IMG/VR virus record: IMGVR_UViG_3300045988_012275
DNA from: a virus
Length of the DNA: 35,690 nt
Strand: one strand, 5' to 3'
A program made the position numbers and the translations under genes. Under the pieces are notes generated by a model. The model saw only the letters and a program-made list of their open reading frames with translations, was not told the DNA's origin and did not search any database. Position 1 is the stretch's first letter; every line of letters begins with the position of its first letter. Shown piece after piece: positions 1-35,690 of the stretch.

Positions 1-50
1 TAGGACCAGGTATACCTTGGTCACCTTTAGGACCTTGTGGTCCTTGTTTA
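1..50. repeat. Terminal 50-nt duplication, identical to 35641-35690
   Basis: By direct comparison both ends read taggaccaggtataccttggtcacctttaggaccttgtggtccttgttta. The same sequence also occurs internally at 34219-34268. Confidence 0.95.
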
Positions 51-1528
51 CCATCTGAGACGTTTAAGAAAGTAACTTCTTCTGAAGCTACTTCTTTATT
101 ATCTACCAAAGCGGCCACTGTAAGCGTGGTAGGTTGAGTGATCTCTGACGCTACCATATCATAGGTCATACCTGAATATTTAATTGTTCCGTCAATAACA
201 AATCGATAAGTTGCATCAACAATTTTATCTCCTTGCTTCAAAACTGGTTTAACAGTAGAACGACCAATACCGTTCTTAAATACTGTACCGTTTGTAGTTC
301 TTATCTCTACACGATATGGCAATGACTTAGAAACAATCTCGTCGATACGTTGTTGTAATTCGCTAGACGGTTTATTATCCAACTTTCTGAAATTAGTAAA
401 AACTACCGAATTATTTTGAGGCATATCAAAGCTGATAATCATTTCAGAAACTCGAGCTTCAAGGGCTAAACCACCTCTAAAATTATTGTTAACAATTTTG
501 ATGGTATCACCCAGATTGATATCCTTGTAGTTTTTAATGAAACTAGATTGAACGCTGACAGTATAGGTCATTAGAGGATAAGCATACTGCTTGATTGTGC
601 GTAAGGCATAAGCTTTGAGGGAATCAACATCACTGTATTCTGTTTGAAAGTCCCTACGTGTCCATCTATCTATTTCGTTAGCACCGCCAAGTGCAGATGG
701 ATATTTATCTGCCGACAATGGTGCGTAGACCATTGGACTATCTTTAAAAGAATAAAACTCTACTTGTCCTAACTCATTCTTTTCCTCAAACACAACGCTT
801 CCTAGCGTTAGTCCGTCTTTTCCAACAAAATATCCAGCGTTAAATAGTTGAGTCTTATCGCTGGATACTTGAACACCATTCAATCCTGTTTGATAGTAAA
901 GGGTTACATCTCCTCGAACCTTACCAATACCGTGATGGTTTTCGTCAGGACGGTGGTAAATGTCAATGACAAATTTTTTCAAAGTACCATCTCGGTTTAA
1001 ATCGGTACGGAAAACAAACTCAGCATCGAATTGATTCATCAAGCTATGAAGCTGCTCTAATTTTGTGCCACTTTGAGATTCAAAAGTGATGGTTCTTGTC
1101 TTGTCAGAAACTTCATTGATACCAATTTCTAGCCCTGCAAATCCCAATAATTCAAGGTTTTGAAGATACCATTCCAGAGTTTTAGCACCGTCAACACTAG
1201 CTAACGGACGAGAGATTTCTGCTGCGAGTTCCAAGTTGGTATTATTACAAGTCACTTGAAAATTAAAATCATTTTCAATGAGTTGAGAGACATAGAAAAC
1301 GTGGTATGAATTATCGTAGTAAAATGACACGTACATTTGGTCGTTGATGTATTTGATATCCTCGTGTAACTTACCGTTTACGATTTTGGGAATTGTGAAA
1401 TCAAGTGTACTTGTTGAGTATTCAAGATAAGTGTGCCATTGACTATTTGAATAAGGTAACATTCCTGGAATGTTGTTATTTAACGCACACACTTTCCGCA
1501 TACTTTTATCGTGAATCCAAATTTGCAT
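1..1528 (-). CDS. Tail-associated lysin/antireceptor (Tal), N-terminal ~509 codons. The ORF runs off the left edge and resumes in frame at 35640 (circular junction).
   Basis: It is absent from the ORF track because it has no in-window stop. The ATG at 1528-1526 overlaps the TAA of the upstream gene (TAATG). My translation starts MQIWIHDKSMRKVCALNNNIPGMLPYSNSQWHTYLEY and ends ...VSDGKQGPQGPKGDQGIPGP at position 1. The slot directly after TMP and Dit is the canonical Tal position. Confidence 0.85.
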   Translation of the reverse strand, partial: MQIWIHDKSMRKVCALNNNIPGMLPYSNSQWHTYLEYSTSTLDFTIPKIVNGKLHEDIKYINDQMYVSFYYDNSYHVFYVSQLIENDFNFQVTCNNTNLELAAEISRPLASVDGAKTLEWYLQNLELLGFAGLEIGINEVSDKTRTITFESQSGTKLEQLHSLMNQFDAEFVFRTDLNRDGTLKKFVIDIYHRPDENHHGIGKVRGDVTLYYQTGLNGVQVSSDKTQLFNAGYFVGKDGLTLGSVVFEEKNELGQVEFYSFKDSPMVYAPLSADKYPSALGGANEIDRWTRRDFQTEYSDVDSLKAYALRTIKQYAYPLMTYTVSVQSSFIKNYKDINLGDTIKIVNNNFRGGLALEARVSEMIISFDMPQNNSVVFTNFRKLDNKPSSELQQRIDEIVSKSLPYRVEIRTTNGTVFKNGIGRSTVKPVLKQGDKIVDATYRFVIDGTIKYSGMTYDMVASEITQPTTLTVAALVDNKEVASEEVTFLNVSDGKQGPQGPKGDQGIPGP

Positions 1529-3093
1529 TAAACAAAACGCTCCTTCCAACTAATTTCAATCGTTGGGTCGTTTCTTATCCAACTATTTGTATAGATATCA
1601 ACTTCTGTTTCACCATTGCTAATGCTGAACGGCTCAGACAAGTATGTTAGCTCGTTAGATGCTGGCAAGTTATCTATATAAGTCTTTCCTTTAGACATAT
1701 CCACATCTAGGATAGAACCCATACTAAATCTATTAGGAATATCCTCAATAGAATTGACAAAATCTTTTCTATAGAACAGTTGGTCAAGATACATGTGAGT
1801 TACAAGTGGTTTTTGCTCGAGGCTAGCCAACATGACATTAATCTTCTTAGATTTGCGACCTTTTAAAGCTGGTACTTTAAATCTTGGATAAGTACCCCAC
1901 CAGTAAAAAGATATCTCGTCATCACTTCTTTTAATGTCAGACCATCCACGGGTTGCATTGAATGGATTATGTTCGTCCAAGTGTGTTCCGTAGAAGTGTT
2001 TGTTATCAAGAATTACATAGCCCCCATCTCCATCGGTTGCAAGAAAGTTATACTCGCATTCAATACCATTGACTGTTTTAAAAGTTTCTACACCGTAGAG
2101 GAAAGCGCCGTTTTCATCAGTGACTGATATTTTGATAAAACCGTATTGACTAGGAAGCCCTAACCAAAACACTTGCCTCCACCATAAAGTCTCATTAAGT
2201 GAACCCTTCTCACCATTAGAATCCGCTGGGATTTCCCATGTTATCGAGCTACCATTTTTTTGTCTAGGTCCGCTTCCTATTGAAGTTAAGGCAATGTTTG
2301 GGCGATCGAAGACATCAATCAATCCTAGTGTACCGTTGATATTTTCCGAATCGTCGTTAAAACGCCCAACATTTTTTTGACCTAGTGCAAATCCACGTTT
2401 GACGTCTTCAGGGTTTCGATAGTCTAATAGTAGTTCCGAACGCTTAACTGCTCGTGTGTCGTCTTCTTTAGGATTTCCAATCTCATAGCTTTCGGTAGCA
2501 CTCTTGACAATCCCAACCCAACCATTATCCGAATTAAATTTAATTTTAATATCTGGATAAGTTTCTGCTGAACCAAAATTCTTTAGCGTAGCTTTGTAGT
2601 GACCTGTAGATATTTTCTTAATACTTCCGTACTTGGTTTCACCATCGCTACTTACCAAGGCTTCGGCTTTGTTTTCACCGTAACTTTTCGGAACGTCAAA
2701 CGTAACTGTTATTGTAGCAGTGAGCGGTGAGGTGCTTTTGTCTACAGTTAAGGATACTTGACCAGATGGAATAGCTTCCCAAACTTTGTTAGGTTCGTCA
2801 CCAAAAATCAATTTTTTCGGTTTATCTACGTTTAGATAGCCACCCATAGTTTCAGCTACACTATTAAAGTAATCATAATTACCAACAAGAGTAAACGTTA
2901 CTTGAAGTTGTTTAACGGACAAGGTGTTATATAGGAATTGTTGACCGTAGCGTCTATGACCTTGTTCTTGATAGTTGTTATTAAAGTTAGAAGCCACGTT
3001 TCTCGTAACATCAACTGGAACGGCAAGACCTTGTTCATCATTAAATAATTCTGTTAGGTCTTTTCCGTCAAAAATGACTGACATTCCTATCAA
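1528..3093 (-). CDS. Distal tail protein (Dit), probably an evolved Dit carrying an inserted carbohydrate-binding module
   Basis: This 521-aa ORF lies between TMP and Tal. Its TTG start at 3093 overlaps the TMP TGA (TTGA), with AGGAGG 8 nt upstream; an alternative ATG lies at 3084. It is about twice the length of a classical ~250-aa Dit. Confidence 0.7.
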   Translation of the reverse strand: MIGMSVIFDGKDLTELFNDEQGLAVPVDVTRNVASNFNNNYQEQGHRRYGQQFLYNTLSVKQLQVTFTLVGNYDYFNSVAETMGGYLNVDKPKKLIFGDEPNKVWEAIPSGQVSLTVDKSTSPLTATITVTFDVPKSYGENKAEALVSSDGETKYGSIKKISTGHYKATLKNFGSAETYPDIKIKFNSDNGWVGIVKSATESYEIGNPKEDDTRAVKRSELLLDYRNPEDVKRGFALGQKNVGRFNDDSENINGTLGLIDVFDRPNIALTSIGSGPRQKNGSSITWEIPADSNGEKGSLNETLWWRQVFWLGLPSQYGFIKISVTDENGAFLYGVETFKTVNGIECEYNFLATDGDGGYVILDNKHFYGTHLDEHNPFNATRGWSDIKRSDDEISFYWWGTYPRFKVPALKGRKSKKINVMLASLEQKPLVTHMYLDQLFYRKDFVNSIEDIPNRFSMGSILDVDMSKGKTYIDNLPASNELTYLSEPFSISNGETEVDIYTNSWIRNDPTIEISWKERFV

Positions 3094-6000
3094 ATTATGC
3101 TACCTCCTAGCAGCGCTTGTCTGCGCTCGTATTCATTTGTTGCTTTTGCCATGAACGGAGCTAGTCCGTTTGACACGCTTCTGCCATCAATGATATTTTG
3201 GATCTCAATTGGCTTAGAGCCATTAGTTACCAATTGACTAAGCAAACCAATCATGACGTCTAGCTTACTTTCAAGCATAGAAACACGTTCACGTTCTGAA
3301 TTTCCATCATTGTTTCCTTGTGGTGCATCTCCAGCAAAGCGTGCTACTGCTTCGGAAAGTAATCGCCACGCTCTGCCACGCTTAGCAATATCTGTTGGAA
3401 TGACGTATTCTGGCATGTCGCCTTCAGCCAATTCATAAACACCGTTTTTGTGGACTAGACCACCGTTAGCGTATCCATAAGCTGCTACACGACTAAAGGC
3501 TGCATCTGACGTACCGTAGCGATGTTTGATGTAGTTGATGGCTGCAAGCAAGTTATCATATCCGTTTCGGATGTTATTGTGACCAGCATGTTTGTATGCT
3601 TCGAACGTTGGTCCGATGGTTTGCATCAAACCAATAGACGGGTGACCTCTCAGAGCGTTAATATCCCAATTATTTTGAGCGTTAGGATTACCGTTTGATT
3701 CACGTTTGATAGTAGCTAAGATTTTAGATACACGGAAATTGGTAGCTTCAATGCCGTTTGCTTCCAACGCTTTAACTACTGAATCCCTCCATCGAGCTAC
3801 ACCAGTACCTTGAGGACCATCTTCGCCGCCCCAAGATGGGCTGAGCAGTGGTCCAAGCGTTTTCTTAATCCAATCAAACATCCCACCAACTTGCCGCTTG
3901 ATTAAAGTCTGTCGTGGGTTGTTTTTATCCTTAAGCGGTTTTCCGTCATCACCGCTTCCACTGTCACGTACCCCAAAATCGAGGAATGTAGCAGCGTTCT
4001 TAACATGACGTCCAGCATATTGATGGTACTGACCAGTACCACCATAATTGTACTCTTCACCGTCATACGTATCGCCATGAACAGCTGTTACAAAGTCAAC
4101 GTGGTTACTTGAAATCGGTCCACCAGTATAGACCGCTACCGAGCCTGGTTTTGGTCTACTTAGGTGTGGCACTCTTGCATTTACCCACTGTCTACCATCA
4201 CCAAGGTGACTGAATAGACTAGAGTTAACACCAAGATTAGCCAAGCGACTAGCTACAAATGACACACATTCACGGAAATAGTAACCCCACGGGTCAGCAC
4301 CAGCATCTTTAGCTCTATCTTTGAAGCGGTAGTCATCACCTTTAGCACCCATTGCCACAGTCCCCTCATCCATTGAGGAGCTAGCCATAGACCAGAGTTC
4401 TTTCCACCATTCTTTTGCTTCGTCAACAGGTTTTTTGAAAAGTGCATTACCGAGCGGATTGAAAACGCCCGCCAACTTGTCAGCTTTAGGGCTAAATTTT
4501 TTGGTTAAAGTTCCAACTGGGTCTTTTACGGCGTCGCGGACAAAATCAATCATTTTTCTGAATTTGTCGACACCGTTCTTCATCCCATTCCAAACTGAGC
4601 CAGCTACATTGGTAGTTGTATCCCAGATTTTAGACCAAAAACCAGTTCCTTTTGCATAAGCCCCACGTTCAACGCCCATAAGCATAGCCAATTCGCTGGC
4701 GTTAAGCACTTCTGAACCAGCTGGTAACAACATTTGAGCATTTCTGCCTTGTGGTAAGAATGATTTACCATTTGGCAAAATAACCATTTCTTGGTTATTA
4801 GTCTCTGGGCTATCGTTACCATCGTTTAGTGTAGCAAGTGTTGGTCTAGTGATTGGGTTTCGGTATGAGCTGAATAGACCTGTACCATTCGCAAACTTAA
4901 CTTTAGGGATTTTACCGATTGCGTTCTTCGGACCACCGAAGTCGTGGATTAAGCCGTTGATGCCGTCGATACCATCGTTCGGAATTTTGATGACCGCATT
5001 AATACCATCGCCAGCTAGACGTTTCAAACCATCCCACATGTCACTGAAACCATTGCGAATGCCATTCCAAATTTCTTGGAATTTGCTTCCGATAGCGTCT
5101 AGATTACTGAAGAGTAAACCTTTTAAATCCTTGCCGAATTTCTTCTTAGTGTCAGCATTCATGTCATCCCAGCGGTCAGAAAGGAAGTCTTTCGACTTGT
5201 TCCAAGTTTTAGACCATCTGTCATGGATTTCATCGTGTTTCTCTCTAATAGTCTTAGCTAGCTTCTCTGTACTTTCTTTAGCATTGTCTTTAATGCCGTC
5301 CCAAGTTTTCGAAACTTTTTCTTTGGTCTTATCCCAATGTTTATCCCAGTCTTTTTTTATCTCTTTAGTTTTTTTAGAAATGCCGTCTTTAAGGTCGCCG
5401 ACAAAGCCAACAATGCCTTTAACGAATTTGCGGAATTTTGCACTTTCTTTGTACATTAAGGCAAAGCCTAAGACAACTGGATTAGCAAAGATTAGGATTT
5501 TACCGATAGTTGTCATGACGTTCTTAATAGTCTTTCCGACATTTATAAAGAAATCGCCGACTTTCTTAGCGCCGTTTTTGACACTTTTGACAACATTGTC
5601 TATTCCATCTGAAATTGACTTCTTGAAGCTCTTCCAGCCTTTAGACATACCGTCAAATTTATCTTTGAGCCACTTGATAGCTCCACCGATGCCGTCTTTC
5701 ACAACTTTAGCTATGCCGTCACAGAAATCACGGAACTTCTTATTGTGTTTATACAACATCACGAAGCCAGCAACTAAAGCGGTAATACCTGCAATCGCCA
5801 AAACAAATGGATTGGTAGCAAAAACGCCAACTTTGGAAAGTGCATTCATAGCCATTTGACTTTCACGGACTTTATCAATTCCACTTTTTAATTTTAAAAT
5901 TCCGCCAACCACTGCACCGACACCACTAGCTACTTTAGAGGCAGCAAAGTAAGCCACGAACAGTTTACCGACTGTTTTAATAGCCTCTTTATGCTTAGCG

Positions 6001-7898
6001 ATTTCACCTAAAGCGCCCGAAACACCCTTGATGGGTTCTTTTGATTTCTTGCTGTTGCCAGTTAATGTTTTGAATGCTCCAGCAATGCCTTCGACAATGC
6101 CTTTAGTAGCTTCCCAGACACCTTCGCCAAAAGCTTTGCCAATTTCGACAATATAACCTAAGCCTTTCTTTAGTTCTACAAAGAAGCTAGCGATTTTAGG
6201 TGCGTTTTTGGCAACGGTATTACTAAGATTATCGACGGTCTTGTTAAGGCCATCCATGAAGCCGTTCAGCTTATCAGTACCATTCCCAAGATTAAAGACT
6301 TTAGAAAAGGAATCCATGATAGTGCTTAAACCTTTGGAAACGTGATTCCCTAGCTCTTTAAACTTGATTTCAGTATTAGGGTCAGCTACCCAGTTCCCAA
6401 TTTGTTGTAAGAACGGGTTTTTCATTTTGTCGATAGGGTCACGGAAGGCGGCTACTACGGCAGGCATACGGGACTGAAGTGTTCTTTCAAGGCCTCCGAT
6501 AGTCGTTGAGAAGTTAGTAGTCGCATTCTTGTACTTGTCTTGCAACTCAAACAAGGCTTTCTGTGCCATCTCTGCGGTGATTTTGCCATCGCTTTGCAGT
6601 TTGGCATATTGCTCTTGCGTCATGTTTGCAATGCCCAGTTCTTGCGACGCTACTTCTCTAAGTTGGTTCTTCATTTCCGGAAAGACATTGATGATCGACA
6701 TCATGTCTTGCCCTTGAACCTTGCCGTTAGCAATCATTTGCGCCCACTGTGTGGCAAAGTTTTCAACCGCTGCATCTGTTTGACCAAAAGCGTCTTGCAA
6801 GGTCAAAATAGCTTGAGTTTGCTGTTTAGTTAAGTCTACGTTATGGGTGACGGCATAGAATTTTTGGTTCATGCCATCGACCATCTCGGCTGAGTTAGCC
6901 GCTGCCTGCGCCATTTGGTTGGTCATGTCGACCATCTTCTTACCCTCTTCGGCATTACCCGTTAAGGTCAACCAGGTGGCATTCATGGTTTGTTGATATT
7001 TAACATACTCAGCGCTAGACTGTGCTATCTCGTCAAACTTGCCCTTGATAGAACCCAATGCATTTTGAAACCCAGCACTGATCAAGTTGGCAGCAAACGT
7101 AGCACCGAAAACCCCTTTTAATCGTGAGGTTTTCTTTTCGGTTTCATCGACTTCATTTCCTAAACGATGGAAGCTATTCTTCAAACGACCAATAAGCGTG
7201 CTAGACTGTTGACTTTGTTTTATCTCATTGTTCAGTTTATCAGCGGCATTTTTGGCATGAGCCATGCTTATCGCTGTTTCATCTAAGCGTTTTTTCTGAA
7301 TGAGGTATTCTTCAGAGGTCTTGCTAGTCTGTTTAGCGATACGCTCAAGCATTTCTTTTTGCTTCTCGTACTGCTTACTTAAGTTAATAATTGAGCTATT
7401 GTATTGCTTAAGTTGTTCTTGTCTCGCTTTATCCTCTTTGCCTTCGGCTTGTAAACGCTTGACATACGTTTCAGACGATTCATTTTGTAGCTTATAGGCC
7501 TTCTGTAATTCAGCAAGTCCAGATTTTTGATAATCAAGACTTTCCTTGGCTTTTTTCTGTTGGCTTTCCAACGATGCCAAGCGTGTAGTAGCTTGGTCAA
7601 TCTGTTGCTGGTACTTAAGGAATTGTTCAGCAGTTTCAGCGGTAGTCCCTTTTAATTGAGACTGTTCTTGTTTCAGTTTCTCAATCTTTTGCTGTTGGTT
7701 CTGGATGGTGTTACTCAAGCCTTCGTATTTTGCTTGAGCTGCACCTAAATAATCACCAGAGCTGCGCATTTGGCTTTCTTGAGCCTTCCAAGCGTTAGTA
7801 GAGCTATTAACTAACTGAGTTAGTCGCTTAATTGAGTTAGCAGCCTGAAGCGTGTCTAAAGCTATTTCAGTAGACATGGTAGCTTGTACTTTTGCCAT
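3090..7898 (-). CDS. Tape measure protein with C-terminal CHAP-like and lytic-transglycosylase-like domains
   Basis: The ORF is 1602 aa. It has an N-terminal Q/K/E-rich coiled coil and hydrophobic segments such as VFATNPFVLAIAGITALVAGFVMLY. W/F-periodic repeats are present (KDWDKHWDKTKEKVSKTWDGIKD...RWSKTWNKSKDFLSDRWDD). CHAP-like motifs (YFRECVSFVASRL ... SNHVDFV) fall at about nt 4030-4330. An SLT-like motif (TIKRESNGNPNAQN...PSIGLMQ) falls at about nt 3480-3760. Confidence 0.9.
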   Translation of the reverse strand: MAKVQATMSTEIALDTLQAANSIKRLTQLVNSSTNAWKAQESQMRSSGDYLGAAQAKYEGLSNTIQNQQQKIEKLKQEQSQLKGTTAETAEQFLKYQQQIDQATTRLASLESQQKKAKESLDYQKSGLAELQKAYKLQNESSETYVKRLQAEGKEDKARQEQLKQYNSSIINLSKQYEKQKEMLERIAKQTSKTSEEYLIQKKRLDETAISMAHAKNAADKLNNEIKQSQQSSTLIGRLKNSFHRLGNEVDETEKKTSRLKGVFGATFAANLISAGFQNALGSIKGKFDEIAQSSAEYVKYQQTMNATWLTLTGNAEEGKKMVDMTNQMAQAAANSAEMVDGMNQKFYAVTHNVDLTKQQTQAILTLQDAFGQTDAAVENFATQWAQMIANGKVQGQDMMSIINVFPEMKNQLREVASQELGIANMTQEQYAKLQSDGKITAEMAQKALFELQDKYKNATTNFSTTIGGLERTLQSRMPAVVAAFRDPIDKMKNPFLQQIGNWVADPNTEIKFKELGNHVSKGLSTIMDSFSKVFNLGNGTDKLNGFMDGLNKTVDNLSNTVAKNAPKIASFFVELKKGLGYIVEIGKAFGEGVWEATKGIVEGIAGAFKTLTGNSKKSKEPIKGVSGALGEIAKHKEAIKTVGKLFVAYFAASKVASGVGAVVGGILKLKSGIDKVRESQMAMNALSKVGVFATNPFVLAIAGITALVAGFVMLYKHNKKFRDFCDGIAKVVKDGIGGAIKWLKDKFDGMSKGWKSFKKSISDGIDNVVKSVKNGAKKVGDFFINVGKTIKNVMTTIGKILIFANPVVLGFALMYKESAKFRKFVKGIVGFVGDLKDGISKKTKEIKKDWDKHWDKTKEKVSKTWDGIKDNAKESTEKLAKTIREKHDEIHDRWSKTWNKSKDFLSDRWDDMNADTKKKFGKDLKGLLFSNLDAIGSKFQEIWNGIRNGFSDMWDGLKRLAGDGINAVIKIPNDGIDGINGLIHDFGGPKNAIGKIPKVKFANGTGLFSSYRNPITRPTLATLNDGNDSPETNNQEMVILPNGKSFLPQGRNAQMLLPAGSEVLNASELAMLMGVERGAYAKGTGFWSKIWDTTTNVAGSVWNGMKNGVDKFRKMIDFVRDAVKDPVGTLTKKFSPKADKLAGVFNPLGNALFKKPVDEAKEWWKELWSMASSSMDEGTVAMGAKGDDYRFKDRAKDAGADPWGYYFRECVSFVASRLANLGVNSSLFSHLGDGRQWVNARVPHLSRPKPGSVAVYTGGPISSNHVDFVTAVHGDTYDGEEYNYGGTGQYHQYAGRHVKNAATFLDFGVRDSGSGDDGKPLKDKNNPRQTLIKRQVGGMFDWIKKTLGPLLSPSWGGEDGPQGTGVARWRDSVVKALEANGIEATNFRVSKILATIKRESNGNPNAQNNWDINALRGHPSIGLMQTIGPTFEAYKHAGHNNIRNGYDNLLAAINYIKHRYGTSDAAFSRVAAYGYANGGLVHKNGVYELAEGDMPEYVIPTDIAKRGRAWRLLSEAVARFAGDAPQGNNDGNSERERVSMLESKLDVMIGLLSQLVTNGSKPIEIQNIIDGRSVSNGLAPFMAKATNEYERRQALLGGSII

Positions 7899-7926
7899 GT
7901 ATTAATTTCCTCCTTTCCTTAAATAT

Positions 7927-8130
7927 TTAGAGTAAAGATGTTGGGTCTACCATCCTATCTTCTTCCTCTTTTGCGTTCAAGATATTCATCAACTCATAAT
8001 AATCAGTGTCGTAATACTGTTCCAACGTCCACCCAAAACCTTGAATCGATCTCTTGGCAATAAGTTTTAAATCTTCGATACTATTCTCTAGCTCGTAAAT
8101 CTGCTCACCTTTTGATTTTAGTCTTTTGGG
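7927..8130 (-). CDS. Tail assembly chaperone T-extension, reached by a -1 frameshift from the 117-aa G ORF (GT fusion)
   Basis: The -1 frame is open from 8130 to the TAA at 7929-7927 (67 codons). My translation is PKRLKSKGEQIYELENSIEDLKLIAKRSIQGFGWTLEQYYDTDYYELMNILNAKEEEDRMVDPTSLL. There is no start codon or RBS of its own. It occupies the canonical position between the chaperone and TMP. Confidence 0.7.
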   Translation of the reverse strand, partial: PKRLKSKGEQIYELENSIEDLKLIAKRSIQGFGWTLEQYYDTDYYELMNILNAKEEEDRMVDPTSLL

Positions 8131-8471
8131 TCAGTTTCACCAGTTGCATTTTCGAGTTGTTCGTCTGTCAATCCGTACATATAGCCCACTAATTTCTCAG
8201 CAATCTCTTGTGTACGCTCATTATCTAAATCAAGTAGCTTATCATAAGCATCATCATCCAATTTTAGGATTGCGCGGATAAAGCTAAGCATTTCTTTTAA
8301 GATTGTGAAGCTACCCTCTGCTTGCTCTTTAGTGTCGCTTTCTGCCAAATTATCACTGATTTTAAGCACGGCTAGTTGGTACTCGTGCATACGAAGGACG
8401 TTACGGTTGCTAGTAAATACTTCAAATGCTTTCTTACTGATTTCTGGGATTTTAATAGTTCTGATTTCCAT
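8118..8471 (-). CDS. Tail assembly chaperone (gpG-like)
   Basis: This is an acidic 117-aa ORF between the major tail protein and TMP. It is followed by an overlapping -1 frame extension. Confidence 0.75.
   Translation of the reverse strand: MEIRTIKIPEISKKAFEVFTSNRNVLRMHEYQLAVLKISDNLAESDTKEQAEGSFTILKEMLSFIRAILKLDDDAYDKLLDLDNERTQEIAEKLVGYMYGLTDEQLENATGETDPKD
8124..8130 (-). promoter_or_regulatory. Candidate -1 programmed frameshift heptamer C_CCA_AAA
   Basis: The minus strand reads gaC CCA AAA gac taa. This is an X_XXY_YYZ pattern in the zero frame, 2 codons before the G stop codon. Confidence 0.6.
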
Positions 8472-8543
8472 TGTGTCTTTACTCCTTTAAAAAAAATAGA
8501 GGTCAGGCCACTAGCCCGACCTCTTTGCGAATTATAATATGTC

Positions 8544-9155
8544 TTAAACTGCTGTAGAAGTAACTAGTGTATAGCCACCAAACACTTCTTTATACATGTT
8601 TGCTTTATCAAATGAAGGTGCACCAGTGAAATATTTCTTGATTGGTTCACCTTTGAATGCATTCGCAGACAAAGCGCTGAATGTCATGTTATCAGTTTGA
8701 CGTGTTTGGGCTGTGTCGGTATCTGTTCCGATGTTTTGAGTTGATTCTTGCATGATTCCGTTAGCAAATCCAAAGAATACCGAGTTTTTGCGATCAAACG
8801 TTTCAGATTCAATCAATACTGCTACGTGTGGTTTATCGTTATCTTTTGTGTATCCGCCCTTGCCGTCGGGTTTGTAACCGAGTAGTTTTTGTTTAATTTC
8901 AAACTCAAGGTTATTGAAGTCAAATGCGACGGTTGGTGAACCTGGTGCGATCATAACATCTTGCACTTCGTTGTTTCCTGGTACTTTAGTCGCTTGGCCC
9001 TCCAAGCTCGAAATGTTAGCGGTACGTGTACCGAGCATGCTTGAATCAACTTCGATTACGCCGTCTGTTGAAAGGCCATCAGCCCCTTTGAGTAGTTTTT
9101 GTGTTTTTGGGTCAACCAAAGCAAGGCGGACCATTTTCAAACCTACAATTGCCAT
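8544..9155 (-). CDS. Major tail protein (phi13-like family)
   Basis: The 203-aa ORF lies directly upstream of the chaperone pair. A GC-rich hairpin plus T-run follows its stop at about 8495-8525. Size and position match siphovirus major tail proteins. Confidence 0.8.
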   Translation of the reverse strand: MAIVGLKMVRLALVDPKTQKLLKGADGLSTDGVIEVDSSMLGTRTANISSLEGQATKVPGNNEVQDVMIAPGSPTVAFDFNNLEFEIKQKLLGYKPDGKGGYTKDNDKPHVAVLIESETFDRKNSVFFGFANGIMQESTQNIGTDTDTAQTRQTDNMTFSALSANAFKGEPIKKYFTGAPSFDKANMYKEVFGGYTLVTSTAV

Positions 9156-9174
9156 ATAGTAATTTCTCCTTTTG

Positions 9175-9546
9175 TTAAATTAATTTATCGAAAGCAACAA
9201 AAAAGACCGCTGTTAACTGTAAAGTATCAGGGTCTATACTGTGTTCTCTTATATCTGTTATTGAGTAGTGTTCAGATTTTAGAAATTTTATCAATTTCAT
9301 CTCGAAAGCTTCAATATCAAAATCAATATCGAGTTTATAAAAAATCTGTACTTCTACTCTATCTATTTTTCTGAAAAAGGTGTTATTCCCACTCAAATCA
9401 AGTGATGGGTTGCTTTCGGTGAGCAACACGATTGTCTTATCGGTGTTTTCTTCGAGTTCTTTAGGTAAGTTGTTTGCATATACTTCGCTTATTTCACCAA
9501 ATCCTTTACCCTCAATTAACTCTTTTAATTTTACGGTTGCTAACAC
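9175..9546 (-). CDS. Tail terminator / head-tail joining protein
   Basis: The 123-aa ORF lies immediately upstream of the major tail protein. The call rests on position only. Confidence 0.5.
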   Translation of the reverse strand: MLATVKLKELIEGKGFGEISEVYANNLPKELEENTDKTIVLLTESNPSLDLSGNNTFFRKIDRVEVQIFYKLDIDFDIEAFEMKLIKFLKSEHYSITDIREHSIDPDTLQLTAVFFVAFDKLI

Positions 9547-9550
9547 TTAA

Positions 9551-9973
9551 TCACTCCCCTCCCTTCTTGCGGATAAGTTTCTCATATTCCTCTTTTTCTG
9601 CCAATAGCACCTTAGTTTGGACAGCGCTATCGTTTTGTACATTAGTGACGAAATGATCAGCACGGTATTTTTTAGTGCCGTCATTTAATCGTCTGGCATT
9701 TTGGGCGTGGTACCTATTCACCCACCCCACAGTTGACACGCCATTTTTTCTGCCGTCAGCGTTCGTGGATTGGACAGCTAAGCCGTCAGCCATGTGACCA
9801 TACTTCAAATTTTTCTTATTTGAATAGTGTTTCTGACGAGTAACTTCTGCCAACTCTTCTTTAAACACCTTAGCACCAGCGGTTGTAATCTTTGCTTGTT
9901 CAGCTGGTGTTAAATCACCAATGCTTGATACTGTTTTAAGCCATTCATCTAGCGCTTCGTCAAGTCCTACCAT
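9551..9973 (-). CDS. HK97 gp10-like tail completion/neck protein
   Basis: The 140-aa ORF has a basic, gp10-like composition (KHYSNKKNLKYGHMADGL...GWVNRYHAQNARRLNDGTK). It sits in the neck slot. Confidence 0.6.
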   Translation of the reverse strand: MVGLDEALDEWLKTVSSIGDLTPAEQAKITTAGAKVFKEELAEVTRQKHYSNKKNLKYGHMADGLAVQSTNADGRKNGVSTVGWVNRYHAQNARRLNDGTKKYRADHFVTNVQNDSAVQTKVLLAEKEEYEKLIRKKGGE

Positions 9974-9979
9974 AAGCCA

Positions 9980-10330
9980 TCACCCGACTTTCTTTCTCTT
10001 TCTCAAAGTCAGAAAATCGTAGTGGTTAAAACCAAAGTTTTCGTCTGGACTGATACGAACGATATCATATTGTGTGCCATTTAAAGTGACAACTTGACCT
10101 TCTAATACTTTAGCGTTATGTCTTATAACAATCACTCGTGTATCATTTTCACCATTTTCGATAGCTAGATACTCTTGATTGAGCGTTCTAGTGTGTGGCT
10201 TGTAGTGTAGCGTAAATTGTTTAACAAATTTTGGAACACTTAATCCAGTGAATTTGTTGGGTGTGCTTTGATATGTACCAAAGTCAGCTTTAAAACGAAA
10301 ATCTGAGGGTAAATATCTAACTCTAGCCAT
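9980..10330 (-). CDS. Head closure / head-tail adaptor protein
   Basis: The 116-aa ORF is coupled to the upstream gene by an ATGA-type overlap at 10330. It is the second gene after the capsid protein. Confidence 0.6.
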   Translation of the reverse strand: MARVRYLPSDFRFKADFGTYQSTPNKFTGLSVPKFVKQFTLHYKPHTRTLNQEYLAIENGENDTRVIVIRHNAKVLEGQVVTLNGTQYDIVRISPDENFGFNHYDFLTLRKRKKVG

Positions 10331-10644
10331 TAGTCACCTCTTTCCTCGCTATAAGTTGCGTACAGCCCCCTTAATTGCCCGATTATGCTGTTTAGCGTTA
10401 GATTAACAGGATATGTTGCCGTATCTGTCAATGCCACTCTATACGTGAAATATGAGCTTGTTAGGGCTATTACAGCCGTATCAAACAAAGCTCTCACACT
10501 GTCGAGGTCGTAGAATTTTGGATCATCCCCGACTGAATTAACGACGTACTGTCGAGCTGATTCAATGTAAGCTGGGATGAGTGCAGTGTCGTCTGTCTCA
10601 TCCAGATTCAGAGTCTGCATGATAGTTTCTTTAGATACACTCAT
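10330..10644 (-). CDS. Head-tail connector protein (gp6-like)
   Basis: The 104-aa ORF lies immediately downstream of the major capsid protein. Its N-terminus (LNLDETDDTALIPAYIESARQYV) is typical of gp6-like connectors. Confidence 0.65.
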   Translation of the reverse strand: MSVSKETIMQTLNLDETDDTALIPAYIESARQYVVNSVGDDPKFYDLDSVRALFDTAVIALTSSYFTYRVALTDTATYPVNLTLNSIIGQLRGLYATYSEERGD

Positions 10645-10658
10645 AGCTTACCTCCTAA

Positions 10659-11852
10659 TTATACTGCTGTTGAACCAAGGTTACCTTTTTGGTCAGCAAT
10701 AGCTTTAAATGAAGCTGGTACAAACGCTTCTGTATCAGTTGCTACAACATCAAAACGGTCAATCACACGAATTTTAGTAGTGTCGGTTTCAAACGCACCA
10801 CCACCGATATTGGTAGATAGCAATGACATTTGTTGACGGTCAAACAAAGTAACGGCTTGTTTCAAATCACCAAAGTAGAGTGGCATTGCCCCGCCAGTGC
10901 CATTAGCAAGCCAACGGTCAGAAACTTCTTTAACAGCGAAACCGTCAATTGAGTACCCTGTTGGTGATTTTACGTCACGTTCCATTAGGTAGTCACCCAA
11001 AGCATTTTTGACTTTTTTAAGTGCAGTAAATCCAGACGTATTAGTCAAGAAGACTGAAGTTTGTTTAATCGCTGGGTCAACTTTAGCTTCAAGGTCAATG
11101 ATGTCATCCCATTTAGTCAATGTTGGTTTGGTTGGAAGTGTACCAATAGCTTCCAAGATAGCTTTGTTACGTGTAACAACAACTTTCTTAGCAATCCATC
11201 CAGACAACCATGCAAGGATATTTTCAGCAGAATCAGCAAGCAAGCTGTTTGTTACTGTAGAGATACCAGCGTAGCGTTTGATAGCATAGCGGATAAGAGA
11301 AAGTTTTGGATCGTCGTTTTGACCAATTTGACCACCCTCGTCATCGAGTTTAGCAAGGCCAGTGATTTCAGCCCATTTCTCGTAAACACGAGAACCAGTA
11401 AGAGTAGTTACGTTTTCGACATTAACATACTCTTGCAATGAATCGTATTGACGGACCAATGTATTGATAGCTGTGCGGATATCTTGAGGGATAGTCAAGC
11501 CAGCATCTGAACCAGAAGCGTCTGTTTTAGAGTCAAGCAAGTTTTGGTAGCGACCACGAACAAGGTTTTTAAAGTCTTTAACAAAACCAGCTTTAACTTC
11601 CTCTTCATTCTGAGTCAAAGGTTTTTTCTCTTCTTCAGACATGTTTGCTACTTCATTAGCACGAGCTTCAGTGTACTGTTCTTTGAATAAGTCACGTTTC
11701 ATTTTAGCAGTGTCTCGTTCGTTTTTGATTGCTTGCAATTCTTCAGCAGTAACTGAATCGTCAAGCATAGCTACGTTAAGTTTTTCATTCAAGTTCTCGA
11801 CCTTGTCGCCTTGAGCAATCCAAAGGTCATGCAATTCGTTTGATGTTTTCAT
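10659..11852 (-). CDS. Major capsid protein, HK97 family
   Basis: The 397-aa ORF follows a ClpP-like protease. It has an N-terminal coiled-coil delta-domain-like segment (first ~100 aa, K/E rich). The size matches my recollection of the Sfi21-type capsid protein. Confidence 0.85.
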   Translation of the reverse strand: MKTSNELHDLWIAQGDKVENLNEKLNVAMLDDSVTAEELQAIKNERDTAKMKRDLFKEQYTEARANEVANMSEEEKKPLTQNEEEVKAGFVKDFKNLVRGRYQNLLDSKTDASGSDAGLTIPQDIRTAINTLVRQYDSLQEYVNVENVTTLTGSRVYEKWAEITGLAKLDDEGGQIGQNDDPKLSLIRYAIKRYAGISTVTNSLLADSAENILAWLSGWIAKKVVVTRNKAILEAIGTLPTKPTLTKWDDIIDLEAKVDPAIKQTSVFLTNTSGFTALKKVKNALGDYLMERDVKSPTGYSIDGFAVKEVSDRWLANGTGGAMPLYFGDLKQAVTLFDRQQMSLLSTNIGGGAFETDTTKIRVIDRFDVVATDTEAFVPASFKAIADQKGNLGSTAV

Positions 11853-11866
11853 TAATTATTTTCCTT

Positions 11867-12535
11867 TCATTTTTCAAGTAAAATTGCCAATTTCTGCTCG
11901 CGCAAAGAATTGGTTTTAGGTTTAGCAATCATATTTTTAAACTTATTGATTGCTGATTTGCTTGGTAGTTGATGTGTAGCGTTAGTAACCATGATTTGTT
12001 CTTCATCATCGTTGAAAAACATGATTTCATCCGCAAAGCCTTTATCAACAGCAGTTTTAGCGTTAAGCCATGTCTCTTTAGCCATGAGATCAAGTAATTC
12101 TGGTTGTTTGAGACCAGTTTTCATCTCGTAAGCCAACGCAATAGACTCGTCAATGCTATTCAATACTACTGATTGATGCTCTAGGTCGTCGCTATTACCG
12201 ACGATGCCAGTAGACGCTTTATGAATCATAATGTGTGCCGTTGGACTAATGCGAACGGTATTGCCTGCCATTGATATGACGGAAGCAGCAGACGCTGCTA
12301 AGCCTTGTATATTAACTACAATACGCTTGCCACTGTCTCGAAGCATAGTATAGATTTCACTAGCTGCGAACACATCACCGCCGTTTGAAGCAATATTAAG
12401 CGTAATTTCTTCGTCTTCATCGTTAGCAATGGCATCTTGTACCAGTTTTGGATAGGTACTAGACATACCAAAGTATTCGTAAAAAGCACCAGCATCATCA
12501 CTTACAATATCGCCTTTAATGTCAATCTTCCCCAT
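11867..12535 (-). CDS. Prohead protease, ClpP-like (S14)
   Basis: The 222-aa ORF carries Ser/His motif regions (GLAASAASVISMAG ... AHIMIHKAS). It lies between the portal and capsid genes. Confidence 0.85.
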   Translation of the reverse strand: MGKIDIKGDIVSDDAGAFYEYFGMSSTYPKLVQDAIANDEDEEITLNIASNGGDVFAASEIYTMLRDSGKRIVVNIQGLAASAASVISMAGNTVRISPTAHIMIHKASTGIVGNSDDLEHQSVVLNSIDESIALAYEMKTGLKQPELLDLMAKETWLNAKTAVDKGFADEIMFFNDDEEQIMVTNATHQLPSKSAINKFKNMIAKPKTNSLREQKLAILLEK

Positions 12536-13682
12536 TTATCTCACCTCCTTTCAATGTGGCACCATTAGGGTTTTCCCCTTCTGGCAAGTCTTTAGGTAAA
12601 ATTTCAGCTTGTTGCAAAATATACAAGCCTTGATTTTGTGCGAGTGTGCCACTTTTAACCATGCTATTGATACGACTGACACTATTAGAGCCAGTAGGGT
12701 CAACAGCCGGCAAAATATCCGCATCCACATCGCAGGATAGTTTTTGAGATAATTCACTAAGAAACGGTCTTAGATAGCGTGAGACTGCTTTATTATAAAG
12801 ATCTAAACTCATTTCTAGCGATGATTGTTGGTCTCCTTGACCTCCAACGACATTCTCGGGAATACCGTATACCTTGGCAAATTGACCAGTCGTCCAGTCA
12901 GCTTGCTTAAGTAGTTGAGACACGTTCGACTTGATTTCAAGAGGTGTGAAGTCCTCTAAATCGTCCAGCACTAATGGACCGCCCTGCATTTGCTTCACAG
13001 CCTGTCGTGAGCGCGAGAGTTTTGTTTTGAAATCAAGCAAGCCACCACCCTTAATTTTTAAGATGCCGTTAGCATTTAAGGCGTTCTTAAGAGAGTTAAT
13101 CGTTAGATTATCGCTAGCTTTTTGAATATCCAGTTCCCTACCAAGAGCCATCAACGGGCTTACACTTGTCAAACCACCGTCCACAGATAGCAATTTAAAG
13201 TGTAAGACGTCACCTTGTGGGACGTGTTGTTTTGGTGGTATCCGTGGGTCATCAAAAGTGATGTTATAGTAAATACCATCTTTATTATCCAATCGATTAA
13301 ATGAGACTTGAGACGGTCTCAAATATTCCCACTTCATATCCCGTCCGTTTTCATTTCGCCATCGATAAGCGAATGCTTCTCCACCTAAAAGCATTTGAGC
13401 GAAGATTGACTGATAGAAGTTAAATCGATTGGCATTATTTGATGGGTTATCCACTATGCCTTGTAGCTGTTTACGGCTAGTTGTTAGCTTAGCAGTAGCA
13501 AGGTCGTTAGATAATTGATTGATAATAGAGAATAAGTCTGAGTTCCTGAGAGCAGTTTCAGCTGAAACCCACTCGCTACCATTCAAGGTAGCTAAAAACT
13601 CTGGATCAGTAATATCAAAAAAGCCACCTTGACTGCTTGGTGGGCTCTCTGTTGCAAGATTAGTTATATTAAATATTGGCAA
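12522..13682 (-). CDS. Portal protein, HK97 family
   Basis: The 386-aa ORF lies downstream of the terminase and upstream of the protease, overlapping the protease start. Confidence 0.85.
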   Translation of the reverse strand: MPIFNITNLATESPPSSQGGFFDITDPEFLATLNGSEWVSAETALRNSDLFSIINQLSNDLATAKLTTSRKQLQGIVDNPSNNANRFNFYQSIFAQMLLGGEAFAYRWRNENGRDMKWEYLRPSQVSFNRLDNKDGIYYNITFDDPRIPPKQHVPQGDVLHFKLLSVDGGLTSVSPLMALGRELDIQKASDNLTINSLKNALNANGILKIKGGGLLDFKTKLSRSRQAVKQMQGGPLVLDDLEDFTPLEIKSNVSQLLKQADWTTGQFAKVYGIPENVVGGQGDQQSSLEMSLDLYNKAVSRYLRPFLSELSQKLSCDVDADILPAVDPTGSNSVSRINSMVKSGTLAQNQGLYILQQAEILPKDLPEGENPNGATLKGGEINGED

Positions 13683-13699
13683 TTGTTATCACCTCCTTT

Positions 13700-13879
13700 C
13701 TAGCTATTTTTCGAAGCTAGCTCACTTACTAATCCAGCAAGTACGAATGTAGCGGTCATACTAATGCCAAACCATACATAGCCAAGGTGGTAAGTGGTTA
13801 TATTGAGTGAAATTGCAGCTAAAATGAACATTAAAATGTCGAAAATAGCCCAAATTGCCTTAAAAAACTTTAAAATCAT
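13700..13879 (-). CDS. Small membrane protein (59 aa)
   Basis: It falls below the ORF-track cutoff. The ATG is at 13879, with GAGGAG 10 nt upstream. My translation is MILKFFKAIWAIFDILMFILAAISLNITTYHLGYVWFGISMTATFVLAGLVSELASKNS, which contains two hydrophobic helices. A 59-codon ORF in the same slot is recalled for Sfi21-type phages. Confidence 0.6.
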   Translation of the reverse strand: MILKFFKAIWAIFDILMFILAAISLNITTYHLGYVWFGISMTATFVLAGLVSELASKNS

Positions 13880-13882
13880 GTA

Positions 13883-15070
13883 TTAATACTCCTCTAATAG
13901 CCCACTTTCTGGGTTTTTTAGCCATTCTAAAACTGCTTCCTGACTCATGTGCTCAACCTTCCACGTTGGATTATTTGTTATTGCATAGTCTTCGAACGCA
14001 TACATAGCGTCATAGAAAGCATCTATAAGGGCATCCACAACGTCAATCTTGTATGTAGATTTCATTTTATCTACTTGGATACCGATGTTATCTTCTTTGA
14101 TTACAGCATTTATCAAGGCTTTTCGCATGATTTCATCATCACGACGTGTGATATTTCCTTCAATAAATAGTGTTTGAAGGAATTTTGTAGGGTCTTTCAG
14201 CTCGCTTGTTCGTTGTCTAATCGGCATTAATGGGAAGCTAGTGTTAGATTCCAATGCTTTGATAATCTTTGAAACTCCCATAGCGTCATATCCGAAAAAG
14301 ACAACGTCAAGCTGATTATCTTCCACGTACTCACAGAACCAACGATACACTTCCTCTGGGTTAATAAGTCCTTGTGGATGGCTTGTAATCGTACAGTAGC
14401 CTTTCTGTTCCAAGTCTCGATAATTAACACCATCCTGTTCCATCTTGGCTTCTAACGAGCCAGCTTGTTGCCACGGTATGAAACTGTGCTGTTCTATGTG
14501 CCATTTCTGATTGCCGTCCTCGGAAACGTACGGATAGACGAAACCAATGGCTGTATTATCGCTAAACATTGAAGCATCCAATCCGACATATACACGCTTT
14601 CCCTTGATATCAAATTCATCAATGACTGCATTTTCGATATCACTTAAATCAAGAAAGCTGTTGCTGTCAGCAAGCAGCCAGCAGTTCATGTTTTTGACTT
14701 GGAAGTCGGCGAGGTTACCGCTTAATAGGTCGCTATCCCTTTTATCCATCAACCCTTTCATAAGGTTGTCACGCTCTTGTTCCAAGTCTAAAAGCGGATT
14801 GCTTTTCACCCACGTTTCTGGTTGAAAGACCTCGTCTAAGTTGTCTTGTGACCATACCAAGCAAAGGTATGTATCAGCATCTCTATTGTCGTCATCTTCC
14901 ATGGCTTGTTGCATGATTTTTTGGTCTTCCCTAAATGGTACAGACGGATTCGGGTAGGCAGTGGAAATTTGGATGAATTGTCTGTTTGGAACTTTTACTT
15001 GCCCAGAAACAATCTTAGAAACCGCATCCCTTGTTTCAATTTCTCCAATTTCATCAAAAATAGCGGTTGT
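13883..15070 (-). CDS. terL: Large terminase, C-terminal segment (Walker B plus nuclease); the frame is open from 15070 but the first ATG is at 14914
   Basis: The frame reads TTAIFDEIGEIETRDAVSKIVSGQVKVPNRQFIQISTAYPNPSVPFREDQKIMQQAMEDDD... The Walker-B-like IFDE lies upstream of the first ATG, so the track ORF (343 aa) is truncated. A TGA at 15073-15071 closes this frame upstream. Confidence 0.85.
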   Translation of the reverse strand, partial: TTAIFDEIGEIETRDAVSKIVSGQVKVPNRQFIQISTAYPNPSVPFREDQKIMQQAMEDDDNRDADTYLCLVWSQDNLDEVFQPETWVKSNPLLDLEQERDNLMKGLMDKRDSDLLSGNLADFQVKNMNCWLLADSNSFLDLSDIENAVIDEFDIKGKRVYVGLDASMFSDNTAIGFVYPYVSEDGNQKWHIEQHSFIPWQQAGSLEAKMEQDGVNYRDLEQKGYCTITSHPQGLINPEEVYRWFCEYVEDNQLDVVFFGYDAMGVSKIIKALESNTSFPLMPIRQRTSELKDPTKFLQTLFIEGNITRRDDEIMRKALINAVIKEDNIGIQVDKMKSTYKIDVVDALIDAFYDAMYAFEDYAITNNPTWKVEHMSQEAVLEWLKNPESGLLEEY

Positions 15071-15074
15071 TCAT

Positions 15075-15764
15075 TCAAGTAAAATGAAAACTATCATATT
15101 GCCCACTCACAGCAGATATAGCTCTTAAAACGTTGTTGCTTGCTTTCATTATTACTTGGTCACTATGCAGACCCAATTCAGTCTCAACTGCCAAGCTTTT
15201 GAAAGGTTCATTCTGAATTATCTGCTTCATCATGGATTTGATGTAGCCAAGTAATTTATTTGTTTGTTTAAAGTTAATTGAAGTAACGAGGTAGTCTTGG
15301 TTTGACAAACCCAAACTTTCAATGAAGTATGAATACGCCGTAAGAATAGCCATCAGATACGTTTTACCTTGCCCACGTCCGACCGAAACAATGGCACGAC
15401 TAAATCGTTTACCACCGTTTGCGTTTCTCCATCCGAAAAGCATACATAGGATGAATTTTTGCCAAGGCATCAGTTGTGTAGGCTCACCAGTGTCGACGTT
15501 CGGACATATCCTAGCGAAACGCAATAATTTGTCCGCTTCAGTCGTTTCATAGGTATATGGAAAGTCGTCGTTACCTTGCCTTTGTAGGTCTCGTAAGTGC
15601 CTGAAACATGCCAATTTAATCATGTATCCAGCCATGATTCGACCTTCCAAGACATCAAAGCAATATTTTGTGCCGTCGTCTTGATATTTTTTGGCGATGT
15701 CAGTGAAGTCAAATTCCTTATACGCCGAATCTATATCATGAGTTTTTATCAGATTTGTTTTCAT
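15075..15764 (-). CDS. terL: Large terminase, N-terminal ATPase segment (229 aa), ending at a premature TGA
   Basis: The Walker A motif is VGRGQGKT. The segment ends ...SGQYDSFHFT* where Terminase_1-family proteins continue directly into the Walker B motif. Confidence 0.85.
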   Translation of the reverse strand: MKTNLIKTHDIDSAYKEFDFTDIAKKYQDDGTKYCFDVLEGRIMAGYMIKLACFRHLRDLQRQGNDDFPYTYETTEADKLLRFARICPNVDTGEPTQLMPWQKFILCMLFGWRNANGGKRFSRAIVSVGRGQGKTYLMAILTAYSYFIESLGLSNQDYLVTSINFKQTNKLLGYIKSMMKQIIQNEPFKSLAVETELGLHSDQVIMKASNNVLRAISAVSGQYDSFHFT

Positions 15765-15806
15765 TTACTATTAATCACCCCCTTTCAATAAAGACTAGAC
15801 GTCTTT

Positions 15807-16268
15807 TTAATTACCCAAAAATTCTTTCATCATATCACCTAGAGACTGATTTTCCGATTGAGTACCTGCAATTTCAGCCAATTCCGCACGTCCTTTAGGA
15901 GTCAGTCCAAGTTGGATACCTATCTTATTAAGAGTATCAGTTGCATCTTTCATCACCACAACTGCTGGATTCTTTTTGAAACCTAAGAACTGCTCACCGA
16001 GAATTTCACCAGAGCCTTGCGCTTGAATTGGCTTCTTCATTTCCTGTTGAATCCCATTTTCTTTAATGTCTTCATAAGCAAGCTTGTAAATTTCATAATT
16101 CGTACAGTAGGTTTCAACCAAGAACGTATCGATACGTTCTACCTTGTTTGTATTCTCTAAAAACGGAATGATTTTGCGCCAAATCTCCCTCGCTACTGTT
16201 CCTAAGTAGTTTGGTGGGTCGCTTGGTAACCGCCCATTGTTCTGCTGATAATACGGATTCTTAACCAC
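15807..16268 (-). CDS. terS: Small terminase subunit (P27-like family)
   Basis: The 153-aa ORF has a GTG start at 16268 and lies immediately upstream of terL. The motif VAREIWRKIIPFLENTNKVERIDTFLVETYC is typical of P27-family TerS. Confidence 0.8.
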   Translation of the reverse strand: MVKNPYYQQNNGRLPSDPPNYLGTVAREIWRKIIPFLENTNKVERIDTFLVETYCTNYEIYKLAYEDIKENGIQQEMKKPIQAQGSGEILGEQFLGFKKNPAVVVMKDATDTLNKIGIQLGLTPKGRAELAEIAGTQSENQSLGDMMKEFLGN

Positions 16269-16449
16269 TCATCATTACTCCTTTCAAGTTGAATCATGAC
16301 ACCCCTTAAAATTCTAGAAAATTGGTGCGTGACGTGAGAAAATACCTTGTCGTGGCTCTCCTAAGCTCGATATAGGGGGCGGGGGTCAATTTTATACCCC
16401 ACATAGGGTAAACATACCACCCCTTATTTAAAATCGCGCTACGGGCGTT
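16269..16449. other. Candidate cos-site region
   Basis: This 181-bp noncoding gap lies between the HNH and terS genes. It contains an unusually G/C-rich core, gggggcggggg (16375-16385), in an AT-rich genome. The HNH + TerS/TerL + HK97 head arrangement is characteristic of cos packaging. Confidence 0.5.
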
Positions 16450-16965
16450 TTAGAGGGGTTTAACGACGTCCGCCTTTTTACGGGCTATTAAACCCGCCCA
16501 CGCTGCCACTGAAAGTCGTAGGTCAGTGTTCTGTTTCGTTCTGTTTTGACCAGTACCATAGATTTCTTGTTCTAAAGTCCTCTTCGTGTTGTCACAACTT
16601 CTACAAGTCGCAACGATGTTAGATACGTCAGTTTTAAGTTCTGGTGCTATCTCAACAGGTGTGACGTGGTCACCTATACGTGCGTCTGGTGTGGTCACAC
16701 CCAATGCTAGACAGTACTGACACAGATAGTTGTCACGTTCCAAAGCTACCTTCCGAATAGAAGACCAAACCCTTGAACGATAGAACGCATAGCGCTCTTT
16801 AGTCTCATCGTCTCGGTTCCTCACTCGTGTGTTGTATCTCGTGCGTGAGTATCTCTGTCTCTCTTGTGCTTCCATGTCTTTATGTGCAGTACAGTAGTGT
16901 GCTGGTCTCTCTACTAAAGTGCGGCAGCCGTCTGCCTTGCATCGTCTGACCATTGGCATTGGCAT
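16450..16965 (-). CDS. HNH endonuclease (packaging-associated)
   Basis: The 171-aa ORF has Cys-rich motifs (CKADGC, CTAHKD, CQYC ... GDHVTPVE ... CRSCDNTKR). It is adjacent to the terminase genes. The spacing from AGGAGG favours the second ATG at 16959 as the start. Confidence 0.85.
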   Translation of the reverse strand: MPMPMVRRCKADGCRTLVERPAHYCTAHKDMEAQERQRYSRTRYNTRVRNRDDETKERYAFYRSRVWSSIRKVALERDNYLCQYCLALGVTTPDARIGDHVTPVEIAPELKTDVSNIVATCRSCDNTKRTLEQEIYGTGQNRTKQNTDLRLSVAAWAGLIARKKADVVKPL

Positions 16966-16976
16966 GCCTCCTTTAG

Positions 16977-17009
16977 ATAAAATAAAAGAAGAACACTGAT
17001 GTGTCCTTC
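16977..17009 (-). terminator. Intrinsic terminator-like hairpin between the late regulator and the HNH gene
   Basis: The minus strand reads GAAGGACAC-ATCA-GTGTTCTTC, a 9-bp stem including one G-U pair. It is followed by TTTTATTTTAT and ends 11 nt before the AGGAGG of the HNH gene. Confidence 0.6.
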
Positions 17010-17024
17010 TGATTCGATAATACT

Positions 17025-17033
17025 ATATTACCA
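17025..17033 (-). promoter_or_regulatory. Extended -10 promoter element (TGGTAATAT)
   Basis: The minus strand reads cgTGgTAATATag. It lies about 15 nt upstream of the terminator hairpin at 17009. Confidence 0.4.
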
Positions 17034-17058
17034 CGCCTAAAGTATTATGCCGTATTAA

Positions 17059-17457
17059 TTAATCTAGATGTCTCTCAGCTTGTCTTAGTTTAACGTAGTA
17101 CGTAGCTCTACTAAAGTCTAAGCGATCACATATCTGCCAGATTCCAAGTTGGTCTATATATACCATTTGAAGTAGCATTCTAGCTTCTATATCTTTAACG
17201 CTAGCTATTTGCTTACGAAACTCTCGACGTTCTTTGATTGCTTCCGCAACGAATTGTTTCAGCTCTTCTTTTTCCGTGATCAATTCAATATACAGGTCGT
17301 CTTTAGCTCTTTTATTCCCACCTTGAACCATGTCTATCTGCATAGACCCAGACGTAACTTTCAGCGCTTGCGATTCGAGTCGCTCAATTTTCTCTATCTG
17401 ACTCTCAATATATCTATCAAGTGCCTTGATTTTTTGAAGCCGTTCAACTGTTCTCAT
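17059..17457 (-). CDS. Late transcription regulator candidate (sigma-70 region-4-like HTH; ArpU/RinA/DUF1492-like)
   Basis: The 132-aa ORF has an N-terminal coiled coil and a C-terminal HTH-like segment (ARMLLQMVYIDQLGIWQICDRLDFSRATYYVKLRQAERHL). It sits just upstream of the packaging genes, where such activators are usually found. Confidence 0.6.
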   Translation of the reverse strand: MRTVERLQKIKALDRYIESQIEKIERLESQALKVTSGSMQIDMVQGGNKRAKDDLYIELITEKEELKQFVAEAIKERREFRKQIASVKDIEARMLLQMVYIDQLGIWQICDRLDFSRATYYVKLRQAERHLD

Positions 17458-17561
17458 AAATTGCCTTTCCTTTTTATGGTATAATAATATTGTTAAATAG
17501 TTCTCGGCAAGCTTTGCCTTGGGCTTTTTTTTTATTTACCACCCCCTTTATTTTAAATTCC

Positions 17562-17587
17562 AGTCTTGCTACCAGCAATGCAAGACT
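17562..17587 (-). ncRNA. Hairpin 4A: 8-bp stem with a conserved GCUGGUA-containing loop
   Basis: The minus strand reads AGTCTTGC-ATTGCTGGTA-GCAAGACT. Its paralog at 17784-17805 has the same loop core and a different stem. Confidence 0.45.
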
Positions 17588-17633
17588 AGATCAAAAAAGT
17601 ATGTATTGGATCCTCATTTCTATAAAATATTTA

Positions 17634-17737
17634 CTGGGTTTGTGTATCGGTCTGTCAGCGATACGAGTGTCGAAAAAATTACCTAGTCACGACAGACTAA
17701 CAGCGAGCGAGGGATTCGAACCCTCGAGCGCTACAAG
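17634..17737 (-). ncRNA. Structured element, copy A: tRNA T-arm/acceptor-like minihelix plus two hairpins
   Basis: The minus strand begins with GCGCTCGAGGG-TTCGAAT-CCCTCGCTCGC (17731-17703). This has a canonical T-loop UUCGAAU closed by a G-C pair. It is followed by hairpin TGTCG/CGACA (17694-17668) and hairpin GTATCG/CGATAC (17664-17644). Confidence 0.5.
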
Positions 17738-17783
17738 AATAAAGATGTTGAATAGAAAGTTTACGCTGTTATCACCTCCCTTA

Positions 17784-17805
17784 CAAAGCTACCAGCCTCG
17801 CTTTG
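17784..17805 (-). ncRNA. Hairpin 4B: 6-bp stem with a conserved GCUGGUA-containing loop
   Basis: The minus strand reads CAAAGC-GAGGCTGGTA-GCTTTG. It is followed by TAAGGGAGGTGATAA, which resembles the AAAGGGGGTGGTAAATAA found after hairpin 4A. Confidence 0.45.
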
Positions 17806-17820
17806 GTTTTTTAAAAATGG

Positions 17821-17917
17821 CTGGGTTTGTGCATCGGTCTGTCAGCGATGCGAGTGTCAAAAAAGTTACCTAGTCATGACAGACTAACAACTCATAGTGG
17901 ATTCGAACCACTACAAG
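17821..17917 (-). ncRNA. Structured element, copy B: tRNA T-arm-like hairpin plus two hairpins; it overlaps the stop codon of the upstream ORF
   Basis: The minus strand begins with CTTG-TAGTGG-TTCGAAT-CCACTA-TGAG (17917-17891). It is followed by hairpin TGTCA/TGACA (17881-17855) and hairpin GCATCG/CGATGC (17851-17831). The 68-nt core is 63/68 identical to copy A. Confidence 0.5.
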
Positions 17918-18618
17918 CCCATAGAGATCGCTTTAAATAGTGTGCGTTTAACACTTTCTTTGTCACGGCCTAGTTCGCCTTTGGTGCGATATTCTAAATA
18001 GATTCTATCAACCTCTTTATCTAGGCTTTCTGGCCACTCATACTTATTAAAGACGTACTTAGCTATCTTACCGAATAGATCTCTAGACAGAAGACCCTCT
18101 AACTGGATTACCTTTCTAGGTGTTAGAATTCCAAGCTCTGTATAGAGTGTATTTATCGCTGTCCGTATGCTATTGGCTTTTTGATATTTGCATCCTTTAA
18201 CATCCATGATGTAAGCGGTGAATCTGTTTGGGTATTTAGCTTTTAATGATTTGATTTCCTCGCAATACTGTTTAAAGAGTTCCTCAGGCAGTCCAGCATT
18301 TCTCTTGTCGGTATCTGGCCGACACTTTACGGAGCTACTAAAACAGTGTTTTGACAGATACTCTTCTATGTCGTTCGCGAGACCATCCGTAAGATATTCA
18401 CGCATATCATTCAATGTCACGAGTGACATCCTAGATCGCTCTTTGGTTACATTATCAAACCTTTGAAAATATTTCCTAGCTTGCAATCGGTCGCACTTCT
18501 TTGTTTCCATTATATGTTTAGTGAGTGTTCTGCGATGTTCTTCCCTCAATGTATCAAACTCTAGAGTTAACCTTTGATGTAACTCTTTAGTCAGTCCTGC
18601 ATACTCAAAACGCTTCAT
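17911..18618 (-). CDS. Hypothetical protein with an internal two-fold repeat
   Basis: The 235-aa ORF has two halves that align: AGLTKELHQRL...TKHIMETKKCDRLQARKYF against AGLPEELFKQY...TAYIMDVKGCKYQKANSIR. I recognise no catalytic motif. Confidence 0.8.
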   Translation of the reverse strand: MKRFEYAGLTKELHQRLTLEFDTLREEHRRTLTKHIMETKKCDRLQARKYFQRFDNVTKERSRMSLVTLNDMREYLTDGLANDIEEYLSKHCFSSSVKCRPDTDKRNAGLPEELFKQYCEEIKSLKAKYPNRFTAYIMDVKGCKYQKANSIRTAINTLYTELGILTPRKVIQLEGLLSRDLFGKIAKYVFNKYEWPESLDKEVDRIYLEYRTKGELGRDKESVKRTLFKAISMGL

Positions 18619-18896
18619 TGCCCTCTTCCTTTCAAATAGCTTGGAACATCATCTCCTACACTTACACTATCGTATTGTTCCTTGGTGACTAGAAACTTAC
18701 CATACGCTCCACAATCAATCGTGTAGAGCTTCCCTATCATCTGCTTACCAGTGATTTTCCCATGCAATACAGTATGGATTACTACAGTCTCGATAGGTCT
18801 GTTAACCACTCGTATGATAGTAGTCACATTGATTACTATTGAAATTAGTAGTAGAATCCTTAGCTGGTTATCTCGTTTTGACAAAGTTGTCATCAA
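18615..18896 (-). CDS. Small membrane-anchored protein (DUF1372-like, streptococcal phage family)
   Basis: The 93-aa ORF has an N-terminal hydrophobic helix (LRILLLISIVINVTTIIRVV). It is coupled to the downstream gene by an ATGA overlap. Confidence 0.6.
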   Translation of the reverse strand: MMTTLSKRDNQLRILLLISIVINVTTIIRVVNRPIETVVIHTVLHGKITGKQMIGKLYTIDCGAYGKFLVTKEQYDSVSVGDDVPSYLKGRGQ

Positions 18897-19380
18897 TCAT
18901 TACTCCTTTCCTGTCCTTAATGTTGTTATAAGCGATTTTAAGGCACTCCTCAACGTCGTAACCGAGTTGTAGGCATAATACCACTAGGGTAACAATAGAA
19001 TCGCCTATAGCGTCTTTTAGAGCCATTTCTGGGTCATCAAAATCGTTTGGTTTTAGAAATACATCTCTAATTTCTCCAACCTCTTCAGTAACCTTCATCC
19101 ACTCGATTTTAGGATTTCCTTTATCCAGTCCGTGACTGATAGCCCACTCGTTAATCTTTGCGATTAGATCAGTGATACTGTCATTTTCAGTTGTATCAAG
19201 ACCTAACAGATAACCAACGCTAACACCGAAAAAGTCTGCTAGTTTTTTGGCTTCCCTTATACTTATTTGACTTGTTCCGTGTTCCCATTTTAAAACATTC
19301 AGTTTTTGCACTCCCATGTGTTCAGCTACATCGACTATTGATAACTTTTTTTCTTTTCGTAACTGTTTAATTCTATTCAC
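18868..19380 (-). CDS. Fusion of an XRE-type HTH domain and a MazG-like nucleotide pyrophosphohydrolase domain
   Basis: The 170-aa ORF has a GTG start with GAGGTGG 5 nt upstream. The N-terminus is an HTH (IKQLRKEKKLSIVDVAEHMGVQKLNVLKWEHGTSQISIREAKKLADFFGVSVGYLLG). The C-terminus carries MazG-type metal-binding motifs (VTEEVGEIRD ... LKDAIGDSIVTLVVLCLQLGYDVEECL...NIKDRKG). Confidence 0.7.
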   Translation of the reverse strand: MNRIKQLRKEKKLSIVDVAEHMGVQKLNVLKWEHGTSQISIREAKKLADFFGVSVGYLLGLDTTENDSITDLIAKINEWAISHGLDKGNPKIEWMKVTEEVGEIRDVFLKPNDFDDPEMALKDAIGDSIVTLVVLCLQLGYDVEECLKIAYNNIKDRKGVMIDDNFVKTR

Positions 19381-19439
19381 TTATTCCACCTCTTCAATCA
19401 CAATGCCTACCAATAGATATTCAACAAAATTCATTTACT

Positions 19440-19556
19440 TCACCCCATGATGATCAAAAAAACAAGAACAAATATAGTAGCACCTACAGTAGCAAAAATT
19501 ACAAAAGCACAAGCAATAGCTACTACCGTCAAAAAAGCTTCTTTTAAGTCGTCCAT
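19440..19556 (-). CDS. Tiny membrane peptide (38 aa)
   Basis: The ATG at 19556 overlaps the upstream stop (TAGATG), with GAGGTGG 5 nt upstream. My translation is MDDLKEAFLTVVAIACAFVIFATVGATIFVLVFLIIMG. Confidence 0.45.
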   Translation of the reverse strand: MDDLKEAFLTVVAIACAFVIFATVGATIFVLVFLIIMG

Positions 19557-19712
19557 CTATTCCACCTCTTCCATTTCCACTTTATATAATTTTAAATTTC
19601 TGTATTTAACACCTCTCAAATGATGCACCCTCTTGATAGCTTCATCTTTATTGTCATAAATTTCTACATCGTCTTCCATGTTGTCATAATATACGATAAC
19701 TTTATATCTCAT
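19557..19712 (-). CDS. Hypothetical small protein (51 aa)
   Basis: The start at 19712 forms an ATGA overlap with the upstream ORF. My translation is MRYKVIVYYDNMEDDVEIYDNKDEAIKRVHHLRGVKYRNLKLYKVEMEEVE. Confidence 0.5.
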   Translation of the reverse strand: MRYKVIVYYDNMEDDVEIYDNKDEAIKRVHHLRGVKYRNLKLYKVEMEEVE

Positions 19713-19882
19713 AAATCTACTAATCTCCTTCCATTTTTTTCACTTGTACGTTTAGCATAAGACGGTGTGCCGTAGCAAGTAACGGAACGCACTGAAATTC
19801 TTAATTGTTCAGCTATTTCACGTTTCGTACCCATTGCTATGATTTCTTCGCCTTTATATAAAGCATATTCCTTTACTTGCAT
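19709..19882 (-). CDS. Hypothetical small HTH-like protein (57 aa)
   Basis: The ATG is at 19882. My translation is MQVKEYALYKGEEIIAMGTKREIAEQLRISVRSVTCYGTPSYAKRTSEKNGRRLVDL. The central segment looks like a helix-turn-helix. The RBS is weak. Confidence 0.45.
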   Translation of the reverse strand: MQVKEYALYKGEEIIAMGTKREIAEQLRISVRSVTCYGTPSYAKRTSEKNGRRLVDL

Positions 19883-20118
19883 AGTTCTATCATATCTTTC
19901 AACAATTTCTCGTCTGGTAACTGTTCCAACGTCAATATGCGATTGAGTTTATTATTACCAATACCTAGCTTAATTGCCACTGCACCTTTCTTTTGATGCG
20001 TAGCATAAAACCAGTTATTGAAATACTCTACACGTTCTAATACAGTTATATGTTCGTCATATGGCCGAGGTGCATATTTAATGCCAGCCATATGGTCATT
20101 CCACCGTTTTACCATCAA
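19873..20118 (-). CDS. Hypothetical protein (81 aa)
   Basis: This track ORF is in series with its neighbours and overlaps the VRR-NUC stop. I recognise no motif. Confidence 0.6.
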   Translation of the reverse strand: MMVKRWNDHMAGIKYAPRPYDEHITVLERVEYFNNWFYATHQKKGAVAIKLGIGNNKLNRILTLEQLPDEKLLKDMIELCK

Positions 20119-20419
20119 CTATCTCCAGTGCTTCTTTTACACTTCTTGCCACTCCTACGAGTGCTCCTCGTTTTTTCATGGCATCCATAAATTTCTTTTG
20201 GTCGTCTCTCAAACGACCTTTTTCATTTTTTACTTCGATGAAGAATATCTGTCCATCTGGTCTAAATCCAAACAAGTCACAAAAACCTTTTGGTGCTCCA
20301 GTGTCGAACCAACGTCCATCAGCCATTCTGACTTTACCAACGTTAATTCGAAATACCATATAGCCAGCTTTAGATAATTCCACTCGTATTTGATTTTGAA
20401 TTAGTGATTCTGTGGTCAT
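20096..20419 (-). CDS. VRR-NUC domain nuclease
   Basis: The 107-aa ORF carries a PD-(D/E)XK-type motif (GFCDLFGFRPDGQIFFIEVKNEKGRLRDDQKKF). Confidence 0.75.
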   Translation of the reverse strand: MTTESLIQNQIRVELSKAGYMVFRINVGKVRMADGRWFDTGAPKGFCDLFGFRPDGQIFFIEVKNEKGRLRDDQKKFMDAMKKRGALVGVARSVKEALEIVDGKTVE

Positions 20420-20430
20420 ATATCTCCTAA

Positions 20431-20470
20431 TTGTTATTGCCTAGTTATCATTGTTATTGCCTAGTTATCA
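20431..20470. repeat. Perfect tandem direct repeat, 2 x 20 bp (ttgttattgcctagttatca)
   Basis: Direct reading shows 20431-20450 is identical to 20451-20470. Confidence 0.95.
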
Positions 20471-20705
20471 CTTAAATAACCACTACAAACCCTTATATAT
20501 CAAGGTTTCCGGCCACTTTAGTTACTCAGTTACACGTTTTTTTGATGTCTCTCTCTATATATATATATATTTATTTATTTATTTATTATAAATATATATA
20601 AAAGTAGTAACTAAGTAACTAAAGCAACCGAAACCCTTTATTTTCAATGGGTTTGACGGTTACATGTTGCGATAACCTGCGGTTACTGAGTAACCATAAC
20701 CACTA
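20431..20705. other. Candidate origin of replication
   Basis: This noncoding stretch lies immediately downstream of the primase/helicase gene. It has tandem 20-mers and an 18-bp inverted repeat (ctttagttactcagttac at 20516-20533 versus gtaactaagtaactaaag at 20607-20624). The inverted repeat flanks a (CT)n(TA)n(TTTA)n low-complexity AT tract at about 20549-20600. A near-palindrome, ggttactgagtaacc, lies at 20691-20705. The position matches the ori described for Sfi21-type phages. Confidence 0.65.
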
Positions 20706-22203
20706 CTGCTGCTTTATTCGCCTCGTTTTCGTCCCAATTAAAATTGAAATCATGCCAATAAACTGGCTTATCTTTAGTTGGGTTAAAAAAATCAAGAGGT
20801 CTTTGTCTATCTTTTATCCAACCAACTGGTAAATTCTGTGCTAACTCTTTTTCAAAGTTAGATTTTTTAGGTATAGTATGATTTCCCTCATGACACCATG
20901 AGCGGTATACATCCCACAAGAACCTAACTGGAATTCGAGTGGAAACGACATCTGACAAGTATTCATTAAGGAATTTATAAACTGTGTTATTCTCTTCCTT
21001 AAATTCTTGCATACGTTCTTGTGTCGCTTTTGGTTCGTTGAATTTGTCAAAATCTAAATTAATTGCTTTCCAAAGAACATATTCCAAAACTTCTTTACGA
21101 TTGATGTAATCATCCTTAATTGCCCAATTGTCATCGTTGATGCCAAATGTTTTCTTGAATGGGATAATCACGATACGTCGATATGTCCCGTTTGATTTGT
21201 TTTTAAACACTGGCATAGCGTTGGTAGACTGGATAACCGTTTTCTTAAATTGCGCTAAGTAAGGATTTTCTCCTTTTTTCTCAATTGAAACTGGTTCACC
21301 AGTAACGACTGAGTTAAAATTGGAAGATTCATCTACATATATACCAGCTTGGACATCGTCACCAATGATAACTGTCTTCCCTTCGATAATGGCAAGACCG
21401 AAACGTTCAGAAAATTGATTAAGTTTTAATGGTGCTACGTTTTTTAATCCAACCAAATTGCTAATTAACTGTTGAAACGTACCCTTACCATCGTTACCGT
21501 TACCAACTAACCAAATCGATTTTCGATAAGAGTGGTTACCATTCAGCGATGCTGCAATGACTTGCCATAGTAATTCGACAAGCTCACTATCACCACTCAT
21601 TAAATCAAGCAACCAACTATCAACATCCCATCCGTTTATGGTAGGTTTAGGGGCATTCTCAACTAATTCTGTTTCAATTGTACTGAAGTTAATAAACTTA
21701 TAGTCAAACGATAGCAGCTTCTTCTTTTTCTTGTCGTAGATGCCATTCTTAACGAGTATAAAGCGTCTTACGTCTCTATACTCTGGTTCAAAGTCCATAT
21801 ACATGTTATTATATTCATATTCCCTGCTCATGTTTGATAGCAAGAATAGAACATTGCGGCATTTTGTTTCATTGAATGTGGGTTCTAAGACATAGATAAG
21901 CTGGTAGGCATATCTGTAATCTTTTTGGTAGTATCCACGCTCTGGATCATATATAGCTACTTTCCCATTTTCGAGGGTAATAACATGAGTGTATTTATTT
22001 AAACCTTTAGCTACTGCTAATTCTGGCAATGCCTTTGGTTCTTTTTTATCTGGATTTTCTTCCTTGAATTTTTCAAAACAGTCGTTTCGGTAGGCTTTAA
22101 GCTTATTCTTAATTCCCTCTCTGCTGCTCGGTTTACCTGGTGAGAGACTAGAGCTTGCAATTTGTTCTCTGTAATAATCGAAATCAATCGTTGTCAAGTC
22201 CAA
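20683..22203 (-). CDS. Phage/plasmid primase-helicase (P4/D5 family C-terminal domain)
   Basis: The 506-aa ORF has a Walker A motif (VGNGNDGKGT) and a Walker-B-like motif (VIIGDD). It lies downstream of the PrimPol gene. Confidence 0.85.
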   Translation of the reverse strand: MDLTTIDFDYYREQIASSSLSPGKPSSREGIKNKLKAYRNDCFEKFKEENPDKKEPKALPELAVAKGLNKYTHVITLENGKVAIYDPERGYYQKDYRYAYQLIYVLEPTFNETKCRNVLFLLSNMSREYEYNNMYMDFEPEYRDVRRFILVKNGIYDKKKKKLLSFDYKFINFSTIETELVENAPKPTINGWDVDSWLLDLMSGDSELVELLWQVIAASLNGNHSYRKSIWLVGNGNDGKGTFQQLISNLVGLKNVAPLKLNQFSERFGLAIIEGKTVIIGDDVQAGIYVDESSNFNSVVTGEPVSIEKKGENPYLAQFKKTVIQSTNAMPVFKNKSNGTYRRIVIIPFKKTFGINDDNWAIKDDYINRKEVLEYVLWKAINLDFDKFNEPKATQERMQEFKEENNTVYKFLNEYLSDVVSTRIPVRFLWDVYRSWCHEGNHTIPKKSNFEKELAQNLPVGWIKDRQRPLDFFNPTKDKPVYWHDFNFNWDENEANKAAVVVMVTQ

Positions 22204-22999
22204 TCCTCCTTATCTCTTTGTCTAACATGCTCTTAAATGTCCTTTCAAATTCCTTATCATCCAACGGCTCGGATGTGTTACTGTTTGCCATCTTTGCGAG
22301 ATGGTAAGTAATTTCTGGATCAACCCCTCGAAGGAGTAGTCCGCCAACAAACTCGGCTAGGGCGTTATTTCGTCCTCCTTGATCTCCAAAACCTAGTAAG
22401 ATGCTCTCGAATAACTTTGTGGTTTTTGTACTTCTAACACTGTCACTAGCAAACGATGAGACTTCATAGCTTAATGGTTCTGGTTTCATTTTCTGCAATA
22501 CTTTTATCAACGCAAGAGGTGCTTCTGTTATGCTTCCATCTTTTGGCGAATGCACTTTATCCCATTCATAGTATCCTTTGGAATTATTGGACGGTGGCAC
22601 TAATATATAGTTATTAACGTGTGCCTTGATATCCACTCCCTCAATCATCCCAATATTTTGCGATATAGGATGGTTGGGGTCTTTTTTTAAGTAGATATGT
22701 CTCCCACCGCTGGGGGTTATAGCTTGCAATGTTGGGGGTATAAGTCTTGCATGTTCCCAATTCCTTAAATTAGTTAAACCGTCAACATCGCCATGCATGT
22801 CCACGTCAATGACAAAGAATGTATCTGTTCTAAGTGCAATGTTAGCATCTGGATTATCTCGCCACACCCTCCGAATGTCGTTTTCAGTCATTGGTGGTTT
22901 GTCAGCGAAAGAAATAAGAGGGGTTTTGCCATTCTTTGAGATAGGGATAACAGAATAGCCCATGCGTTGATAGTTGATTGCGTAATCAACCATCTCCAT
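22184..22999 (-). CDS. Bifunctional primase/polymerase (PrimPol) N-terminal domain protein
   Basis: The 271-aa ORF carries YSVIPISKNGKTPL and an acidic motif FFVIDVDMHGD, both typical of the Prim-Pol fold. Confidence 0.75.
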   Translation of the reverse strand: MEMVDYAINYQRMGYSVIPISKNGKTPLISFADKPPMTENDIRRVWRDNPDANIALRTDTFFVIDVDMHGDVDGLTNLRNWEHARLIPPTLQAITPSGGRHIYLKKDPNHPISQNIGMIEGVDIKAHVNNYILVPPSNNSKGYYEWDKVHSPKDGSITEAPLALIKVLQKMKPEPLSYEVSSFASDSVRSTKTTKLFESILLGFGDQGGRNNALAEFVGGLLLRGVDPEITYHLAKMANSNTSEPLDDKEFERTFKSMLDKEIRRIGLDND

Positions 23000-23001
23000 A
23001 A

Positions 23002-23457
23002 TTAGAATGGAAGGTCAATTTCTGAAATCTCAGTATTAACTTCTGGAAGTGGGATATCGGTAACTTCCAAACGTTTAACGTTTAGATTTTCGTAGGTTTT
23101 ACCTTGCCACTCAGATTTTTCGTTTTTAACGGTAACTTTAAGAGCTTTTCCTTCCAACTGGTTGAGATAATCTTCCAAGCTACTAAATTTAGTACCATCA
23201 GGAATTCCTGAGGCTTTAGCAAGGTTCATGATAGAAGCTACTGGATATTTTCCGTCTTCTTTTTTAGCAAAGATACGATAGAAAATAATGTTATTTTGGA
23301 ATTCTTGTTGGAAGTCCTTGCGAATACGGAAACGGATGTCAAGGTAGTCAGCTCCTCCTTGAGTAGCATCTTGTTTTGCTAAATCAATAGTAACTTCGTA
23401 AGTACCGTCTTTGATAGATCCGAATTCTTTTGCTTGTGAGTAATCAATTGTAAACAT
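23002..23457 (-). CDS. DUF669-family protein (SSB-like, acidic C-terminal tail)
   Basis: The 151-aa ORF ends ...EISEIDLPF, resembling SSB C-terminal tips. It sits in the replication module between the helicase and PrimPol genes. Confidence 0.65.
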   Translation of the reverse strand: MFTIDYSQAKEFGSIKDGTYEVTIDLAKQDATQGGADYLDIRFRIRKDFQQEFQNNIIFYRIFAKKEDGKYPVASIMNLAKASGIPDGTKFSSLEDYLNQLEGKALKVTVKNEKSEWQGKTYENLNVKRLEVTDIPLPEVNTEISEIDLPF

Positions 23458-23463
23458 AGTTTT

Positions 23464-24801
23464 TTATCTCCATATATTTTTTTCTTTTTGTTGGTAATAA
23501 ACCCAACCGGGCTTATATCCGTGTTGTTTAGCGAACTCTTTGAGTTCTTCTACTGTTTGGCATTGGTCACTAGTAACGAAAGTTTCAACTTTACTAGCAA
23601 CCTCTTGCCGTCTTTCTTCGAGTTCTATTTCTCGAATTATTTCAACTTCTTCTTTTGTCGGTTTGTTTTCGTGACCACACATCGGACAGATACGTTCAGC
23701 ACTCCAAAAAGTTGCGTAACATTCATCACAAGTCCGAGTTGTTGGTTCACCGAGTTTAAGTTTTTTCTTGGTTTTATTAACACCTTTTAGTGACCATTCA
23801 CGGTCGGCGTTTGGAAGTCCATGCCTATCTACATTTCCAACGTGGTCGATGATAATAGCTGTTTTGCCCTCTCTTGGGTTTAAAGCCCTCATGGCAAACT
23901 GTAAATAGAGTGATAACGATTGAGTAGGTCTTAACATGATGCAAACATCAACGTTTGGAAGGTCAATTCCTTCAGTGAATAGCTCACAATTAACCATTAT
24001 TGTAAGTTTTCCGTCTCTAAAGGCTTGCATTGCCCTATCTCGCACCTCTGGTGGGGTTTTACCACTGATTGCGATAGAAGTATAGCCTTGCTCGTTAAAC
24101 GTGTTAGAAACGCTCTCAGAAGCTTCTACGCTATGTGTATATACTATAGCTTGTTCGCCTTTGGCTAACTTCTCATAGTGTCTTATAACGTCACCGTAAA
24201 TCACACGTTTCATTGTGTCGTCTACAGATTTCTTAGTAAACTCTCCACCACGTTTTTTTAAGTTTGTGGTGTCAATTAAAGAAGGGGCGTAATATTTAAA
24301 CGGTGCGATGTTTCCGTTGTCTTGTAGCCATTTTACTGGCTTACCAAGAACGATGTCGTCTGCGATATCATCAAACCCACTGCCATCTAATCGGATAGGT
24401 GTGCCAGTGAAAAATAATTGCGTTGCATCTTTGAAAAAATTCAAGATAGTCTGATATTGTTTAGCTTTGATATGATGAGCTTCATCAACTAATATCACAT
24501 CAAATTTAGGTAATTTATCTAGCTTTTTAACAAGGCTTCCTACTGTTCCGATGGTGACATTATCAAGATTGACTTCACAACGTTCAAAGGTTTTTATAAC
24601 TTGCTCATTAATCTCTTTACGATGACTAAAGAACAATACTTTTTTGTTTTTATCAGTGGCATTTTTAGCGATGTAAGCCATCACTACTGTTTTCCCACTT
24701 CGAGGGGGCGATTGAACCATGATTTTGCGATTGCCTCGCTTCATAGATTCTATGATGTCAGTTATTAGTTCCTTCTGGTAGTCCCGTAGTGAAAAGCTCA
24801 T
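23464..24801 (-). CDS. DEAD/DEAH-box (SF2) helicase
   Basis: The 445-aa ORF has Walker A (SPPRSGKTVVMA) and DEAH (ILVDEAHHI) motifs. Its C-terminus contains a Cys4 zinc ribbon (CDECYATF...CPMCGH). Confidence 0.85.
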   Translation of the reverse strand: MSFSLRDYQKELITDIIESMKRGNRKIMVQSPPRSGKTVVMAYIAKNATDKNKKVLFFSHRKEINEQVIKTFERCEVNLDNVTIGTVGSLVKKLDKLPKFDVILVDEAHHIKAKQYQTILNFFKDATQLFFTGTPIRLDGSGFDDIADDIVLGKPVKWLQDNGNIAPFKYYAPSLIDTTNLKKRGGEFTKKSVDDTMKRVIYGDVIRHYEKLAKGEQAIVYTHSVEASESVSNTFNEQGYTSIAISGKTPPEVRDRAMQAFRDGKLTIMVNCELFTEGIDLPNVDVCIMLRPTQSLSLYLQFAMRALNPREGKTAIIIDHVGNVDRHGLPNADREWSLKGVNKTKKKLKLGEPTTRTCDECYATFWSAERICPMCGHENKPTKEEVEIIREIELEERRQEVASKVETFVTSDQCQTVEELKEFAKQHGYKPGWVYYQQKEKNIWR

Positions 24802-25459
24802 CTACCTTACACCCCTTTCGCTCATCTAAGCGGTTTTTGGCGTAGACACTTGCCGATGGTTGCAAGATGAAACCTCTCACTTCATCGCCATCTTCAGTAG
24901 TTTTTTTAACAAGTCGAGCAACCACGTCCGTCAGTCCAAGGAAGTTATTCAAGATTTTTGAGCGAATATCTGGCATAGCACGGTTGTAAATCATGCCATT
25001 CTCGTCTGTCCATTGGTCTGATGTTTCCCATGCAATAAATACAATCCGTTTGTTTAATTGCAATAATGCTCTCAAACTATCAAGGATAGTAAAATCAACC
25101 CGCTGATAATCGGCTTGTGATGGAACACGGTTGTTGTTCCCTTCTCGACCAAGGTTGGACAAGCAAGCTCGGAATAGTTCTGAAACATTGTCGATAACAA
25201 TTGTGTCGTAGGGTTGTCCAGCACCTTTTAAAAGTTCCTTGACGATTGTTAGCCATTCATCCCAAATTTTGTGAGTGTCCACGTCTGCAATATCGATGTT
25301 TCTACAACCACTTAATACTTTGGCTGATTTATCGATATTGATAACCAGTGTTTTTCCAGGTATATATTTGACTGCTGAAGTCTTACCGAATCCTGGATTC
25401 CCGTAGATAAGATAACAAGCATCGTTATTTTTTAATTCTGTTGCTTTGGTAATTTTCAT
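24758..25459 (-). CDS. AAA ATPase (AAA_24 / Sak4-like RecA-fold protein)
   Basis: The 233-aa ORF has Walker A (IYGNPGFGKTS) and Walker-B-like (TIVIDNVSE) motifs. Confidence 0.75.
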   Translation of the reverse strand: MKITKATELKNNDACYLIYGNPGFGKTSAVKYIPGKTLVINIDKSAKVLSGCRNIDIADVDTHKIWDEWLTIVKELLKGAGQPYDTIVIDNVSELFRACLSNLGREGNNNRVPSQADYQRVDFTILDSLRALLQLNKRIVFIAWETSDQWTDENGMIYNRAMPDIRSKILNNFLGLTDVVARLVKKTTEDGDEVRGFILQPSASVYAKNRLDERKGCKVDELFTTGLPEGTNN

Positions 25460-25929
25460 CTTATGTTAAGGTTTCTCCTTTCTTCAAGAGTAGCTCCCTC
25501 AATATGCTTTCCAGATTTAAGTAACTCTTTGAGTGTTTTCTTGTCTGGCTTATAAGTCGCTATTTGATATTCCTTTGGAAGTTTCTCTTCGTTAACAACT
25601 ACCGCTTTAGATTTATGAAAACCAATCTTAAATAGAGTGGTATCAACTCTGGTTTGACCAGTTTCAGTCATACTAATCGCAAGCGCTGCTTTTAGTTTGT
25701 CAATTTTTGATTGATCAGACTTATTTAATCCGTCTAAACGTTTCTTTTCGTTTTTTCGAGCTTCAATGTCTGCCTCAAGCGACTTAATGACTTTTACATA
25801 TCCTTCTACCTTATTTTCATAATCGCTAGTCCATTCAATAGACTCTAGTGTGTCGAGTTTCGTTTCATCGTCAATTTCCATGTTATAAATCTCTAGAAAC
25901 TGACCTGTTAACTCATATAAAGTTGCCAT
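25456..25929 (-). CDS. Siphovirus Gp157-family protein
   Basis: The 157-aa ORF begins MATLYELTGQFLEIYNM and has a coiled-coil centre. Its length and its position at the head of the replication module match the family named after the S. thermophilus phage gp157. Confidence 0.7.
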   Translation of the reverse strand: MATLYELTGQFLEIYNMEIDDETKLDTLESIEWTSDYENKVEGYVKVIKSLEADIEARKNEKKRLDGLNKSDQSKIDKLKAALAISMTETGQTRVDTTLFKIGFHKSKAVVVNEEKLPKEYQIATYKPDKKTLKELLKSGKHIEGATLEERRNLNIR

Positions 25930-26163
25930 ATTTAATTCCTACCCTCCCTAATTGTTGTAATTTTCATGGTATACTCCTTTTTAAGCATAGGCCATTACCT
26001 GTGCTTTTTTTAGTACTTCAATCCGCACCCATCCCCCGATGTGCTTCAATTTTATTTATTTTTTTAATAAGGTAGTTTTTTGTGGTTTATTTAATTTTTG
26101 GGGTATTTAGTTGCACTCCGCACACCAGGGTGTGGCTACGGATTGAAGAACGGTTTAGCTATT

Positions 26164-26286
26164 TTATTTCATTGATAGTTGTTTATGAATTTCTTCATAT
26201 TTCTTTTCGTTTTCTTCGTATGGTGTCCATACTGGTTTTTGTTCTTTCTCATCTTTAGCTAAAATCCATTTAAATAAGTTCTTCAT
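26164..26286 (-). CDS. Hypothetical small protein (40 aa)
   Basis: The ATG is at 26286. My translation is MKNLFKWILAKDEKEQKPVWTPYEENEKKYEEIHKQLSMK. It is in series with the upstream gene. Confidence 0.4.
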   Translation of the reverse strand: MKNLFKWILAKDEKEQKPVWTPYEENEKKYEEIHKQLSMK

Positions 26287-26304
26287 TTTTTTATTTCCTT
26301 TCTA

Positions 26305-26514
26305 TTAGTAATTAAAGAAATATTCAACAATATCTTCTTTCGAAAGCTCTAATAACTCAATCGCCTTAACGATTTCTTCTTGATTCCACAATCTTTTTCC
26401 ATTGATTTTAAAAGATGTTGTGGTTTGAGCTTTTCCGATAGCTTTCGCAAAATTTTCTTGAGTTCCATATTTTTCTTTAATACGTCCTTTTAATTTATCG
26501 TATTTAAACTCCAT
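26305..26514 (-). CDS. Small HTH regulator (DUF739/Cro-C1-like)
   Basis: The 69-aa ORF carries YGTQENFAKAIGKAQTTTSFKINGKRLWNQEEI. It has its own strong promoter and an AAGGAG RBS. Confidence 0.65.
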   Translation of the reverse strand: MEFKYDKLKGRIKEKYGTQENFAKAIGKAQTTTSFKINGKRLWNQEEIVKAIELLELSKEDIVEYFFNY

Positions 26515-26545
26515 TTGTTTCTCCTTTTTTTAACTTTATGGTTTT

Positions 26546-26574
26546 ATTTTAAACTATATTTTTTAGTTTGTCAA
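26546..26574 (-). promoter_or_regulatory. Sigma-70-type promoter: TTGACA, 17 nt, TAAAAT
   Basis: On the minus strand the -35 TTGACA is at 26574-26569 and the -10 TAAAAT is at 26551-26546. The -10 ends 31 nt upstream of the ATG at 26514. Confidence 0.65.
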
Positions 26575-26641
26575 CAATTTTATTCATTTTTTTTAAATTT
26601 TTTTTTTTTTTATTGAAACTCAAACGTTATAATGCTTTCAG

Positions 26642-27175
26642 TCACTCATTTTTTTCAAGAGCTATAAGCTCTTTTTGTTTTGGTGTCTCACGAATTTCAA
26701 ATTTTGTAAAATCGTCGTAAGATAAATCTTCCAAAAACTTAACTGCCTTCTCAGCATCAACGTGCTTGATGTTAGTGTACTTGGTCACGTTAAATGCTTT
26801 CTTCAAACGTGAGTACATCAAGCGAATAAATTGCCCCTTCTTAGATGCGAACAGATTATCACTAGGATGTGATTCCTGCTCATTGAAGTACATATCTGCG
26901 AACACACCAGCCTTGCTGAAAACAATACTTTTGATTTTAGTAGCTTCACCGTCATCAATATGGACTTTCTTGTTGACTTCTTCGACAAGCAACTCAATGT
27001 CAGTTAGCTTTTGATTAGTCTTTCTAACATTTCTATCCATTTCTTCCTTGATGCCAATAACTTCTTCTAAAAGTTGCTGATTGACATTGCTTTGTGCCAC
27101 AAGATTCATAGCTTGTTTCTTCTGCATTTCTACTGTTTCAGCGAGTAGATTTTCTTTTTTCTTCTTCTTACTCAT
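26642..27175 (-). CDS. ORF6C-domain protein (anti-repressor C-terminal-like)
   Basis: The 177-aa ORF has an N-terminal coiled coil. Its C-terminal segment (IKSIVFSKAGVFADMYF...GQFIRLMYSRLKKAFNVTKYTNIKHVDAEKAVKFL) resembles the ORF6C domain. Confidence 0.5.
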   Translation of the reverse strand: MSKKKKKENLLAETVEMQKKQAMNLVAQSNVNQQLLEEVIGIKEEMDRNVRKTNQKLTDIELLVEEVNKKVHIDDGEATKIKSIVFSKAGVFADMYFNEQESHPSDNLFASKKGQFIRLMYSRLKKAFNVTKYTNIKHVDAEKAVKFLEDLSYDDFTKFEIRETPKQKELIALEKNE

Positions 27176-28112
27176 TTATTATTTCTCCTTCGATGATTGT
27201 TCTTCCGTCTTCTGGAATAATCTTATTCATTTCGTCTAGCCAATTTTCAGTAAGTGTCAAGATGTCTCTGAGCTTTTCAATCTGAGCATCTTTGCCAATC
27301 CCTTGGATAAGGGTTTTAAATCTTAGCGGTGCCATTTCTTCGTCAAAGAAGTCTTCAAACTTGGTAACAAGCTTGCTGAGATTAAAGATATTAGTCACGC
27401 TATTTTCTAGCTTTTCTTTGTCCGCTCGTAAGTGTTCGATAGACTCTTTCAAGGCTAGTGCTTCCGAGGTTTCTTTCTCGAGCATTTCATAAGACGCTTC
27501 TTTAAGTCGCAAGCTACGTTTGACTGAATCAAGCTCGTCTTCTAGGTCTTTATTCTTTCCTAGCAATTGCTTGTTGAGGTCTTGCGTTGCTTTGTAATCT
27601 TGCGGAATGACTTCCTTCTCGATTACCTTTTCAACTGGTTTGACTGCTTTAGCACGCTCAAGCTCGCCTTTAACTGCTTCTAGTGCTTGGTCTTTGAGTT
27701 TTAGGCGACGCTCAAGTTCTTTATATTCTTTGTGAGTTTTGATGTCTCCATTTAATACTGCTTGATTGACCTCTGGGTTTGCGGATGGTTTAGCTACTTG
27801 AGCTTGTAACTTTTTTGGGAGCTCTTCAAATTTTTCAATATTTAATTGTTCGCTCTGCGAACGAATGAAATTGTAATGATTGATATATTCATAAGCTTTA
27901 GTTTTCTTAAACCCTAAACTTCTGTACCACTCTTCAAAACATCCGTACCTATTTTGTGAAAGCTCTTCTTGAGCTTTAGCAAGTTGCTTTCCTATTTCAT
28001 AAGCGCTCTTGTTTTGGATGCCGTAGATGATATTGGCACGCTCTTCCAGAAATTCTTTCGTCTTTACATCGACTAAAGAGTAGTCAAAATCATTTGTTGC
28101 TATTTCGTTCAT
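27168..28112 (-). CDS. DUF3102-like protein with a long C-terminal coiled coil
   Basis: The track ORF starts at 28166, but the ATG at 28112 (MNEIATNDF) has GAAAGGA upstream. The N-terminal motif YEIGKQLAKAQEELSQNRYGCFEEWYRSLGFKKTKAYEYINHY resembles DUF3102. Confidence 0.55.
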   Translation of the reverse strand: MNEIATNDFDYSLVDVKTKEFLEERANIIYGIQNKSAYEIGKQLAKAQEELSQNRYGCFEEWYRSLGFKKTKAYEYINHYNFIRSQSEQLNIEKFEELPKKLQAQVAKPSANPEVNQAVLNGDIKTHKEYKELERRLKLKDQALEAVKGELERAKAVKPVEKVIEKEVIPQDYKATQDLNKQLLGKNKDLEDELDSVKRSLRLKEASYEMLEKETSEALALKESIEHLRADKEKLENSVTNIFNLSKLVTKFEDFFDEEMAPLRFKTLIQGIGKDAQIEKLRDILTLTENWLDEMNKIIPEDGRTIIEGEIINE

Positions 28113-28162
28113 CTTGTTCCTTTCTAACTTGAATTTAATCCAAGTTTTGTTGTAATAAAAAA

Positions 28163-28366
28163 TCAAAAGCCATACAAATCAGACGATTGAAGGTGGTATT
28201 TATTACAAATATTTGCCATATTCTTAGGAGAAATAGAAAGTACATTCTTCTCCCATGCGCTCACCGTTTGAGGTGTAGTACCAACGCTTTTAGCAAACTC
28301 CTCTTGTGTCAAATTGTGACGTGCTCGGAGTTCTTTAATTGTAATCTTTGGAACTATTTCTGTCAT
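28163..28366 (-). CDS. Cro-like XRE-family HTH repressor
   Basis: The 67-aa ORF carries IKELRARHNLTQEEFAKSVGTTPQTVSAWEKN. It is the first gene behind a consensus promoter. Confidence 0.8.
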   Translation of the reverse strand: MTEIVPKITIKELRARHNLTQEEFAKSVGTTPQTVSAWEKNVLSISPKNMANICNKYHLQSSDLYGF

Positions 28367-28399
28367 CTTGTTCCTCCTTCCTAACTAACTTACAAACAT

Positions 28400-28428
28400 A
28401 TTATAACTTTAATTAAATTCAATGTCAA
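28400..28428 (-). promoter_or_regulatory. Consensus early promoter: TTGACA, 17 nt, TATAAT
   Basis: On the minus strand TTGACA is at 28428-28423 and TATAAT at 28405-28400. The RBS GGAAGGAGG and the ATG at 28366 follow. Upstream lie CTTGA-T7-TCAAG and CAAGT...ACTTG inverted repeats (about 28436-28480), which may be operators. Confidence 0.8.
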
Positions 28429-28508
28429 CAGTTTTCTTGATTTTTTTTCAAGTTTTTTTGATTTTATTATTAAGCAACTTGAAAATTAGTAAAACATACT
28501 ATATATAT

Positions 28509-28537
28509 AAAAAAAGAGAGCGATTGCCCTCTTTTTC
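28509..28537. terminator. Bidirectional intrinsic terminator-like hairpin
   Basis: The sequence is aaaaaaAGAGAGcgattgCCCTCTttttt. The stem has one mismatch and is flanked by an A-run and a T-run. Confidence 0.5.
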
Positions 28538-28676
28538 CTAAAATAAAAGTCCTCCTATTAATATCCACACTAATATAAATAGGATCCAAATAATAAAATT
28601 GTTCTTTATATGTATCCATTGTTTTCACCTCGTTTTTCTTACCTCATCTATTTGTTTTTTTATTCTATTATAACAC

Positions 28677-28704
28677 AAAAAAAGCCCCAGCATAATGCTG
28701 AGGC
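28677..28704 (-). terminator. Intrinsic terminator downstream of the lysin gene
   Basis: The minus strand reads GCCTCAGCA-TTA-TGCTGGGGC followed by TTTTTTT. It lies about 85 nt after the lysin stop. Confidence 0.75.
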
Positions 28705-28787
28705 TTCGACCACTACTGCCATGGTATCCCTACTGCAGTGTGAGGGGAGGTGATATACTCCTTTTTTTATTTTTTAGTTTGCGTGGT

Positions 28788-29633
28788 CTATTGGTAATAG
28801 TTTACCAAATCGTCCTTGTTCCAACAAGAGAGCCATACTGGACCAAACTGACCGAACTCGAATAAACGCCAGTAGTAGCCACCATAGTAGCCACCTGTAC
28901 CTGTGTCTGTGATATTAACTTCATCACCAGAGAATGAAAAGTACATTCCAGCTTTAAAATCTTGGTCAGCTCCGTCTGGAAGGTCGTTTCCATCTTTATC
29001 TACCCAGTTAACCATTGAAACTGGGACCCCGTTCTGAAGCCAATCAAAGCCCACTGGGGCTAGATAATCACATTTGATCTGCCAAATTCCATTAACGTAT
29101 TTGACTTCATTGGCTTCATAGTATGCTTTCTCTTGTGGTGCTACTGCTGTATTGGCTTGGTTATTCGTTTGTGGTGCTGAATCAGCGTATCGCCAAACCT
29201 CGATATATGCAGGCTTGTTCGCTGCATAGTAGTCGTTCCAAGGATATGTATTGATAGCTTGACCTACTGCTCCTTGTGTTGAATAGTCACAACTGATAAA
29301 GTATGTAGCATCCATCATGACACCAACGTGCCCTCCAGCTCCGCCAGATGTGGACATATCAGCACCCCAAGACATCAAGATGATGTCTCCTGTCAAAGCG
29401 TCCCAATCTTGATTAATACTTACTCGATAAAATCCATTTTTGGCAAGTTGTTGACCAAGGGTTACTGTTGATGGTAGTCCTTGAATACCAATACCAGCTT
29501 CTTTTAAGGCTTGTGAAATCGAACCAGAACAGTCAGCAGTACCGTCTGCTCCGTTGCGTGACCCATACATTGAATAGGTCAATTTACCTCGATTGTTAAC
29601 GAACCAATTTACAATAGATTGTTGAACACTCAT
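28788..29633 (-). CDS. Endolysin (N-terminal Amidase_5-type peptidoglycan hydrolase with a C-terminal cell-wall-binding domain)
   Basis: The 281-aa ORF carries YSMYGSRNGADGTADCSGSISQALKEAG and GGAGGHVGVMM motifs, which are typical of streptococcal phage lysins. It directly follows the holins. The ORF is uninterrupted. Confidence 0.85.
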   Translation of the reverse strand: MSVQQSIVNWFVNNRGKLTYSMYGSRNGADGTADCSGSISQALKEAGIGIQGLPSTVTLGQQLAKNGFYRVSINQDWDALTGDIILMSWGADMSTSGGAGGHVGVMMDATYFISCDYSTQGAVGQAINTYPWNDYYAANKPAYIEVWRYADSAPQTNNQANTAVAPQEKAYYEANEVKYVNGIWQIKCDYLAPVGFDWLQNGVPVSMVNWVDKDGNDLPDGADQDFKAGMYFSFSGDEVNITDTGTGGYYGGYYWRLFEFGQFGPVWLSCWNKDDLVNYYQ

Positions 29634-29634
29634 A

Positions 29635-29970
29635 CTATTTTCCTTCCTTATCGTCTAGTGGTTTGATGTAAGTCAATGCTCGTTCGCTGTCACCGATTCC
29701 TTTAGTTGTTGGGTCGGTAACGATTCCGATAATAACCAAAATTGTAATGAATGTATTTATACCGTCTTGGATATTGTGTGGAATGTTAAGCCCGAATTGT
29801 TGCAGCATAAGGAATGCTGCTGAGATAAGAGCTACTAGTGTAGTTTTATTTTGCAAACGTAATTTAAAATTAATCATTTTATTATTCATCCTCTCAAGTT
29901 TCGATCTACTAATGATTGTGCCATAGTTTTCAAAACTTTGACTCCCAATTTTTTCAAAATAATTTTTCAT
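29635..29970 (-). CDS. Holin (phi-LC3-like family)
   Basis: The 111-aa ORF has two hydrophobic helices (TTLVALISAAFLMLQQF and INTFITILVIIGIV) and a charged C-terminus. Its start is coupled to the upstream stop (ATGA). Internal starts at MNNKM or MINFK are possible. Confidence 0.75.
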   Translation of the reverse strand: MKNYFEKIGSQSFENYGTIISRSKLERMNNKMINFKLRLQNKTTLVALISAAFLMLQQFGLNIPHNIQDGINTFITILVIIGIVTDPTTKGIGDSERALTYIKPLDDKEGK

Positions 29971-30191
29971 TTATCAACCTCGCTTTCCAAGCGTGCGATG
30001 CGTTTATCAACATACTTGTTGTGTTCTTCCAACTTAAAAGTTCGTTCGATGACGCTGTTGTGTTTGTCAACCTGTTTTTTAAGTTCATTGATTTGATAAT
30101 TGGTTAGTTTATTGCTTGTGACAATCCCGCCAAACGTGCCGACCAAACTTGCAATTAACGAGAATACTCCTGTTAAAAATTCAACATGCAT
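29967..30191 (-). CDS. Holin-like / lysis-associated single-TM protein (74 aa)
   Basis: The preferred start is the ATG at 30191 (MHVEFLTGVFSLIASLVGTFGGIVT), with GGAGGAG upstream. There is one TM helix followed by a coiled coil. The track ORF (95 aa) starts further upstream without an RBS. Confidence 0.6.
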   Translation of the reverse strand: MHVEFLTGVFSLIASLVGTFGGIVTSNKLTNYQINELKKQVDKHNSVIERTFKLEEHNKYVDKRIARLESEVDK

Positions 30192-30216
30192 AATCTCCTC
30201 CGCTTTCCTAAGCTGA

Positions 30217-30360
30217 TTATTCAGCGGGTTCTTTATCTTTTTGCAAGCCTGCATGAGACAAGCCTACAAGCTCTTGCACTTGTTTACGGAAACGTTTTGG
30301 CACGGTCTCAATAGTAATCCAGCCTAATTCAATTTGCATTGCGAAATAATTAATCATCAT
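30217..30360 (-). CDS. XkdX-like small protein (47 aa)
   Basis: The preferred start is the ATG at 30360, with GGAGGAAG upstream. My translation is MMINYFAMQIELGWITIETVPKRFRKQVQELVG... It occupies the typical slot between the tail-fibre and holin genes. Confidence 0.5.
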   Translation of the reverse strand: MMINYFAMQIELGWITIETVPKRFRKQVQELVGLSHAGLQKDKEPAE

Positions 30361-30385
30361 TGTTCTTCCTCCTAAAATTGTGTCT

Positions 30386-30772
30386 TTAATTTTGTGTGTT
30401 AGTTTCATTTGCTGTTTTTCCCTCATCAGGATACATTTGATTGATTAAGCTATTCAAAGTAGCAGTCGCTAACTGAGTCATCTTTTCAGATTTATCAATG
30501 GACGCTTGCATTTTCTCAATCATTTCATCATATTTTGCGATTTTTTTATCAATATCGTTAAATTTCTCGTTTTCAGCACGTTGAGGGAAGTTTTCTTGGT
30601 AAATCACCTCTAGCGCTTCTTTTAATAGCTCGGTGTTTGATAAGTCGATTTTATCGACTGGCAAAAATACGGGAACGTAAGCTCCTTCGCTATTTTTCAA
30701 AACTACTTTTGTGGCGTACGCTGCACCGCTTGCATCGTATTCCTTTGATTTTGATTCGTATTCAAATCTCAT
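30386..30772 (-). CDS. Hypothetical tail-module protein (DUF1366-like, streptococcal phage family)
   Basis: The 128-aa ORF lies downstream of the baseplate gene. The family assignment is from memory. Confidence 0.5.
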   Translation of the reverse strand: MRFEYESKSKEYDASGAAYATKVVLKNSEGAYVPVFLPVDKIDLSNTELLKEALEVIYQENFPQRAENEKFNDIDKKIAKYDEMIEKMQASIDKSEKMTQLATATLNSLINQMYPDEGKTANETNTQN

Positions 30773-30787
30773 GTTTTATATCTCCTT

Positions 30788-32806
30788 TTATAACATTATT
30801 GTGATTTGTCCTCGACACAAAATTCCACCCTTGGTTTTCAAGGCTGTAAATGTGTTGTTATCTTTATTAAACTGAATGTGTGTATTCCATGAACCGTCAG
30901 GTGTCCAATCTGCTGCAACAAACATACAATGCTGAGGGAAAGACAACTCTTTCGGAACAGTTGCAATTGTAATGTCTTTACCATTACCAGTAAACTCGTA
31001 TCTAAGCGTCAACACATCACCGACACGTTTGTAAAAGCTGCCTTCATATCCTGCATACTGCCATCCAGTATTGATTAGATTAGTGTTATCGTTTCTTGCA
31101 AATTCCTTCCACGGTTCCCAATCGTCAATTATTTTCGACCACCTGTGATGTCTGAAAAATAGCTGACCATTATTTCCCCAAAAAGTTTGAATGGCTTCTT
31201 TAAAGTCATCAGTATTCTTTCCGTAATTACTGTAATGGAATAGGTAACCCCACTGACTGTTAGGGTTACCAGTTGCAGAAGCATCAAGGTAATACTGCCC
31301 GGGTTCGTCTAGCAAATTAGCATTTTCAACGCTAGGCTTTCCATCCATCCACTTAGGTCTGCCATTGTTTTCAGTCAGCTGATATTGTTGAATCGGACTG
31401 TTATTAGCGTAGATGTCACCAGCCACGTCAAGAGCGCCAAACTCGCGTATTTTACCAATACTAAGACCATCACGGTCATAGGACAGCACAACACTTTCAA
31501 CAGGAACTTGTGCCTTAAAGCTTGTTGATGTGAATTTGTCTTCTAAAATCGCCAAAACTTGCCACGATTTATTAGCTGCATATTCACCAGCCAAATTAGC
31601 AGGTGAATTGACTAGACTTGAAATACTTAGCCATTCACCAGAGGCGGGACCAGTGTCTGTTGTGTAAGCATCTTTTCCATAAGGCGACACCTTGAAAGTT
31701 AATTTCATGGTATTTTTTTGAATACCATTAACAATCAAAGGTGCTATCCGTGCATTTCTTATAATTTCTAGTGTACTAGATGTTGATCCAGTTCTAACGA
31801 CACTAAAACTAAGCGATGGGGCGAAATACTCAAGCACTGTGACAGAGACATCTCTAGGATCAGACCAACGACCACGGCTATCAGATACACTTGCCCTGAC
31901 TGTGATGGTTCCGTTGTAGTTCATGATACCCAACGTGCCACCATTGAAATCGGTAGTCTGGTTCTTACCGACTATCTCAGCATGGTAACCCGTGATAGTT
32001 GAGCCATAAGACCCACTTGCACCATTGAAGGACACCTTGATGTTAGACATAATCTGGATGAATGTGTTAGCGTTTTGTACCACGTTCCGAGCGGCTGTGT
32101 TAGAATCTGACAAAGAAACCCCTGTGAAGGTTGGTTTCATGCTAACTGGCACACTTGCTGTCAGTCTAGCTGACTGTGTCCCTATCATGGTACCTTCTGA
32201 GTAGGTATCTACGTAGATTGTTCCTGTACCTGTTTCCGAGTTTGGGATGTCATTAGCAAAGTCAAGTGGGATAGTCCATGTTGTAGATGTGTCTACATTA
32301 CTTGCAATAGTCCCTGACTTATTTGCCCAAGCATAACGTACTGTGTGCTTAAAACTAGAGCTTTGACGGTTGATGTTGATAGTTACTGGGCTACCAATAG
32401 TACCAGCATCAACGCTTACAGAGCTTAACCGTGGAATGTCGGTTAGTGTAAATGAGTTACCACTGATTGTTAATGTACGAGGGCTCCAGCCACCAGAACC
32501 ATTAAACTGCGCTGAAAAAGAGAAAGTCTTTTTACCGTCTGAATCGTGATTAATGGTAACTGTTTGATCTATCAATGGAATTGTTTGATACCACCCTAGC
32601 ATACTAGGTGAACCTGACCAATTCAATCTTTGACCTTCAAACTCGATATAAGCGTTACATTGATATTGAGCAAAAGTCGTAGTCGTATTTAGCAGTGCTA
32701 GTTGAAATCTGACCTGACTGGTATTAGCTACTTTGTCTTGACTAACCTGGTCAATCCATAACCTAATCCTATAGCCTCTATCATTATTACTCCAAAATTC
32801 AGCCAA
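30788..32806 (-). CDS. Baseplate / receptor-binding accessory protein (DUF859-like N-terminus)
   Basis: The 672-aa ORF has a TTG start at 32806 with GGAGG 7 nt upstream. It begins immediately after the Tal stop. The N-terminus (WSNNDRGYRIRLWIDQVSQDKVANTSQVRFQLAL) resembles the siphovirus DUF859 family. Confidence 0.65.
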   Translation of the reverse strand: MAEFWSNNDRGYRIRLWIDQVSQDKVANTSQVRFQLALLNTTTTFAQYQCNAYIEFEGQRLNWSGSPSMLGWYQTIPLIDQTVTINHDSDGKKTFSFSAQFNGSGGWSPRTLTISGNSFTLTDIPRLSSVSVDAGTIGSPVTININRQSSSFKHTVRYAWANKSGTIASNVDTSTTWTIPLDFANDIPNSETGTGTIYVDTYSEGTMIGTQSARLTASVPVSMKPTFTGVSLSDSNTAARNVVQNANTFIQIMSNIKVSFNGASGSYGSTITGYHAEIVGKNQTTDFNGGTLGIMNYNGTITVRASVSDSRGRWSDPRDVSVTVLEYFAPSLSFSVVRTGSTSSTLEIIRNARIAPLIVNGIQKNTMKLTFKVSPYGKDAYTTDTGPASGEWLSISSLVNSPANLAGEYAANKSWQVLAILEDKFTSTSFKAQVPVESVVLSYDRDGLSIGKIREFGALDVAGDIYANNSPIQQYQLTENNGRPKWMDGKPSVENANLLDEPGQYYLDASATGNPNSQWGYLFHYSNYGKNTDDFKEAIQTFWGNNGQLFFRHHRWSKIIDDWEPWKEFARNDNTNLINTGWQYAGYEGSFYKRVGDVLTLRYEFTGNGKDITIATVPKELSFPQHCMFVAADWTPDGSWNTHIQFNKDNNTFTALKTKGGILCRGQITIML

Positions 32807-35690
32807 TTAAAAACCTCCTACATAGCGAATGACATTCATGTCTGGGTTAAGATGGTACTGTTCCTCACGATATCGACCAACTTGGATAGTTTTCGAGAAG
32901 ATCCCGTTCTCGATGTGTATTACACCTTGCGAAATATACATGACCTCCTCCCCTGCCGAGTACATTGAAATGCGACCGTTAGGGTTAAACATCATGCTAG
33001 AGCTACCGTCATTCTTTCCAATCACAAGCCCATCATTTGATGAGTTCATGTAAGTATCGATGAAATTCCAACGATCAGACAGTTCACCTAATTCCTTAGC
33101 AATGGTTGATACCCGCTGACTTGAGATAACCAAAGCTTTCTCGGCTGCAGCTCTCTCGGTCTCGTTTGCCTTAACGAAATCTTGGTAATTTTTAATCCAG
33201 TTATTCAAAATTTCAGCGCTTGCTTTGGCTTCCATCTCTGTTTTAATGATCGCAGCCCTTTCATTAAGTGCATTAATCTGTTCAATCGTCATAGCAGCAT
33301 CGGCCTTGGAATCAATTTCATCTTGTATGTCCTCAATCGCAGGTGTCCACTGAGTAGGTATGTCACCTTCTTCAAGTTTGATATTTTTAATTATTACCCA
33401 ATTACCGTTTGTTGTTGGCATACCTGTTAAGTATACAACTTGCCATGCAATATTTGGCAAAGTTTCTTTGCTTGTCAAAACGCACGATACCTTATTCCAC
33501 TGATTCGCTAATGCTTTAGGCATAGCGACAGTATCAGTCAATGGTTCGTTAAAGTCACCTCGTGCTAGCGTTGCATAGAAAGTTACGTCAACGCTAGGTT
33601 TAACATCGAACGAAAGAACATACTTCGACTTCGGCTGTATGAGTTCACGCAGCAAGCCATTATATTCAATGAAATTCAACCCAGTGTTTGCTGCTGTTGA
33701 ACCTTTGATTAGTTTTACAGCACGAATGCCATCAACTTCCACTTCTTCAACGCTCTTGTCGCCATCGGAAAGCTGCCAATTCCAATTAGTAATACCTTGA
33801 TTGGTTTTTACAAGCAAGTTTCGACCACCTACAGAGATGCTACCCGCAGTATCGTTCCACGTGTAATCAGAAGGATTAGTACTGTCTTCCTTGAAGAAGT
33901 TGGTAAGCACACCTAAATAGCGCTTGCTTCCAGTTTGTGTCAAACTGAAACCTTTTTGACCATCGGCACTATCGGCATAAGCAAAATGGACGTAAGGCGT
34001 ACGTCCATCAGCCCCAGGTTTTCCTGGAATACCATCTCGTCCATCGCTACCTTTCCACTTAGACCAACGATAATCTTGTGGATTTTTGCTATCTTCGGCA
34101 TTGAAGTCTTGATACATACCAATATAGGCTTTATTGACATCTGTTTGACTAAAGCCACTACCTGAAATTGTATCAGCATAAGCTATGTGGGTATACTGCG
34201 TTCTTCCGTCAGCACCTTTAGGACCAGGTATACCTTGGTCACCTTTAGGACCTTGTGGTCCTTGTTTACCATCGTTACCTCGAATGAGGCTCCAAGTGTA
34301 ATCTCGAGGATTAGGACTATCTACTTGTGTATAGTTTGTATATTGTCCGATGAAACTTGGATAATCAGCAGTTGTGACTTCGCTAGCCGAGGGCATCCAA
34401 GGGGTAGCAACTGAACCTAGTTCCGCTTTAGGGTTGTATAATTGGAATCCTTGCCCTGCTACCATATCCCACCCGTATATCACAAAAGTTGGAGTTCCTG
34501 ACGTTGTTGCTGTGAATGTATAAGTATAAAATTCCCACTTTGTGCTTATTGTGAACATTTTATATCCACTTGGAAAATGTTCAAATCCAACAAAAAGACT
34601 TGTGTCACTTGATGCTTTTGCTATAAATGAAATAGTAATGGTCTGCCCAGCGGTTATGTTATAACCTTTTTGTGTATAAAAACCAACGGCAAAAGCATTT
34701 CCGCTTGTTTTTACGTCCATGACTGTATTAGCAATTCCTGATATTTTAGTTTTTGTAATAGCACTAACCGAATTATCACTAGAGTTAGGGTTCATTCCGT
34801 CAAACGTAGCGGTCCCTTCCAACAAATTCAAATTAGGGTAAACAGTCGTGAAACCATCGGTACCATCTGCACTGTAAGCCCACGCCGTATGGAAATAAGG
34901 AGTCTTCCCGTCAGCCCCAGGTTTTCCTGGAATACCATCTCGTCCATCACTACCTTTAACAAGTGTCCATGAGTAATCGCTCGGATTGGTTGAATCATTG
35001 ATGTTAAAATCAACGTACATACCAATATAGGCACGATTAGAATCAGAAGTTGAAAAATCTTTACTTCCATCTGCGCTATTCGCGTATGCAATATGGGTAT
35101 ATTGTGTTTTACCGTCTGCTCCATTAGCAACTATTCCTCCTATTGACAGAGTGCATCCAATTTCTGGTGCTGATCCATCTTCTTGTATGGCTACTTCATA
35201 CCCCTGTCGTGGTTGCAGTGGCCAGGTTCCATCAGACCGCTTGGACATGCCTATAAAGACGTGACCAGTTCGCCCACTCCATGTTCCAAGTTCTGGATTA
35301 CCACCCATTTTGTTAAGCACATCCCTAAAATTTTGGTCAACTGCGTCTGCATCAGATGCTGCAATTGCGACAATACTATCTGTAATACTATTTAGGTAGT
35401 CAGCCAATGTTATATTAACACCATTATGATTAAATGACATGGTTATATAGGTATCACAATGTACGAACTCTTTGAGTTTATGTGTTGTAGCATCAAGAAC
35501 CCACACATTGTGTCCTCGGCTGTAATATAAGGTTTGCTCAAAAGCATTTGGCCCAGTCAGTTTAATATAGGCCTTTGAACCTGCTGAGTATGTATAGGAC
35601 TTAACGAAAATCGTTGGAGCATCAGTACCATCAATACCTTTAGGACCAGGTATACCTTGGTCACCTTTAGGACCTTGTGGTCCTTGTTTA
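32807..35690 (-). CDS. Tal/antireceptor, C-terminal part; continues from 1..1528 across the junction (35641-35690 duplicates 1-50)
   Basis: The frame is open from the right edge. The junction reads ...GIPGPKGIDGTDAPTIFVKSYTYSAGSKAYIKLTGPNAFEQTLYYSRGHNVWVLDATTHK. The GTG start in the track is therefore an artefact. The protein contains collagen-like GXY runs and two repeated modules. It also has two beta-sandwich CBM-like domains, ending KAELGSVATPWMPS and KLEEGDIPTQWTPA. Confidence 0.85.
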   Translation of the reverse strand, partial: KQGPQGPKGDQGIPGPKGIDGTDAPTIFVKSYTYSAGSKAYIKLTGPNAFEQTLYYSRGHNVWVLDATTHKLKEFVHCDTYITMSFNHNGVNITLADYLNSITDSIVAIAASDADAVDQNFRDVLNKMGGNPELGTWSGRTGHVFIGMSKRSDGTWPLQPRQGYEVAIQEDGSAPEIGCTLSIGGIVANGADGKTQYTHIAYANSADGSKDFSTSDSNRAYIGMYVDFNINDSTNPSDYSWTLVKGSDGRDGIPGKPGADGKTPYFHTAWAYSADGTDGFTTVYPNLNLLEGTATFDGMNPNSSDNSVSAITKTKISGIANTVMDVKTSGNAFAVGFYTQKGYNITAGQTITISFIAKASSDTSLFVGFEHFPSGYKMFTISTKWEFYTYTFTATTSGTPTFVIYGWDMVAGQGFQLYNPKAELGSVATPWMPSASEVTTADYPSFIGQYTNYTQVDSPNPRDYTWSLIRGNDGKQGPQGPKGDQGIPGPKGADGRTQYTHIAYADTISGSGFSQTDVNKAYIGMYQDFNAEDSKNPQDYRWSKWKGSDGRDGIPGKPGADGRTPYVHFAYADSADGQKGFSLTQTGSKRYLGVLTNFFKEDSTNPSDYTWNDTAGSISVGGRNLLVKTNQGITNWNWQLSDGDKSVEEVEVDGIRAVKLIKGSTAANTGLNFIEYNGLLRELIQPKSKYVLSFDVKPSVDVTFYATLARGDFNEPLTDTVAMPKALANQWNKVSCVLTSKETLPNIAWQVVYLTGMPTTNGNWVIIKNIKLEEGDIPTQWTPAIEDIQDEIDSKADAAMTIEQINALNERAAIIKTEMEAKASAEILNNWIKNYQDFVKANETERAAAEKALVISSQRVSTIAKELGELSDRWNFIDTYMNSSNDGLVIGKNDGSSSMMFNPNGRISMYSAGEEVMYISQGVIHIENGIFSKTIQVGRYREEQYHLNPDMNVIRYVGGF
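34008..34054. repeat. 47-nt repeat (1 mismatch), copy 1 of 2; encodes GSDGRDGIPGKPGADG
   Basis: The sequence tcagccccaggttttcctggaataccatctcgtccatc[g/a]ctaccttt is also found at 34911-34957. Confidence 0.9.
34214..34273. repeat. 60-nt exact copy of the sequence spanning the window junction (35636-35690 plus 51-55)
   Basis: By direct comparison, accttTAGGACCAGG...GTTTAccatc is present at both sites. Both copies encode KQGPQGPKGDQGIPGPKG in the Tal frame. Confidence 0.9.
34911..34957. repeat. 47-nt repeat, copy 2 of 2
   Basis: See 34008-34054. Confidence 0.9.
35641..35690. repeat. Terminal 50-nt duplication, identical to 1-50
   Basis: Established by direct comparison. Confidence 0.95.

Follow-up and report, generated by a model that had tools for sequence, protein, structure and literature searches.

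A 10-nt gap in the large terminase gene of Streptococcus thermophilus phages as a candidate case of translational bypassing

Known cases of bypassing

Few natural systems with translational bypassing are known. The list that a leading bypassing laboratory gave in a preprint of December 2024 is limited to gene 60 of phage T4 with its homologues, the mitochondria of yeast, and a candidate in Streptomyces phage phiHau3 (Hau3). The Hau3 terminase gene contains two 10-nt coding gaps that are candidates for bypassing (Smith et al. 2013, as cited in PMC10732093 and PMC5009743). Bypassing of one of these gaps was demonstrated by a junction peptide in E. coli, and a UGA put into the gap in the +1 frame doubled recoding (PMC10732093). 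Such gaps were present in just 3 of the 100 terminase genes analysed (PMC10732093). In E. coli, synthetic short stop-hops and hops of +5 and +6 have been obtained (Weiss et al. 1987, cited in both PMC5009743 and PMC10732093), and un-stimulated stop-hops are inefficient there (PMC5009743). In the mitochondria of Magnusiomyces capitatus, short insertions in essential genes, known as byps, are skipped in translation (Lang et al. 2014, as cited in PMC10732093).

The locus described here is a 10-nt gap in the large terminase gene (terL) of Streptococcus thermophilus phages. It resembles the Hau3 gaps (GGC-UUACUCC-GGU and UCU-UUAACGG-UCC) in lying in TerL, in its length of 10 nt, and in having a take-off codon, a slow A-site codon that opens a 7-nt spacer, a synonymous landing codon, and a shift of +10. 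The second Hau3 gap (EGARS-TFVVLNE) is one codon away from the position of the terL gap (SFHFT-TAIFDE), just before Walker B, and in both systems gap-free relatives have the flanks joined directly. However, the A-site codon in Hau3 is the rare sense codon UUA, which is linked to host development through the bldA tRNA, whereas the terL gap has the stop codon UGA in that place. The gaps are unrelated in sequence, and the hosts are from different phyla. Unlike the Hau3 gaps, the present gap is carried by about 100 records, and it has a natural polymorphism for presence and absence as well as a 5-nt sister form.

Gene 60 of T4 shares with this locus a stop codon after take-off, a matched landing codon, and an essential gene as the site of the gap. 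The T4 gap is 50 nt rather than 10 nt and shows no sequence homology to the one in terL; its bypass depends on defined stem-loops and on a signal in the nascent peptide, to which no counterpart was detected here. In the E. coli stop-hops, as they are summarized in the citing papers, peptidyl-tRNA shifts from a stop-adjacent codon to a nearby cognate, as is proposed here, and hops of such sizes need no elaborate signals. Those hops are engineered and of low efficiency, whereas the terL case is natural, conserved, and in an essential gene. The byps of Magnusiomyces differ in that they are described as being read by mitochondrial ribosomes, longer (27-55 nt), structured, and present in many copies per genome. 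Full-text searches turned up no published account of the terL gap, and it is absent from a survey of 40 S. thermophilus phage genomes (PMC5601072) and from a recoding review (PMC5009743). A proteomics paper (PMC7296060) reports no TerL peptide of an S. thermophilus phage.

The split terL gene and the proposed hop

The window analysed is a 35,690-nt stretch of viral DNA (IMG/VR record IMGVR_UViG_3300045988_012275). On its minus strand, terL is one gene split into two ORFs by a short gap that is absent from relatives, and direct reading of positions 15086-15062 gives CAT TTT ACT TGA ATG A ACA ACC GCT. The upstream ORF of 229 aa (15764..15075) consists of a terL 5' segment of 229 codons (15078..15764) that ends with the codon ACT (15080-15078) and is terminated by the TGA at 15077-15075. 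This segment encodes the N-terminal two thirds of the ATPase domain (only positions 1-112 of 178 in the Pfam TerL_ATPase profile). Its Walker A motif, GRGQGKT (residues 129-135; 15360..15380), aligns with the SIARKNGKT region of HK97 TerL (PDB 6z6d). The downstream frame is shut by a second TGA (15073-15071) immediately before the codon ACA (15070-15068), and it is open from this ACA to its stop at 13883. From the next codon, ACC, to the stop (13883..15067) it encodes Walker B, the rest of the ATPase domain, and the nuclease domain (TerL_nuclease, residues 292-583). The Walker B strand AIFDE (15064-15050) begins two codons past ACA, and the stretch hfttaIFDEiGe aligns with pilaiLDEtGq of HK97 TerL (6z6d). 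The earliest ATG, GTG, or TTG of the downstream frame is the ATG at 14914-14912, which lies 156 nt past the gap and 3' of Walker B, and in most records a second TerL is annotated from here. On re-reading, both TGA codons, the stop of the Walker A frame, the opening of the downstream frame only at 15070, and the ATG at 14914 were as given in the first-pass annotation.

In DT1, phage 107, and YMC-2011 the 229-aa ORF is annotated as the small terminase subunit. This assignment was rejected because the ORF matches TerL_ATPase, and the true small subunit gene (Terminase_4) is located directly upstream of terL (15807..16268, minus strand). Neither a second terL nor a tRNA gene was found in the window.

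The extent of the gap was defined by alignment to the intact relative CHPC1037 (623 aa), which is without exactly 10 nt, ACTTGAATGA, at positions 15080-15071. The extra DNA comprises the 7 nt proposed earlier together with the ACT codon in front of them, which is new. A tandem TGAA had also been pointed out, and TGAATGAA is indeed TGAA repeated twice. Joining ACT straight to ACC gives a product of 623 aa, the length of orf623 in Sfi21 and Sfi19 and of the CHPC1037 gene, which bears out the length first given for Sfi21-type phages. Only the joined product contains TerL_ATPase and TerL_nuclease with both Walker A and Walker B; the single fragments contain a truncated ATPase domain or none. The gap interrupts the ATPase domain three residues ahead of the Walker B strand.

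With the end of the upstream frame at 15075 and the opening of the downstream one at 15070, the two frames share no overlap, and no slippery heptamer was found at the terL gap, so the overlap and slippery site expected for frameshifting are missing. Since the downstream frame opens only 3' of the upstream stop, no single shift of +1, -1, +2, or -2 can join them, which extends an earlier statement made for +1 and -1. The UGA at 15077-15075 would place a slow-to-decode codon in the A site at take-off, as is characteristic of bypassing.

From these comparisons, terL is probably a single gene with a 10-nt non-coding gap that is passed by a hop of peptidyl-tRNA-Thr over +10 nt (or +5 in the sister form). 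Ribosomes would read the upstream frame up to the Thr codon ACU (15080-15078), the proposed take-off codon. UGA would then enter the A site and be decoded slowly, the peptidyl-tRNA-Thr would un-pair, and the mRNA would slide by 10 nt. The tRNA would re-pair at the first downstream ACN triplet, the proposed landing codon ACA (15070-15068), and decoding would restart at ACC to give the 623-aa TerL made from intact alleles (SFHFT-TAIFDEIGE). Ribosomes terminating at UGA would release the 229-aa fragment. There is no ACN triplet within the gap, and on direct reading each of the four gaps (two in Hau3, the 10-nt form, and the 5-nt form) has as its landing codon the earliest cognate triplet 3' of take-off. 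What the intact allele lacks is exactly ACTTGAATGA, and hopping from ACU to ACA would therefore restore the wild-type protein. For mass spectrometry, a junction peptide beginning with SFHFT had been suggested, but this has no tryptic N-terminus, and the expected tryptic junction peptide is AISAVSGQYDSFHFTTAIFDEIGEIETR.

Other recoding routes are formally possible on the window sequence, and the -1 frame spans the site open for 73 codons. One is the skipping of 7 nt with no re-pairing (HFTTTA); the others are a pair of consecutive frameshifts, a +1 shift with UGA read-through, and re-initiation at AUG 15074 with a subsequent +1 slip at UUU_UGA. Every one of them, however, would put additional or altered residues into the strand that precedes Walker B, while the hop would yield the intact protein exactly. 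There is no slippery heptamer to promote a shift, and +1-shifted ribosomes would run into the second, in-gap UGA. The route through AUG 15074 was ruled out, as phage SW2 has AUU UUC GAC and so lacks both the U5 run and the required UGA. Recoding by any of these routes is thus quite unlikely. The first-pass annotation had proposed take-off at ACU and landing on ACA, with omission of 7 nt. The codon pair stands, since the product equals the intact-allele protein, the landing codon varies only synonymously, the insert is invariant, and the Walker B stretch evolves as coding sequence. The 7-nt skip does not, because it would add a third Thr, and a 10-nt hop in the P site fits and is preferred.

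Spread and conservation of the gap

The gap is present in approximately 103 GenBank/RefSeq records of plaque-isolated S. thermophilus cos phages (Moineauvirus), including DT1 (1999), and is missing in approximately 37 records. It also occurs on independent metagenomic contigs, and the same 10 nt were unchanged in every metagenomic carrier seen. The carrier phages are virulent, were propagated on their hosts, and were sequenced by several laboratories with several technologies, including Sanger sequencing in the case of DT1. The recurrence of the gap is far beyond chance. The alternative explanations offered earlier, an artefact of sequencing or assembly or else a defective genome with an inactivating indel, are suggested by the disrupted frame itself and by nothing more. 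They are refuted by the identical insert in independently sequenced, plaque-propagated phages and in metagenomes, and strong purifying selection on both halves of terL also argues against them; their probability is practically negligible.

A comparison of 20 carriers, with a mean divergence of 12.4% and a maximum of 16.8%, showed the gap to be the sole indel in terL. Polymorphism affected 87.6% of fourfold sites and 77.7% of third positions, but 0 of the 10 gap bases (P ~1e-9 to 3e-7). The take-off codon is always ACT, and the total invariance of the gap and the 12 nt upstream among carriers hints at a sequence requirement. A recent selective or selfish sweep is unlikely to have caused this invariance, as carriers are polymorphic at sites lying 3 and 6 nt away from the gap, and none of the neighbouring sites shows linkage to its presence or absence.

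Alleles with and without the insert are found on haplotypes that otherwise match completely over 836 to 1049 nt or more, so that gain or loss of the insert outpaces the accumulation of point changes. The same observation would fit heterogeneity at the DNA level, in which precise 10-nt deletions arise in replication and revertant copies supply TerL in trans. However, the insert is flanked only by a 2-nt repeat (AC...AC), and as a result spontaneous precise deletion should be rare. The insert is also kept in the consensus genomes of all of the approximately 100 isolates, and such heterogeneity supplies no reason for selection to hold all 10 bases invariant. We consider it very unlikely.

Downstream of the gap, the pattern of substitution is that of translated DNA. 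The landing codon varies at its third base only (ACA, ACC, or ACT, with ACA the commonest), and positions 1 and 2 of the three post-gap codons (ACN ACN GCT) are invariant among carriers. In the 156 nt from the gap to the first ATG, polymorphic sites number 3, 1, and 41 at codon positions 1, 2, and 3. The ratio of synonymous to non-synonymous codon differences in this stretch is 2939:202 in the downstream frame, compared with 90:3025 and 164:2983 in the other frames. The 156 nt therefore evolve as coding sequence in the downstream frame, which is translated from the landing or resume codon onward.

These data bear on whether two polypeptides are made, a 229-aa N fragment and a C fragment re-initiated after UGA, that assemble non-covalently. 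Most records annotate two TerL ORFs, and in the phages of Streptococcus salivarius an in-frame AUG (the M of AIMDE), located 12 nt past the stop, is annotated as a start. In Moineauvirus, however, the downstream frame is without ATG, GTG, or TTG for 156 nt and without an SD-like sequence. The post-gap triplets ACN ACN GCT are under constraint as codons, so the downstream frame is translated from these triplets or from a point before them, where only the non-start ACN is available. The break would also split the core beta-strand leading into Walker B. Separate polypeptides are accordingly unlikely.

In the S. salivarius phages (YMC-2011 type), the same codon is the site of a gap of 5 nt, ACTTG, where ACU-UGA overlaps ACC or ACU. 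This gap was found in all 24 contigs, which represent 17 distinct haplotypes up to 16.6% apart, with purifying selection on both halves. Here the frames overlap by 16 nt, yet without a slippery site, and UGA would likewise be in the A site at take-off. The same mechanism may operate on this form (ACU UG-ACC) as a +5 hop.

Signals, origin, and significance

A search for stimulatory signals identified a weak inverted repeat, UUCAUUU/GAAUGAA (15070..15088, minus strand), with the take-off codon in its 5-nt loop. A function as a structured bypass signal is not supported, because the region folds no better than shuffles (z = 0.24), and 36% to 47% of random 10-mers placed at the site fold as well as the actual insert. 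Rfam gave no match at the gap site or elsewhere in the window. Excision of the gap from the mRNA by endonuclease cleavage and ligation is highly improbable in light of these results, and no self-splicing intron is anywhere near as short as 10 nt. No conserved SD-like element was found near the gap. With respect to co-evolved stimulators, no terL position separates carriers from intact alleles, and no carrier-specific substitution was found elsewhere in terL. Given that un-stimulated stop-hops are inefficient in E. coli, either little TerL suffices or unseen stimulators exist. The hop itself, its efficiency, and the choice of tRNA-Thr are inferences. As a wobble match for a GGU-type tRNA-Thr, the landing codon ACA is not optimal, and the invariance of the spacer bases AUGA is not readily accounted for by the hop.

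The T4 gap is tied to the mobile homing-endonuclease gene mobA, and a homing-endonuclease-like gene is located just upstream of terL in a subset of carriers. By analogy, the 10-nt and 5-nt gaps could be immunity marks of a mobile homing-endonuclease cassette. The upstream endonuclease-like gene, jumping between S. thermophilus and S. salivarius phages, would cut gap-free DNA coding for Walker B. The gap would block cleavage, spread by break-induced gene conversion, and persist through ribosome hopping. This origin is speculative and doubtful. Gene conversion of this type would explain the presence and absence of the gap on otherwise identical 1-kb haplotypes. If this proposal is true, the near-identical position of the Hau3 gap would represent convergent evolution at a favoured target.

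The analysis corrects the annotation of approximately 100 phage genomes in which terL is listed as two genes or as a small and a large subunit. It also raises the question of why packaging ATPase genes repeatedly gain short gaps just before Walker B. If the hop is real, terL would be a rare, natural, and experimentally tractable example of translational bypassing in a dairy Streptococcus phage. The genus has good genetics, and for this gap there are natural near-isogenic alleles that carry or lack it as well as a sister form of 5 nt; the requirements for take-off, landing, spacer length, and stop codon would therefore be directly testable in a Gram-positive host, within the industrially important phage genus Moineauvirus.

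Layout of terL and extent of the gap

In the window, terL is split by two TGA codons, and the frames and motif positions described for it in the first-pass annotation were confirmed in every particular by the window sequence and its ORFs. The minus strand at 15086-15062 reads CAT TTT ACT TGA ATG A ACA ACC GCT. The upstream frame is a 229-aa ORF (15764..15075, minus strand) with GRGQGKT as its Walker A motif; its stop is the TGA at 15077-15075. The downstream frame, which encodes TTAIFDEIGE and the nuclease domain on the same strand, has a TGA at 15073-15071 and is open from 15070 to 13883. No ATG, GTG or TTG occurs in it before an ATG at 14914, which is already past Walker B. Since the upstream frame has ended 5' of where the downstream one opens, a single frameshift cannot link them. 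Joining ACT to ACC gives a protein of 623 aa with the Pfam domains TerL_ATPase (residues 100-267) and TerL_nuclease (292-583). Its sole PDB sequence match is HK97 TerL (6z6d), whose Walker B segment pilaiLDEtGq aligns with hfttaIFDEiGe. The 229-aa fragment alone matches only positions 1-112 of the 178 in the ATPase-domain profile. Upstream of terL lies the gene for the true small subunit, TerS (Terminase_4), and neither a second terL nor a tRNA gene was found within the window. The genome is a Moineauvirus (cos-type, Sfi21/DT1-like) with ~90% identity to phage SW12; the window has no entry of its own in the phage collection.

Alignment with the terL of the relative CHPC1037 bore out the presence of extra nucleotides and fixed their extent at exactly 10 nt (ACTTGAATGA, minus strand 15080-15071). 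The CHPC1037 gene (1872 nt, uninterrupted) lacks exactly this block between CATTTT and ACAACG and reads HFTTAIFDE. A megablast search with terL returned 208 S. thermophilus phage records, the majority annotated with two copies of "terminase large subunit". A 33-nt probe ending within the insert was covered by 103 Streptococcus phage records, and an 89-nt probe separated ~102 records with the insert from ~37 without it, including Sfi21, Sfi19, Abc2, 128 and 73. Scans with patterns in which the junction was unconstrained added nine carriers in IMG/VR and four in metagenomes, all with the identical 10 nt. Carrier phages come from Ireland, Uruguay, Denmark and North America, among other places. 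The S. thermophilus carriers are plaque-propagated virulent phages (survey PMC5601072), and the same insert occurs in ~100 of their records; a sequencing error and a pseudogene, both raised at first reading, are therefore excluded.

In DT1, a carrier that was Sanger-sequenced in 1999, the two terL pieces went into the annotation as the "small" and the "large" terminase subunit. The N-terminal fragment is labelled small terminase subunit both in DT1 (locus L074 1103-2984, AF085222) and in phage 107 (locus L004 535-1442), where a 73-codon ORF is also annotated in the third frame across the gap. The gap seems to have misled the annotation in both respects, the small-subunit label and this ORF. 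Another terL type, ~53% identical and uninterrupted, is found in the S. thermophilus phages 7201, P9901, V2, SW1, CHPC1046 and others. A GGAGAAA lies 24 nt downstream of the gap, in a highly conserved stretch (window 15030-15075, minus strand), and fits NNAGAAW, the CRISPR1 PAM of S. thermophilus. Were it such a PAM, a 30-nt protospacer here would have the gap at its PAM-distal end.

Constraint at the gap and the proposed hop

The 10-nt block is the sole indel in an alignment of terL from 20 carriers and 10 intact Moineauvirus genes. The carriers differ from each other by 12.4% on average (up to 16.8%), and 87.6% of their fourfold-degenerate sites and 77.7% of their third positions are polymorphic. 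By contrast, all ten gap positions, the spacer bases AUGA included, are invariant (P about 1e-9 to 3e-7). The longest invariant run in the whole of terL is AGTTTTCATTTT followed by the gap and AC; its upstream part was partly fixed by the search patterns, but the gap itself was not. The gap is unchanged in the more divergent carriers SW2, VA214, 140, SW7, P7632, SW12 and P9903. The landing codon (15070-15068) changes only synonymously, being mostly ACA, with ACC in P7632, P9903 and the locus L012 and ACT in SW7. Between the gap and the first ATG (156 nt), polymorphic sites number 3, 1 and 41 at codon positions 1, 2 and 3, and the ratio of synonymous to non-synonymous codon differences is 2939:202 in the downstream frame versus 90:3025 and 164:2983 in the other frames. 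From this pattern and the synonymy of the landing codon it follows that carriers translate the downstream frame, beginning at the landing or resume codon. The frame is shut by UGA directly upstream of the landing codon, and no start codon is present there. Part of the constraint may date from residence in intact genomes, because gap-bearing and intact alleles recombine.

A 5-nt form is found at the same terL codon in S. salivarius phages. The prophage YMC-2011 (CP002889, 1400-1460 of the retrieved locus L075; also L076, L079, L081 and L083-L112) reads CAC TTT ACT TGA CC AAT GCG ATT ATG GAT GAG, with 5 nt (ACTTG) extra relative to the family. Here the take-off codon is ACU, UGA is in the A site, and the landing codon ACC overlaps the stop; a +5 hop would give HFT-NAIMDE, equal in length to intact proteins. 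Its 229-aa ORF likewise ends HFT* and is annotated "putative terminase small subunit". All 24 IMG/VR contigs of this clade have the 5-nt form. They include 17 distinct haplotypes (mean distance 9.2%, up to 16.6%), with the landing codon ACC in 14 and ACT in 3, and both terL halves show coding-type substitution patterns. After induction YMC-2011 gives particles but no plaques (PMC10536254), so the documentation of viability is thinner in this clade.

The comparative evidence supports the earlier interpretation of hopping from ACT to ACA. Peptidyl-tRNA-Thr would sit on ACU (15080-15078) with UGA in the A site, detach, re-pair at +10 with the first ACN triplet downstream, and decoding would pick up at ACC (15067). 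The product would be the same protein as that of the intact allele. By simple arithmetic, the chance is ~0.003 that a random 10-mer would repeat the two opening bases of the codon that follows it and also put a stop directly behind the repeat. TerL could instead function as two separate polypeptides. However, a start codon or SD-like sequence is absent, the first three codons 3' of the gap are constrained as codons, and the break would land in the strand leading into Walker B. Double frameshifts or read-through would change that strand, and excision of the gap from the RNA has no support. Re-initiation at the AUG at 15074 with a subsequent +1 slip at UUU_UGA is excluded by SW2, whose sequence there is AUU UUC GAC. 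On this comparative evidence, full-length TerL is very probably made by recoding at the gap site, and the route is probably the ACU-to-ACN hop. Such a P-site hop is the simplest route that fits all of the comparisons. No stimulatory element was found at the site or elsewhere in terL. ACU lies in the loop of a hairpin (UUCAUUU/GAAUGAA) that is no better than those with random inserts, and no substitution elsewhere in terL tracks gap status between carriers and intact alleles.

Turnover of the gap and a mobile gene

Carriers and intact alleles intermingle in a tree based on the 200 nt flanking the site on either side. M19 and phage 107 (L002/L004) are identical over at least 1049 nt, except for the gap, to a metagenomic contig present twice (L031/L050). 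DT1 (L035, identity inferred) is identical apart from the gap to the locus L005 over 878 nt and to CHPC1037 (L003) over 836 nt. Gap status therefore toggles faster than point substitutions accumulate, which points to targeted gene conversion or selected precise reversion.

Some of the phages have a 378-aa gene between terS and terL (1443-2579 of locus L113, SW2, MH892353; homologues in L049, L094, L033, L068, L070, L017, L075, L084, L090, L102, L108 and L110). It encodes zinc-finger repeats and a nuclease-like C-terminus, and matches PHROG 559 "HNH endonuclease" (E = 2e-94) and phrog_9084 "homing endonuclease". In a small, biased sample in which SW2 is counted twice, it was present in 7 of 14 10-nt carriers, 5 of 18 5-nt carriers, 1 of 8 intact Moineauvirus and none of 21 more distant intact relatives. 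It thus occurs almost only in clades with a terL gap. The gene is mobile, since the SW2 copy is 96% identical to those of S. salivarius phages whose TerL is only ~68% identical (168-aa junction segment). A link between this putative endonuclease gene and the gap is a lead only, with a possible parallel in the T4 mobA/gene 60 cassette (PMC5009743); a variant of the gene is, however, also present with the intact allele L017.

Relation to known bypassing

The closest case is the Streptomyces phage Hau3 (phiHau3, JX182369), whose terminase gaps read GGC|UUACUCC|GGU-AAG and UCU|UUAACGG|UCC-ACG in the genome (380-410 and 690-720 of locus L073). Both share the Streptococcus layout: a take-off codon, then a 7-nt spacer whose first codon is slow, then a synonymous landing codon for a +10 hop. 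The gaps have unrelated sequences, and the A-site codon is a stop codon in Streptococcus phages but a bldA-dependent rare sense codon in Hau3. When UUA of the first Hau3 gap was replaced by UAA, the junction peptide was detected by mass spectrometry in E. coli, and a +1-frame UGA put into this gap doubled recoding (PMC10732093). Such a UGA, engineered in Hau3, occurs naturally in the Streptococcus gap. The second Hau3 gap (..EGARS|TFVVLNE) is one codon from the Streptococcus position, just before Walker B, reflecting either coincidence or a preferred insert site. T4 gene 60 also has a stop codon after take-off and matched codons, but its gap is 50 nt long with defined signals.

Such gaps were found in only 3 of 100 terminase genes analysed (PMC10732093), as compared with ~100 Streptococcus phage records with the gap here. 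A literature search returned no description of the Streptococcus terL gap, and the cases listed in an Atkins-laboratory preprint of December 2024 are limited to gene 60, "a phage terminase gene" and Magnusiomyces. Provided that bypass occurs, the Streptococcus gap would be an addition to the known, very small class of bypassing. The case occurs in nature, is widespread and open to testing, and appears not to have been reported before.
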